Shown here piece after piece: positions 1 to 64,000 of a stretch of DNA of 64,000 nt (positions are counted from its first letter, which is position 1; every line of letters starts with the position of its first letter). Made by a program: the position numbers and the translations under genes. Source of the DNA: Candidatus Eiseniibacteriota bacterium (GTDB lineage: Bacteria > Eisenbacteria > RBG-16-71-46); the NCBI GenBank assembly GCA_963707915.1, contig OY970178.1, forward strand, positions 960,001-1,024,000. Direction: 5' to 3'. The notes beneath the pieces were generated by a model. It was not told the origin of the DNA. It did not search any database and saw only the letters and a program-made list of their open reading frames with translations.

Positions 1-870
1 CTGGTGCTGAAGGCGGTCGCCCCGCTGGGGCCGGAGTACGTGAGCACGCTGCGACAGGGCCTCGAGAACGGGTGGACGGACTGGATGCCGACGACCGGCA
101 AGCAGTCGGGCGCCTACAGCGAGGCGGTCTACGGCGTCCACCCCTACCAGCTGCTGAACTTCACCGGGCTGTACGAGGAGGTCTCGACCCTGGCCCACGA
201 GTCGGGCCACTCGATGCACAGCTACCTGTCGGACCGGACCCAGCCGTACGTCACCCGCGAGTACAAGACCTTCGTCGCGGAGGTCGCCTCGACGCTCAAC
301 GAGAACCTCCTGCTCCAGTACATGCTCGGCCAGACCCGCGACCGGGACACGCGGCTGTTCCTGCTCGGCAGCCGGCTGGACGACCTGCGGCTGACGCTCT
401 TCCGCCAGGTGCTGTTCGCCGAGTTCGAGCTGAAGATCCACGAGATGGCCGAGCAGGGCCAGCCGCTGACCGGCGAGAAGCTGAGCGAGGTCTACCTCGG
501 GCTGCTCAAGGAGTACTACGGGGACGCGCAGGGCGTCTGCCGGGTGAAGGACCTCTACGGGGTGGAGTGGGCGTACATCCAGCACTTCTACATGGATTTC
601 TACGTCTTCCAGTACGCCACCAGCATCATCGGCTCGTCCGCGATCGCCACGGAGATGCGCGCCGAGGCGGCGGCGAGGAAGCCGCTGACGAGGCAGCGCG
701 ACGCCTACCTGCGGATGCTCGCGGCCGGCTCCTCGAAGGACCCCATCGACGAGCTGAAGGACGCGGGCGTGGACATGACCACGCCGGCGCCGTTCGGCGC
801 GGCCATGCGGGAGATGAACGGCATCATGGACGAGATGGAGAAGCTGCTCGCGGAGAAGCCGAAGAAGTAG
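1..870 (+). CDS. pepF: Oligoendopeptidase F (M3B), 5'-truncated by window edge
   Basis: GKQSGAYS and HPYQLLNF motifs, zinc motif TLAHESGH, FVAEVAST, FYVFQYAT. Confidence 0.93.
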   Translation: MVLKAVAPLGPEYVSTLRQGLENGWTDWMPTTGKQSGAYSEAVYGVHPYQLLNFTGLYEEVSTLAHESGHSMHSYLSDRTQPYVTREYKTFVAEVASTLNENLLLQYMLGQTRDRDTRLFLLGSRLDDLRLTLFRQVLFAEFELKIHEMAEQGQPLTGEKLSEVYLGLLKEYYGDAQGVCRVKDLYGVEWAYIQHFYMDFYVFQYATSIIGSSAIATEMRAEAAARKPLTRQRDAYLRMLAAGSSKDPIDELKDAGVDMTTPAPFGAAMREMNGIMDEMEKLLAEKPKK

Positions 871-938
871 CCGCGCGCCGGCGCCGCGCGGTCCGATCGT
901 GGCCGCGCGGCGCCGGACCGCCCCGCCTGGAGGACCGC

Positions 939-2828
939 ATGAGAACCGACCGCCGCCTGCTGCTCGCCCTCGCCCTCGCCACCGGCACGATGCTCGCCGT
1001 CCCCGCCGCCGCCACCGAGCGCGCCGACGTCCCGGACCGGTACAAGTGGAGGATCACCGACCTCTACCCGACCGAACCGGCCTGGACGCAGGCTCGCGAC
1101 GACATCGCCGCGCGCATCCCGAAGCTCGCCGCCTTCCAGGGCCGGCTGGGCGAATCGGCCGGCGTGCTCCACGAGGCGCTCTCGACCTACATGGACCTCT
1201 ACCGCGACCTGGGCAGGCTGTCGGCCTACGCCAGCCTGCGGGCCGACGAAGACACGCGCGTGGCCCACCCGCGGGAGCTGGACCAGATGGCCTCCGCGCT
1301 GGGCGTCCAGCTGGGCGAGGCCTCGTCGTTCGTCACGCCGGAACTCCTGGCGCTGGGGGCGGCCCGCGTGCGGGCCTTCGTGGCCCAGGACCCCCGGCTC
1401 GCGCCCCTGCGCCCGTGGCTCGAGGACGTGCTGCGCTACGAGGCACACACGCTGAGCGCCGCCGAGGAGAAGGTGGCCTCGCAGTACGGGTTGATGACCG
1501 ACGGCCCCGGCCGCACCTACGGCATGTTCGCCAACGGCGACCTGCCCTACCCGGAGGTCACGCTCTCCACCGGCCAGCGGGTGCGACTCGACGGGTCGGG
1601 CTACGTCCTCCACCGCGCCTCCACGAACCGCGCGGACCGCTTCGAGGTGTTCCGGGCGTTCTGGACCGCCTACCGGCAGTTCGAGCGCACCATCGGCACC
1701 ACGCTGGACGCCCGGGTCAAGACCCGCGTCGCCGACCAGCGGGTGCACCGGTTCGATTCGTGCCTGGAGGACGCGCTCTTCGGCGGGAACATCCCGGTCG
1801 GCGTCTACCGGCAGCTCATCGCCGACGTGCACGCCAACCTGCCGACGCTGCACCGCTACCTGGCGCTCCGCCGGCGCATGCTGGGGCTGGACACGCTCTA
1901 CTACCAGGATCTCTACGCGCCGGTGGTCAGGGAGGTGTCCCTGGCCTACACGCCCGAGCAGGCGATGGCCCTCGTGCTCGAGGCGGTGGCGCCGCTCGGC
2001 CCCGGGTACGCCGCGCCGCTCCGGCAGGGCTTCGAGAACGGCTGGGTGGACTGGATGCCCTCCACCGGCAAGCGCTCGGGCGCGTACAACCTCGGCGTCT
2101 ACGGCGCGCACCCGTACGAGCTGCTCAACTTCAACGGCACCTACGACGACGTCGCGACGCTGGCGCACGAGGGCGGACACTCGATGCATTCCTTCCTCGC
2201 CGCGGCGCACCAGCCCTACGCCACCTACGGCTACAAACCGTTCGTGGCGGAGGTGGCCTCGACGCTGAACGAGAACCTGCTCCTCCACCACGTGCTGGAC
2301 CGGACCCGGGACCGCGACACGCGCCTCTTCCTGCTGGGGAGCCGGCTGGACGACCTGCGCGGGACGCTCTTCCGCCAGACGCTCTTCGCCGAATTCGAAC
2401 TGAAGATCCACGAGCTGGCGGAGAAGGACCAGCCGCTCACCGGGGAGAAGCTGAGCCAGCTCTACCTGGCCCTGTTGCGGGAGTACTACGGGGACGCGCA
2501 GGGCGTGTGCCGGGTTCCCGAGCTGCTGGGCATCGAGTGGGCCTTCATCGCGCAGTTCTGGACCCACGACTTCTACGTCTACCAGTACGCGACCAGCATC
2601 GTCGGCTCGACCACCATCGCCGCGAACCTGCGCGCCGAGGCGGCGGCCCGCAAGCCCGCGACCAAGACGCGCGACGCCTACCTCGCGATGCTCGAGGCCG
2701 GCGGGAGCCGCCACCCCATCGAACTGCTGAAGGGCGCGGGCGTGGACATGACCACCCCGGCGCCGTTCGCCGCCGCGATGCGGGAGATGAACGACATCAT
2801 GGACGAGATGGAGAAGCTGCTGAGGTAG
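939..2828 (+). CDS. pepF: Oligoendopeptidase F paralog with N-terminal signal peptide
   Basis: ATG at 939 after GGAGG. MRTDRRLLLALALATGTMLAVPAAA signal-like N-terminus, then ERADVPDRYKW, GKRSGAY, TLAHEGGH, FVAEVAST. Confidence 0.93.
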   Translation: MRTDRRLLLALALATGTMLAVPAAATERADVPDRYKWRITDLYPTEPAWTQARDDIAARIPKLAAFQGRLGESAGVLHEALSTYMDLYRDLGRLSAYASLRADEDTRVAHPRELDQMASALGVQLGEASSFVTPELLALGAARVRAFVAQDPRLAPLRPWLEDVLRYEAHTLSAAEEKVASQYGLMTDGPGRTYGMFANGDLPYPEVTLSTGQRVRLDGSGYVLHRASTNRADRFEVFRAFWTAYRQFERTIGTTLDARVKTRVADQRVHRFDSCLEDALFGGNIPVGVYRQLIADVHANLPTLHRYLALRRRMLGLDTLYYQDLYAPVVREVSLAYTPEQAMALVLEAVAPLGPGYAAPLRQGFENGWVDWMPSTGKRSGAYNLGVYGAHPYELLNFNGTYDDVATLAHEGGHSMHSFLAAAHQPYATYGYKPFVAEVASTLNENLLLHHVLDRTRDRDTRLFLLGSRLDDLRGTLFRQTLFAEFELKIHELAEKDQPLTGEKLSQLYLALLREYYGDAQGVCRVPELLGIEWAFIAQFWTHDFYVYQYATSIVGSTTIAANLRAEAAARKPATKTRDAYLAMLEAGGSRHPIELLKGAGVDMTTPAPFAAAMREMNDIMDEMEKLLR

Positions 2829-2859
2829 GCGGAACCCGCACCGTTCGCGCGGGGTGATC

Positions 2860-2893
2860 GAATGGCGCCGGCCCGCCGGGTCCGGCGCCATTC
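2860..2893. terminator. GC-rich hairpin between convergent genes
   Basis: GAATGGCGCCGG ... CCGGCGCCATTC 12-bp inverted repeat, no clear U-tract. Confidence 0.55.
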
Positions 2894-2910
2894 CGCGATC
2901 CGTCCGCCGC

Positions 2911-3240
2911 TCAGCGCGAGCGCAGGTCCTTCACGCGGAGCTCCCAGACGATGCCGCGCCGCGGATCGTCGGCGAGGATGCAGCGCGGGTCTGCGATCTC
3001 CTCGTCCTGGAGGATGAGGATGAGCCGGCCGCCGCCGTGGAGGTAGACGTAGGCGTGCTCGCCCTGGAAGCGCACTTCCACCCCGTCGATCATGCCGTAG
3101 TCGGGGTTGAGGACGCTGGCCTGGTAACGCCTGCCATCCACGCTCCTGCCCTGGAACGTGGCGGCGGCGGCCGGCTCCGCGCACAACGATGCCGCGAGCA
3201 GGCCCGTGACGGCCAGCGTGATCGGTCGGGTGCGGCTCAT
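2911..3240 (-). CDS. Small secreted hypothetical protein (109 aa)
   Basis: MSRTRPITLAVTGLLAASLCAEPAAA signal-like N-terminus, GGAGAGGG upstream, host-like codon usage. Confidence 0.7.
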   Translation of the reverse strand: MSRTRPITLAVTGLLAASLCAEPAAAATFQGRSVDGRRYQASVLNPDYGMIDGVEVRFQGEHAYVYLHGGGRLILILQDEEIADPRCILADDPRRGIVWELRVKDLRSR

Positions 3241-3371
3241 GACGCCCTCTCCGTCCACCCGGGACGGCCCCCGCCCGGGCGAACGGCCCCAGCGTACACC
3301 CGTCCGCGCGTCCCGCACCGCTCCCGCGTCACCAGCGCCCCCCGGGGGCCTCCCAGCGACGGTCCGACCCG

Positions 3372-4904
3372 CTACCAGGACGTCGCCAGCGGGCCCGCCT
3401 CGGCCTGCACCGCGTCCAGCACGTCGCAGCGCTCGACCGCCGCCTGCATGGCGTTGTGGTCCGGGAACAGCGGCCGGTCCACGTCGAGGTGCTCGACCAC
3501 CTTCCGCACCGCGGCCCGCGCCGCGAGCGTGCCCCGGCCCGGCGTGAACTCGCGGAAGTCGAGGGCCTGCGACGCGCCGATCAGCTCGATCGCCAGCACG
3601 CCGTGGGCGTTCTTGAGGATCTGCTTCGCCTTCAGCGCGCCGTTCATGCCCATGCTCACGAAGTCCTCCTGGTCGGCCGCCGCCGGGATGGACTGGATGC
3701 AGGAGGGCATGCTCAGGATGCGCTGCTCGACGATCAGCATGTCGGCGGTGTACTGGCTGAGCATCAGGCCCGAGAACATGCCGGCGCCCTTGGTGAGGAA
3801 CGCGGGCAGCCCCACGCTCAGGGCCGGGTTCAGCAGCCGGTTGAGCCGGCGCTCGGACAGCACCGAGACCATGGTCAGCCCCGCCGCCACCATGTCGATC
3901 GGCAGGCTGATCGGCGTGCCCTGGAAGTTCGCGCCGGTCAGCACGCGGCCCTCCTCGTGCACGAAGATGGGATTGTCGGCGACCCCGTTCGGCTCGATCT
4001 CGAGCTGCACGCGAGCGTAGGCCATGAGGTCGCGGAGCGCGCCGATCACCTGCGGCGTCGAGCGCATCGAGTAGGCGTCCTGGACCTTGACCTTGAGCTT
4101 GCCGGTCACCAGGTCCGAGCCCTCCATCACGCGGCGCAGGTTGGCGGCGCACTTCACCGCACCGGGGAAACCGCGCAGCTCGTGGAGCTTCGCCTGGTAG
4201 GGCTTCAGGTTGGCGAGCAGCGCCTCCAGCGTCATCGCGGCCGCGATCTCGGCCTGGGCGATCCAGCGCTCGGCATCGTGGAGCAGCAGGCACCCGATGC
4301 CGGTGATGAGGTTCGAGCCGTTGATGGCCGCGAGCCCGTCGCGGGCCTGGAGCCCCGGCACCGGGATCCCGGCGCGGGCCATGGCGTCCTTCGTGGGCAT
4401 GCGCTCGCCCTCGTAGAAGCTCTCGCCCTCGCCCATCAGGCACAATGCGACCTGGCTCATCGGGGCGAGGTCGCCGCAGGCCCCGACGCTGCCCTTCTCG
4501 CACACCACCGGGGTCACCCCGCGGTTCAGCATCTCGAGGTACGTGAGGGTGATCTCGGGACGGCAGCCGGAGTAGCCGCGCGCGTGCACGTTGATGCGGC
4601 TCGTCATGGCGGCGCGCACGTGCTCGACCGGGCACGGATCCCCGATGCCCGCGGCGTGGTTGTAGATCAGGTAGCGCTGGAACTGCTTCACCTGCTCGTC
4701 GTCGAGCACGACCTCCGAGAACTCGCCGATGCCGGTGTTGACGCCGTACATGATCTCGCGGGCCTGGATCTTCTCCTCGAGCATCCCGCGGCAGGCGCGG
4801 ATGCGCTCGACCGCTTCGGGGGCCAGCGTCGCCGGTTCCCCGTGGCGCGCCACCTTCACCAGGTCTTCGATCGTCAGGCTGCTGCCATCCAGTCGCACGG
4901 CCAT
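3372..4904 (-). CDS. hutH: Histidine ammonia-lyase / aromatic amino acid lyase family (MIO enzyme)
   Basis: YGVNTGIG, NHAAG, GSVGACGDLAP, VQDAYSMR, GANFQG, QEDFVSMG. Start MAVRLDG after GAGGAG. Substrate not proven. Confidence 0.85.
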   Translation of the reverse strand: MAVRLDGSSLTIEDLVKVARHGEPATLAPEAVERIRACRGMLEEKIQAREIMYGVNTGIGEFSEVVLDDEQVKQFQRYLIYNHAAGIGDPCPVEHVRAAMTSRINVHARGYSGCRPEITLTYLEMLNRGVTPVVCEKGSVGACGDLAPMSQVALCLMGEGESFYEGERMPTKDAMARAGIPVPGLQARDGLAAINGSNLITGIGCLLLHDAERWIAQAEIAAAMTLEALLANLKPYQAKLHELRGFPGAVKCAANLRRVMEGSDLVTGKLKVKVQDAYSMRSTPQVIGALRDLMAYARVQLEIEPNGVADNPIFVHEEGRVLTGANFQGTPISLPIDMVAAGLTMVSVLSERRLNRLLNPALSVGLPAFLTKGAGMFSGLMLSQYTADMLIVEQRILSMPSCIQSIPAAADQEDFVSMGMNGALKAKQILKNAHGVLAIELIGASQALDFREFTPGRGTLAARAAVRKVVEHLDVDRPLFPDHNAMQAAVERCDVLDAVQAEAGPLATSW

Positions 4905-5242
4905 GGAGATCTCCTCGGTGGTCGGTCCAGCATCGGGCGGGAGTCCGCGGGAGACTACACCAACGGCGGAGCGCTGTCCGGCCCGGGGACCGGACCCGCG
5001 CCCCATTCGCCTATCCGCTACGCCCTTGGTAGCATCGCGCGGCACCCCGAGGCTGGTCTACGATGCCTGCGCGTGTGCCCGGGGACGGTCCCGGGAGACT
5101 CCGAGATGCGTGCGAAGCACCGGACACGCGCGCCACGGCACGGCCGAACACCGTCGCCCGGCGCGCGCGAAGGCCGCGACCCGTCCATGGGCGCGGCGGT
5201 GCCGCCGAGAGCCGTGTGGCCGCTAGCGCCGAAAGGGAACCG

Positions 5243-6940
5243 ATGTCACGTCCGAACGTCGATGCAAGCTGCCCCATTAAGGTGTCGCTGCGCGGCAACG
5301 CCCTGCTCAAGGATCCGCTGTTCAACAAGGGGCTCGCCTTCACCGCCGAGGAGCGCCAGGTCTTCGGGCTCGAGGGCCTGCTGCCCAAGGCCCAGCGGAC
5401 CATCCAGGACCAGGTGGCCACCGCGCTCGAGCACGTTCGCGCCAAGGCCACGCCGCTCGAGAAGTTCATCGGGCTGGCCGCGTTGCAGGACCGCGACGAG
5501 ACGCTGTTCTACCGCGTGATCGTCGAGAACCTGCAGGAGTTCCTGCCCATCGTCTACACGCCCACGGTGGGCGCCGCCTGCCAGAACTACAGCCACATCT
5601 TCCGCAACCCGCGCGGGCTGTGGATCACGCCCGCGGACATCGCGCGCATCCCCGAGATCCTGCGCGGCGCCCCCAACCAGGACATCCGCCTCATCGTCGC
5701 GACCGACAACGAGCGCATCCTCGGCCTGGGCGACCAGGGTGCGGGCGGCATGGGCATCCCGGTCGGCAAGCTGGCGCTCTACACCGCCGCCGCGGGCATC
5801 CACCCCACCCAGTGCCTGCCGGTGAGCCTCGACGTCGGCACCGACAACCAGGCGCTGCTCGACGACCCCTACTACATCGGCTGGCGGCACAAGCGGCTGC
5901 GCGGCGACGCGTACTTCCAGTTCATCGAGGTCTTCGTGCTGGCCGTCAAGGAGGTCTTCCCGCGCGCGCTGCTGCAGTGGGAGGACTTCCTCAAGGAGAC
6001 CGCCTTCGCCGTGCTGGACCGCTACCGCAAGCGGATCACCAGCTTCAACGACGACATCCAGGGCACCTCGGGCATCGCGGTGGCCGGCCTGCTGGCGGCG
6101 TTGCGCATCACCGGCATCCCGCTCGCCGAGCAGCGCATCGTCTACGCGGGCGCCGGCGCGGCCGGCGTGGGCATCGCGCGCCTGGTGCGCACGGCCATCC
6201 AGGAGCAGTGCGGCGACGCCGGCAAGGTGCGGATGGCGCAGGTGCTGGTGGACACGCGGGGACTGGTCTGGGAGTCGGGCGAGAAGCTGCAGGCCCACAA
6301 GCGGGAGTTCGCGCTCCAGCGCGCCGACCTCGACCGGCTCGGGCTCAAGGGCCCGGGGCCGTTCGACCTGCTCTCGGTGGTGAAGGCGTACAAGCCCACG
6401 ATGCTCCTGGGCACCAGCGCCACGCCGGGCCTCTTCACCGAGGAGATCGTCCGCGAGATGGCGAAGCACGCGGAGCGGCCGATCATCTTCGCCTACAGCA
6501 ACCCGACCTCGAAGACCGAGGTGAAGCCCGAGGACGCCATCGCCTGGACCGGCGGTCGCGCCATCCTGGCGACCGGGAGCCCCTTCCCTCCCGTCACCTA
6601 CCAGGGGAAGACCTACGAGATCGGCCAGGGCAACAACGCCTTCGTCTTCCCGGGCGTGGGGCTCGGCGCGATCCTCGCCGAGGCCAGCGAGGTGACGGAC
6701 TCGATGTTCCTGGTGGCCGCCAAGGCGGTGGCGGAGTGCGTCTCCGAGGAGCGGCTGAAGACGGGAGCCATCTACCCCGACCAGTCCGAGATGCGCGCGG
6801 TCAGTGCGCGGATCGCGGCCGGGGTCATCCGGGATGCGCAACGCCAGGGCCTGGGACGCATCATCCCGGACGGGGAGATCGAGAAGCTGGTGGCGGACGG
6901 CATGTGGTATCCGGAGTACCGTCCGTACGTCCCTGCCTGA
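5243..6940 (+). CDS. maeA: NAD-dependent malic enzyme
   Basis: [58 protein letters not shown]. Confidence 0.95.
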
Positions 6941-6958
6941 GGTCGGATCCTGATCCCG

Positions 6959-6988
6959 GCGGGCGGCTCCCACACCGGGGCCGCCCGC
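6959..6988 (+). terminator. Hairpin downstream of maeA
   Basis: GCGGGCGGCTCC-loop-GGGGCCGCCCGC inverted repeat just after the stop codon. Confidence 0.45.
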
Positions 6989-7079
6989 CCTCACTTGGGG
7001 AGCGGAGTCCTTTCGCGCATCATGGGCCGCCCGCCGAGGGCGCACGCGGGTGCGCCATCGGCGAACCGAAGAGGTCCGG

Positions 7080-8033
7080 ATGGGATCGAGCATCGAGAGC
7101 CGACGCGAAGCACCGCCGGGCGGGCACGCCGGGCCACGGCCCGTGCTGGCCTGGGGCGCCTGGGCCTCGTGCAGCCTCATCTGGGGCAGCACGTTCCTGT
7201 TCATCAGCCTCGGCAACGGCGCGCTGGCCCCGGTCTGGGCCGCGTCCCTCCGGCTCGCGCTCGCCGCCGCGCTGCTCACGCTGATCGCGCTCGCCCTGCG
7301 GCACCCGTTCCCGCGGGGACCGGCGCTGCGCGCCGCGATGGCCTACGGCTTCCTCCAGTTCGGCGTCAACTTCCCGCTGCTCTACTGGGGCGAGCAGACC
7401 TTCCCCTCGGGCCTCTCGGCCGTGATCTACGCCACCATCCCGCTGAGCACCGCGCTGATGACCGCCGCGCTGGGGATGGAGCGGCTCACGCCGTACCGGC
7501 TCGCCGGCGCGGGCGTGGCGCTGGCGGGGGTGGCCGTGCTCTTCTCGGACCAGCTCGGCGGGGCCGTGGGACTGGTGCCCGGTGTGGCCATCGTCTGCGC
7601 CGCGACCTTCGCGGCCTGGTCGGGCGTGATCCTCAAGCGCGGGCCGCGCCAATCCCCGCTCTGGTCCAACGCGGTGGGCGCCGTCACCGGGCTCGTCGTC
7701 TGCCTGGTGGTGAGCTCCGCCCTCGGCGAGCCGCACCCCTTCCCGGCCCGCTTCGCCGCCTGGTTCCCGGTGCTCTACCTCACCCTGGCCGGCTCGGTCG
7801 GGGCCTTCGTGCTCTTCGCCTGGCTCATCAACCACTGGCCGGTGACGCGGGTGAGCTTCATCGGCGTGGTGAACCCGGTCGTGGCGCTGCTGCTCGGCTG
7901 GCTGGTCCGCGACGAGCACCTCACCCGGGCGAGCCTCGGTGGCTCGGCGCTCATCCTGGTCGGGCTCGTGCTCGGGCTGAGGAGCGGCGGGGCCGGCGCG
8001 GCCCGCTTGCGACCCGCGAACGACGGGCGCTAG
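7080..8033 (+). CDS. EamA/DMT family transporter
   Basis: LIWGSTF start motif, about 10 hydrophobic helices in two repeats, NPVVALLLG. Confidence 0.9.
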   Translation: MGSSIESRREAPPGGHAGPRPVLAWGAWASCSLIWGSTFLFISLGNGALAPVWAASLRLALAAALLTLIALALRHPFPRGPALRAAMAYGFLQFGVNFPLLYWGEQTFPSGLSAVIYATIPLSTALMTAALGMERLTPYRLAGAGVALAGVAVLFSDQLGGAVGLVPGVAIVCAATFAAWSGVILKRGPRQSPLWSNAVGAVTGLVVCLVVSSALGEPHPFPARFAAWFPVLYLTLAGSVGAFVLFAWLINHWPVTRVSFIGVVNPVVALLLGWLVRDEHLTRASLGGSALILVGLVLGLRSGGAGAARLRPANDGR

Positions 8034-8118
8034 CATCGGCGGCCGGTGCCGCATCGACCGAGGTGACCGCCGCGGGCCCCTTCCCGCACGGGCGACCGTA
8101 CCCGAGGAGGCCGACGAC

Positions 8119-9120
8119 ATGTCCCGGGCGGGTGGATGGGCGGGCTGGGCACGTCGGCTCGGCGTCCGCCGGCCGGCGCGCAGGGCGGAGTACGGGCCCC
8201 GGCTCGGTCCACGGGGCAGCACCAGCGTCCCGGGCCTGTTCGTGGTCGGCGCCCTCGCCGGGGCCGAGTCGCTCGAGGAGGCCCGGGAAGGGGCCGCGGG
8301 CGCCGTGCAGTCCATCTTCGCCCTCGACGCGCCGCGCACCTCCCCCCCGCCCACCGGCACCCGCGACCTGGTCATCGTGGGTGCGGGCGCCGCGGGCTTC
8401 GCTGCGGCGCTGGCCGCGCGCGCCATGCACCTCGAATGCGAGCTCGTCGAGGCCCACGAGCCGATCGTCCCCCTGGACGAGCTGCGCGCGCGCACCGGGG
8501 CGGCCGTGCGCATCGCGCGGGCCGAGCGCATCGAGCCCGCGGAGGGGCACCTGCGCGTCCGGATCGCCGGCGGCGACACCGTGGCGGGGCGGCGCGTCGT
8601 CGTCGCCACCGGCCAGGGCGGCTGCCCGCGCCGGCTCGGTCTCCCCGGCGAGGAGCTCGGTCACGTCTTCCACCGCCTGCACGATCCCGCGGACTTCGCG
8701 GGGCGCCGGGTGGTGATCGTGGGCGGCGGCCAGTGCGCCGCGCAGGCGGCCATCGCCCTGGCCGAGCACGGGGCCGAGGTGACGCTGCTCTACCGCGGTG
8801 CGGTGCTGACCCGGCCGCGCTACCGGACCCTCTCGCGCCTCAGCGAACTGCTCGCCGGCGCGCCCGTCGAGCCGTTCCGCCGCGGCCAGCGCCGCAGCGC
8901 CGTGCCGCGCCGAGCGCCCGGGCCCGGCACGGTCGCGCTCCGCTTGATGACCCGCCCGCTGGAGATCCGGGCGCACGAGACCTTGCTCGGCCCCGCGGAC
9001 GGCCCGCCGGAGGCGGTGGCCACGGACGCCGTGCTCATCCTCGCCGGCCGCGACCCGGACGACGAACTGCTCGAGGGTTCGGGCGTGGCGATGCGCGGCC
9101 GGCGCCCCGCGACCCGATAG
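8119..9120 (+). CDS. FAD/NAD(P)-binding thioredoxin-reductase-like oxidoreductase (divergent)
   Basis: IVGAGAAG FAD motif, VVATG, PRRLGLPGE, VIVGGGQCA nucleotide-binding motif. Confidence 0.65.
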   Translation: MSRAGGWAGWARRLGVRRPARRAEYGPRLGPRGSTSVPGLFVVGALAGAESLEEAREGAAGAVQSIFALDAPRTSPPPTGTRDLVIVGAGAAGFAAALAARAMHLECELVEAHEPIVPLDELRARTGAAVRIARAERIEPAEGHLRVRIAGGDTVAGRRVVVATGQGGCPRRLGLPGEELGHVFHRLHDPADFAGRRVVIVGGGQCAAQAAIALAEHGAEVTLLYRGAVLTRPRYRTLSRLSELLAGAPVEPFRRGQRRSAVPRRAPGPGTVALRLMTRPLEIRAHETLLGPADGPPEAVATDAVLILAGRDPDDELLEGSGVAMRGRRPATR

Positions 9121-9241
9121 CCGCGGCCCGGGTCGCGGCACCGCGGCGCCATGGCCCGGCCGGACTCGCCGTCGGCCTCACCGGTGCGGATGCACGGGCG
9201 CCCGCGAGCGTCGCCGGTGGGCTCCCCGCCGGCCCCGGGGC

Positions 9242-10849
9242 TCACTGCCCGCCGGTCGCCCGCACGTAGCCCGGATCAACGAAGGGCGGCTGGCCGCCCT
9301 TGCGCTCACCCGGCTGGAGCACGCGGAAGATGCCGACGCCGTAGCCCACGACCTCGCCGCCCACGTAGATCAGTTCGAGCCGCTGTTCGCGGTCACGGAA
9401 CGCCGCGTCGTAGAGCAACGGCTCGAGCTGGCGACGGAAGATCTCCGCCACCTTCTGGTCCACGACCAGGTAGCGCACGTGGGCCCGGAGCGCCGTGCGC
9501 ACGATCGTCTCGTAGGGCTCGTCGGGAGTCACGTAGTAGCCGCGATGAGCGTAGAAGGCGACGAATGGCTTGCGGTCCATCACCACGGCACCCGGCTCCG
9601 CCACGCCCGAGAGCCAGATCCCCGCGGTCCGATGGGCGTCCATCCAGCCGTCGAAGGGCTTCTGCAGGTCGCCCGCGAGATTGGCCCCGCACCACACCGC
9701 ACCGGCCAGGGCCAGCGCGGCGCCGCCCAGCCGCCAACGCGGAGCGCCGGCGGCCAGCGGCACGGCCGCGAGGATGGCGAGCGCCGGTACCGCGCCGAGC
9801 AGGAACCGGGGCTGGACCGACAGGCCGCCGAGCAATGGCAGCGCCACGAGGTGGAGCAACGGCACCGCTTCGAGTCCCCGGCGGCGCCACAGGCCCACGA
9901 GCGACAGCAGCAGCAACGGCGCGGGCCACAGCCGCAGCAGTGCGCGCCCGTGCGCGGCGGCGTTCGACGGGTACTGGCGCAAAGCCACGGGACCGTTGCG
10001 CGCGAGGGCGTCGGCCAGGCCCTTCGGCACGGCGGCCGGCGCGAGGCGCGGCTCGTCCAGCCGCCAGTCCGTCACCACCGGACGCAGCGCCACGACCTTG
10101 GGGGTCAGCGTCCACGTCCCCAGCGTGGCGTGGAACCACACCCAGCACGGGATCGCCAGGGCGAGGAACCCCAGCATCCCGAGACCGAGCGTGCGTCGGC
10201 GGACGGCGCCGCGGACCGTGCCGAGCGCCCCGCCCACGGCCAGCGCGCCCGCGGGGATGAGCGCCTCGGGCCGGAGCGCGAAGGCCGCTCCCATGACGAG
10301 CCCCGAGGTCAGCCCCCGGGCGGCACCGGCCAGCGCGAGCCCGCCGTAGAGCGCGAGGAAGTAGGCCGAGTCGGACATCGTCACGGCGGACAGGACGGCC
10401 ATCAGCGGGTGAAGCGCGACCGCGAGCACGGGGAAGGCGGCCCAGCGCGGCCCCAGCGCGCGGCGGCCCAGCCACCACACCGGCCAGACCAGCAGCACCC
10501 CGCACACCAGCGAGACGAGCGCGCCGGAGTACACGCGGTCGGGCACGACCACGCGGGCGAGCGCGATGAGCAGCGGATAGCCGGGAGGGAAGATCGAGAC
10601 GGCCGGATGTCCGGCCCGCAACGCCTCGGCGAACCGCACGTACTCGGTGCCGTCCACCGTGATGAACGGCTGCCAGAACAGCGCCCAGAGCCTCAGCGCC
10701 AACGCGAGCATCGATCCGAGGACGGGCACCGCCGGCCCCTCGAACCATGCCGGCCCGCTCGCCCGGCCCGCGCCGGCCAACGCGCTGGAGCGCGAACCGC
10801 GCACCGCCGGGGGCCTCGTCGCCGCCCGGCGGCCGGATCTCTCACCCAC
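9242..10849 (-). CDS. GT-C fold membrane glycosyltransferase (GT39/ArnT/PMT-like); start uncertain (10711 possible)
   Basis: TVDGTEY, FPPGYPLL, MSDSAY, LRPE motifs among many transmembrane segments. Confidence 0.75.
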   Translation of the reverse strand: MGERSGRRAATRPPAVRGSRSSALAGAGRASGPAWFEGPAVPVLGSMLALALRLWALFWQPFITVDGTEYVRFAEALRAGHPAVSIFPPGYPLLIALARVVVPDRVYSGALVSLVCGVLLVWPVWWLGRRALGPRWAAFPVLAVALHPLMAVLSAVTMSDSAYFLALYGGLALAGAARGLTSGLVMGAAFALRPEALIPAGALAVGGALGTVRGAVRRRTLGLGMLGFLALAIPCWVWFHATLGTWTLTPKVVALRPVVTDWRLDEPRLAPAAVPKGLADALARNGPVALRQYPSNAAAHGRALLRLWPAPLLLLSLVGLWRRRGLEAVPLLHLVALPLLGGLSVQPRFLLGAVPALAILAAVPLAAGAPRWRLGGAALALAGAVWCGANLAGDLQKPFDGWMDAHRTAGIWLSGVAEPGAVVMDRKPFVAFYAHRGYYVTPDEPYETIVRTALRAHVRYLVVDQKVAEIFRRQLEPLLYDAAFRDREQRLELIYVGGEVVGYGVGIFRVLQPGERKGGQPPFVDPGYVRATGGQ

Positions 10850-10903
10850 GCGCGCGACCTCCGGGACCCGACCCGCCGGTCATGACGGCGATCGTCCCCG
10901 GGG

Positions 10904-11401
10904 CTACTTCACGCCCACGAGCTCGACCTCGAACACCAGCGTGGAGTTGGGCGGGATCACGGGCGGGGAGCCCCGTTCCCCGTAGGCGAGGTCGGGAGGG
11001 ATCGTGAGCTTGCGCTTGCCGCCGACGCGCATGCCCTTCAGGCCCTCGTCCCAGCCGCGGATGACCATCCCCGCGCCGATCGTGAACGAATACGGCCGCC
11101 CACCGGGATCGAGCGAGCTATCGAACTTGGTGCCGTCGGTGAGCCGGCCGGTGTAGTTCACCTCGACCTGCGTGCCTTCTTCGGCGATGGCGCCGTCGCC
11201 CACCAGGAGGTCCTGGTACTTGAGTCCGGAGGGCGTCGTGGTCTCCTTCGCGGCCGACGCCATCGGCGTCGCCGGCGGGGTGGACTGCTGGGTCGTGGGC
11301 GCCGCGGCCTGGGACGGCGTGGACCCGCCCGACTCGCCCTGCTGGCAGCCGGCCAGCGCGACGATGCCGAGCACGGCCAGCCAGTACGTCGGTCTGTTCA
11401 T
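10904..11401 (-). CDS. FKBP-type peptidyl-prolyl isomerase, lipoprotein
   Basis: Lipobox [46 protein letters not shown] ribosome-binding site. Confidence 0.93.
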
Positions 11402-11663
11402 GGGACGCTCCTCCATCATGCGGTGGAACACCGTGGCGTCGCGGGAGCGCGGAACGCTGCCACATTCGCACCGAGTCGGCAAGGCCATCGCGGACGCCGG
11501 TGGATGCCAGGGCACCCATCGTCGGGGGCCTCGGCAAGCGGCTCCCGGCCTCCTCGTTCGGCTCAAGCCCACGCCCGTTCCTGCCGATGACCGTCTCAAT
11601 CAGGACCGGTCCCCGCCCGGGCGCCGGTCCGGCCGCAGTTCCCGGTTCCACCAGGAGAGCCCG

Positions 11664-12116
11664 ATGGCAAACGGCAACCGAGTCGTCGCCCACCTGACCG
11701 ACGGCAAGCTCATCAAGGGGACGACCCAGGACTTCTTCCCCAACCGCCCGCTGTTCCACATCGCGCTGACCGAGGGCGGGCTGCCCATCGAGGTGCGCAC
11801 GCGGCAGCTGAAGGCCATGTTCTTCGTCCGGGACTTCGCGGGCGATACGGCGCGCCGCGACGTCCGGGGATTCATCGCCGCCCCCGGCGAGACCGCCCAG
11901 GGCAAGAAGCTGGCCGTGCGGTTCAAGGACGGAGAGCTGCTCTGCGGCTACTCGCTGGCCTTCTCGCCGGACCGGGAGGGCTTCTTCATGTTCCCATCCG
12001 ACTCGGGTGCGAACAACCTGCGCGTCTACGTGGTGACCGCGGCCGCCGCGGAGGTCAGGGCGGGTCCGGCCGCCGAGGCGCTCGCCCAGCAGGTGCTCGG
12101 CGAGCAGGCCGCCTGA
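11664..12116 (+). CDS. Conserved hypothetical protein with two internal repeats (DUF6982-like)
   Basis: AGGAG site. Repeat 1 VVAHLTDGKLIKGTTQDF, repeat 2 LAVRFKDGELLCGYSLAF. Family name from recall. Confidence 0.7.
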   Translation: MANGNRVVAHLTDGKLIKGTTQDFFPNRPLFHIALTEGGLPIEVRTRQLKAMFFVRDFAGDTARRDVRGFIAAPGETAQGKKLAVRFKDGELLCGYSLAFSPDREGFFMFPSDSGANNLRVYVVTAAAAEVRAGPAAEALAQQVLGEQAA

Positions 12117-12215
12117 GCGGTTCGTCCGCTCCGCCGGTCGCGGCCCCGTAGCGCCCGGGCCGGGGTGGCGCGGCCGGGGCCCGGGCGACGGCCGAGCCAG
12201 CCAAGCCCCCTCAGC

Positions 12216-12245
12216 TTGCGGGACGAAGGGCATCTCGGCTACATT
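12216..12245 (+). promoter_or_regulatory. Putative sigma70 promoter of the basic microprotein
   Basis: TTGCGG-N18-TACATT. Confidence 0.4.
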
Positions 12246-12290
12246 CACGGTCTTCACCGTGACAGGACGCCTCTGACTCCCGGGAGAACC

Positions 12291-12392
12291 ATGACCTCGT
12301 TCAAGCATCGCCTGCACCGCAAGAACGCCCGCAAGGCCGCGCGCAAGAAGGCCGCCAAGGCCAGCGCCGCGAAGAAGTCCCCCCGCCGCTGA
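12291..12392 (+). CDS. 33-aa Lys/Arg/Ala-rich basic microprotein
   Basis: GGGAGA before ATG. MTSFKHRLHRKNARKAARKKAAKASAAKKSPRR with strongly biased AAG/GCC/CGC codons. Confidence 0.65.
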   Translation: MTSFKHRLHRKNARKAARKKAAKASAAKKSPRR

Positions 12393-12506
12393 TTCGCGAC
12401 GAGGGGACTTCTCGTCTCCTCCCAGGGCCCCCTGCCACATGGCGGTGAGGGGCCTGCTTCATGCCTCCCGCCGGTGATCCGGATCGCGGGCGCCCCGTTC
12501 GCCGGG

Positions 12507-13337
12507 TCAGCGTCGGGCGGAGCGCAGCCAGCCGACGTAGGCCCAGAGCGCATCCTCGTCCCCGGGATCGAGGTGCCCCAGGAACGACGGCATCTTCAGC
12601 GTTGCGCGCCGCAGGAAGAAGCGGGCCCCGGCGTTTGAGGCGAAGCGCCGGCTGACGCCGTGCCCGACCCACTCGGTGAACTCGGTGCGGTCCCGGACCA
12701 ACCCGGGGAAGTCCGGCCCGTCCCACGATGGGACGTAGCCCCGCAACGAGCCGGGATTGGGGCGCTCGAGCCTGCCTCCCGCCCCGTGGCAGCCGACGCA
12801 TCCGAGGGCCCTGGCGCGTTGCAGGCCGAGCGACGCGAGGGAGTCGGCGGGCGCGGGGTCCCCGGCCGAAGCTTCCACGAAGGCGACCAGGTCATCGATC
12901 TGGCGGGGAGTCAGCCGGCGCTCGAAGGCCGGCATCCGCAACGCGCCCCGGTCGCGCTGCTCCCGCCACGTCGAACTCTTCGCCCGCGCGGCGGTCACGC
13001 CGTCCTCGATCCATTCGCGCACGGCGCCGCGGTCCTTCGCGTACATCATCACGTCACCGCCAAAATCGGGCACCGTGCCGTCGGCGCGGCCCGGGTTCGC
13101 CACCCCGCCACGCCCCTCGGGACCGTGGCAGGCGAAACAGCCGGTGCGTTCCGCGAGCCGGCGGCCGCGCTCCGCGGCGGTCGGGGCCACCGGCAGCAGG
13201 CCGCAGCCACCCAGGAGGAGAACGGCCAGCGTGACGACAGGCACGCTGGAGGCCCGCCCGCCGCGCCACGGGAAACGCGGGGAGCCGTCCGGCTCCCCGC
13301 GCCCTATGGCAAGCGGCCTATTTCGCCGCCCTGACAT
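12507..13337 (-). CDS. Dihaem c-type cytochrome, probable lipoprotein; start uncertain
   Basis: CFACH and CVGCH haem motifs, distal Met candidates LRMPAF and LKMPSF, lipobox-like LLGGC. Confidence 0.8.
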   Translation of the reverse strand: MSGRRNRPLAIGRGEPDGSPRFPWRGGRASSVPVVTLAVLLLGGCGLLPVAPTAAERGRRLAERTGCFACHGPEGRGGVANPGRADGTVPDFGGDVMMYAKDRGAVREWIEDGVTAARAKSSTWREQRDRGALRMPAFERRLTPRQIDDLVAFVEASAGDPAPADSLASLGLQRARALGCVGCHGAGGRLERPNPGSLRGYVPSWDGPDFPGLVRDRTEFTEWVGHGVSRRFASNAGARFFLRRATLKMPSFLGHLDPGDEDALWAYVGWLRSARR

Positions 13338-13701
13338 CGGTCACGTCCAGGGCCACCATTCCGTTGCGCTGCACGACCGTCCCCGACGCCGCGACGGTCT
13401 CCGCCGCCATGGCCTTGCACTTGTTGAAGGCGTCCGGGTTGTCGTGGTTCATCGTCAGCAGGTAGAGCTTGCCCTCCGCCGTGAGCAGCCCGAACGGCAT
13501 GCCCTCCGAGAGGCACTTCGTCGCGCACGACTTGTGGTCCGCGCCCTTCGCGCCATGCCCCAGGTAGCACCCGAGGCACACGACTTCCCCCTTGAGGGTC
13601 ACCGTCTTGCCGGTCGGACTCGACGGATGCCCTGCAGCGAAGGCGGTCCCCGCGACCGTGCTCAATGCGACGATCGCGATGACGCCCAGCAGTCTCTTCA
13701 T
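13318..13701 (-). CDS. Secreted Cys/His-rich hypothetical protein
   Basis: Signal peptide ending AFA. GEVVCLGCYLGHG..DHKSCATKC..GMPFGLLT. AGGAG site. Confidence 0.8.
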   Translation of the reverse strand: MKRLLGVIAIVALSTVAGTAFAAGHPSSPTGKTVTLKGEVVCLGCYLGHGAKGADHKSCATKCLSEGMPFGLLTAEGKLYLLTMNHDNPDAFNKCKAMAAETVAASGTVVQRNGMVALDVTDVRAAK

Positions 13702-13914
13702 GGGATGACTCCTTCCTACGGGACCGAACGATTCGGCCGGCCTTCGGGCCGGTCGCCACGCACCCCATTGGATGCGCCGGCCCCCGGTCCGGTGCCGCCC
13801 CGGCGGCCCGCCACCCCGACCCGGACATGACGGCGCCCGCGTGCGGCCGCCCGAAGCGACGCGCCCGCCCCCGGAGGTCCGGGCGCGGGCGCGATCGGAA
13901 CGGCTCGCCGGCGG

Positions 13915-14643
13915 TCAGCTCAAGTCGAGGTACTTCAGGTCGAGCGGGACGAAGAGGCCGCCGCCCGGACCGCCGAACAGCTCGCCGCCGCGGCGCAGCG
14001 ACTCGGAGGGGATGTCCACCACCGGCACGTCGAGCTCCCCGGTGGCCGCGATCTTCGAGGTCGTCGGCAACGCGTAGCGCTCGCTGGCCAGGTAGTCCTC
14101 GAACTCGTCGAGGGTCCACGCGAAGAGCGCGTCCACTTCCCACATCAGGCGCACCTCCCGGCCCCGCGTCAGATCGGGCGGGTCGTCGGGGGCCGCGGGC
14201 ACGAGCGTGCCGACCGCGCAGCAGTCGCAGCCGAACCAGAACTCGAGCTCGCCCCTCAGCACCATGTTCTCGGCGATGCGCGCCTCGGTCGGGGCGTCCT
14301 TCCAAACGCTCATCAGGAGCTCGCTCAGCGCGAACTGGTAGCGCAGCAGGGCGCGGGGGTCGTCGTCGGCGGCGCCGCGCAACCCGGTCGCCAGCACGCG
14401 CAGGTTGCGGATCGCCTCGATGCGCACCCAGGGCGAGCGCCGGTCGCACAGCGCGTTCAGGTTCTTGAGCGTGCCGTCGAGCCGCTCGCGCACGACCACC
14501 AGCAGGTCCGCGAAGCTGCCCGCGTCCTTGTCGAGGAACTCGACGGTGCGACGCATCGCCTGGTTCAGCGGCAGGTACGCCGCGCGCAGCGTGCCCCAGT
14601 CCTCGGTCAGCCGCTGTTTCGCGATGACGTCCCAATCCGCCAT
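13915..14643 (-). CDS. Hypothetical protein (242 aa)
   Basis: GGGAGGA before ATG at 14643, host-like codon usage, no family recognised. Confidence 0.75.
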   Translation of the reverse strand: MADWDVIAKQRLTEDWGTLRAAYLPLNQAMRRTVEFLDKDAGSFADLLVVVRERLDGTLKNLNALCDRRSPWVRIEAIRNLRVLATGLRGAADDDPRALLRYQFALSELLMSVWKDAPTEARIAENMVLRGELEFWFGCDCCAVGTLVPAAPDDPPDLTRGREVRLMWEVDALFAWTLDEFEDYLASERYALPTTSKIAATGELDVPVVDIPSESLRRGGELFGGPGGGLFVPLDLKYLDLS

Positions 14644-14815
14644 GGTGGATCCTCCCCTGCTCAGGATGCGCTGCGATCTCGTCGGCAGTATAGCGAAGGC
14701 TCGCCGCGGCGGTCCACCCGCCGCGCCGGTGGCGCCAGCGGAGCCGGGGCGCGTGCTATGCTGTGTCCGCTTCCCGTTCCGACCCACCCCCGTCCCATCC
14801 GCCCGGAGGAACGCC

Positions 14816-15934
14816 ATGCGCGACGCGCGCAACGCCCGGCTGGCCCAGGTCATCATCCACCATTCGACGCGGCTCCAGCCCGGCGAGGCCATCCTCATCG
14901 AGGCCTTCGACCTGCAGGGCGGGCTCGTGCACGACCTGGTGGAGGAGGCCTGCCGGGCGGGCGGAGTCCCGCTGGTCCAGCTCCGCGCCAACCCGGTCAT
15001 CCGCCAGGTGCTGGTGAGCGGCGGCGAGGCGCAGATCCGCCTGCAGGCCGAGGTCGAGCTCTTCCAGATGAAGAAGGTGCAGGCCTACGTCGGGCTGCGC
15101 GCCTCGGACAACGTCTCCGAGCTCGGCGACGTGCCCTCCGCGCAGCTCCAGCTCTACACCCGGCTCCTGCAGCAGCCGGTCCACCTCGACCAGCGGGTGA
15201 ACCACACCAAGTGGGTGGTGCTGCGCTACCCCACGCCCGCGATGGCCCAGCTCGCCGGCATGAGCACCGCGCGGTTCGAGGAGTTCTTCTACCGCGTCTG
15301 CACCCTGGACTACGGCCGCATGGCCGAGGCCATCGTGCCGCTCGCGGAGCGCATGCGGCGCACCGACCAGGTGCGCATCACCGGTCCCGGCACCGACCTG
15401 CGCTTCCGCATCCGCGGGATGGGCGTGATGCCGTGCGAGGGCCGCCGCAACCTCCCCGACGGGGAGTGCTACACCGCCCCGCTGCGCGACTCGGTCGAGG
15501 GCACCATCACCTACAACACCCCCTCGCTCTACCTCGGGACGACCTACGGCGGGATCTCCTTCACGTTCGAGGGCGGCCGGATCGTGAGGGCCAAGGGCGA
15601 CCCGCAGGACCGGCTGGACGCCCTGCTCGACACCGACGAGGGGGCGCGCTTCGTCGGGGAGTTCGCGCTGGGCTTCAACCCCTTCATCCTCGAGCCCATG
15701 AAGGACACGCTCTTCGACGAGAAGATCGCCGGCTCGCTCCACCTGACGCCGGGGCAGGCGTACAAGGCCGCGGACAACGGCAACCAGTCGCAGATCCACT
15801 GGGACCTGGTGCTCATCCAGCGGCCCGAGTACGGGGGCGGCGAGGTCCGGTTCGACGGGGAGCTGGTCCGCAAGGACGGCCGCTTCGTGCTGCCGGAGCT
15901 CGAGGGCCTGAACCCCGAGAGCCTCGGGACCTAG
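14816..15934 (+). CDS. M29 (AmpS/AmpT-type) aminopeptidase
   Basis: NLPDGECYTAP, GEFALGFNP, LFDEKIAGSLHLTPG, SQIHWDLV. Confidence 0.93.
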   Translation: MRDARNARLAQVIIHHSTRLQPGEAILIEAFDLQGGLVHDLVEEACRAGGVPLVQLRANPVIRQVLVSGGEAQIRLQAEVELFQMKKVQAYVGLRASDNVSELGDVPSAQLQLYTRLLQQPVHLDQRVNHTKWVVLRYPTPAMAQLAGMSTARFEEFFYRVCTLDYGRMAEAIVPLAERMRRTDQVRITGPGTDLRFRIRGMGVMPCEGRRNLPDGECYTAPLRDSVEGTITYNTPSLYLGTTYGGISFTFEGGRIVRAKGDPQDRLDALLDTDEGARFVGEFALGFNPFILEPMKDTLFDEKIAGSLHLTPGQAYKAADNGNQSQIHWDLVLIQRPEYGGGEVRFDGELVRKDGRFVLPELEGLNPESLGT

Positions 15935-15937
15935 CCG

Positions 15938-17881
15938 ATGATCCAGTTGCAGGGACTGCGCTACTCCATCGGCGAGCGCCTGCTCCTGGAGGACGTCGAC
16001 TGGGTCCTCTCCCCCGGCGACCGCTGCGCCCTGGTCGGGTCGAACGGCACCGGCAAGACCACGTTGCTGCGGCTCATGCTGGGCCAGCTCGTGCCCGACT
16101 CGGGGACGCGCGTGCTGGCCCGGGGCGCGCGCGTCGGCTACCTGCCCCAGGAGGCGGCCGAGCGCTACGACGGCACCGTGCTCGAGCGCGCCATGGAGGC
16201 GTACCACGGGTTGCTCGCCATGCGCGAGGAGCTGGACGCGCTGCACCAGCGGCTCGGCGGCATCGCCCCCGACGACCCGGCGCTCGAGCACCTGCTCGAG
16301 CGCACCGGCGAGCTCCAGCACCACCTCGAGCTGGCCGACGAGCACGCGCTGGAGCCGGAGGCGCGGCGCGTGCTCTCCGGGCTCGGCTTCTCGTTGCGCG
16401 ACCAGGACCGGCCGCTGGCGCGGTTCTCCGGCGGCTGGCGCATGCGCGCCGCGCTGGCCGCCCTGCTGCTGGCCGACCCCACGCTGCTGTTCCTCGACGA
16501 GCCCACCAACCACCTCGACCTGCCCGCGATGGAGTGGATGGAGGACTACCTCGAGGACTTCCACGGCGCGCTGGTCGCGGTCTCGCACGACCGCGTCTTC
16601 CTCGACCGCGTGGCCGACGAGGTGCGCGAGCTCGAGGCGGGCCACCTCACGGTCTTCGCCACCAACTTCACCGGCTACCTCGAGGAACGCGGGCTGCGGC
16701 GCGAGCGCATCGAGGCGCAGAACGAGCAGGTCGAGAAGAAGATCGCCCAGCTGTCGCGCTTCGTCGAGCGCTTCGGGGCCAAGAACACCAAGGCCAGCCA
16801 GGCGCAGAGCAAGCGCAAGCAGATCGAGCGGCTGCGGACGCAGCGCGTCGTGCTGCCGCGCCGGCCGCGCGGCATCCGCTTCCAGTTCCCCGCGCCCCCC
16901 CACTGCGGACGCACGCTGGTGCGCCTGCGCGGGGCGGCCTTCGGCTACGACGAGACCGACGTCTTCGCCGACGCCACCCTCGAGATCGAGCGCGGCGACA
17001 AGTTCGCCATCGTCGGCGCGAACGGCGCCGGCAAGACCACGCTGCTGCGCGTGCTGGCCGGACAGCTCGCGACCCGCCGCGGCGAGCGCGAGGCCGTTCT
17101 CCACACGCACATGGCCTACTTCGCCCAGCACGCCGCCGAGGCCCTCGACGGCTCGGACACCGTGCTCGATTCGCTCGACGCCATCGCGCCTCCGGAGTGG
17201 CGCCCACGCCTGCGCTCGCTGCTGGGCAACTTCCTGTTCAGCGGCGACGACGTGTTCAAGCTGGTGCGGGTCCTCTCCGGCGGGGAGCGCCAGCGGGTCG
17301 CGCTGGCGCGCACGCTGATGGAGCCCGCCAACCTGCTGCTGCTCGACGAGCCGACGCACCACCTCGACCTCGCCGGCAAGGAGGTGCTCGAGGACGCGCT
17401 GGTCCAGTACCCGGGCGCGCTGATCGTCGTCACCCACGACCGCTCGCTGATGGCGCGGGTCGCCACGCGGGTGATCGAGGTGAGCGACGGTCGCGTCACC
17501 CTCTACCCCGGCGGCTACGACGACTACGAGGCGGCGCGGCTGGCGCGCGCGGGGGCCGGGGCGAAGGCCCCGCCGTCGGCGAGCGAGGCTCCGGCCCACG
17601 GCGGGGCCCCTGCCGCCCCGGCGGCGAAGGAGGAGCGGCGCGGCGCGGCCGCGCACGAGCAGGCCCGCCGGGCGCAGGCGGTGGAGCGCAAGCGCACGCG
17701 GGAGGTCGAACGGATCGGGCACGACATCGAGGTCCGCGAGTCGAAGCTGCGAGAGCTGGAGGCCCAGCTCGCCGACCCGGACGTCTACCAGGACGGCGCC
17801 CGGGCCCGGGACCTGGTCACCCGCTACGAGCGGCTGCGGGCCGAAGTCGAATCGCTGTGGCAGCGGCTCGGCGAGTTGTGA
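15938..17881 (+). CDS. ABC-F family ATPase
   Basis: Two ABC cassettes ([21 protein letters not shown] and [21 protein letters not shown]), no TM domain, C-terminal coiled coil. Confidence 0.95.
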
Positions 17882-17940
17882 CGGTGCGGCGCTCGTCCGG
17901 CGGGCCGGCACGTCCGGCGCGGGCCCGTGAATCGTCCGGG

Positions 17941-18690
17941 CTAGGGACCGCCCTGCACGATCCAGCGCACGAGAACGGTGGTCACCACGGCCCAGGACAC
18001 GCTCGCCAGGGAGCCCACGAGGTAGTACTCGGACAGTTCCCGGCCCCCGCCCTCCCGCGACTCGGGTAGCCGGAGGATGGCCTTCGCGGCGATCACGAGT
18101 CCTACGAGGGCTTCGAACCGCAGCAGGATCGCGACGAACACCAGGGTGCGCTCGAGCAGGCCGATCGCGCGCCCCGCGCTCAACAGACCGGGTCGCGGCT
18201 GCTTCAGCAGGTCCTCGAGATGCGGGGTCAGCGGTCCCACGACACGCCCGACGACCACCGCCCCCGCCCACACGCAGGTGATGAACCCGGCCACCAGGGC
18301 GTAGACCCGGACATCCATCCCGGCACGTGCCAGGAGCGCCGGCAGCTCCGCCGCCGCACCGGGGGTCACCCAGACGGAGACCAGGCCGAACGCGGCCAGG
18401 TGAGCGGACTGGTCGATGACCAGGGTCCGGAGGGAGCGGGTCGCGAAGCGGCTCGTCATCCAATCGAGGAGGGCGTGCGCGGCAAGGACCAGCGCGCAGC
18501 CCCACCACAGGACCGGGGTCGGCGGAGTCGTGGCGACGACGATCGCGAGCAGGAGGACCAGGTGGATCGCCAGGTGGAGGGCGAGCGGGCCGGGCCGGTG
18601 CTTCTCCTGCGCCTGCCCGCGGGTCTGCAGGAGGAAGTCCCCGATCAAATGGGCGGTCAGGAACTTCAGGAACGCGAGCAGGAGCGTCAT
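17941..18690 (-). CDS. DUF3307-domain membrane protein
   Basis: AHLIGDF, HLAIH, AHALLD, DQSAH, GRAIGLLER, YYLVGSL. Overlaps the satD stop (ATGA). Confidence 0.85.
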   Translation of the reverse strand: MTLLLAFLKFLTAHLIGDFLLQTRGQAQEKHRPGPLALHLAIHLVLLLAIVVATTPPTPVLWWGCALVLAAHALLDWMTSRFATRSLRTLVIDQSAHLAAFGLVSVWVTPGAAAELPALLARAGMDVRVYALVAGFITCVWAGAVVVGRVVGPLTPHLEDLLKQPRPGLLSAGRAIGLLERTLVFVAILLRFEALVGLVIAAKAILRLPESREGGGRELSEYYLVGSLASVSWAVVTTVLVRWIVQGGP

Positions 18691-19424
18691 CGCGTTCGCC
18701 TTCCCGGGCGCGAAACCCCGGATTCAACCTTGAGGGGTTGAGCGGGCCCGCGGGCCGCGTCGCCCGCGTCGCCCCGGGAGGGCATTCCCCCGCTCGAGGA
18801 CTCCAGCAGGCGCATCGCCCCCAGCGCCTCGTTCCAGGACGCGGCGCGCAGGCGCTTGGAGACGGACTGGAACGTGACGCCGCTGCGGCGGGCGATGTCG
18901 TCCATGCCACGCGTCTCGAGGCGCCCGGCCACCGCTTCCCACTGTGCCGGCGTCCAGCGGTTCATGATCGCGTCCAGCAGGGGCAACATCGAACCCGCCC
19001 AGCGGTCGAACAGGGGATCACCGGTGACCCAGCCCGTCAGGCGGCCGGCCTTCAGCCCTTCGATCGCGGCACGCGCGCGATGGAAGGCCTCCCCCTCGGA
19101 GGCAAACGGACCCTTGGGACTCATCCGGACGATGCGCCCCGCGCCGAGGCCGACCCTCAGCCGCATCCGCCGGCCTTCGCGCCCCGCCAGTTGGGCTCGC
19201 AGGTACGTCAGGATGGTCAGCGCCGGGGCATCGGGGCGCAGGACCGCCTGCATCTCGTCGCCCTTCAGCACCTGGGGACCCAGGCGGAAGTGCCCTCGGT
19301 GGACGTGCAGGGTGCGGTCGATCGCCCTGGCCAGGGCCCGGTCCGCGCCTGCGCGATCCGCCGTGGGGATACTGCGCGAGGACACCAGGTCGGCAATGAA
19401 CACCTGCCATCGAGGGTTCTGCAT
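18687..19424 (-). CDS. SatD-family protein (palm/cyclase-like N-domain plus C-terminal HTH)
   Basis: FIADLVSSR, KGDEMQ, GEAFHRAR, HTH-like MDDIARRSGVTFQSVSKRL. AGGAGGT site upstream. Confidence 0.85.
   Translation of the reverse strand: MQNPRWQVFIADLVSSRSIPTADRAGADRALARAIDRTLHVHRGHFRLGPQVLKGDEMQAVLRPDAPALTILTYLRAQLAGREGRRMRLRVGLGAGRIVRMSPKGPFASEGEAFHRARAAIEGLKAGRLTGWVTGDPLFDRWAGSMLPLLDAIMNRWTPAQWEAVAGRLETRGMDDIARRSGVTFQSVSKRLRAASWNEALGAMRLLESSSGGMPSRGDAGDAARGPAQPLKVESGVSRPGRRTR
18724..18741. repeat. Palindrome copy 3, TCAACC-N6-GGTTGA
   Basis: TCAACC TTGAGG GGTTGA inside the satD 3' end, about 35 bp upstream of the DUF3307 start. Confidence 0.8.
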
Positions 19425-19427
19425 CAC

Positions 19428-19473
19428 TCAACCTCCTAGGGTTGAATCTACATATTCAACCTTCTGGGGCTGA
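19428..19473. promoter_or_regulatory. Two tandem palindromic operator-like sites upstream of satD
   Basis: TCAACC TCCTAG GGTTGA (19428-19445) and TCAACC TTCTGG GGCTGA (19456-19473), 28-bp period. Confidence 0.75.
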
Positions 19474-19501
19474 ATGTGCCACCCTCCGGCGGGCCTGTCA
19501 A
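19473..19501 (-). promoter_or_regulatory. Putative sigma70 promoter of satD-DUF3307
   Basis: Minus strand TTGACA (19501-19496)-N17-CACATT (19478-19473). Confidence 0.55.
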
Positions 19502-19523
19502 GGGTTCCTGCCGGCCGTGCGGA

Positions 19524-19553
19524 TTGACGTCCCCGCACCCGCCGGGATAGTCT
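19524..19553 (+). promoter_or_regulatory. Putative sigma70 promoter, leaderless-type, for the BMC gene
   Basis: TTGACG-N18-TAGTCT, ATG 7 nt downstream, no Shine-Dalgarno. Confidence 0.55.
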
Positions 19554-19560
19554 CCGTTTC

Positions 19561-20193
19561 ATGGCCGACGTCACCCTGCGCACCTACGTCTTCCTCGACG
19601 ACCTGCAGCCGCAGCTCGCCGCGTTCGTGGGCACGACCGCCCGGGGCTTCCTGCCCGTGGCCGGCGTCGCCTCGCTGTTCGTCGAGATCGCCCCGGGGCT
19701 GATCATCAACCAGCTCATGGACGTGGCCCTCAAGGCCACGAGCTGCACGCCGGCCATCATGGTGGTCGAGCGCGCGTTCGGCATGCTCGAGATCCACGAG
19801 TGGGACAAGGGCCAGGTGCAGACCGGCGGGCAGGCCGTGCTGGACTACCTGAAGCTCGAGGAGCACGACCGCATGAAGCCCCGCGTGGTCTCCGACCAGG
19901 TCATCCGCTCGGTGGAGCCCTACCACGCGCAGCTGATCAACAAGATCCGCTACGGCGACCAACTGCTCCCCGGCGAGTCGCTGCTGATCCTCGAGAGCGA
20001 GCCCGCCGCCTACATCGCCTTCGCCGCGAACCAGGCCCTGAAGTCCGCGCACGTGAAGCTCATCGACGCGCAGCTCTTCGGCGCCTACGGCCGGCTCTAC
20101 CTGTCGGGCCCGGAAGCCGAGATCGACGCCGCGCGCGACGGCGCCCTGCGCAGCCTCGAGACCATCAAGGGCCGGGACCCGGCGAAGGGCTGA
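19561..20193 (+). CDS. Tandem BMC-domain microcompartment shell protein (BMC-T, CsoS1D/CcmP-like)
   Basis: LRTYVFLDDLQPQLA, VEIAPG, DVALKAT, VVERAFGMLEIH, ANQALKSA, GAYGRLYLSG. Confidence 0.9.
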   Translation: MADVTLRTYVFLDDLQPQLAAFVGTTARGFLPVAGVASLFVEIAPGLIINQLMDVALKATSCTPAIMVVERAFGMLEIHEWDKGQVQTGGQAVLDYLKLEEHDRMKPRVVSDQVIRSVEPYHAQLINKIRYGDQLLPGESLLILESEPAAYIAFAANQALKSAHVKLIDAQLFGAYGRLYLSGPEAEIDAARDGALRSLETIKGRDPAKG

Positions 20194-20228
20194 GAAGACG
20201 GGACCGGGCCCCGGAGGCCCGGAGACGA

Positions 20229-20263
20229 CGAAGCCCGCAGCGGCGCTCCCGCTGCGGGCTTCG
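20229..20263. terminator. 15-bp stem hairpin between convergent genes
   Basis: CGAAGCCCGCAGCGG-CGCTC-CCGCTGCGGGCTTCG. Confidence 0.7.
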
Positions 20264-20279
20264 CGCCTGGCTGGCCAGC

Positions 20280-21362
20280 TCAGAACACCACGTACGCCCC
20301 GTCGCGGATGACCGCCTTCCTTCCGGCCGGGCCCACCACCACGGCCTCGGCCACCTGGATCGGGTTGCCCTTCGCGTAGACGATGTCCTGGTGCACGACG
20401 TTTCCCGGCTCGAGGAACTGCTTCACGCCGGTCACGCCGCCGAGGTGGTCCGAGCGCCCGTAGGCCCAGTGGAACCCGGCCTTCTCGTCCTCCAGCGTGT
20501 TGCCCGTGACCACGGCCCAGTCGTTGCAGCCGAAGGCGACCTCCGCGATGTTGGCCCGGGCCGGGTCGGCGGCGAACCGGGCGCGCAGCTTCCCGGCCTC
20601 GGGCCCGCTGCCGTCGACCTTCGCGATGCGATTGGCCGCGACCGTGAGGACGACGAGCTCACCGGCGACTTCGACCGGCAGTTCGCCCGCGGTGCGCGAC
20701 GGCTCGCCGGGCTTCTCGCCCTCGTAGGGCACGATGAACGTCTCGCCCGAGGGCAGGTTGATGATCCGGTCGCCCTGCTTGCCGCGCGGCAGGTAGCCGT
20801 CGTCGACCTCGGCCTTGCGCCAGCGCAGGTCGAAGGAGCAGCGCTGCCCGGTGGAGAAGCGCACCTCCAGCCGCTCGGCGCCCGCGAGGGCCTGGTCGAG
20901 GATGGCGCAGCGGCGGGCCACCTCGCCGTAGTCGGCGGACAGGGCGCTCTGCTCCATGCGCCGCTCCAGCCCGGGCAGCGACGCGGCCCGGAAGTCGGCC
21001 TTCTTCCTGCAATACCCGTCGAGCGCCGCGGTGGCCGAGAACTCCGTCAGGAACAGCGCCAGGGTGCAGCCCAGCAGCGCCTCCTCCATCGCCAATTCCG
21101 CCCCCGCCTGCCTGCCGCTCGCGGGCAGATCGGCGCCGTTCGCGCCGGTGGCGGCGAAGGTCAGCAGGGGTCGCACCTCGAAGCTGCCCGGGCGGCCCAG
21201 CTCGGCGAACGCCTCGCGCCACTCGGCGGCCATCGCCCGGCGCTCCTTCCAGCGCGCATCGTCGGCGAGGGAGCCATGTGGCAGGTCGCAGGCCACGAGG
21301 ACGATCTCGCCCTGCTCCGTGCGGAACACGTCGGTCAGCAGCTTCTTGAGCTCGAAGGCCAT
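20280..21362 (-). CDS. M29-like aminopeptidase (divergent)
   Basis: NLPSGETF, NIAEVAFGCN, LEDEK, HWAYGRSDHLGG, HQDIV. Confidence 0.75.
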   Translation of the reverse strand: MAFELKKLLTDVFRTEQGEIVLVACDLPHGSLADDARWKERRAMAAEWREAFAELGRPGSFEVRPLLTFAATGANGADLPASGRQAGAELAMEEALLGCTLALFLTEFSATAALDGYCRKKADFRAASLPGLERRMEQSALSADYGEVARRCAILDQALAGAERLEVRFSTGQRCSFDLRWRKAEVDDGYLPRGKQGDRIINLPSGETFIVPYEGEKPGEPSRTAGELPVEVAGELVVLTVAANRIAKVDGSGPEAGKLRARFAADPARANIAEVAFGCNDWAVVTGNTLEDEKAGFHWAYGRSDHLGGVTGVKQFLEPGNVVHQDIVYAKGNPIQVAEAVVVGPAGRKAVIRDGAYVVF

Positions 21363-21471
21363 ACGATCTCCCCGTGAGAGGCCATGGGCCTGCGGTCCAG
21401 GAGGTCCCCGGATGGCGCGGTCCCGGCGCGTTCCCGATCCCGCGGAATCTACTCCCGCCCCGAGACCGCCG

Positions 21472-21861
21472 TCACCCCGCCCGGCGGCTCATCATCACCA
21501 GCGCCGCGCCGGTGAAGTAGGCAACCACCCAGTAGACGTAGGCGAGCCGCGAGTAGAGGTGCAGGCGCCGCCCGATCGGCCCGTCGCCCGAGCGGCTCCG
21601 GTGACGCCACATCAGCAGCGTGTCGGTGGCCATCCCGGCCAGGGCCGAGTAGCCCAGCAGCCCGTGCAGGGTCAGGCCCCCGCTCCGGGTGGCGAGGATC
21701 ATGAGGGTGGTGGCGGTCACGTCGAAGGCCACGCCGACCGAGAAGACGCCGCACACGCCGCGGGTGGCGCGGCGGGCGCGCAGTTCCTTGATGGCACCGA
21801 TGGTGTAGAGCACGAGCGCGGTCGTGACAGTGCTCACCGCGGCGAGGCGAAGCGGGGTCAT
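21472..21861 (-). CDS. Small 4-TM membrane protein (HsmA/TIGR03987-like)
   Basis: ALVLYTIG, GVAFDVTATTLM, LHGLLGYSAL pattern. Family name from recall. Confidence 0.7.
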   Translation of the reverse strand: MTPLRLAAVSTVTTALVLYTIGAIKELRARRATRGVCGVFSVGVAFDVTATTLMILATRSGGLTLHGLLGYSALAGMATDTLLMWRHRSRSGDGPIGRRLHLYSRLAYVYWVVAYFTGAALVMMSRRAG

Positions 21862-22090
21862 GTCGTCATCCTTCGGATCGGGTCCGTTCCTCTGCGCGAA
21901 CGCGCGGCGCCCTGGCGGCTCGCCGGGCCCGTGGACACGGCCGGATCCCGGCCGCAAGGCCCCTCCCTACCACAACTCCCCCCGCGTCGGCCAGAAGCCC
22001 GTTCGCGACGCCGGCGCCCCGCCGCCCGCTGGCGCGCCACCACGCCCGCAGGGCCCCACCCGCGCGTCGGCGCAGCGCGCCGCCCGGGCC

Positions 22091-24658
<2,568 letters not shown>

Positions 24659-24819
24659 CGGCTCTCCCCCAGGTCCGGGGCCCGCGACGGTTCGGGGGCC
24701 GGGGAAGCGGCTCACACTACATGAGCCGCCCTTCCAGTCAATGGCGCGGGTGCGTCGGCCGGGGCAACCGGCTATCCCTTGGGACCACCGGCGGCAGTCA
24801 CCGCCGCCCTACCGCTCCC

Positions 24820-25614
24820 CTACCACAGCTCCCCCTGGGGCCAGAAGTCCCTCGGGTTCGCGGTGGCGAGGCCCAGGCGCGCCTTCATCTCGTTCGCGCT
24901 CGCGGGGGAGTGCCCGGCCCAGTGGTTGTTGAAATAGCCGTAGACTTCGCGCACCCGCAGCACGGCGCGCTTGAGGTCCGCCTCCCACGTGTCGAACTCC
25001 GCGCCGCGGTCCACCTGCACCCGGTCATAGCGCTCGATCTCGCGGCGGTCCCCCAGCCAGCGCAGGTAGAGGAAGTCGGCCGTGACCTCGCTCATGCGCG
25101 GCAGGTCGCGCCACTCGGTCCATGCCAGCGCCACGCGATGCCGGTGCAGCAGCTCGCAGGTCTCGGCCACGTGCCACGACGCGTGCCGGAACTCGACCGC
25201 GAGCCGCACCTCGCCGGGCGCGGCGGCGAGGAAGCGCTCGAGCAGCCCGACGGTGCCCGGCTCGCGCTCGAACTCGGCCGGCAACTGCACCAGCAGGGGC
25301 CCGAGCTTCTCCTCGAGCGGCGCCAGCGCGTCCACGAACTCCTTCAGGCGCCCGCCCATGTTCGCGAGCCGGGACTCGTGGGTGATGCGCTGCGGCACCT
25401 TGGCGGTGAAGCGGAAGCCCGCGGGCGAGTGACGCGCCCAGGAACGCACCACCGACGGCCGCGGCGGATGGTAGAAGGTGGTGTCCAGCTCCACGGTGTC
25501 GAAGACGCGGCCGTAGAACGGCAGCCAGTCCTCCTGCTTGGCGCCGGGCGGGTAGAAGGAGCCCACCCAGTCGGCGTACGACCAGCCCTGGGTGCCGATG
25601 TGGATCGTGGCCAT
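24820..25614 (-). CDS. DUF72 (YecE-like) protein
   Basis: IGTQGWSY, TVELDTTFY, KVPQRITH, VEFRHASW, YFNNH. Confidence 0.92.
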   Translation of the reverse strand: MATIHIGTQGWSYADWVGSFYPPGAKQEDWLPFYGRVFDTVELDTTFYHPPRPSVVRSWARHSPAGFRFTAKVPQRITHESRLANMGGRLKEFVDALAPLEEKLGPLLVQLPAEFEREPGTVGLLERFLAAAPGEVRLAVEFRHASWHVAETCELLHRHRVALAWTEWRDLPRMSEVTADFLYLRWLGDRREIERYDRVQVDRGAEFDTWEADLKRAVLRVREVYGYFNNHWAGHSPASANEMKARLGLATANPRDFWPQGELW

Positions 25615-25633
25615 GGTCCCTCCTCCTCCGCGT

Positions 25634-26596
25634 CTAGCAGGCCGCAGCCGGCCCGGGCCAGGTGGATTCGCCCGCCGGCGGGGCCGCGCCGCGGGCGAGC
25701 AGGTGGTGGTCGAAGAACGCCAGCACCCGCCGTTCGTACTCGGCCGGGTGCCGCGCCCAGCCCTCGTTGTGGCCCGCCCCGGGAATGATCCACAGGGGAT
25801 CCTTCGCCCCCGCCGCGCGCCACAGGCGGCGGGCATTCTCGCACGAGAGCCGGTCGTCCTCGAGCGCGTGGACGAGGAACAGCGGGCGCCCGGCGAGCCG
25901 GGCCGCCGCGGACTCGACGTCCGCCTCGCCGAGGTCGCGGCCGGTGACCGCGTGGCCCAGCATCCGCGCGATCCGCGCGCTGCGGCGCGGCAGCCGCGCC
26001 CAGCGCTGCGAGGAGTCCTCCAACGCGAGCGTCGCGTGGGCGAAGGCGCCGTCCGCCACGACCGCCCCGATCCCCGGGTCATCCGCCGCCGCCAGCAGCG
26101 CCACCGATCCGCCGAGGGACTCGCCCAGCACGCCCACGGCGCAGCCGGCCAGCGAGGGTTCCGCGTGCAGCCAGCCCAGCGCCGCCCGCGCGTCCACCAA
26201 CTCGTGGTGGCCGAGCGTCGTGGGCAGCCGCCGGCGGCCGCGCGAGGAGCGGAAGTCCACCGCCAGCACGCCGTAGCCGGCCGCGTGGAGGAACGCGCCG
26301 TAGCGCCACGCGCGGGAGTGGTCGCGACCGTAGCCGTGCAGCACCAGCACCACGGCGGGCTCGCGCGCGGCGAGCAGCCAACCGTCGAGCGCGTCGCCCC
26401 CGGGCAGCGCGATGCGCACGCGCCGCGCGGCGCGGTCGAGGTCGGGAGCGCCGCCGAGGTCGCGCGGCAGGAAGGGGAAGAACCCGAGCCAGACGGCTCC
26501 GCCCACGAGCAGGAGCACCAGCGCGGACACACCGGCGACCGCACCGCCCACGGCGGGCGCGCCGCCCGCCAGCATCGCCCCGACCTGGAACATCAT
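25634..26596 (-). CDS. Membrane-anchored alpha/beta hydrolase
   Basis: VLHGYG, GESLGG nucleophile elbow, PGAGH catalytic His, N-terminal hydrophobic segment. Confidence 0.87.
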   Translation of the reverse strand: MMFQVGAMLAGGAPAVGGAVAGVSALVLLLVGGAVWLGFFPFLPRDLGGAPDLDRAARRVRIALPGGDALDGWLLAAREPAVVLVLHGYGRDHSRAWRYGAFLHAAGYGVLAVDFRSSRGRRRLPTTLGHHELVDARAALGWLHAEPSLAGCAVGVLGESLGGSVALLAAADDPGIGAVVADGAFAHATLALEDSSQRWARLPRRSARIARMLGHAVTGRDLGEADVESAAARLAGRPLFLVHALEDDRLSCENARRLWRAAGAKDPLWIIPGAGHNEGWARHPAEYERRVLAFFDHHLLARGAAPPAGESTWPGPAAAC

Positions 26597-26669
26597 ACCG
26601 GGACTATCGCACCGCGGCGAAGAGGCGGGCAAACCCCGCCGGTCGCGCGCGGCCGGCACGGTCCGCGCT

Positions 26670-28311
26670 TCAGGCGGTGGTCGCCAGTTCCTCGACGAAC
26701 GCGGCGGCCGAGAGCCCGCCGCCGGTCGCCCGGCGCAGCGTCTCCCGCCAGTCCAGCGTCCGCCCGCCCCGGAACAGCCGCTCAACCAGGAACGTCCCGA
26801 CCTCGGGGCTCGAGACGTAGCGCGCGTCCGTGTCCGGCCCGCCGCCCAGCACCGTGCCGCGCAGGTGGGACCGGAGCTGCGAGGCCATCATCTCGCCGAG
26901 CATGTAGTTCTGGTAGTAGACCGGCGCGGTGCTGAAATGGATCTTGCTCGCCCAGTCCGGCGCGCGACGGCCCTCCGGCCGTCTCACCCGCTGGAAGCGT
27001 CTCCACCAGGTCCCACCACAGCGAGTCGAGGTCCTGCCCGGGGTCACGGTAGAGGGCGCGCTCCATGTGGCACATCACCAGCATCCAGCGCGTCTGTACC
27101 AGCAACTGGTCGCGCGAGGCCCGCGCGCAGGAAGCGGCCACCGCGCGGGCCGCCTCCGCGGGCACCCCGGCGTGGCGCTCGAGCCAGGCCGCGTCCTTCG
27201 GGAGCCGGCCGAACAGCATCGCGCTCGCCTCGGTGGTCAGGATGTGCGCCGGCTCGCGCAGCAGGAACGGCAGCGCCCGGTCGATGTGCAGGTCGTAGAC
27301 CGCGTGCCCGAACTCGTGCAGCAGCGTGCCCATCCAGTACTGGGTCGGCCGGAGGTTGCAGAGCACGCGGATGTCGTCACCGTGGTCCATGCACAGGCAG
27401 AAAGCGTGCTGGCTCTTGCCCGGCCGTTCGTACAGGTCCGCCCGGGCCAGCAGGTCGCGCACGTCGAGCCCCACCGCCGCGAAACTGCGCACGAGCAGGT
27501 CCTCCAGCCGCGGACCCTCGAACAGGTGGTCCAGGTCGAGACCCGCGGCCGGCGCCTCCTGGAAGAAGGGGTCGGCGCAGTGCCAGGGCCGCAGCTCGCC
27601 GGGCGCGACGCCGAAGCGCGCGGCCAGGCGGGCGTCGAGGCCGCGCTTGTAGTCGTCGAAGAGCGGGCGGGTGCCGCGCTCGAGTTCGTCCAGCAGCCCG
27701 AAGAGCTCCGCCTCGTCCTGCTCGTCGAGCGTCAGGCGCATGGTGTAGAAGTTGTCGAAGCCGAGGGAACGGGCGGCCTCGTTGCGCAGCCGCACCAGCT
27801 CGACCAGGTCGGGCGCCACCGCGGCGCCGATCTGCTTCGCGGCCTCCCAGGCGCCGCGCCGCGCGGCGGAATCGTCCGCCTCGACCAGCACCCGCCGCAG
27901 GTCGTTGTCGAGGACGCGTCGCCCGTCCAACTCGGCGCGGAAGACGTTGAAGCGGCCCTCGAGCCGCTTCTCCATCTGCACCAGCCGCGCGATCGCCGCG
28001 GGGTCGAGCTGATGGCCCCGGTAGGCGTTCAGCAGCAGCGTGAGCTGGCGCGCCAGCAGCGGCTCCGCCACGCCGCCCGCGGCGGCCAGGGCGCGCAGCG
28101 CGGCGTACTCGGCGGGACGCGAGAACACGGTGCGAATCTCCGTGTCGAGCCGCGCCGCCTCCTCCTCGGCCGCCGGGTCGTGGGCGACGCTCGCCTGCCA
28201 GTAGGCCCGGTTGTGCCGCGCCTGGAGCGGCTCGATCTCCGCGACCAGCCGCTCGATGGCCGCGGACAGGGTCCGCTCGCGCTCCTCGACGGTGGTCTTC
28301 GTGGTCTCCAC
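26670..28311 (-). pseudogene. M3/M2-family zinc peptidase split by a single-base frameshift near 27000 (real or sequencing error)
   Basis: Frame 1: KSQHAFC, LLHEFGH, TEASAM, LWWDLVE. Frame 2 continues RFQRV..PDWASKIHF..PVYYQNY. Confidence 0.75.
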
Positions 28312-28430
28312 GCCACTCCCTCCGGGAACCGGGCGGGCTTCGCCCGCTGGCGGACAAGGCCCGCCCGGCATCCTAACAGAGGCCCGCCGCGCCGGAGCGC
28401 GACGGGCCGCAGGCATCTTCGACGCGCCCG

Positions 28431-28970
28431 CTATGCGGCCCGCTCCCCGCCGTCGCGCGAGGGCCCCTCGCCGAGGCTGGTGACGGACGCACCCGCGCTC
28501 TCCGAAAGCCGCAGTCCGACCACCCCCGAGGGGTGGACCAGGTGCGGGCCCACGGAGGTGAGCACGACGAAGAACCCCGCCAGTTGCTGGTTCATGAAAT
28601 CCGAGAGCCGCTGACTCTCGCGCTGCAGCGGCATCCAGACCTTGCCCTGCAGCGTCAACCCGTCGGACAACAGGATCTCGGCGTCCTCTTCGCGCCATGG
28701 CTGGAAGCCCCGCGTGAAGACGTCGGTCTGGAGCACGAGTCGCCCGGGCGTGACGCGCACCAGTCGCGACTTGTTGAACAGGTGGATGCGTCCGTCCTCC
28801 CCGACCGCGGCCGGGAGGAAGGGCGACGACTCGTTCAGCTTCTCGAGGATGGTCTGGTGCCGGGAACCGGAGGCGTCCAGGTCGAGGAAGATCGAGCCGA
28901 CGACCCCCTGCAGGTCGCTCGACCAGAGGGTGACGGACACGCGACGCTTGGGGATGTAGTGATCCATCAT
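28431..28970 (-). CDS. Conserved hypothetical protein with two internal repeats (DUF6812-like)
   Basis: IPKRRVSVTL..GSIFL..ILEKLN..FLP and AEILLSDGLTLQGKVWM..RLSDFMN..FF. GAGG site. Family name from recall. Confidence 0.7.
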   Translation of the reverse strand: MMDHYIPKRRVSVTLWSSDLQGVVGSIFLDLDASGSRHQTILEKLNESSPFLPAAVGEDGRIHLFNKSRLVRVTPGRLVLQTDVFTRGFQPWREEDAEILLSDGLTLQGKVWMPLQRESQRLSDFMNQQLAGFFVVLTSVGPHLVHPSGVVGLRLSESAGASVTSLGEGPSRDGGERAA

Positions 28971-29237
28971 GGACCTCGCCAGGCCCTTCCCGGGCCGGGA
29001 TGTGTGGCATGGATGCGCCTGCTGGATCCGGGGCGCGGCACCCCTATGCAACCAGCCTGCCGTCCGCGCCCCGCCCCCGCCCGATGCGCGCAACCTGCGC
29101 ACGGCGGGCCTTCGCCGGGCGGGAGCCGACCGGCGCGCACGGCGCCCGGGCCGCGGGGCATTGCACTCCGCAATGAAGGGCCGGAACGGTGCGTGGTCCT
29201 GCACGGGGCCGGAGCAGCCTCTGATACACTCGGCGCC

Positions 29238-30392
29238 ATGTCCCGCGCCACCCCGATGGAACCCGGCCGCACGCGCGGCACCCCCTGGCCCGGGGTACGC
29301 CCGTGGCTCCTGATGTTCGCGGCGGCAGCCGGGCTGCGGGTCGCCGGCGCATGGCTCGCGAACGGCCCCGGCGCACATGCCCTGCCCGATCCGGCGGCCT
29401 GGGACGCGGTGGCCTGGAACCTGGCCCGGGGCGCGGGCTTCTCGCTCGAAGGCGCAGGAGGGCTCCAGCCGACCGCGGTGGTGCCGCCGCTGGGACCGTG
29501 GATCACGAGCCTGCTGTACCGCGCCGTCGGTCACCAGGCCGTGGCGGCGGTGCTGCTCGGCTGCGCCGTCGGCGGCCTGGTCCCGCTGATGCTGGCGGCC
29601 TTCGCGACCCGCATGTTCGGCAGCGTGGTCGGGCGGACGGCCGGCTGGCTCGCCGTCGTGCACCCGCTCCTCGTGACCTCGTGCGGCCGATCGCTCCCCG
29701 AGACCGCCTTCGCCGTCGTGCTGCTCCTCGCCCTGCTGCTGAGCGCCGAGTGGCTGAAGACGCCGAGCGCGGGTCGTGCGTTCGGGACCGGCGTCGCCTG
29801 GGGACTGGCCGCGCTCGCGAACCCGGTCGCCTTCGCGCTGCCGCTGGTGGTCGCAGCGTGGGCCTGGCTGCCCCTCGGGTTCGCCATGTCCGCGGGCGGC
29901 CGGCTCCGCCAGGTCGGCTGGTTGCTGCTCGGGGTCGCGCTCGCCGTGGGCCCGTGGACCCTGCGGAACGCGCTCGTTCTGCACGCCTTCGTCCCGGTGT
30001 CGGCCGGAGCCGCCGGCGCGTTGCCCGCGAGCGACGCCTCCCGCGCGTGGACCTCCCCCACCGGCCCCGGCGGGCCGGGGGTGGCCCTGCGGCTGCAGGA
30101 GCTGGCGCGTGCGCCGGGCGCGGCGTCGGCCTGGACGGCGGCGGCCCTGCCGCTGGCCCTGTGGGGCCTGTGGCGGTCCCTGCGCGGTGCGCGGCGCTGG
30201 TTCCAATCGCTGGGCCTGTGGGTGCTGCTCGGCCTCGCGTGGCCCGGGGGCGCGTTCTCCGGCCCGCCCCGGATGCGCGTTCCAGCCGAGCCGCTGGTGA
30301 TGCTCTTCGCCGCCGCCGGGATCGACGACCTCGTGCGACGCCTGCGCGCGCGCAGCAGGGGGTTGCGGCTGGTGGAACGCGGGGAGGTCTAG
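29238..30392 (+). CDS. GT-C fold membrane glycosyltransferase-like protein
   Basis: PDPAAWD..AWNL, VPPLGP, LPET, PWTLRN motifs with many TM segments. Confidence 0.7.
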   Translation: MSRATPMEPGRTRGTPWPGVRPWLLMFAAAAGLRVAGAWLANGPGAHALPDPAAWDAVAWNLARGAGFSLEGAGGLQPTAVVPPLGPWITSLLYRAVGHQAVAAVLLGCAVGGLVPLMLAAFATRMFGSVVGRTAGWLAVVHPLLVTSCGRSLPETAFAVVLLLALLLSAEWLKTPSAGRAFGTGVAWGLAALANPVAFALPLVVAAWAWLPLGFAMSAGGRLRQVGWLLLGVALAVGPWTLRNALVLHAFVPVSAGAAGALPASDASRAWTSPTGPGGPGVALRLQELARAPGAASAWTAAALPLALWGLWRSLRGARRWFQSLGLWVLLGLAWPGGAFSGPPRMRVPAEPLVMLFAAAGIDDLVRRLRARSRGLRLVERGEV

Positions 30393-30414
30393 CCCGCCGC
30401 GGAGGGCCCGCGGG

Positions 30415-31080
30415 TCACTTCGGGATGACGCTGACGACCTTGAAGCGGAAGGAGTAGGTCCGGGGCTGGTCCTCGATGCGGAAGACCAGGTCCACGCCGA
30501 ATTCCTTGTCCGAGTACAGCGGGGCGGTCGTGTCCTCGGGCAGCAGCGGCCGGTGCAGCTGCTGGTCGCTGCCCGCCGGATCCACGAGGTAGTCCAGCGG
30601 CAGCAGGTAGTCGCTGTAACGCTGCAGCCCGGTGATCTGCGTCGAGGCCTGGACGTTGAAGCGGTCGGCCCAGCGCGTGGTCGAATGGCCGACCTGTCCC
30701 GCCCCTTCCCGCGGGTCGTGGAACACCGAGCGGTCCCAATCGATCCACACCGGCCGGTTCTGCCGGTTCTCCACCTGCATGTAGAGCACGTCGGGCGAGG
30801 GGCGGAAATAGAACGAGAGGTCGCGGTCCTGGAACGTGAAGCGTTCGCTCGCCGGCAGCACCTGGCTGAACCGGTAGCGGAACAGCGCCGTCGCCTCGAC
30901 GGCGTCGGAAACTACGCTGTCGCTGGCCCCGGTGACGAGGGTCTCGACCGCGCCCTCCGTGCGGGCGGCAGGGTCGGCCGCGCCGGGGGCCCCTCCCGAC
31001 GGAACGCTGGCGGCGCAACCGCTCAGCATCGCGGCCGTCACGCACGCGACGACCAGGGGCACGACCTTCACAGGCGCCAT
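30415..31080 (-). CDS. Hypothetical lipoprotein
   Basis: Lipobox MLSGC, well-formed codon usage. Confidence 0.75.
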   Translation of the reverse strand: MAPVKVVPLVVACVTAAMLSGCAASVPSGGAPGAADPAARTEGAVETLVTGASDSVVSDAVEATALFRYRFSQVLPASERFTFQDRDLSFYFRPSPDVLYMQVENRQNRPVWIDWDRSVFHDPREGAGQVGHSTTRWADRFNVQASTQITGLQRYSDYLLPLDYLVDPAGSDQQLHRPLLPEDTTAPLYSDKEFGVDLVFRIEDQPRTYSFRFKVVSVIPK

Positions 31081-31086
31081 GCAGGG

Positions 31087-31115
31087 AGACTATCCGCGCG
31101 GGATTATCGCGTCAA
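31087..31115 (-). promoter_or_regulatory. Putative sigma70 promoter, leaderless-type
   Basis: Minus strand TTGACG-N17-TAGTCT-N6-ATG. Confidence 0.6.
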
Positions 31116-31157
31116 GGACTGATGATGATCCGCCCGGCTCGCCGGGGCCGCCGGCGC

Positions 31158-31514
31158 TCAGGGCGTGAAGCGCTGCTTCTCCAGCAGCACCGCCGCGCTC
31201 TTCGTGCCCAGGGTGAAGACCGCCTTGAAGGTGCCCTCCACCCCCACCCGGGCACCTTCACGCGGCGCCCCGCCTCCCTGGCTCATGACGCTCAACGTGC
31301 CCGTCCCGTCGTCCACCTGGTAGGCGCCGTAGCCCAGGACCCCGGCGCTGGCTCCCACCTGCCCCGCGATGCGCACGACCTGGCCGTCGAAGCGGGTGGG
31401 ATCGTCCATCAGCGTCTTGATCGGGGTCAGGCCGCTTCGGCAGCCGAGTCCCGCGAGGAGCGCCACCCCGAGGGCGGCCAGCAGCAGGAACCGGACGGAG
31501 TGACGTGGGTGCAT
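31158..31514 (-). CDS. Small lipoprotein, OB-fold-like
   Basis: Lipobox GLGC. TPIKTL..P.RFDGQVVRIAG..YQVDDGTG pattern typical of OB folds. Confidence 0.72.
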   Translation of the reverse strand: MHPRHSVRFLLLAALGVALLAGLGCRSGLTPIKTLMDDPTRFDGQVVRIAGQVGASAGVLGYGAYQVDDGTGTLSVMSQGGGAPREGARVGVEGTFKAVFTLGTKSAAVLLEKQRFTP

Positions 31515-31639
31515 GGTCTGCTCTCCTTTCGATCGGACTGCGGCCGGCGGCGCGGCCCGGGACTCAGGATCCAGCGCTCGCGAGGATACCACTTCCCCCG
31601 GGAACGGCTTCATCCGCGCGCCGGGGACGGGCCCGGACG

Positions 31640-32542
31640 TCAGGCCGGGCGGCCCAGCAGGTGCCGGAGCGCCTCCTCGAGCGCCGGGAAGCGGAACACG
31701 TGCCCCGCGGCCTGCAGCCGCGCCGGGGCGACGCGCGCGCTGGCCAGCAGCGCCCCGTCCGCCATCTCGCCGAAGAGCGCACGCAGAGCGAAGGCGGGCA
31801 GCGGGAGGAGCGCCGGGCGGGAGAGCGCCCGCCCCAGGGCGCGCGTGAAGGTGCGGTTGGTCACCGCGCCGGGAGCGACCACGTTGACCGGCCCCGCGAG
31901 ACGATCGTCCACCAGCGCACGCTCGATGACGGCGATCACGTCGTCGATGGCCACCCAGCTCCACCAGGCGCGCCCGTCCCCCAGCGGACCGCCCAGGCCG
32001 AGACGGAACGGGAGCAGCATCCGGGCGAGGGCGCCGCCGCGGGGCGCCAGGACCAGGCCGAGGCGCGGGTGCACGACCCGGATGCCGCGAGCGGCGGCGG
32101 GCACCGCGGCCGCCTCCCACGCGCGGCAGACCTCCGGCAGGAACCCCGTGCCCGCCGGGCTCGACTCGTCGAGCGGCTCGTCGCCGCGGTCGCCGTAGTA
32201 GCCGACCGCCGAGACCGAGACCAGCACGCGCGGCGGGCGCTCGAGCGCAGCGAGGCGCCGGGCGAGCAAACCGGTCCCGGCCACGCGGCTCGCGCGGATG
32301 AGCGCCTTGCGGGCCGGCGTCCAGCGCGCCCCGATGGGCTCCCCGGCGAGGTGGACGACCGCGTCGCAGCCTTCGATCCCGCGCGCGTCGAGCCGGCCGC
32401 CCGCCGGGTCCCACTCGACCTCGCCAGGCCCGGTGGCGTGCCGGGTGAGCACGACGGCCTCGTGGCCGGCCGCGCGCAGCCCGGGCAGCAGCGCGCGACC
32501 GACCAGGCCGCGCGCCCCGCTCACCAGCACGCGCAGGGGCAT
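31640..32542 (-). CDS. TIGR01777/YfcH-family NAD-dependent epimerase
   Basis: SGARGLVG, HLAGEPI..RWT, SAVGYYG, EVCRAWE, GLGGPLGDG. Confidence 0.9.
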   Translation of the reverse strand: MPLRVLVSGARGLVGRALLPGLRAAGHEAVVLTRHATGPGEVEWDPAGGRLDARGIEGCDAVVHLAGEPIGARWTPARKALIRASRVAGTGLLARRLAALERPPRVLVSVSAVGYYGDRGDEPLDESSPAGTGFLPEVCRAWEAAAVPAAARGIRVVHPRLGLVLAPRGGALARMLLPFRLGLGGPLGDGRAWWSWVAIDDVIAVIERALVDDRLAGPVNVVAPGAVTNRTFTRALGRALSRPALLPLPAFALRALFGEMADGALLASARVAPARLQAAGHVFRFPALEEALRHLLGRPA

Positions 32543-32608
32543 CAGGAGTCCCCGGCGGCGGGGCGCCGACCCCGGTCCACCCGCGACGCGCCCGTCATGC
32601 CGGCGGCC

Positions 32609-33373
32609 CTACGCCGACCGCTTCCCCATCGAGTCCATGAAGACCTTGAGGAAGTCCACCGGCACCGGGAAGATCGTGGTCGAGTTGTTCTCGGTGGCGA
32701 TCTGCGCCAGCGTCTGCAGGTAGCGCAGCTGCAGCGCCGTCGGCTCCTTCGCCATGACGGACGCGGCCTCGGTCAGCCGCGCGGCGGCCTGGTACTCGCC
32801 CTCGGCATTGATGACCTTGGCGCGGCGCTCGCGCTCGGCCTCGGCCTGCTTGGCGATGGCACGCTGCATCTCCTGCGGCAGGTCCACGTTCTTGACCTCG
32901 ACGGTGGTGACTTTCACGCCCCACGGCTCGGTCTGCCGGTCGATCACCTGCTGCAGCGCGGTGTTCAGCTTCTCGCGCTCGGCCAGCAACTCGTCCAACT
33001 CGGCCTGGCCGAGGATCGAGCGCAGCGTGGTCTGGGCGATCTGCGAGGTGGCGTACAGGTAGTTCTCGACCTGCACCACCGCCTGCTTCGGGTCGATGAC
33101 GCGGAAGTAGACCACCGCGTTCACCTTCACCGTGACGTTGTCCTTGGTGATGATGTCCTGCGACGGGACGTCCATCGTGACCGTGCGCAGGCCGACCCGG
33201 ACGGGACGGTCGATGATCGGGATGAGCAGCACCAGCCCGGGGCCGCGTTCGCCGACCAGCCGCCCCAGGCGGAAGACCACCAGCCGCTCGTACTCGCGCA
33301 CGACGCGGATCGCGTTCGCCAGGACGATGATCCCGAGGAACAGCAGGAACAGCAGGAAAGGTCCGAGAATCAT
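32609..33373 (-). CDS. SPFH/stomatin-like (slipin) protein
   Basis: [48 protein letters not shown]. Confidence 0.95.
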
Positions 33374-33375
33374 GT

Positions 33376-34779
33376 TCAGCCCTCCTTGGAGGGGCGCACG
33401 CGGAGCGTGAGCCCCTCGACGCCCGTGATGACCACTTCCGAACCCGCCTCCACGTCCGACTCGCTGGTCGCGCTCCACAACTCGCCGCCGATGCGCACCT
33501 GCCCCGTGGGCGCCAGGCGTCCCACGGCGAAGGCCCGCGTGCCCAGCAGCCCCCGGCTGCCCGTCGTCACCCGGAGCCCCTGCGCGCGCAGCCCCTTGCC
33601 CACGATGAACAGGAAGAAGAGCGTGGTCGCCGCCGTGGTGCCGGCGACGATCGACCACGAGAGCCGCGTGCTGCTGCCGTGGAACAGGATCATCGAGCCC
33701 AGCAGCAGCGAGATGACCCCGCCGGTGGCCAGCATCCCGTGGCTCGCCACCTTCACCTCGGCCAGGAAGAAGACGATCGCCAGGATGATGAGCGCCACGC
33801 CGGCGTAGTTGACCGGCAGGGTGGAGAGCGCCAGGAAGGCGAGGATCAGGCAGATGCCGCCCACGATGCCCGGCAGGATGGCGCCCGGGTTCTGCAGCTC
33901 GAAGAGCAGCCCGTAGAAGCCGAGCATCATCAGGATGTAGGCGACGTTCGGGTCCACCAGCACGCCGAGCAGCTTGTGCCGCAACCCCGGCTGGATCGGG
34001 TCGCGCGGCAGGCCGGCGAGGTGGAGCGTGGTCTCGACGCCGGGCCGCGAGACGGCGATGCCGTCGGCCTGCTCCAGCAGGTCGTCGAGCGAGTTGGCGA
34101 CGAAGTCCACGACGCCCAGCTCCACCGCCTCGTCCTCGCTCGCGGCCACCGCCCGGCGCACGGCGTCCTCCGCCCACTCCGCGTTGCGGCCGCGCTGCCG
34201 GGCGATGGTGCGGGCGAAGGCGGCCGCGTCGCTGGTGGCCTTGCGCGCCAGCGTCGAGTCCATGCCGCCCTGGAGGTTCACCGGCGTGGCCGCACCGATG
34301 TTCGTGCCCGGCGCCATCCCCGCCACGTCGGCTGCCATGACGATGAACACGCCGGCCGAGGCCGCGCGCGCGCCCGACGGCGAGACGTAGGCGACGGTCG
34401 GCACCTCCGCGACGAGCATCCTCTTGACCATGGCGCGCATGCTCGACTCGAGCCCTCCGGGAGTGTCGAGCTCGATCACCAGCGCCCGGTAGCCCTCGCG
34501 CTCGGCGCGGTCCAGCGCGGCGCCCAGCGCCTCGGCCGAGACCGGCGAGATCGGGCCCTCGATCCGCAGGACCAGGACGCGGCCCGCCTTCGCACCGTCC
34601 GCCCCGGCGGATCCGCGCTTCGCAGCGTCCGCGCGCATCGCGGTCGTGAACGACAGCCCCAGCGCCGCCACCAGCACGGCCAGGACGCCGGTCAGGCCGA
34701 GCACCGCCCTCGCCAGCGGGGCACGGCGCCGGTGCCGCCCGCGCAGCGGGTGGCGCGCGCCCGGGATCACGCTCCTCAT
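33376..34779 (-). CDS. nfeD: NfeD membrane-bound serine protease
   Basis: [26 protein letters not shown]. Adjacent to the slipin gene. Confidence 0.92.
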
Positions 34780-35996
34780 GACGCCTCCTTCCCGGCCCGC
34801 CGCGCCAGCGCGGCGCGCCACGCCTCGGGATACTTGAGACCGCTGCCGGTGTCGTAGATCACGACGCGCTCCCGCGGTCCCACCTCGCCGCTCTCCCGCA
34901 TCCGCCGCAGCGCGGCGAACGTGGCGCCCCCCTCCGGACAGGCGAAGGCTCCCTCGTGCGCGGCCAGGTCGAACATGCCGTCCAGCATCTCCTCCTCGCC
35001 CACCGCCACCGCCGCGCCGCCGGTCTCGCGCAGCGCCCGCAGGATGAGCCGGTCGGCGAAGGGCGCCGGGACCCGAAGGCCGCTCGCCACCGTCTGCGCG
35101 TCGGCCCACGGCTCGGCGCGGTCCGCCCCCTGCTCGAACGCGCGCACCACGGGCGCGCAGCCCCGGGTCTGCACCGCCACGAGCCGCGGCGGCGGGCCGC
35201 TGGTCCAGCCCAGCTCGCACAGTTCGAGGAAGGCCCGCCACATGCCCACCAGCCCCGTGCCCCCGCCGGTAGGATAGAGAATCACGTCCGGCAGGCGCCA
35301 GCCCGACTGCTCGGCGATCTCGTAGCCCAGCGTCTTCTTGCCCTCCAGCCGGAACGGCTCCTTGAACGTGGCGACGTTCCACCAACCGGGCGCCGGCGCC
35401 CACGACGCCAGCGCCTTCCCCGCGTCCGAGATGGTGCCCGGCACCAGCCTCACCTCGGCGCCGAAGGCCCGCTGCTCCAGCACGAACGCCTCGGGCGTGT
35501 CCGACGGCACGGCGATGCGGCAGCGCAGGCCCGCGGCCGCCGCGTAGGCCGCCGCCGCGCTGCCGGCGTTGCCCGCCGAGGGCAGCGCGATGGCGTCCAG
35601 GCCGAAGGCGACCGCGCCGTTCACCGCCAGCGCCAGCCCGCGCGCCTTGAACGACTGGGTCGGGTTCGGCGACTCCTCCTTCATCCACAGCTGCTCGAGG
35701 CCGAGCTCCTTCGCGAGGCGCGGCAGCGGAAGCAGTGGCGTGCCGCCCTCCCCCAGGCGCACGACGGGGTGGTCCGCGGCGAACGGCAGCACCGCGCGGA
35801 AGCGCCACAGGTCCGTGCCAAAGCGGGCGAGCGAGCCGCGCGGGACCTCGCGGCGGACGCGCGCCAGGTCGTAGCGCGCGACCAGCGGCTGACCGCAGGC
35901 TCCGCAGACGGTGCGCGGCTCGGACAGGTCGCACGAGCCGCCGCAGGCGGGACAATCGAGGGCCTGCAGGCACGGATTGAAGACCAGGGGGGCCAT
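34776..35996 (-). CDS. thrC: Threonine synthase
   Basis: N-terminal CxxC pairs, [37 protein letters not shown]. Confidence 0.88.
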
Positions 35997-36072
35997 GGGT
36001 GCCCGAATCAAGCGCCCTTTCGCGGGCGGCGTCAAGCCGGACGACGCCGCGGCCGGCCGCCGCGGCGCGCGG

Positions 36073-37029
36073 TCACTGGCGGCCGCGCCGGCTCCGCGTC
36101 TCGCCCTGCCGCTCCTCGGTCTCCAGCTCCTCGCGCAGGCGGAGGAACGACTCGAAGCGAAGGCGCGAGACGTGCCCCGCCTCCACCGCCGCGCGCAGCG
36201 CGCAGCCGGGCTCCTTCGCGTGCCGGCAGTCGCCGAAGCGGCACTGGCCGAGGAAGCGGCGGAACTCGACGTAGGCCTGCTCGAGGTCGCGCGAGCCGAC
36301 GCCCCACAGCCCGAAGGCACGCACGCCCGGCGTGTCGATCAACTCGAGGCCGGGGGCCGGCCGGACCAGCACCGCCGCGGTGGTGGTGTGGCGCCCCTTG
36401 CCGGTCTTCTCGTTGACCAGTCCCACGAGCAGGTCCAGCGCCGGGACCAGGGCGTTGAGCAGCGTGCTCTTCCCCACCCCCGAGTGCCCGACGAACAACG
36501 AGCGCCGCCCGTGCAGCGCGTGGCGCAGGGCGTCCACGCCCTCGCCGCGCGGCGCGCACACCGCGTGGCAGGGCACGCCGGCCCGCTCGTACTCGCCCAG
36601 CAGGGCGCGCGCGGTGTCCGCGGAGCCCAGGTCGGTCTTGTTGAGCACCAGCCGGGCGGGGATGCCGGCGTGCTCGGCCTGCGCGAGCACGCGGTCGGCG
36701 AACCCGGGCGTGAAGTCGGGTTGCGCCAGCGAGGCGACCAGCACGACCTGGTCGAGGTTCGCGGCCACCACCTGCTCGATCGCCTGCTCCCCCGCGGCGC
36801 GGCGCGAGAACACGTTCCGCCGCGGCTGGACCTGGTCCACCACGGCACGGTCGATGCCCTCCTCGAGCCGGACCAGGTCGCCCACCACCACGGCGTTGCC
36901 GAGCGCCTTGCGACGCCCCATGACCCGGCCGCGCACACCGGCCGGGAAGAGCGTGCCGTCCTCCGCGAACAGCACGCAGGCCCCGAAGTCCACGCGCGCG
37001 ACCAGCGCCCAGCCCGGCGCAGGGATCAA
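36073..37029 (-). CDS. rsgA: Ribosome small subunit-dependent GTPase A
   Basis: NKTD, GHSGVGKST, GRHTTT, DTPG, CRFGDCRH..EPGC. TTG start inferred from overlap with the upstream stop. Confidence 0.92.
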   Translation of the reverse strand: MIPAPGWALVARVDFGACVLFAEDGTLFPAGVRGRVMGRRKALGNAVVVGDLVRLEEGIDRAVVDQVQPRRNVFSRRAAGEQAIEQVVAANLDQVVLVASLAQPDFTPGFADRVLAQAEHAGIPARLVLNKTDLGSADTARALLGEYERAGVPCHAVCAPRGEGVDALRHALHGRRSLFVGHSGVGKSTLLNALVPALDLLVGLVNEKTGKGRHTTTAAVLVRPAPGLELIDTPGVRAFGLWGVGSRDLEQAYVEFRRFLGQCRFGDCRHAKEPGCALRAAVEAGHVSRLRFESFLRLREELETEERQGETRSRRGRQ

Positions 37030-38462
37030 CCCCAGCCCCCCGAACCGTTCACTGGCAGCGTGATGGTGAAGCAGGCCCCGTGGCCCTGCGGGCTCTCGGC
37101 GGTGATGCGGCCGCCGTGATTGGTGATGATGCGGTACGAGGTCGAGAGCCCGAAACCGTGCCCCTCGGGCTTGGTCGTGAAGTACGGCTCGAAGATGCGG
37201 GTGAGATTCGAGGCCGCGATGCCGGCGCCGGTGTCGGTGACCACGATCCGCACCAGCCGTCCGCGGTCGTCGGTCGAGCTGGTCACCCCGATGACCTTGC
37301 GCACCGAGGGCCGGTCCTTCATCGCGTCGGCGGCATTCACGAACAGGTTCAGCAGCACCTGCTGCAGCTGCCCCGGGTCCCCGCGCAGCGCCGGCACCTG
37401 CTCGGCCAGGCGCAGGTCCCACTCGACGCCGTCGAAGCGGTTCTGGGTGCGGACGAACTCGATCGAGCGCTGGACCAGCGCGTTCAGGTCCACGCGCTCC
37501 ACGACCAGCTCGGCCCGCGAGAAGTCCATCAGCCCCTTGGCGATGACCTCCATGCGCCGCGACTGCTCGATGATGATGCGCCCGCGGCGCTCGACGTGCT
37601 CGAAGACCTTGCGATCGGCGTCCTTGAGCAGCATCTGGGCGTGTCCGCTGATGGCGGCGAGCTGGGTGCGCAGCTCGTGGCCGATCTCGGCCGCCATCTC
37701 GCCCTTCGCCGCCAGGCGCTCGGTGTGGACGATCTGGCGCTGCGCCTTCTGGAGCTCGACGTAGCGCCGCCCCGACTCGTAGATCATGAAGAGCGGCGCG
37801 TAGAACAGCGCGACCCCGAGGTAGCCGATGGCGCCGTAGGAGATCACCATCAGGGGCGCGAGCAGGAACGCGGCGCCGTCCTCGAGCAGCCGCTCGGCGT
37901 AGAACCAGTCCTCGCGCAGCACCCGCACGTAGGGCCGGTCGGTGGACCAGGCCACCGCCACCGCCACCAGCGCGCGGTTCACCAGCAGGAAGCCGCGAAC
38001 AGGCCGAGCGTCGCCGGCGATCAGCCGCACCGCGATCGACTGGCCGGTCTGCACGTCCTCCGGCGGCATCGCGTGCAGACCGGTGGCCGGCCCCCCCAGC
38101 AGGGTGAAGATCCAGCCCGCCACCCAGAGCGTGATCGCCATCTGTCCGCCGTTGAACCAGGCGCGCGTCCACGGCTTGCGCAGCACCAGGAACTCCGCCA
38201 GCACCGTGCCGAGCGCCGCGATCCAGATGGCGGGATCGGGGCCCCAGAGCATGCAGGCGGCGAGCGTGGCGGTCGAGGACAGGCTCCAGGTGCCCTCCCC
38301 CGAGATGGTGCTCAGCCACATGCTCTCCGAGACCACGAAGATCACCAGCCAGGCCAGGTAGTGGCCCCACTGCGCCTCGAGCCCGCGCGGCAGGTGGAAG
38401 CCGAGCAGCAGCGCGGCCACCAGGCCGACCGAGACGACGTAGACCGCGAGCCTGCGGCTCAT
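37026..38462 (-). CDS. Membrane sensor histidine kinase
   Basis: Multi-TM N-terminus, EIGHELR H-box, QVLLNLFVNA, DTGAGI, GHGFGL. Confidence 0.9.
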   Translation of the reverse strand: MSRRLAVYVVSVGLVAALLLGFHLPRGLEAQWGHYLAWLVIFVVSESMWLSTISGEGTWSLSSTATLAACMLWGPDPAIWIAALGTVLAEFLVLRKPWTRAWFNGGQMAITLWVAGWIFTLLGGPATGLHAMPPEDVQTGQSIAVRLIAGDARPVRGFLLVNRALVAVAVAWSTDRPYVRVLREDWFYAERLLEDGAAFLLAPLMVISYGAIGYLGVALFYAPLFMIYESGRRYVELQKAQRQIVHTERLAAKGEMAAEIGHELRTQLAAISGHAQMLLKDADRKVFEHVERRGRIIIEQSRRMEVIAKGLMDFSRAELVVERVDLNALVQRSIEFVRTQNRFDGVEWDLRLAEQVPALRGDPGQLQQVLLNLFVNAADAMKDRPSVRKVIGVTSSTDDRGRLVRIVVTDTGAGIAASNLTRIFEPYFTTKPEGHGFGLSTSYRIITNHGGRITAESPQGHGACFTITLPVNGSGGWG

Positions 38463-39493
38463 CGCGCCCCGCCCGGCCGCGAGGCCGGCGCGACGCCGAG
38501 TCCGGGCCGCTCCGAGAGCGCGATCACGCCGCGCTCGCGCGGCGCGCCGTCGAAGGGATCGTCGGCCAGCAGCCAGTGGCCGTCCAGGTCGAGGTAGTCG
38601 GCCAGCGGGGCGAGCTGCGCCGCGGCCGAGAGGGCGAGGCTCGACTCGACCATCGAGCCCAGCATGACCTTGAGCCCCAGCGCGCGGGCCGCGTGGATCA
38701 TGCGCAGCATCTCGCGCAGGCCGCCGGTCTTCATGAGCTTGAGGTTCACGCCGTCCACGCACCCGGCCAGCGCGCCCAGATCCCGCAGGTGGTGCGCGCT
38801 CTCGTCGGCGAACACCGGGATCCCGCTGCGCTCGCGCACCCAGCGCAGCCCCGCGAAGTCCCCGCGCGGCACCGGCTGCTCGACCAACTCGACGCCGAGC
38901 GGCTCGATCTCGCGCAGCACGCGCACCGCGTCGGCGGGGCTCCAGGCCGTGTTGGCGTCCACCTGGAGCCTGCCCGGGTAGTGGCGCCGGATGCGGCGCA
39001 GGTTCTCGACGTCGCCGGGCGCGCCCAGCTTCACCTTGACCAGCGGGAAATCGAGCACGGCCTCCAGCTTCTCGTCCATCTCGGCGGGCGGGGCCAGGCC
39101 CAGCGTCACGCAGGAGCGCGGCGCGGCGGCCGCGTCGAGCCCCAGCAGCCGCCAGACCGGCAGCCCCAGCCGGCGGCCGACCCAGTCGTGCAGCGCCATG
39201 TCGAGCGCCGCGCGGGCCGCCCACTGTCCCTGGAGCACCGAGTCGAGCCGGGCCCCGAGCGCCTCGAACGCGAACGGGTCCTCGCCGAGGTGGGGCGCCC
39301 ACGCCTCCAGCGCGGCGACGGCCAGCACCCGGCTCTCGCCGTAGTAGGCGGCGGGCGCCGCCTCGCCGAGGCCCTCGATCCCGTCGTGCTCGATCCGCAC
39401 CAGCAGGTTCTCGTGGCCCCTGCGCGCCCCCGTCGACGAGATGCGGAAGTCGTGGGTGGTCCGCAGGTCGAGGGCCTCATGCCGCAGGCGCAT
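38459..39493 (-). CDS. L-Ala-D/L-Glu dipeptide epimerase (enolase superfamily)
   Basis: GLGEAAP, KVKLG, VDAN, EQP, ADES, NLKLMKTGG, DLDG. Confidence 0.9.
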   Translation of the reverse strand: MRLRHEALDLRTTHDFRISSTGARRGHENLLVRIEHDGIEGLGEAAPAAYYGESRVLAVAALEAWAPHLGEDPFAFEALGARLDSVLQGQWAARAALDMALHDWVGRRLGLPVWRLLGLDAAAAPRSCVTLGLAPPAEMDEKLEAVLDFPLVKVKLGAPGDVENLRRIRRHYPGRLQVDANTAWSPADAVRVLREIEPLGVELVEQPVPRGDFAGLRWVRERSGIPVFADESAHHLRDLGALAGCVDGVNLKLMKTGGLREMLRMIHAARALGLKVMLGSMVESSLALSAAAQLAPLADYLDLDGHWLLADDPFDGAPRERGVIALSERPGLGVAPASRPGGAR

Positions 39494-39587
39494 GGTCCCT
39501 CCGGGCGGTCGCGCGCGGGGCCGCGCCGCGGGGCATGGAGCGGCCTTCGGCGAAGGGCACGGGACCACGCGGCCGTCCGCTCATCGC

Positions 39588-40802
39588 TCAGCGCAGCGAG
39601 TCGTAGACCTGGATGTAGCGGTCCACCATGTCGTCCACGTTGAAGCGCTCGCGCGCGGTCCGCCGGGCGCGCCGGCCCATGGCGCGGCGCAGCTTCTCGT
39701 GCTTGAGCAGCTCGAGCACGGAACCGACGTACCCCTGGATGTCCGCAACCTCATGCAGGAACCCCGTCACGCCGTCCTCCACGACCTCGGGCAGGCCCCC
39801 GACGTTCGACGCCACGACCGGGACCTCGGCGCTCATGGCCTCGAGGGCCACCAGGCCGAAGCTCTCGGACGAGCTAGGCAATAGGAATACATCGGCAAGC
39901 GGGAGCAGTTCTTCCATGCAATCCTGATTCCCCAGGAATAGCACGTCCCGTTCCACTCCCAGCTTGCGGGCCAGTTGCTCGGCGGCCGGCTTCTCCGGGC
40001 CGTCCCCGATCATCACGAGCTTGGCCGCGAGGTGCTTGCGGACCTCGGCGAACACCTGAACCACGACCGGGATGTTCTTGACCTGTCGGAAGTTGGAAGC
40101 GTGCATCAGGACGCGGGTCTCGGGCGGCGCCAGCCTCACCCCGGAGGCGGAGCGCGGGACGAAGACCTCGGGGTCCACGAAGTTGTAGACCACCTCGATG
40201 GGCTTGGTGATGCCGAGGTTCTTCCGCGCGCTGTCGGCCAGGAAGCGGCTGACCGCCGTCACCCGGTCGCTCGACTGGATGCTGAACTGGGTGACGCGGA
40301 AGTAGGCCGGATCGACGCCGAGCACGCTGATGTCCGTGCCGTGCAGCGTGGTCACCACGTCCAGGCGACGCGGCTGCACCAGCTGGCGCGCGAGGTACGC
40401 GCTGGCCGCGAACGGCATGGCGTAGTGCACGTGCAGGAGGTCGAGCCCGTGGTTCTCCACCACCTCCACCATCTTGGTCGCGAGCGCCAGGTTGTTGGGC
40501 GGCTGCTCGAAGACCGGGTACGTGACCGGCGTGACCTCGTGGAAGAAGATGCTGGACTCGAAGCGCCGCAGCCGGAACGGCAGCCGGTGGGCGATGAAGT
40601 GCACGTCCCAGCCGCGGCGCGCGAGCCCCAGCCCCAGCTCGGTGGCGACCACGCCGCTGCCCCCGAAATGCGAATAACAGGTGATGCCGATCTTCCGCCG
40701 CGCCTGCGTGCGCGTCGCCTGCGGCGTCGCCGCCCGCTTCGCCGCCCGCACCTTCGTGGCCCGGCCCCGCGCATCGGGGCCCCGCCGCTTCACCGCGCTC
40801 AT
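39588..40802 (-). CDS. bshA: N-acetyl-alpha-D-glucosaminyl L-malate synthase
   Basis: [50 protein letters not shown]. Confidence 0.93.
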
Positions 40803-41566
40803 CGCACGCCTCCTTCGAGTCCCACCGGCAACAGCGCGCGCGCGTCCGTGACCGGCACGGGACCGCGCACGCGGTAGCCCTCGCCGTAGCGGGCGCCGAT
40901 CAGGGCGCCCAGCGCGCGGCCGCGCGCTTCGATCTCTTCGACGAAACCCGGCGCGGTGAGGTAGGTCGCCGGCCCGCGCGCCGGGTCGAGCTGGCTGCGG
41001 TGCGCGCGCACCGCCCGCATCCGGGCCTCCCACGCAGGCCCCACGTCCACCACCAGGTGCGGCCGCGCCGCGCTGCGGTAGAGCGCGAAGAGCAGGCGCT
41101 CGGGCCGGTGACGCGGCGGACCCGCGGCGGCGACCCCGCCGGGTACCTCGCCGGCCGGCCGTGGGCCCGCGTCGAAGCGCGCGAGGCCTGCGAGGTAACA
41201 GGCGCGCTCGACCAGGCGCGAGGCCTCGACGTGGTCGGGGTGCGCGTCGTCCGCGTCGGGCGCCACCACCAGCCGCGGCCGGTGCTCGCGCAGGCAGGCG
41301 ACGACCGCCGCCTGCTGGGGGTGCGCGTGGCGGTCGATGCCGAGGTCCGGCAGCCCCAGGTTCCCCCGCCAGGCCACGCCCAGCTCGTGCGCCGCGGCCG
41401 CGGCCTCGACGGCCCGCTCCTCCACGTCGCCGCGCGTGCCCTTCTCGCCGCGCGTCAGGTCCGCGATGCCGACGGCGTGACCGTGGGCGGCGAGCAGCGC
41501 CGCGAGGCCGCCGCAGGAGAGTTCCACGTCGTCGGGATGAGCGCCGAAGAAGAGGGCATCCAGCAT
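40799..41566 (-). CDS. bshB1: Bacillithiol biosynthesis deacetylase
   Basis: GAHPDDVELSCGG, DLTRGEKGTRG, HPDH, AHRSQ. Lies between bshC and bshA. Confidence 0.9.
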   Translation of the reverse strand: MLDALFFGAHPDDVELSCGGLAALLAAHGHAVGIADLTRGEKGTRGDVEERAVEAAAAAHELGVAWRGNLGLPDLGIDRHAHPQQAAVVACLREHRPRLVVAPDADDAHPDHVEASRLVERACYLAGLARFDAGPRPAGEVPGGVAAAGPPRHRPERLLFALYRSAARPHLVVDVGPAWEARMRAVRAHRSQLDPARGPATYLTAPGFVEEIEARGRALGALIGARYGEGYRVRGPVPVTDARALLPVGLEGGVR

Positions 41567-41568
41567 GG

Positions 41569-43230
41569 TCACAGCTCCACGAGGAAGTGCTCGTTGACGC
41601 CGCCGGCCAGCGCACGGACGTGTTCGGCGGCCAGGTCGCACAGCGCCGGGACCACCGCACGGCCGCGGTGCGCCACCACCTCGAGCGAAGCGATCCGCCG
41701 CTCCTGCAGCCGGTCCCCGGGCATCAGGTAGTGGCGCAGGCGGGGCCACTCCGGGTGGCCACGCTCGAGGTGATGGCGCACCTTGCCGACGAGGCCATCG
41801 AGCAGCCGTTGGAACTGATAGTCCACCTTCGCGCGCGCCGATTCCACCAGTTGCGGCAGGCTGGTGTCCACCTCGCGCGACGAGGCCGCGAGGCGATCGA
41901 GCCCTCCCAGGGCGTCGGCCCGCGCCCGGTCGAGGTCGGCTCGCGGCCCGGCCGGAACCGAGCGCTCGGCCAGCCGCCGCAGGGCCGCGTCCACGTCCGC
42001 GACCACGTCCCACGGCTCGTCCCCCACCGCTTCGATCAGGGCCAGCGCGGCCGCCGGCAGCCAGGTGACCCCGAGGCGCGGCACCGGGCAGGCGGCGGAC
42101 ACCTGCAGGCCCGCGAAGACCTCGCGCAACTGCGCGAGGTAGGCGATCTCCCCGGGACCGCACGCCATCGCCACGGTCGGGAAGACCGCGTCCTGGACGA
42201 CCGGACGCAGCGCCACGCTGGGCGAGAGCGCCTGCGAGGCCGGCAGCGCGAGGGCCTCGGCCGGCGACAGCTTGCGGCGCGACCCCTCCGCGATCGCGAA
42301 GACGAACGATTCGAGCGCGGCGTCCGAGAGCGGTCGGCGTCCGGTGCCGGCCTCGAGCCGGGCGCCGGCCCGGCGCGCGGCGCCGGCCAGCCCGTCGGCG
42401 TTCGCGAGGTAGCGTTCGAGCACCGGCCGCGCGGCGGCCCGGAACGCCGGCAGCCGCGGGTCCACCACCACCAGCCCCTCGTCGGCGAACAGCGCCAGCA
42501 TCAGCGCGCTGAACGCCTCGCCCAGGTCGCGCGCCCGCGCGAGCGAGTCCCCCAGCAGTCCGGCCACCGCGCCGTGCCCGGCCAGGCCGGACCACGCCCG
42601 CAACGCCTCCTCGCCGAGCGCCGCGAGCGGCCCCACCGGGATGGATCCCACCAGTCCCCCCGCGACATGCGCGCCGTCGGGCAGCGCGCCCGCGCGCAGC
42701 GCCAGGCCGGCGTCGGCGAAGGTGGCCGAGCGGATCTCCTCGAAGTCCGAATCCTCGCCGTGCATCCAGAAGAGCGGCACGCACGCGACCCCGGTGCGCC
42801 CGGCGACGGCCGTCGCGAGCCCCACCGTGGTCGCGGTCTTGTGGAGAGAATAGAGCGGCCCGCCGAGCGGCGCGGGTTGCTGGCCCGCGACCGCGCACAC
42901 GGCCTCGCCGGCCGCCAGCCGCGCGAGCGCCTCCAGCGAGCGCGGCGAGGCGCCCAGGCGCTGGTGGTACTCGGCCAGCTCGGCAGCGAGCGGCGGGGCG
43001 AGCGGCGCCAGCTTGCCGCGCGCAAGGGCCCGCAGCGCATCGGTGTCGCTCCAGCGGGTGGCGAAACGCTCCCGGGCCAGCGGCCCGTCCGTGACCAGGT
43101 CCTGCGCGATGGGGTCGAAGAGCCGGTCGTAGGGCGGCTCGGGCCGCGGCGCGATGCGCGCGCGCACGGTCACCGGGCTGCGGGCCGGCTCGGAAGGGCG
43201 ACCTGGGTCGCCCCGGGTCAGGAGGGCCAT
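41569..43230 (-). CDS. bshC: Bacillithiol biosynthesis protein BshC
   Basis: AGQQ..GGPLYSLHK, FWMHGEDSDFEE, SPSVALRPVVQD..FPT, GPGEIAYLAQL, LQER. Confidence 0.9.
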   Translation of the reverse strand: MALLTRGDPGRPSEPARSPVTVRARIAPRPEPPYDRLFDPIAQDLVTDGPLARERFATRWSDTDALRALARGKLAPLAPPLAAELAEYHQRLGASPRSLEALARLAAGEAVCAVAGQQPAPLGGPLYSLHKTATTVGLATAVAGRTGVACVPLFWMHGEDSDFEEIRSATFADAGLALRAGALPDGAHVAGGLVGSIPVGPLAALGEEALRAWSGLAGHGAVAGLLGDSLARARDLGEAFSALMLALFADEGLVVVDPRLPAFRAAARPVLERYLANADGLAGAARRAGARLEAGTGRRPLSDAALESFVFAIAEGSRRKLSPAEALALPASQALSPSVALRPVVQDAVFPTVAMACGPGEIAYLAQLREVFAGLQVSAACPVPRLGVTWLPAAALALIEAVGDEPWDVVADVDAALRRLAERSVPAGPRADLDRARADALGGLDRLAASSREVDTSLPQLVESARAKVDYQFQRLLDGLVGKVRHHLERGHPEWPRLRHYLMPGDRLQERRIASLEVVAHRGRAVVPALCDLAAEHVRALAGGVNEHFLVEL

Positions 43231-43371
43231 GGGCGCGCGCATCGTAGGCCGGGCCTTCCGTGGTGGTCAACCGCGAGATGGCGGGCGCGTCCCCGGACGC
43301 TCGCGCGGCCCCGCGACCGCATCGCCGGCCTCCGTTCCGGGGCCGGTCCGCCCTGCCGAGGCGCCCGGCCG

Positions 43372-45011
<1,640 letters not shown>

Positions 45012-45018
<7 letters not shown>

Positions 45019-45040
45019 GCGCGGACCCCCATGCTAGCGT
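45012..45040 (+). promoter_or_regulatory. Putative sigma70 promoter, leaderless-type, for uppP
   Basis: TTGTCA-N17-TAGCGT, ATG 8 nt downstream at 45049. Confidence 0.5.
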
Positions 45041-45048
45041 GCCCCGCC

Positions 45049-45882
45049 ATGTTCGCCGCCGTCCTCACGCCCGCAGCCCAGGTCGCCGATGGCCTCACCC
45101 CGCTGCGCGCGGCCGTGCTGGGCGCCATCCAGGGCGTCACCGAGTTCCTGCCCATCTCCAGCAGCGCCCACCTGTACGCCGTGCCGGAGATGCTCGGCTG
45201 GAAGTACGAGGGGGTGGCGTTCGACGTGGCGCTTCACTGGGGCACGCTGCTGGCGCTGCTGGCCGCCTTCTGGCGCGACTGGCTCGGCCTCGGCCGGGGC
45301 GCGCTGCGGGCCGGCCCGGCGGGGGGCGCCGCGCGCTCGACCCTGATGCGCCTCGCGGCCGCCAGCCTGCCGGCGGTGATCGCCGGGGTGCTGCTCCAGG
45401 ACGAGGCCGCGACCCACCTGCGCGCGCTGCCGCTGCAGGCCGCGATGCTGGTGGTGTTCGGGGTCCTGCTCTGGTGGGTGGACCGCGGGCGCGGGGACGG
45501 GCGCCACGAGGACGTGCCGGGCTGGGGCACGAGCCTGCTGGTCGGCGCCGCCCAGGCGGTCGCGCTCGTGCCGGGGGTCTCCCGCTCGGGCATCACCATG
45601 ACCGCGGGGCGGGCGGCGGGGCTCGACCGGGTCTCCGCGGCGCGCTTCTCGTTCCTGCTCGCGACCCCGATCACCTTCGGCGCCGGCCTGCTCGAGCTGC
45701 GCCACCTGTCGCCCGAGTTGTCGGTCGCCACGCTCGCGGCGGGCATGGCCGCCTCGGCGCTGGTCGGCCTGCTCAGCATCCGCGGCCTGCTGCGCTGGCT
45801 CGGCCGCGCGGGCTTCGGCGCGTTCTGCGCGTACCGCGTGGTGTTCGCCGGAGCCATCGTCGCCTGGCTCGCGCTGCGCTGA
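45049..45882 (+). CDS. uppP: Undecaprenyl-diphosphate phosphatase
   Basis: QGVTEFLPISSSAH, PGVSRSG, ARFSFLL. Confidence 0.94.
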   Translation: MFAAVLTPAAQVADGLTPLRAAVLGAIQGVTEFLPISSSAHLYAVPEMLGWKYEGVAFDVALHWGTLLALLAAFWRDWLGLGRGALRAGPAGGAARSTLMRLAAASLPAVIAGVLLQDEAATHLRALPLQAAMLVVFGVLLWWVDRGRGDGRHEDVPGWGTSLLVGAAQAVALVPGVSRSGITMTAGRAAGLDRVSAARFSFLLATPITFGAGLLELRHLSPELSVATLAAGMAASALVGLLSIRGLLRWLGRAGFGAFCAYRVVFAGAIVAWLALR

Positions 45883-45937
45883 CGCCGGGGAGTCCCTTCC
45901 CTACGCATCGCGTCCTTCCTCCGTCCCACGCACGAGA

Positions 45938-46570
45938 TCAGCGGGCGCGGTCCTTCCGGGTCAGCTTGTCGGCGAAGTAGCGGTTGAGCCGCTCGCGCAG
46001 GGCGATGCGGGCCCGGTGCAGCCGCGACTTCACCGCGGCCACCGACAACCCGAGCATCTCGCCCACCTCGGAGTTCGAGAGGCCCTCGATGTCGCGCCGC
46101 ACGAAGACCTCGTACAGCTCCTTTGGCAGGCGCTGGATGCTCTCCGCCATCACCGTCCGCATCTCGGCGGTGAGCAGTTCCTCGGGCGGTTGCGCCGACC
46201 AGTCCCGCAGCTGCATCGGTTCCGCCTCGTCGTCCTGGCTCTGCGACTGGTCGAGCGAGATGTGCTTGTCGCGTCGCTTGCGGTACTTCATCAGGCTCGC
46301 GTTGGTCGCGATGCGGTAGAGCCAGGTCGAGAACGTGGACTCGGCCTTGAAGTTCCTCAGGCCCCGGTAGGCGGAGAGGAAGGCGTCCTGCAGCGCCTCG
46401 GCCGCGTCGTCCTCGTGGCGCAGGATCTTGTAGCAGAGCCGGTAGACCTTGTCCTGGTAACGGCGGACCAGCTCGTCGAAGGCGCGGTTCTCGCCGCCCT
46501 GGGCGGATCGCACCAATTCTTCGTCGGGACGGAGACGGAAGTCGATCGTCGCCGGCTGCGGATCGGTCAT
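45938..46570 (-). CDS. ECF sigma factor (RpoE/SigW-like)
   Basis: AFDELVRRY, QDAFLSAY, FSTWLYRIA, VKSRLHRAR. Confidence 0.93.
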   Translation of the reverse strand: MTDPQPATIDFRLRPDEELVRSAQGGENRAFDELVRRYQDKVYRLCYKILRHEDDAAEALQDAFLSAYRGLRNFKAESTFSTWLYRIATNASLMKYRKRRDKHISLDQSQSQDDEAEPMQLRDWSAQPPEELLTAEMRTVMAESIQRLPKELYEVFVRRDIEGLSNSEVGEMLGLSVAAVKSRLHRARIALRERLNRYFADKLTRKDRAR

Positions 46571-48198
46571 GGCACCTGCCGTATGGAGAAGGCTGCCTGG
46601 TTTCGCGCCGGCGGGCCCACGTAGACGGCCTCGCCAGCCAGCAGGGTACACGTTGGGCGCACGTTGTGCAGCATGGAAGTCGGGAGCCGGTGCAGGTCGG
46701 CGTCCCACACGACCAGGTCGGCCGCGCAACCCGGGGCGATCCGTCCGAGCCCGGCCGAGCGGCCCGCCAGCTCGGCCCCGCCGCTCGTGTACGCCCGCAG
46801 CGCCTCGTCGAGACCGATGCGCTCCCGCGCCGTGAAGCCCCCGGCGGGCGTGCCGTCGGTCCGCTGGCGCGTGAGCGCGGCATGCAGACCGAGGGCCGGC
46901 ACGGGGGCCTCGACCGGGGCATCGGATCCAAAGGCCACCGAGGCGCCGGCGTCGAGCAGGCTGCGCCAGGGATACGACCGCTCGACGCGCGCCCCCCAGC
47001 CCCGCCCGGCGATCTCGATGTCCGCGACGCAGTGCGAGGGTTGCAGGCTCGCCCACGCGCCCAGCCTCGCGAAGCGCGGCCGGTCGGCCGGGTGCAGCAA
47101 CTGCACGTGTTCGATCCGCTGGGGCAGCGCCGGCTTCGCGAACGCGCCCGCGGCCCCTTCGAGGGCATCGAGCGCCGAGCGCACAGCCCGGTCGCCGATG
47201 GCGTGGATCGCGACCGCGAGCCCGCCGGCGGCCGCCCGCGCGACGAGGCGCGCGAGCTCGGCCGGCGGCACCAGCTCCATGCCGGTGCCGGTGCCGTCCT
47301 CGTAGGGCTCGAGCAGGGCCGCGGTGCGCGAGCCCAGCGTGCCGTCGGCGAACAGCTTCACCGCGCCATAGCGGAAGCGGTCGTCCCCCATCCCGCTCTC
47401 GAGCCCGAGGGAGAGCGCGGCCTCGAGCCCCGCGAGCGGAAGGTGCGCGACCACGCGCAGGCGCGGCGGGCCGGCGTCGCGCGTGAACACCCGCAGCGAC
47501 TTCAGCTCCTCGAGGCCCTCGAAGTCGTGCACCATGGTCACGCCCTGCTCGTGCAGCCGCCGCGCCGCGCGGGCCAGCCGCTCGGCGTCGGACCCGCGCA
47601 CCGTGCGCGTCTCCAGCCCGGCGAAGAGGCTCATCGCGTTCTCGCGCACGATCCCGGTGGGCTCGCCCGACCCGTCGCGCTCGATGCGCCCGCCCGCCGG
47701 GTCGGGCGTGGCGCGGGTCACGCCCGCCGCGCGCAGGGCCGCGCTGTTCACCCACAGCGCGTGGCAGTCCTTGCCGTGCAGCAGCACGGGGCGCGCACCG
47801 CTGACCGCGTCCAGGCTCGCCCGTTCCGGCGGGTCGCGCCAGGCGTTCGCGTCCCAGCCCCGGCCCGAGACCGGTTCGTCGCCGGGCTCGGTGGCGAGGG
47901 CGGCGGCGACCCGGCCGAGGGCCTCGTGACGCGACGCGGCCCCCACCAGCGCCACCTCGTCGAGCGATCGCGCCCACGCCAGCAGGTGCAGGTGGGCGTC
48001 CACCAGCCCGGGGGTGACCGTCGCCCCGCCGGCATCGAGGCGCGCGGTGTCGGCCCGCAGCAGGGGCTCCAGTTCGGCCTCGCGACCGACGGCCAGCACG
48101 CGCCCGCCGGCCACGGCGATGGCGTCCACCCGTTCGTCCACGCGACCATCCGTCCAGACCCGGGCGCTCGTGATGAACAGGCGGGCCCCGGACTTCAT
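46567..48198 (-). CDS. YtcJ-like amidohydrolase
   Basis: PGLVDAHLH, KLFADGTLGSRTA, IHAIGD, RIEH, GSDAPV. Confidence 0.9.
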   Translation of the reverse strand: MKSGARLFITSARVWTDGRVDERVDAIAVAGGRVLAVGREAELEPLLRADTARLDAGGATVTPGLVDAHLHLLAWARSLDEVALVGAASRHEALGRVAAALATEPGDEPVSGRGWDANAWRDPPERASLDAVSGARPVLLHGKDCHALWVNSAALRAAGVTRATPDPAGGRIERDGSGEPTGIVRENAMSLFAGLETRTVRGSDAERLARAARRLHEQGVTMVHDFEGLEELKSLRVFTRDAGPPRLRVVAHLPLAGLEAALSLGLESGMGDDRFRYGAVKLFADGTLGSRTAALLEPYEDGTGTGMELVPPAELARLVARAAAGGLAVAIHAIGDRAVRSALDALEGAAGAFAKPALPQRIEHVQLLHPADRPRFARLGAWASLQPSHCVADIEIAGRGWGARVERSYPWRSLLDAGASVAFGSDAPVEAPVPALGLHAALTRQRTDGTPAGGFTARERIGLDEALRAYTSGGAELAGRSAGLGRIAPGCAADLVVWDADLHRLPTSMLHNVRPTCTLLAGEAVYVGPPARNQAAFSIRQVP

Positions 48199-48995
48199 GT
48201 CACCGCGACCTCGACGTGGTTGACGAGGACCCCGATGCCCTGCACGTCGATCTCGACGACGTCACCGGGGACCACGGGGCCGACGCCCGCGGGCGTGCCG
48301 GTCGCGATCACGTCGCCGGGCTCCAGCGTCATGATGTGGGAGATGAAGCTGACGAGCGCGGGCACCGGGTGGATCAGGTCCGCCGTGTTCCCGTGCTGGC
48401 GCTCCACGCCATTGACCCGGCAGCGCACGTCGAGCGCGCCGGGCGACAATCCCACGGCCACCCAGGGTCCCATCGGCGCGAAGCTGTCGAAGCCCTTGGC
48501 CCGGGTCCATTGCCCGTCCTTGCGCTGGTAGTTCCGCGCGCTGACGTCATTGAAGCAGGTGAACCCGGCGACGTGGTCGAGCGCGGCCGCCGCGGAGACC
48601 GCCCGGGCCCGCCGGCCGATGACCACTCCCAGCTCGGCCTCGGGATCCAGCCGCTCCACTCCGCGCGGATAGCGGATCGCCTCGCCCGTGGCGACGACCG
48701 CGCTGGGCGGCTTGAGGAACAGGAGCGGCTCGGCGGGCGCGTCGAGCCCCCCGGGCACGGCGGTCGCGCTCTCGGCGATGTGGTCGCGGTAGTTGAGCCC
48801 GACGCACACGATCTTGGTGGGCCGGGCCGGGGGCAGGAGCACCACGCGCTTCGCGGCGTCGCGTGGGCCGCTCTCGCGGCCCCCGAGCCAGGGCGGCGCA
48901 TCCAGCCGGACGAAGACCTCGTCCTCGCGGCGGCCCCAGTGCTCCGTTGCATCGAGACGATAACGTGCGATGTGCTGGATCGCGGCGTCGGACAT
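48195..48995 (-). CDS. Fumarylacetoacetate hydrolase family protein
   Basis: KIVCVGLNY, EAELGVVIG, NDVSAR, AKGFD, GDVIATGTP. Confidence 0.92.
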   Translation of the reverse strand: MSDAAIQHIARYRLDATEHWGRREDEVFVRLDAPPWLGGRESGPRDAAKRVVLLPPARPTKIVCVGLNYRDHIAESATAVPGGLDAPAEPLLFLKPPSAVVATGEAIRYPRGVERLDPEAELGVVIGRRARAVSAAAALDHVAGFTCFNDVSARNYQRKDGQWTRAKGFDSFAPMGPWVAVGLSPGALDVRCRVNGVERQHGNTADLIHPVPALVSFISHIMTLEPGDVIATGTPAGVGPVVPGDVVEIDVQGIGVLVNHVEVAVT

Positions 48996-49061
48996 GCGCG
49001 GCCTCCGGTCTGGTCCGCCGGCATTCTGGCGATTCCCGTGCCCGCGGGCAAATCGGTCCGC

Positions 49062-49091
49062 TTGACCGCTTTCCGGAAGCTCTGCTAGCGT
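49062..49091 (+). promoter_or_regulatory. Putative sigma70 promoter with very short or no leader
   Basis: TTGACC-N18-TAGCGT, ATG 9 nt downstream, no Shine-Dalgarno. Confidence 0.5.
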
Positions 49092-49100
49092 CCCCACACT

Positions 49101-50438
49101 ATGTCACCCTCCATCCGGAAGACCCGCCCGACGTCATCTGCCGAAACGCTTTCCCGTCGCATCCAGAACCACAAGGCCCACATCGGCGTCATCGGCCTGG
49201 GCTATGTCGGACTGCCCCTGGCCGTCGAATTCGCCCGGGCCGGCTTCAAGGTCACCGGCATCGACCTCCGCGAGGATCGCGTCAAGGAACTGCTGCGCGG
49301 CCGCTCCTACATCCAGGACGTGCCCGCCAGCGACGTGCGCGATCTCGTCCGTTCCGGCCACCTGACCGCCACGGCCGACTTCGCCGTGCTGCGCCGGGCC
49401 GACGTGGTGACCATCTGCGTCCCCACGCCGCTCTCCAAGCAGCGCGACCCGGACGTCTCCTACATCGTGGCCGCCGTGGACCAGGTGAAGAAGTACGTCC
49501 ACGCCGGCCAGCTCGTGATCCTCGAGAGCACGACCTATCCCGGCACCACCGACGAGCTCATGCTGCCGGAGCTGGAGAAGACGGGGCTCAAGGTCGGCAA
49601 GGACTTCTTCCTCGCCTTCTCGCCCGAGCGGGTGGACCCGGGCAACCCGGTCTGGCAGACCCGCAACACGCCGAAGGTCGTGGGCGGCGTGACGCCGACC
49701 TGCACCCGGATCGCGGTCGAGCTCTACCGCGAGCGGCTCGACAACGTGGTGCCGGTCTCGTCCACGCAGGTGGCCGAGATGGTGAAGCTGCACGAGAACA
49801 CCTTCCGCAGCGTCAACATCGGGCTGGTGAACGAGCTGGCCCTGATGTGCGCGAAGCTCAAGGTCGACGTCTGGGAGGTCATCGAGGCCGCGGCCACCAA
49901 GCCGTTCGGTTTCATGCCGTTCTATCCGGGCCCGGGCCTGGGCGGGCACTGCATCCCCATCGACCCCTTCTACCTCTCGTGGAAGGCCCGCGGCAGCGGC
50001 TTCGAGGCGCGCTTCATCGAGCTCGCCGGCTACATCAACGGCCAGATGCCCGACTACGCCGTGGACCTCGTGGCGCGCGCCCTGAACGCGCGCAATCGCT
50101 CGGTGCGCGGCTCCCGCGTGCTGATGCTGGGGGTGGCCTACAAGGCCGACATCGACGACGTGCGGGAGAGCCCTTCGCTCGACATCATGAAGACCCTCGC
50201 GGAGCGCGGGGCCAGGGTCGAGTACGCCGACCCGTTCGTGCCTTCGCTCGAGTTCCTCGGCGCCCGCATGAAGAGCATCCAGCTCACGCCCGCGCAGCTG
50301 CGGCGCTTCGACTGCGCCGTGATCGCGACCGCGCACAAGGCGTTCCCCTACGGCCTCATCCTGCGGCACTCGAAGAGCGTGGTGGACACGCGCAACGCGC
50401 TCAAGGGCAAGCGCTCGACCAAGATCGTCCGGCTCTAA
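49101..50438 (+). CDS. UDP-N-acetyl-hexosamine 6-dehydrogenase (WbpA/WecC family)
   Basis: GLGYVGLP, CVPTP, ESTTYPG, SPERVDPG, GGHCIPIDP, DVRESP. Confidence 0.93.
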   Translation: MSPSIRKTRPTSSAETLSRRIQNHKAHIGVIGLGYVGLPLAVEFARAGFKVTGIDLREDRVKELLRGRSYIQDVPASDVRDLVRSGHLTATADFAVLRRADVVTICVPTPLSKQRDPDVSYIVAAVDQVKKYVHAGQLVILESTTYPGTTDELMLPELEKTGLKVGKDFFLAFSPERVDPGNPVWQTRNTPKVVGGVTPTCTRIAVELYRERLDNVVPVSSTQVAEMVKLHENTFRSVNIGLVNELALMCAKLKVDVWEVIEAAATKPFGFMPFYPGPGLGGHCIPIDPFYLSWKARGSGFEARFIELAGYINGQMPDYAVDLVARALNARNRSVRGSRVLMLGVAYKADIDDVRESPSLDIMKTLAERGARVEYADPFVPSLEFLGARMKSIQLTPAQLRRFDCAVIATAHKAFPYGLILRHSKSVVDTRNALKGKRSTKIVRL

Positions 50439-50457
50439 CCGCGACGCGGAACCGACG

Positions 50458-50489
50458 CCGGGGCGGCTCTCTCGCGAGGGCCGCCCCGG
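50458..50489. terminator. Hairpin between convergent genes
   Basis: CCGGGGCGGCTCTC-TCGC-GAGGGCCGCCCCGG. Confidence 0.65.
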
Positions 50490-50504
50490 GTCGTTCCCGC
50501 AGGG

Positions 50505-52421
<1,917 letters not shown>

Positions 52422-52532
52422 GACGTTCCTTCCTTCGTCGTGATGGACGGCCGCCACGCCGGTCTCGGGGCCCGCGAGACCGCGGGCCGACCGGCGTGGC
52501 GCGTCCGTGAGAGCGACCGGCCGGACTGCCGG

Positions 52533-52982
52533 CTAGCCGACCTTGACTTCGACCTCGCGCAGCCGGGCCTCCTCGGCCTTGGGCACGCGCACCTCGAGCA
52601 CGCCGTCCTTGCAGGTGGCCTTCACCTGATCGGCCCGCACCGGCGCCCCCAGCGTGAAGGAGCGCTCGAACGTGCCGTACGTCCGTTCGCAGCGCAGCCA
52701 GCTGCCTTCCTTCTCGGCGCTCTCCTGCTTGCGCTCGCCGCGGACGGTGAGCGTGTCGCCCATGACGTGCACCTTGACGTCCTTCTGCGCGACACCCGGC
52801 AGGTCCACGCTCAGCACGAACTGCTCGGGCGTCTCCTCGATGTCCACGACGGGGACGAAGTCGAATCCCGCGCGGGCGCTCGGGCGGCCGAAGGCCCCCT
52901 CGAGCAACCGGTTCATCTCCTCGTGCATGGTGAGCAGGTCCCGCATCGGCGGGGTCGGCGGATTCCAGCGGATGATGGGCAT
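52533..52982 (-). CDS. Hsp20/alpha-crystallin small heat shock protein
   Basis: PVVDIEET, DLPGV, ERTYGTFERSF, DGVLEVRVPK. Confidence 0.94.
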   Translation of the reverse strand: MPIIRWNPPTPPMRDLLTMHEEMNRLLEGAFGRPSARAGFDFVPVVDIEETPEQFVLSVDLPGVAQKDVKVHVMGDTLTVRGERKQESAEKEGSWLRCERTYGTFERSFTLGAPVRADQVKATCKDGVLEVRVPKAEEARLREVEVKVG

Positions 52983-53089
52983 GGTGACGATCTCCTCTGA
53001 CTGGATGGTGGTTGGTGTTCCTGCGCCGCGTCCGGGCCGGCACCGGCCGGGCCCGCGCGTCGCGCCCTCGATGGTCGCCGGAACTCCTT

Positions 53090-53106
53090 CGCAGGGCGCG
53101 TGCCAG
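53090..53106 (-). promoter_or_regulatory. Putative sigma54 (-24/-12) promoter upstream of hsp20-dnaK
   Basis: Minus strand CTGGCACGCGCCCTGCG, versus consensus YTGGCACG-N4-TTGC. Confidence 0.55.
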
Positions 53107-53325
53107 ACTTGGTCGAGGCGCGCAGGTCGTTGTCCCGCAGCAACATCGGCGACGGCACCTCGCGCAGGGCTCGAATCCGCCGGAGCGCCACGTTCACCGC
53201 TGAAACGACCGCCGTTTCCTTCTCGAACGCCCTGTCCATTCCGGGAACGGCTGCGGGGAGCGGCAACCGGGCCGCGACCGCGCCGGCTCCTGGAGATCAC
53301 GCCTGCGCGGCCGAGCACCTGGAGC

Positions 53326-53362
53326 GCGAAGGGGGCCGGCCCGCCGGGCCGGCCCCCTTCGC
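53326..53362 (-). terminator. 17-bp perfect hairpin after nuoI
   Basis: GCGAAGGGGGCCGGCCC-GCC-GGGCCGGCCCCCTTCGC. Confidence 0.7.
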
Positions 53363-53406
53363 ATCTCGGGCTCGCCGCGCCCCGAGCCGGGGCACGGGCC
53401 GCCGCT

Positions 53407-53853
53407 CTACCGCTGCGGCAGGTAGCCCGCCTTCTCCGCTCCCACCAGCAGTTCGTCCTTCGTGTAGATGAAGGCCTCGCGCCGGTAGTCCGCGAGCTCG
53501 TAGTCCTTCTCGAGGAAGATGGCGTCCTCGGGGCAGGCCTCCTCGCACATGCCGCAGAAGATGCAGCGCAGCATGTTGATCTCGTAGCGCTCGGCGTGGC
53601 GCTCGCCGTGGGAGCGCGGGGCGTCCGGGTCGTTCTCGGCGGCCTTCACGAAGATGGCGTCCGCCGGACAGGCCACGGCGCAGAGTTCGCAGCCCACGCA
53701 GCGTTCCAGGCCGTCCTCGTGTCGCGCCAGGATGTGCAGCCCCCGGAAGCGCGGGAACATCACCAGCTTCTCGTTCGGGTACTGCAGGGTCACCGGCTTC
53801 TTGAAGAACTGCCCGAGGGTGACGCTCAGCCCCGTCGCCAGCTCCTTGATCAT
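53407..53853 (-). CDS. nuoI: NADH-quinone oxidoreductase subunit I (2x[4Fe-4S])
   Basis: VTLQYP, RFRGLH, CVGCELCAVACP, RCIFCGMCEEACP. Confidence 0.93.
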   Translation of the reverse strand: MIKELATGLSVTLGQFFKKPVTLQYPNEKLVMFPRFRGLHILARHEDGLERCVGCELCAVACPADAIFVKAAENDPDAPRSHGERHAERYEINMLRCIFCGMCEEACPEDAIFLEKDYELADYRREAFIYTKDELLVGAEKAGYLPQR

Positions 53854-54089
53854 GCCACGGACTCCTCGCGGGCCTTGGTGCGCACCATCCATCCCAGGCG
53901 GGCAGGATAGCCGGGGGCCGTTTCGGGCGCAAACGAGCGCCCCCGGGACCGGCGTCGCGCCGCGGTGCGCCCGCGGCACGCGTCGTGACGGCACGCCACC
54001 GCCTCGGGCCCCTCGTCGCCTTCCCCTGCTCTGCGACGGAGCGCGCGGCGGGATCGACACGCGGATCGCGACCGGGATTCCGGCCCCGT

Positions 54090-54644
54090 TCACAGCTTCG
54101 GCAGCGTGATGCCCTTCTGGGCCTGGTACTTGCCGGCCTTGTCCCGGTACGAGACCTCGCAGGGCGAGTCGCTCTCGAAGAACAGCACCTGGGCGATGCC
54201 CTCGTTGGCGTAGACCTTCGCGGGCAGCGGCGTGGTGTTGCTGATCTCGAGCGTCACGAATCCCTCCCACTCGGGCTCGAACGGCGTGACGTTGGTGATG
54301 ATGCCGCAACGGGCGTACGTGCTCTTCCCCAGGCACACCGTGATCACGTTACGCGGGATGCGGAAGTACTCGACGCTGCGGCCGAGCGCGAAGGAGTTGG
54401 GCGGGATGAGGGCGACCGGCCCCCTGAAGTCCACCATCGAGGCGGGATCCATGTTCTTCGGGTCCACGATGGTCGAGTTCACGTTCGTGAAGATCTTGAA
54501 CTCGTCGGCGATGCGCAGGTCGTAGCCGTAGGAGGAGACGCCGTAGGAGATGGCCCCCGCGCGGACCTGCTTCTCCTCGAACGGCTCGATCATCCCGTGC
54601 TCGCGGCACATCTTGCGGATCCAGTGGTCGGGACGGATGGACAT
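54090..54644 (-). CDS. dcd: dCTP deaminase
   Basis: [37 protein letters not shown]. Confidence 0.96.
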
Positions 54645-54646
54645 CC

Positions 54647-55204
54647 TCATTCCTCCGCGGGTTCGAAGCGGCCCAGCATCCGGACCGCATGGACGAGTTC
54701 GGGCAACAGCAGCCTCTCGAGTGCCAGCTCCACGGCGGCGCGCGAGCCGGGCAGCATCACGACCAGGCGGCCGCGCGCGACGAATGCGCCGGCGCGGGAA
54801 AGCCAGGCGGCCGTGCCGACCTGACCCGCCGAGAGGGCGCGGAATCGCTCGCCGAAACCGGGCACCGTCCGCTCGGCGAGCGGCGCCAGCGCCTCGGGCG
54901 TGCGGTCGCGCGGGCCGAGGCCGGTGCCGCCGGTGACGATGAGCACGTCCACCCCGGGGCGCGCCAGCGCCGCGCGCGCGGCGCGCCGCAGCGCGGCCGG
55001 CTCGTCGCTCACCCAGGCGCGGGTCATCACGCGGTGGCCGGCCCGGGTGACCAGGCGCTCGATCAGCGCCCCGGCCGTGTCCTCGCGGCCGCGGCGCGTG
55101 TCGCTGGCGGTGATGACGGCGCAGCCCACGGGGCGCGGGGCGCCGGTCCCGCGGTGGGCGGCGGGGCGCCGCCCCGGCGGGGCGCTTCCCGGGACGCGCG
55201 TCAT
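54647..55204 (-). CDS. moaB: MoaB/MogA molybdopterin adenylyltransferase family
   Basis: [35 protein letters not shown]. Confidence 0.88.
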
Positions 55205-55229
55205 GCCCCACCCGCGACCGGCACGCGGA

Positions 55230-56300
55230 TCACGCGAACTCCCCCAGTGCCTCGGCGATCTGCCGGCGGTGCGAAAGGTCGTGGTCGCCCCAGTACCGCA
55301 CCATCTCGGCGAGCGGGTACGCCCCGCGCACGGCGTGGATGCCGACCCTGCTCCAGTCGGCGCGGCCGAGCGGTGCCAGCCCCGCCAGCAACGCGCGCCG
55401 GGCCACCGTCCACTCCTCCAGCACCGCCGCCGGGGACTGCTCGTTGTAGGCCCGGCTGGCCTCCCATTCCGTCATGTCCAGGTCGGGGAACTCCGGGTTG
55501 CGCTCGGCAAGCATCCGGCCGAGCCGGGGCAGGAAGACGTCGCGGTCGGCGTCGCGGAGATGGCAGATCGTCTCGAGCGCCGACCAGCGTCCGGGCGCCG
55601 GGCGCCGGCGCCACAGGGCCTCGGCGTCGCGCTCGATGCGGTCGGCCACCCAGTCGGGGCTCTCCGTGAGCACCGTCAGCAGCTGCCCCCACTCGAGGAA
55701 GCTCATGGGTCCGCGCTGGCGTGCGCTGCGGCCCAGGTCGCTGCCGGCGGACGGGTGCGGCTCCGAGAAGCCACGCTCCGCATACGAGCGCGCGAGCGCC
55801 GCGTAGTGCTCGGTGCCGCGGCGCATCCCGGCGCGGTGCGTGTCGGTCACCTCGCCCGAGACCCTGGCCGGCATCCCCACGGCGATGCTCCCCGGCTCGA
55901 TGACCTGCCGCTCGCGCACCAGCGCCCCCGCGCCGATGAGGGAGCCGGCGCCGATGCGCGCGCCGGTCAGGACCACCGCACCCATCCCGATCAGGCAGTC
56001 GTCCTCGATCACGCAGCCGTGGATGATCGCCCCGTGCCCGATCGTCACCCGTGCGCCGATGAGCGCGGGGCTGCCCTCGTCCATGTGCACGACGCTGCCA
56101 TCCTGGATGTTCGAGTCCTCGCCCACCTCGATGCGGTCCACGTCTCCGCGCAGCACGGCGTTGAACCAGACGCTCGAGCGGGCGCCGAGCGTCACGTCGC
56201 CCACCACCACGGCGCCGGGGGCGATGAATGCCGTGGGGTGCAGACGCAGCCGCGCGCTCCACTCCCCCACCGCCCGCGCGTCGTGCTTCGGGTCACTCAT
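55230..56300 (-). CDS. Gamma-carbonic-anhydrase-like (YrdA/PaaY) domain fused to a DinB/S-transferase-like domain
   Basis: Hexapeptide region AVLRGD, NIQDGSVVH, TIGHGAIIHGC, then RRPAPGRWSALETICHL..D and HDLSHRRQI in one frame. Confidence 0.85.
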   Translation of the reverse strand: MSDPKHDARAVGEWSARLRLHPTAFIAPGAVVVGDVTLGARSSVWFNAVLRGDVDRIEVGEDSNIQDGSVVHMDEGSPALIGARVTIGHGAIIHGCVIEDDCLIGMGAVVLTGARIGAGSLIGAGALVRERQVIEPGSIAVGMPARVSGEVTDTHRAGMRRGTEHYAALARSYAERGFSEPHPSAGSDLGRSARQRGPMSFLEWGQLLTVLTESPDWVADRIERDAEALWRRRPAPGRWSALETICHLRDADRDVFLPRLGRMLAERNPEFPDLDMTEWEASRAYNEQSPAAVLEEWTVARRALLAGLAPLGRADWSRVGIHAVRGAYPLAEMVRYWGDHDLSHRRQIAEALGEFA

Positions 56301-56943
56301 GCGAACCTCCCTCCCCCACGTAGGGGTTGCCGGCGCGTTCCCGGCCCAGGGTCGTCGCCGGCCCGTGCCCGGGGTACACGCGCACCTCGTCACCGAGCGG
56401 GAACAGCCGGGTGCGGATCGAGCGCTCCAGCTCCTCGAAGGAGCCGCCGGGCAGGTCGGTGCGTCCGACCGAGCCCGCGAAGAGCGTGTCCCCCACCCAC
56501 AGGTCGTCCCCCGCGCGGAAGCAGACGCCGCCGGGCGAGTGCCCGGGCGTGTGGATCACCTCGATCGTCTCCTCGCCCAGCACGAGGCGCTGCCCGTCGG
56601 CGAGGTCGTTCACCCGGTCGGGCGCGCGGGCCGGCGCGAACCCGAGGGCGGCCCCCTGCTGGCTCATCCGGTCGAGCAGTGCGCGGTCCGCCGGGTGCAG
56701 CCAGAACTCCCCGCCCAACGCCTCCTGGACCGGCCGCACGCCGCAGACGTGGTCGTAGTGCCCGTGGGTGGCGAGCAGGTGACGCACCGTCAGCGACCCG
56801 GCGTGGGCCCGGACCCGGCGGACCACCGCCTCCGGGTCGAAGCCGACGTCCACCAGGGCACACTCGAGCGAGCGCTCGCAGACCAGCAGGTAGGTGGCGT
56901 TGTCGAGCGGCCCGAGGTGCAGGACGTGCTGCCGCAGCGCCAT
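56293..56943 (-). CDS. MBL-fold metallo-hydrolase (glyoxalase II/YcbL-like)
   Basis: THGHYDH, HTPGHSPG, GDTLF..GRTDL, PGHG. Confidence 0.92.
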   Translation of the reverse strand: MALRQHVLHLGPLDNATYLLVCERSLECALVDVGFDPEAVVRRVRAHAGSLTVRHLLATHGHYDHVCGVRPVQEALGGEFWLHPADRALLDRMSQQGAALGFAPARAPDRVNDLADGQRLVLGEETIEVIHTPGHSPGGVCFRAGDDLWVGDTLFAGSVGRTDLPGGSFEELERSIRTRLFPLGDEVRVYPGHGPATTLGRERAGNPYVGEGGSHE

Positions 56944-56944
56944 G

Positions 56945-58102
56945 TCAGATGACGTTCGCCTCGACCATCCCCTTCTGCTCGGCGAAGCGCTCGAGCCGCA
57001 GGGGCGAGAGGTCGAGGCTCGGCTTGCCGTCCACGATCCATTCGGTGATGAGCTGCCCCACCGCCGGCGCGTGCATGAAGCCGTGTCCGCTGAAGCCGTT
57101 CGCGAGCATCAGCCCGGAGACCCCTTGCGGCGGGCCCAGCACCGAGTTGTGGTCGGGGGTGGTCTCGTACAGGCCCGCCCAGCCGTTCGAGACCTCGGCC
57201 GCCTCCAGCGCGGGCACGCGGTGCATGGCGGGCTCGACGATGCGCTCGAGCAGGTCCCAGTTCACGCTCAGGTTGAAGCCCTCGGGCTCCTCGGGGTTGG
57301 CGTAGCCGAGCAGCAGCCCGCCGCTCTCGCGGTGCATGTAGACCCCGGACTTCAGGTCCACGATCATGGGCAGGTCCTCGCGCGCCATGGGCAGCGGCTC
57401 GGTGGTGAAGCAGTGCCGCCGGACGGCCTTCACCGGGAGGTCCACGCCGGCCCAGGCCGCGATCTCGGCCGCGTACGGCCCCGCCGCGTTCACCACCATC
57501 GGCGTGCTGACCGTGCCGCTCGCCGTGCGCACGCCGGTGACCCGGCGCCCGTCCATCACCAGCCCGACCGCCGGGTCGCCGAAGGCGAATACCGCCCCCA
57601 GCTGCCGGGCCCGCGTGACGTACGACTGCGTCACCTCGTGGGGATTGCCGAGGCCGTCATCCAGGCAGAAGGTCGCCCCCTGCAGGTCCTCGATGTTGAG
57701 CTCGGGCACGATCTCCCGGGCGCCCTCGGGGGTGAGCGTCCGCACCGGGAGCCCGAGCGAGCGCTGCATCTCGGCCTGGCGCTGGAACGTGGCCCACGAC
57801 CCGGGGTCGCCGAGCAGGAAGAGGTATCCGACCGGGAAGAACACCGGGTCGGTCTCCATCTCGACGTCGAACGTCTTGAAGCGCGCGATGGACATCATCG
57901 AGATGCGCACGTTGAGCGGGGTCGAGAACTGCGCCCGGATGCCGCCCGCCGCCTTCGATGTCGAGCCGGCCCCGGCGAAGGGCTCCTTCTCGAGCACCAC
58001 GACGTCCTTCACTCCCCGCCGCCCCAGTTCGTAGGCGATCGACGCCCCGATGCAGCCGGCGCCGATGATGACGACCGGAGCCGTGGCCGGCAGCCCGCTC
58101 AT
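56945..58102 (-). CDS. FAD-dependent oxidoreductase (sarcosine oxidase beta / DAO family)
   Basis: IIGAGCIG, GGIRAQFS, VNAAGP, WAGLYETTPD, GFSGHGFM. Confidence 0.9.
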   Translation of the reverse strand: MSGLPATAPVVIIGAGCIGASIAYELGRRGVKDVVVLEKEPFAGAGSTSKAAGGIRAQFSTPLNVRISMMSIARFKTFDVEMETDPVFFPVGYLFLLGDPGSWATFQRQAEMQRSLGLPVRTLTPEGAREIVPELNIEDLQGATFCLDDGLGNPHEVTQSYVTRARQLGAVFAFGDPAVGLVMDGRRVTGVRTASGTVSTPMVVNAAGPYAAEIAAWAGVDLPVKAVRRHCFTTEPLPMAREDLPMIVDLKSGVYMHRESGGLLLGYANPEEPEGFNLSVNWDLLERIVEPAMHRVPALEAAEVSNGWAGLYETTPDHNSVLGPPQGVSGLMLANGFSGHGFMHAPAVGQLITEWIVDGKPSLDLSPLRLERFAEQKGMVEANVI

Positions 58103-58522
58103 GCGACCCTCCGATTGGAACGCTGCAGCCGCAGCGCGTCCGGTTCTGCGGACCGGTGCCCGTCGTCGCCCCGGCCCGGGCGCGGACCCCGCGTCACGCG
58201 CGCGGCAGGTCCCGCCAGCGATGTCCCGACTGCGCGGACGCCGCACCGCGGCGCCCGCTCTCCGGCCTGCGACCGCGGGAGCCGCGGTCTGCGGCACCCG
58301 AGCCGCCGACGCGTCCCGCTCACCCCAACGCGGACCGCCGGGGAGTCTAGGCCACGAGCGCGCCGATGGCGAGTCGGGCCGGGGTATCCGAAAGGCCCTC
58401 CAACTGGGTCCTGCCCCTTCGGCGCCGATGGCCCGGCCCGGCGGCGCGCCGCTGCGACGCGCGGCCCGGGCACGGGGCAGGCCGGCCGTGTTCGCGGCCG
58501 GCCTGCGCGCGATCGCGTCGAT

Positions 58523-59323
58523 TCAGCGCTTCGGCTTCGCCTTCGGCGCCGACTTCGCCAGCCGATCGCGCGCCAGCTGCGCCTCTCCCGACAGCGGGAA
58601 GCCCTTCACCAGCTCCTCGAGGACCTTCCGGGCCTGGGCCGCCTGGCCCAGCTTCTCGCGGCACAGGGCGAGCTTCCAGAGCCCGGCCGGCACGCGGTCG
58701 CCCTGCGGGTAGAGGCTCTGGATCCGCTCGTACTCGACGGCGGCGCTGTCGAACTGCGCCTGTGCGAACAGGCACTCCCCCACGCCGTACTGGGCGTTGT
58801 CCGCCAGGTCCGTGGCCGGAAACCGCTGGACGTACTCCCGGAAGCCCTGCAACGCGAGCGGGTAGCGTCCCTGCGTCAGGTCCTGCGACGCCTGCTCGTA
58901 GAGCTGGTTCGGGTCCGGCCCCGCCGCTGCCGCCGGGGGCTGCGTCGCGCGCTGCTGGATCTGGTTGAAGCGCCCCATCACCTCGTCCAGCTTGCCCTCG
59001 AGCCGCCCCATCTGCTCGAAGAGGTCCTGCGTGGTGCTGCCGCTCGAGGCGCGGGAACTGAGCAGGATGTCCCGCTGCTCGGACAGGTCCCGCCGCACGT
59101 CACCCAGCACGCGGTACGAGACCGAATCCCGCACCCGCAGGGTGTCGACCTGGGTGCGCAGGCTGTCGAGCCCCGACTGGATCAAGGCGAGCTGTGGAGC
59201 GACGCAGCCCGCCAGCGGCACGGCGAGCGCCAGCAGCAGCCCGGCGAGCAGCGCGCCGGCCGCCCGCGACCGGGCCGGCGGCCGGCCCCCGCCGGCCGCC
59301 GTCGCCACGCTCCGCCTGGTCAT
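58523..59323 (-). CDS. cpoB: Tol-Pal system protein CpoB/YbgF (TPR)
   Basis: Lipobox LAGC, coiled coil, LADNAQY TPR pattern. Follows pal. Confidence 0.88.
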
Positions 59324-59844
59324 CGAAGCACGAAGTGAGCGCGCCGGTTCTGGGCCCACGCGGACTCGTCGTGGCCCTCGGCGAACGGCCGCTCCTTCCC
59401 GTAGGAGATCGTCTGGATGCGCGCGGCCGGCACCCCGGCGTTCACCAGGTAGTCGCGCGCCGCGTTCGCACGCTTCTCGCCCAGGGCCTGGTTGTACTCG
59501 ACCGTCCCGCGCTCGTCGCAGTGGCCCTCGAGCGTGATGCTCACGTCGGCCTTGTCGCGAAGCAGCCTGGCGGCCTTGTCCAGCGCCACCCTGGCGTCGT
59601 CGCGCAGCGCGTAGGAATCCAGGTCGAAGAACACGTCCGTGAAGTCACCGGCGGTGACCGTGGGCACCGGGACCGGGGTCTCGGCCGGCGCCGGCGGGGT
59701 CGGCTCCGGCGTCACGGGCTGGACCACGGGCGGGGCCGGCGGCGGCGTGGGCGGCGCTTCCACGGCCTTCTTGGCGCAGCCTGCCGCGAACAGGACGGCG
59801 AGCGCCATCGTCGCCACGAGGAGCAGCGCTGGGGATTTCTTCAT
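59320..59844 (-). CDS. pal: Peptidoglycan-associated lipoprotein
   Basis: AAGC lipobox, [32 protein letters not shown]. Confidence 0.96.
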
Positions 59845-61148
59845 GGTCTTCCTCCGGGGTTTGAGGGTGGAGCGTCCGTCGATATGTTTCCGGCCGCGCG
59901 GCTCGCGGACGGGGACCACGACGGCGACATGGCCGTGCGCCCCCCCGTGTCGAGCTTCCGCGGCGGTCGTCCGTCGAGGTCCGAGACGTACAGAGCATAG
60001 GCCCCTTCGCGGTTCGAGGCGAACACCAGGTGCCTCCCGTCCGGGGACCAGCGCGGGTTCTCGTTGCTGCTGCCGCCGACCACCAGGCGCGCGTTCGCGC
60101 CGTCGGCGCCGCAGACGTACACGTCGAAGCCCGCGGACGTGCGGCTCACGAAGGCGACGAGGTCGCCGCGCGGCGACCAGGCCGGCGAATCGGAGTAGCC
60201 CACCTCGTAGGTCAGCCGGCGGACGTTGCCCCCGTCGCGGTCCATCACGTAGACCTGCGGGGTGCCGCTGCGGTCCGAGGTGAAGGCGATCTCGCGCCCG
60301 GTGGGCGACCAGCAGGGCGAGGTGTCGATCGCGCGGTTGTCGGTGAGCCGCCGCGGCGATCCTCCGCGCGCGTCGAGCACGTAGATCTCGGAGTTGCCGT
60401 CCTTGCTCAGCGTGCAGGCGATCTCGCGGCCGTCGGGTGAGTACGCGGGGCTGGTGTTGAGCCCGGGTCGCGTCGAGACCGGGTAGAGCTTGCCCCCCGT
60501 CGCGGAGACGACGTAGAGGCGCGGCGAGCCGCCGTCGCGATAGGTGCTGAACGCCAGCAGCGAACCGTCCGGCGACCAGGACGGCGAGAGCGCGATGGAG
60601 CGGTCGCGCGTGAGCGGACGAGCGCCGGCGCCATCCAGGTCCATGACCCAGAGCTCCTTGTTCCGCCCCTCGACCGAGATGAAGGCGATGCGCGTGCCGG
60701 CCACGCCGGGCTCCCCCGTGAACTGCAGCACGACGTCGTCGGCGAACTGGTGCACCAAGGCGCGCCAGTCGGCGGTCCGCCCGCGGTAGGTCTTCGACAG
60801 GATCGGGCGGCGCGCCGGGAAGTCGCGGACCTCGCCCTCGAGCGTGATCTGGTCGCCGGTCGCCTTCCAGCGCCCGCCGGTCACGGCCTGCACGTCGAAC
60901 GGCGGCTGCCCCGCCCAGGCCCGCGAGACCAGGAACACGGCCGACTGCTCGAGGTCGTTCGCCAGCACCTCGTCGGCCTGGCGCGCCGCGGGCGCCCCGG
61001 CCGGCAGCCGGCCGGCGGTGAAGGCCTCGCAGTAGAGCTGCGTGCGGCGCCCGCCGCCCGCGATGTCGATGCGCACCTCGCGGGTCTGCCCGAAGGCGGC
61101 CGGGGCCCCCAGCACGGCCAGCAGCAGGATCAGCGGCAGCCGCCTCAT
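59841..61148 (-). CDS. tolB: TolB
   Basis: Signal peptide, TRIAF, repeated SPxWSPDG PD40 motifs, operon context. Confidence 0.93.
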
Positions 61149-61801
61149 GGGCGCGTGTACTCGAAGCCGAAGTGGATCCCGAGGTCGGAGCCCGGGAAGC
61201 CGAGGGGCAACGGGGGCAGCGGGTCGCTCAGGGTGACGGCCCGCAGCGAGGCGCGGTCGAAGAACTCGATGCCGCTGCCGCTCTCGAGCCGGATGGCCGA
61301 CACGCCGCCCCCGCGGCCGACACGGAAGTAGACCACGGCGCGCACCGGGCGGCCGCTCTCCAGGCCGGCCGGGGGGGTCCAGTTCTGCGCCACCTTGTTG
61401 CGGATCAGCATGAGGTAGTAGGTGAACTCGAAGTCGCGGGCGTCCACGGCGAGGCCGCCGCTCAGGCCCGCGCTCCCCACCCGCGCGTACGGCAGGGCCG
61501 GCCCCGGGGCGGGCGGCGCCGCCTCCTCCCGCGCGGGCGCGGCCGGCTTCGCGGGCTTCCGGGGTGCCACCAGCTTCACGCCCTCGGCGTTCTCCGGCTG
61601 GATGTCGGGGACCTTCATGGCGGCCTTCTCCGGCGCCGCCGGGGCGACGTCCCCCCTCGGCATCGCCCCCGGCTCGACCAGGGCGACCTGCACCACGTCC
61701 GGCCCCGGCACGATCAACGGCTCGCCCTGGCGCACCGCGAGGACCACCGCCAGGAGCGCGATGTGGACCGCGGCCGAGCCGGCCAGGGCGCTCCGCGTCA
61801 C
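61145..61801 (-). CDS. tolA: TolA/TonB-family protein
   Basis: TM motif SAAVH, Pro/Ala-rich linker, [22 protein letters not shown]-domain. Confidence 0.8.
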
Positions 61802-62205
61802 CGGTGGGCCTGCGGCGTCGGCGGCTGGGTCACCAGCCCGAGCGAGGCCACCCCGGCACGCCTCATGCGCGCGATCAGCTCGACGATGGTCCCGTACGGC
61901 ACGCCGGTGTCGGCCTTGAGGAAGACCGGGCGCCGCGACGCGCCGGCCCGGGCGAGCGCGTCCTCGAACCGGGCCTCGGGGACCACCGAGTTCCCCACCG
62001 CCACCGTGCGGTCCGCCCGTACGCTCACGATCAGCCCCTCGCGCACGTCGAGCCCGCGGGTGGCGACGCGCGGCAGGTCGATCTCGAGCCCGCCCTGCAG
62101 GAACGGCGCGGTCACCATGAAGATGATGAGCAGCACGAGCACGACGTCCACGAACGGCGTGACGTTGATCTCGGCCATCGGGACGCGCGGGACGCCGCTC
62201 TTCAC
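61798..62205 (-). CDS. tolR: TolR/ExbD
   Basis: MAEINVTPFVDVVLVLLIIFMVTAP, LKAD..VPYG. Confidence 0.9.
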   Translation of the reverse strand: MKSGVPRVPMAEINVTPFVDVVLVLLIIFMVTAPFLQGGLEIDLPRVATRGLDVREGLIVSVRADRTVAVGNSVVPEARFEDALARAGASRRPVFLKADTGVPYGTIVELIARMRRAGVASLGLVTQPPTPQAHR

Positions 62206-62891
62206 GCGACCGGACCTCCCGTCCGGCGGTCGAGATACTCGGTCACGAACGTGGCGCTGGCGGTGCTGATGACGCGCAGCCGCGTGAGCAGGTGGTTGTA
62301 GCCCACCACCGCCGGGATCGCCGCCGCCAGGCCCGCCACCGTGGTGATGAGCGCCTCGGCGATGCCGGGCGCGACCACCACCAGGGACGCGGAGCCCTGC
62401 GCGCCGATGCTGAGGAACGCGCTCATCACGCCCCACACCGTGCCCATGAGCCCGATGAAGGGCGACACGCTGCCGGCCGTGGCCAGGAACCCGACGTGGT
62501 GCTCGAGGCGCGCCAGCTCGTCGCCGGCGAAGCGTTCCATGGCGCGCTGGGCCCGCTCGTAGCGCGAAGCCGGCGTGGCCCCGGCCCCGGGCGGCTCCGC
62601 CAGCGAGCGTTCGCCGACGCGCGCCAGGCGGCCGAGCACGCTGGCCGGGTGCCGCTCGGGCTGCGGCTCGTCCGCGCGCGCCGCCCGGAACGCGGCGAGG
62701 AACTCCCGGTCCTCGCGCTGCACGCGGACGTAGAGCCGCAGCCGCTCCACGATGATCGCCCAGGTGTAGACCGAGATCCCCAGCAGCAGCAGCAGGATGA
62801 ACTTGGCGAACCAGCCGGAGGAGGCGACGAGAGCGGGGACGGACGCGCGCAATCCGACGCTGGCCTGCAGGATGAAGATACCCAATGCCAT
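62202..62891 (-). CDS. tolQ: TolQ/ExbB proton channel
   Basis: SPFIGLMGTVWG, PGIAEALITT..GL.AAIPA. Confidence 0.92.
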   Translation of the reverse strand: MALGIFILQASVGLRASVPALVASSGWFAKFILLLLLGISVYTWAIIVERLRLYVRVQREDREFLAAFRAARADEPQPERHPASVLGRLARVGERSLAEPPGAGATPASRYERAQRAMERFAGDELARLEHHVGFLATAGSVSPFIGLMGTVWGVMSAFLSIGAQGSASLVVVAPGIAEALITTVAGLAAAIPAVVGYNHLLTRLRVISTASATFVTEYLDRRTGGPVA

Positions 62892-63299
62892 GGGCCTCAC
62901 GCTCCCTGTGAAGGTGGGTCGGGTGGAGATCCCGGCCGCCACCCGGCGCCGCGGCCCTTCCTGGCCGCGAACCGGGCTGGTGCCGCTACGCTAGCATACG
63001 CACCGGGGCCTCTCAAGATGTGAGGCGGCTCCGGACGGCGCGGCTGCAGGGGTTTCCGCTGCCGGTGGAAGCCGGCCCGGAGAGGACACGCTGCAGCGCC
63101 CGGCGCGGGCCGGACGGCGCGTCGTCACCGGCGCGAGGCGCCCCGCCGCGGGCGGGACAAGTCAGGTGCATGCAAAGAAGTGCGCGCGCGCCCGCCCCAC
63201 GCGACTCAGAAAGGGTACAGTCGCACCGTCGAGACATCCAGGGTCGGAGTGGCCCGCCCTCCGGCGGCCCCGCAGCATCCTCTCGAAAGGAATGACCGG

Positions 63300-63800
63300 T
63301 TGAGACGCTTCATCCTCCCCGCGGCGCTGTCGATCGCCATCCTCGGCGTCGTCCTCGGATGGCAGTCCCTCACTCCGGCCGAATCGGAACGAGACCGGGC
63401 CCGGCCGTTCGCGGTGCGGACGCTCGACGGCCGCACCCTGCGCTTCGACGAGTTGCGCGGGCGCCCCGTCATCCTCGATTTCTGGGCGACGTGGTGCGTG
63501 CCGTGCCGGGCGAGCATGCCCCAGTTGAGCCTGATGCAGGGCCGCTACGGCACCCGCGGCCTCGTGGTCGTGGGGCTCTCGGTGGACGACGGCCCGCTCG
63601 AGGCGGTGCGGCGTTTCTCGGACGGGCTGCGGCTGCGCTTCCCGGTGGCGATGGCGAGCGAGGGCATGCTCGACGACTACGGTCCCATCCGCTCCATCCC
63701 GACGACGATCTTCATCGACCGGCAGGGCCGGATCGTGCGCCGCGTGTCGGGCTACGTCGACGAGGAGACCCTCGAAGGGTTCGTCCGCGAGATCCTGTAG
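63300..63800 (+). CDS. TlpA/ResA-like thiol-disulfide oxidoreductase; TTG start inferred
   Basis: N-terminal TM segment, LDFWATWCVPC, SIPTTIFIDRQG. Confidence 0.9.
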   Translation: MRRFILPAALSIAILGVVLGWQSLTPAESERDRARPFAVRTLDGRTLRFDELRGRPVILDFWATWCVPCRASMPQLSLMQGRYGTRGLVVVGLSVDDGPLEAVRRFSDGLRLRFPVAMASEGMLDDYGPIRSIPTTIFIDRQGRIVRRVSGYVDEETLEGFVREIL

Positions 63801-63882
63801 ACGGACACCACGCACAGGGCGGCCACCTCCGCGAAGAGCTGGCCGCCCCGGGCACGGTGCCATGAACCGGCGTCGGCCGGCG

Positions 63883-64000
63883 TCAATGCACCAGCGCCAC
63901 CTTGCGGGTGTAGTGCTCCCCCTCGGCGCTCAGCCGGAGGAAGTAGACTCCCACCGCGCTCGCCGCACCGCTGTCGTCGCGACCGTCCCACGGGAGTTCA
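63883..64000 (-). CDS. C-terminus of a protein ending in a FlgD-Ig-like / sorting-type domain (partial)
   Basis: Manual translation ELPWDGRDDSGAASAVGVYFLRLSAEGEHYTRKVALVH-stop. Confidence 0.8.
   Translation of the reverse strand, partial: ELPWDGRDDSGAASAVGVYFLRLSAEGEHYTRKVALVH

Follow-up and report, generated by a model that had tools for sequence, protein, structure and literature searches.

The satD-DUF3307 gene pair probably forms a self-contained, autoregulated operon, in which SatD would serve as a ligand-sensing autorepressor. Most likely, SatD switches off both genes via paired palindromes placed in front of each of them. The sites, their conservation, their co-change with SatD, the protein folds and the predicted SatD dimer were established by computation.

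Layout of the operon and its palindromes

Both genes are located on the minus strand of the window (the whole 64,000-nt stretch of DNA that was analysed). satD (18687-19424) encodes a protein of 245 aa and starts with the ATG at 19424, with a GTG at 19427 also in frame. Its stop codon TGA overlaps the ATG start of the next gene in the sequence ATGA (18687-18690), and this translationally coupled gene (17941-18690) encodes a DUF3307 membrane protein of 249 aa. The original prediction had placed a TTGACA-N17-CACATT promoter in front of satD. Both hexamers can indeed be read from the sequence with a spacer of 17 nt: the -35 hexamer TTGACA at 19496-19501, with TTGAC at a matching distance in relatives, and the weak -10 hexamer CACATT at 19473-19478, for which relatives mostly possess CATATT. 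However, a consensus promoter scan did not call this promoter, because CACATT fits only 3 of the 6 consensus positions, and we regard it as a putative promoter on the grounds of its conservation among relatives. The same scan called only a divergent promoter on the plus strand (19524-19551) and found no terminators. Among the sequencing data sets listed for this stretch there is no RNA set, and the DNA sets share at most 0.10 of the sampled words.

Four 20-bp palindromic elements with a 7-6-7 architecture are arranged in two pairs on the minus strand, and each pair ends just ahead of a start codon. In the upstream pair, site 1 (site A; TTCAGCC-CCAGAA-GGTTGAA, 19455-19474) begins within the satD -10 hexamer and spans the predicted transcription start, while site 2 (site B; TTCAACC-CTAGGA-GGTTGAG, 19427-19446) is offset by 28 bp from site 1 and includes AGGAGG (19432-19437), the Shine-Dalgarno sequence of satD. 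In the junction pair, site 3 (site A; CTCAACC-CCTCAA-GGTTGAA, 18723-18742) lies in the 3′ coding region of satD, and the degenerate site 4 (site B; TTCGCGC-CCGGGA-AGGCGAA, 18695-18714) begins 28 bp further on and shares sequence with GGGAAGG, the ribosome-binding site of DUF3307. Re-scanning of the window recovered the three copies recognised in the original prediction (18724-18741, 19428-19445 and 19456-19473), and they are located as described there, in the satD 3′ end, over the satD Shine-Dalgarno sequence and at the -10 hexamer, respectively; the layout given at that time was incomplete, since it lacked the degenerate fourth site.

The pattern TCAACC-N6-GG(T/C)TGA matches three times in the window compared with 0.02 expected matches, and this count was reached in none of 100 shuffles. 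Genome-wide (3,623,634 bp), there are two exact occurrences of TCAACC-N6-GGTTGA, both within the satD-DUF3307 operon. When up to one mismatch was allowed, 12 places were found, including the third copy, versus 4 for a reversed control pattern, whereas a relaxed scan of the genome revealed no regulon (7 places versus 10 for the control). The expectation that the motif would be rare genome-wide was thus borne out, and in this genome the palindromes are specific to the satD-DUF3307 operon.

Paired sites across the satD family

The arrangement of four half-sites scored above the 99th percentile of 1830 dinucleotide shuffles in 47 of 61 distinct satD upstream regions, a count of non-independent events, as the loci are related to one another. 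Observed scores reached 28/28, compared with 23 for the best shuffle, on a half-site consensus that was built from the same upstream sites, and only 3 of 61 coding controls passed the threshold. The 14 regions below it include four loci with visible sites at another spacing (L015, L094, L096 and L097) and one decayed copy (L018). Under a stricter criterion, with pairing at 6 of 7 arm positions demanded of both sites, 14 of 61 loci had pairs, compared with a mean of 0.09 in shuffles. Because half-sites vary at positions 4-5 and N5 spacers occur in some clades, the four-half-site score was preferred. The half-site reads TTC[AG][AC]CC here and T[TGA]CACC[CT] family-wide, in a sample that is biased to relatives of this clade because the metagenome loci were gathered with a closer alignment. 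Within a pair, the sites start 28-29 bp apart, which corresponds to a non-integral number of helical turns and counts against the operator reading.

At the satD/DUF3307 junction, 31 of 41 loci have a site that agrees with their own half-site in at least 11 of 14 positions, and 24 of 41 have a pair with a distance of 27-29 bp, while only 8 other hits occur in the 114,075 nt scanned. Paired palindromes therefore recur at other satD loci, both upstream and at the junction, with the half-site proper to each locus.

No separate promoter accompanies the junction pair, which ends 0-18 nt (mostly 2-5 nt) before the DUF3307 start, like the upstream pair before satD, and such start-codon-linked spacing is not expected for a purely DNA-level operator.

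The position of the upstream pair relative to the promoter supports a repressor-type arrangement, as far as the promoter elements are correctly predicted. Of 47 related loci, 28 have TTGAC 27-29 nt ahead of the point where site A begins, and four others have it 12-15 nt ahead, which would place site A between -35 and -10. Furthermore, the half-site varies together with the recognition helix of SatD among 45 loci. The helix FQSVSKRL is accompanied by the half-site TTC[AG][AC]CC, HQNVTKRL by TGCACCC, YQNVQKRL by TACACCT, [YA]QNVEKRC by ATCACCC, and IRAVNKNI by GGAACC. The arm sequence persists even where protein identity has fallen to 30%, and in L018, a decayed copy, damage has hit promoter, sites and gene alike. 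The kept position, the co-change of half-site and helix and the restriction to this operon support the suggestion, already made in the original prediction, that the palindromes act as operators for a protein, probably SatD.

It is very improbable that the palindromes are instead bound by another, unlinked host factor, or that they are functionless relics of a duplicated segment. The link between SatD and the sites comes from sequence comparison, and the pair before DUF3307 could be a copy of the pair before satD, both of which would fit such an explanation. However, the sites travel with satD across clades and contexts, change together with its recognition helix and are absent from the rest of the genome, and the joint decay of promoter, sites and gene in L018 points in the same direction.

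A second alternative, which we consider rather unlikely, is that the palindromes work mainly in the mRNA. Here, hairpin B (segments 3:4) would hide the ribosome-binding site of each cistron and would be opened by an alternative 2:3 pairing or by the ribosome terminating on satD; in that case the elements would serve in translational attenuation or coupling, with SatD either not binding them or binding them as RNA. This is in line with the 22 loci listed, in which both pairs end 0-18 nt (mostly 2-5 nt) before the start codon and site B holds the ribosome-binding site, and with six loci (L008, L010, L021, L025, L033 and L040) in which the 3′ arm of junction site A includes the TGA stop codon of satD. 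Mismatches in upstream site B, read on the sense strand, comprise 26 G-U versus 10 A-C pairs, the arms TCACC/GGTGA resemble the 16S anti-Shine-Dalgarno and extended Shine-Dalgarno sequences, and the window RNA from the predicted transcription start can adopt either the 2:3 or the 3:4 hairpin. In contrast, upstream site A is equally symmetric, with pairing at 217 of 259 arm positions, even though its 5′ arm is located within or ahead of the -10 hexamer, and its mismatches show the opposite bias (20 A-C versus 6 G-U). In the four loci with site A between -35 and -10, the 5′ arm could not be transcribed at all. Deviations within a locus are one-sided, with 103 broken and 43 G-U pairs against 5 compensatory changes. 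Moreover, the window RNA folds no better than shuffles (z of -1.27 from the transcription start and -1.0 at the junction), the junction palindromes are missing from the minimum-energy fold, and the arm sequence itself is conserved beyond pairing and tracks the helix of the HTH motif.

Slightly less unlikely, though still doubtful, is a dual role, in which the 20-bp element would be both a DNA repressor site and an mRNA hairpin hiding the ribosome-binding site, and SatD would be ligand-gated and possibly catalytic. If true, the operator would also mimic a ribosome-binding site, and its presence before both cistrons would mean that a metal-dependent membrane protein of novel fold is controlled at two levels.

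SatD fold, predicted dimer and proposed mode of action

SatD matches the Pfam family SatD (PF16264) over residues 10-196 with an E-value of 2.4e-9 and 37.6 bits (cut-off 29), which makes it a distant member of this family. A palm domain of the cyclase/GGDEF type (residues 1-135) is followed by a helical HTH domain (residues 137-211) and a disordered tail. A Foldseek search of the PDB yielded 58 matches at E ≤ 1e-3, led by cyclase domains, with an E-value of 3.8e-5 and a TM-score of 0.56 on the target for class III cyclases. The match to the Pycsar cUMP synthase 7r65 has an E-value of 6.8e-5. In VIA, the Z-scores to palm structures range from 8.1 to 11.2, including 9.1 for the uridylate cyclase 8jsz. 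All 50 matches listed in the fold comparison are palm-domain cyclases or their relatives. In addition, a SatD profile matches Rv1900c (1ybt) with an E-value of 5.9e-4, whereby the DIVGS and GD metal motifs are aligned. Among 114 SatD sequences, the putative metal-site residue D56 is the same in all and D12 is kept in at least 90%, while S16, G55, E57, Q59, G111 and R118 are invariant or nearly so. With regard to the transition-state Asn/Arg and base-specifying positions of class III cyclases, H115 aligns with a His of Rv1900c, and R118 is invariant in a 25-sequence alignment but has no fixed register. The acidic, cyclase-like palm proposed for the N-terminal part of SatD is thus recovered at the fold level, and the proposed C-terminal HTH is matched by HTH structures in the profile search.

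At the sequence level, the relationship is more distant. A profile of the N-domain only (25 sequences) found no cyclase in the PDB, and only the deeper profile did. At E ≤ 10, Pfam returned SatD and a weak LacI HTH match, with no cyclase or GGDEF (PF00990) model, and NCBIfam gave no matches for either SatD or the DUF3307 protein. SatD cannot be counted as a GGDEF protein, as its motif is KGDEMQ (GDEFQ in the family consensus) and the fold similarity does not exceed a Z-score of 9.9. SatD therefore has its fold in common with class III cyclase domains (Rv1625c 7yz9, Rv1900c 1ybt, Ma1120 4wp8 and bPAC 5mbg) and GGDEF domains, but differs from them by the missing Pfam match and by the fusion of the palm to an HTH.

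The SatD homodimer was predicted with a score of 0.80, compared with 0.24 for the best control. In calibration, 20 of 30 proteins with structures solved as pairs of one chain attained the mark used, compared with 1 of 23 single-chain structures. Contact overlap between the runs is no lower than 69%, and the partner pLDDT is 82 or higher. The predicted interface consists of residues 137-156 and 196-215 of the helical domain and does not use the palm domain, while in class III cyclases the active sites are situated at a head-to-tail interface. A predicted dimeric HTH protein is thus found together with palindromes over its own promoter, at -10/+1, as in an autorepressor.

We infer that SatD is the binder, that repression is the effect and that a ligand exists. 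In the proposed mechanism, SatD would dimerise through its C-terminal helical domain and thereby display two HTH motifs, with one dimer occupying each 20-bp palindrome. The upstream pair would extend over the -10 hexamer, the start of transcription and the first transcribed stretch with the ribosome-binding site of satD, and the junction pair would sit over the ribosome-binding site of DUF3307. SatD bound to the upstream pair would prevent initiation at the satD promoter, and at the junction it may form a roadblock or hold one end of a ~730-bp loop. As a result of promoter block and roadblock or loop, both genes, and especially the membrane protein, would be held at a low level. Release of SatD from the DNA would then follow when the cyclase-like palm binds or turns over a small ligand.

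Repression of the lac, gal and deo type makes use of an additional operator that lies within or beyond the first gene. The SatD system is similar to these autorepressors in its predicted dimeric HTH, its putative palindromic operators at -10/+1 and another set of putative operators located several hundred bp downstream in the operon. It differs from them in the nucleotide-cyclase fold of its sensor domain, in the pairing of the sites 28-29 bp apart with a ribosome-binding site embedded in each pair, and in the location of the downstream pair partly in the regulator's own coding sequence.

The DUF3307 protein and the operon context

The second protein matches DUF3307 (PF11750) over residues 7-106 with an E-value of 9.4e-12 and 45.5 bits (cut-off 23). 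Residues 110-249 have no Pfam match, yet this C-terminal half is conserved. The model is an all-helical membrane protein, in which His, Asp and Gln residues lie inside the helices, and seven of them are invariant (H14, D18, H39, H72, D93, Q94 and H97), so that the membrane partner with His/Asp clusters was correctly anticipated. We found no known fold for this model: Foldseek gave no PDB match at E ≤ 1e-3, the best Z-score in the wide VIA search was 8.7 for partial helical stretches, which is the noise range for helical bundles, and the named clusters of the Atlas contained no usable match. The protein may function as a metal-dependent membrane enzyme or transporter.

The original prediction had further compared the pair with synthase-plus-membrane-effector systems of a toxin or defence type. 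It appears quite improbable that SatD is an active nucleotide cyclase or synthase with DUF3307 as its membrane effector in an autoregulated, Pycsar/CBASS-like toxin or anti-phage module. Such a module would be compatible with the palm fold common to class III cyclases, including 7r65 and 8jsz, with the near-invariance of D12, D56 and the other conserved palm residues, and with the patchy distribution of the gene pair, which is present in 23 of 151 genomes of the phylum and in none of the 7 other genomes of the genus. Like Pycsar (PycC cyclase and PycTM effector), the locus places a class III-like fold beside a multi-pass membrane protein. However, PADLOC detected no family at E ≤ 1 for either protein, and the operon neighbours in the window (an ABC-F ATPase, M29-like peptidases and a BMC-like protein) include no defence genes. 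The all-helical DUF3307 model contains no cNMP-binding or other soluble nucleotide-sensing domain, and Pfam finds only DUF3307 in it; for SatD, the lack of any cyclase or GGDEF model in Pfam and a predicted dimer that avoids the head-to-tail cyclase interface also argue against a synthase. Unlike Pycsar, SatD carries an HTH and has its own putative operators, a combination that suits a one-component regulator. Combined, the analysis lends no support to a defence or toxin annotation and argues that the cyclase fold serves as the sensor of a transcription factor rather than as a second-messenger synthase.

Both proteins pass their Pfam cut-offs, and gene order and strand are those usual for the SatD/DUF3307 pair, which is reportedly named after satD-satE of the Streptococcus mutans sat operon, said to have been described by Kremer and colleagues in 2001. 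No function, operator or ligand was found for this family in the searchable literature. For this widespread pair, the analysis supplies a testable regulatory logic, made up of a defined candidate operator, a rule relating recognition helix to half-site, and a four-site layout with one pair in the satD coding sequence. Among 68 distinct loci with at least 400 nt downstream, 64 have DUF3307 after satD in the same orientation, and one representative search returned 986 cluster representatives of the SatD family at E ≤ 1e-3.

Two palindrome pairs in the satD-DUF3307 operon

The original observation of three copies of a palindromic motif around satD was confirmed, and a further site brings the total to four, arranged as two pairs. 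Reading the minus strand, a -35 hexamer TTGACA (19496-19501) is separated by a 17-nt spacer from the -10 hexamer CACATT (19473-19478). Site 1 (TTCAGCC-CCAGAA-GGTTGAA, 19455-19474, minus strand) shares bases with the -10 hexamer, and site 2 (TTCAACC-CTAGGA-GGTTGAG, 19427-19446, minus strand), which follows after an 8-nt gap, contains AGGAGG. The satD start at ATG 19424 (minus strand) gives the 245-aa protein listed in the database as P0001; GTG 19427 is also in frame. The third copy, site 3 (CTCAACC-CCTCAA-GGTTGAA, 18723-18742, minus strand), lies within the last satD codons, ahead of the ATGA (18687-18690, minus strand) shared by the stop codon of satD and the start codon of DUF3307. In Pfam, both proteins exceeded the curated cut-offs, one in SatD and the other in DUF3307.

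In relatives, this junction contains two palindromes, not one, with the same start-to-start distance of 28 bp as in the upstream pair. The window was therefore re-read, and a degenerate site 4 (TTCGCGC-CCGGGA-AGGCGAA, 18695-18714, minus strand) was recognised over the DUF3307 ribosome-binding site GGGAAGG, starting exactly 28 bp past the start of site 3. Each of the two cistrons is therefore preceded by site A, 8 nt and a site B that includes the ribosome-binding site.

Against an expectation of 0.02, the window has 3 places matching TCAACC-N6-GGYTGA, a count that 0 of 100 shuffles reached. A scan of the whole 3.62-Mb genome confined the exact palindrome to the operon (2 of 2 places), and with up to one mismatch it was found at 12 places versus 4 for the reversed control. 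The relaxed TTCNNCC-N6-GGNNGAA was not enriched in the genome scan (7 places versus 10 for the control), and therefore no regulon is seen outside the operon. The sole further window match at up to two mismatches (7828-7845, TCAACCACTGGCCGGTGA) is covered by a chance expectation of 0.74. Outside the window, at G000:C1:119122-119141 of the source genome, a perfect palindrome TTCACCCG-CATT-CGGGTGAA fits the family-type half-site.

Conservation of the layout and nature of the sites

The satD loci were collected from relatives of the source genome (match in 11/61 genomes, with no SatD match in the 7 other genomes of the same genus), from species-representative genomes (two loci) and from metagenomes (80 loci). 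As judged by an HMM made from DUF3307 matches in this analysis, 64 of the 68 distinct loci with 400 nt or more of downstream sequence encode DUF3307 behind satD on the same strand; L005, L018, L085 and L093 are the exceptions.

The upstream regions share the two-palindrome layout, while the half-sites are clade-specific: TTC[AG][AC]CC in the source-genome clade, TGCACCC, TACACCT and ATCACCC in clades whose SatD is 30-35% identical, and GGAACC with an N5 spacer in another. A pair score that rewards four similar half-sites arranged as 7-6-7 / 27-29 bp exceeded its threshold, set at the 99th percentile of 1830 dinucleotide shuffles, for 47/61 distinct upstream regions versus 3/61 coding controls, and some of the 14 sub-threshold regions show visible sites at other spacing. 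Under a stricter test of perfect or near-perfect arm pairing, at least one palindrome was present in 50/61 regions (shuffle mean 12.6) and a pair in 14/61 (shuffle mean 0.09). When each junction was searched with the locus's own half-site, a site was found in 31/41 loci and a pair in 24/41, with just 8 other matches across the remaining 114 kb.

Palindromes before start codons could act as RNA structures, and some features point to this. The upstream and junction pairs stop 0-18 nt, mostly 2-5, short of the start codon, and mismatches in upstream site B favour G-U over A-C (26 versus 10). The arms also resemble anti-SD and SD sequences. However, TTGAC lies 27-29 nt ahead of site A in 28/47 loci, so that the 5′ arm of site A begins in the -10 and is untranscribed, and in 4 loci site A sits between -35 and -10. 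Site A is nonetheless as symmetric as the other sites (217/259 arm positions paired), with mismatches favouring A-C over G-U (20 versus 6). Of the departures from the half-site consensus of a locus, 146 are one-sided and 5 compensatory. The RNA folds of the window do not exceed shuffles (leader z -1.27, junction z -1.0), and the minimum-energy structure of the junction lacks the palindromes. Furthermore, the arm sequence itself is kept across clades and follows the SatD recognition helix, with an own half-site for each of FQSVSKRL, HQNVTKRL, YQNVQKRL, xQNVEKRC and IRAVNKNI; this association is confounded by phylogeny, yet it is as predicted for a cognate regulator-operator pair. Judged from these sequence patterns, the weight of evidence favours protein-bound DNA sites over RNA structures, although the mRNA hairpin formed by site B over the ribosome-binding site may have a secondary role in translation. 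The proposal that the sites are operators of an autoregulated operon is well supported by the comparison of loci.

Among close SatD homologues (alignment A1), 8/21 terminate in S-x-x-[RK]-G. Junction palindrome A encodes this tail, as in L010:2184-2203, where TTCGCCGTCCAGAGGCTGAA encodes SPSRG and a stop, so the conserved peptide end may reflect a DNA constraint.

Predicted structures of SatD and DUF3307

An AlphaFold model of SatD from the broad 114-sequence alignment A2 (mean pLDDT 90, pTM 0.84) places an alpha/beta domain at residues 1-135 and a helical domain at 137-211, followed by a disordered tail. A Foldseek search of the PDB gave 58 matches at E <= 1e-3, among which class III cyclase domains ranked first (best 7yz9, E 3.8e-5). 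With an independent aligner, all 50 matches listed (Z 8.1-11.2) were cyclase, GGDEF, Cas10-palm, mCpol or GTP cyclohydrolase III domains. The A2 profile matched Rv1900c (E 5.9e-4) and Ma1120 (E 1.4e-3) with the two metal-aspartate motifs aligned, and its C-terminal part matched HTH proteins, in agreement with the cyclase-like N-domain and C-terminal HTH originally predicted. A Pfam search of SatD returned no cyclase or GGDEF model. Since D56, S16 and G111 are invariant and D12, G55, Q59, G94, G96, F114 and W157 at least 90% conserved in A2, the pocket looks functional.

The SatD homodimer prediction scored 0.80 versus 0.24 for the best control, and among proteins of solved structure the dimer mark was reached by 20/30 of those with paired copies of one chain and by 1/23 of those with a single chain; at least 69% of contacts were common to runs, with partner pLDDT of at least 82. 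The predicted interface involves helices 137-156 and 196-215 of the helical domain rather than the palm, which would suit a palindromic operator. As far as a model can show, this interface also argues against a canonical cyclase dimer.

In the database protein P0064 (290 aa, from a contig of 1165 nt), a SatD fragment of 89% identity is fused to a PF01066 phosphatidyltransferase domain, probably through a gene-call or assembly artefact.

The DUF3307 model is all-helical (pLDDT 92.8). In the 36-sequence alignment A3, H14, D18, Q22, H39, H72, D93, Q94 and H97 of the first four helices are invariant, as are G168, G173, I176, G177, E180, R181, G197, A201, K203, R207, E221, Y222, G226 and S230 of the second half. 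Solved structures, Atlas clusters, NCBIfam models and PADLOC models gave no match. From the His/Asp pattern alone, the most economical guess is a metal-dependent membrane enzyme or transporter.

Occurrence and decay of the gene pair

The suggested toxin or defence role is unsupported: the PADLOC search matched neither SatD nor DUF3307, DUF3307 carries no nucleotide-sensing domain, and the operon neighbours (an ABC-F ATPase, M29-like peptidases and a weak BMC-domain protein) are not of defence type. Literature listings on SatD (PF16264), SatE and DUF3307 (PF11750) included no study of function or operators. A 2001 paper by Kremer et al. concerns the sat operon.

The pair is patchy (23/151 genomes of the phylum, 0/14 control genomes) and is decaying in the two closest relatives. 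In L005 (3600-3740), from a relative 78% identical, a deletion has brought the satD 3′ region next to the final ~30 codons of DUF3307, removing the junction sites and most of the membrane gene but leaving the promoter pair intact, though an assembly error could also produce this picture. L018 (480-1300), the closest metagenome relative (86% identity over residues 1-173), has a TGA at satD codon 6, a -35 that now reads CTGACA, one merged palindrome instead of a pair, and a truncated 3′ end with unrelated sequence beyond residue 173 and no DUF3307 behind. This decay shows that the pair is dispensable; it does not show that it is selfish.

The divergent neighbour of satD (19561-20193, plus strand, 210 aa) has a weak BMC-domain match (E 1.8e-4, below cut-off) and its own promoter-like site at 19524-19551. 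The start of the same gene lies upstream of satD in L008, L009 and L010.
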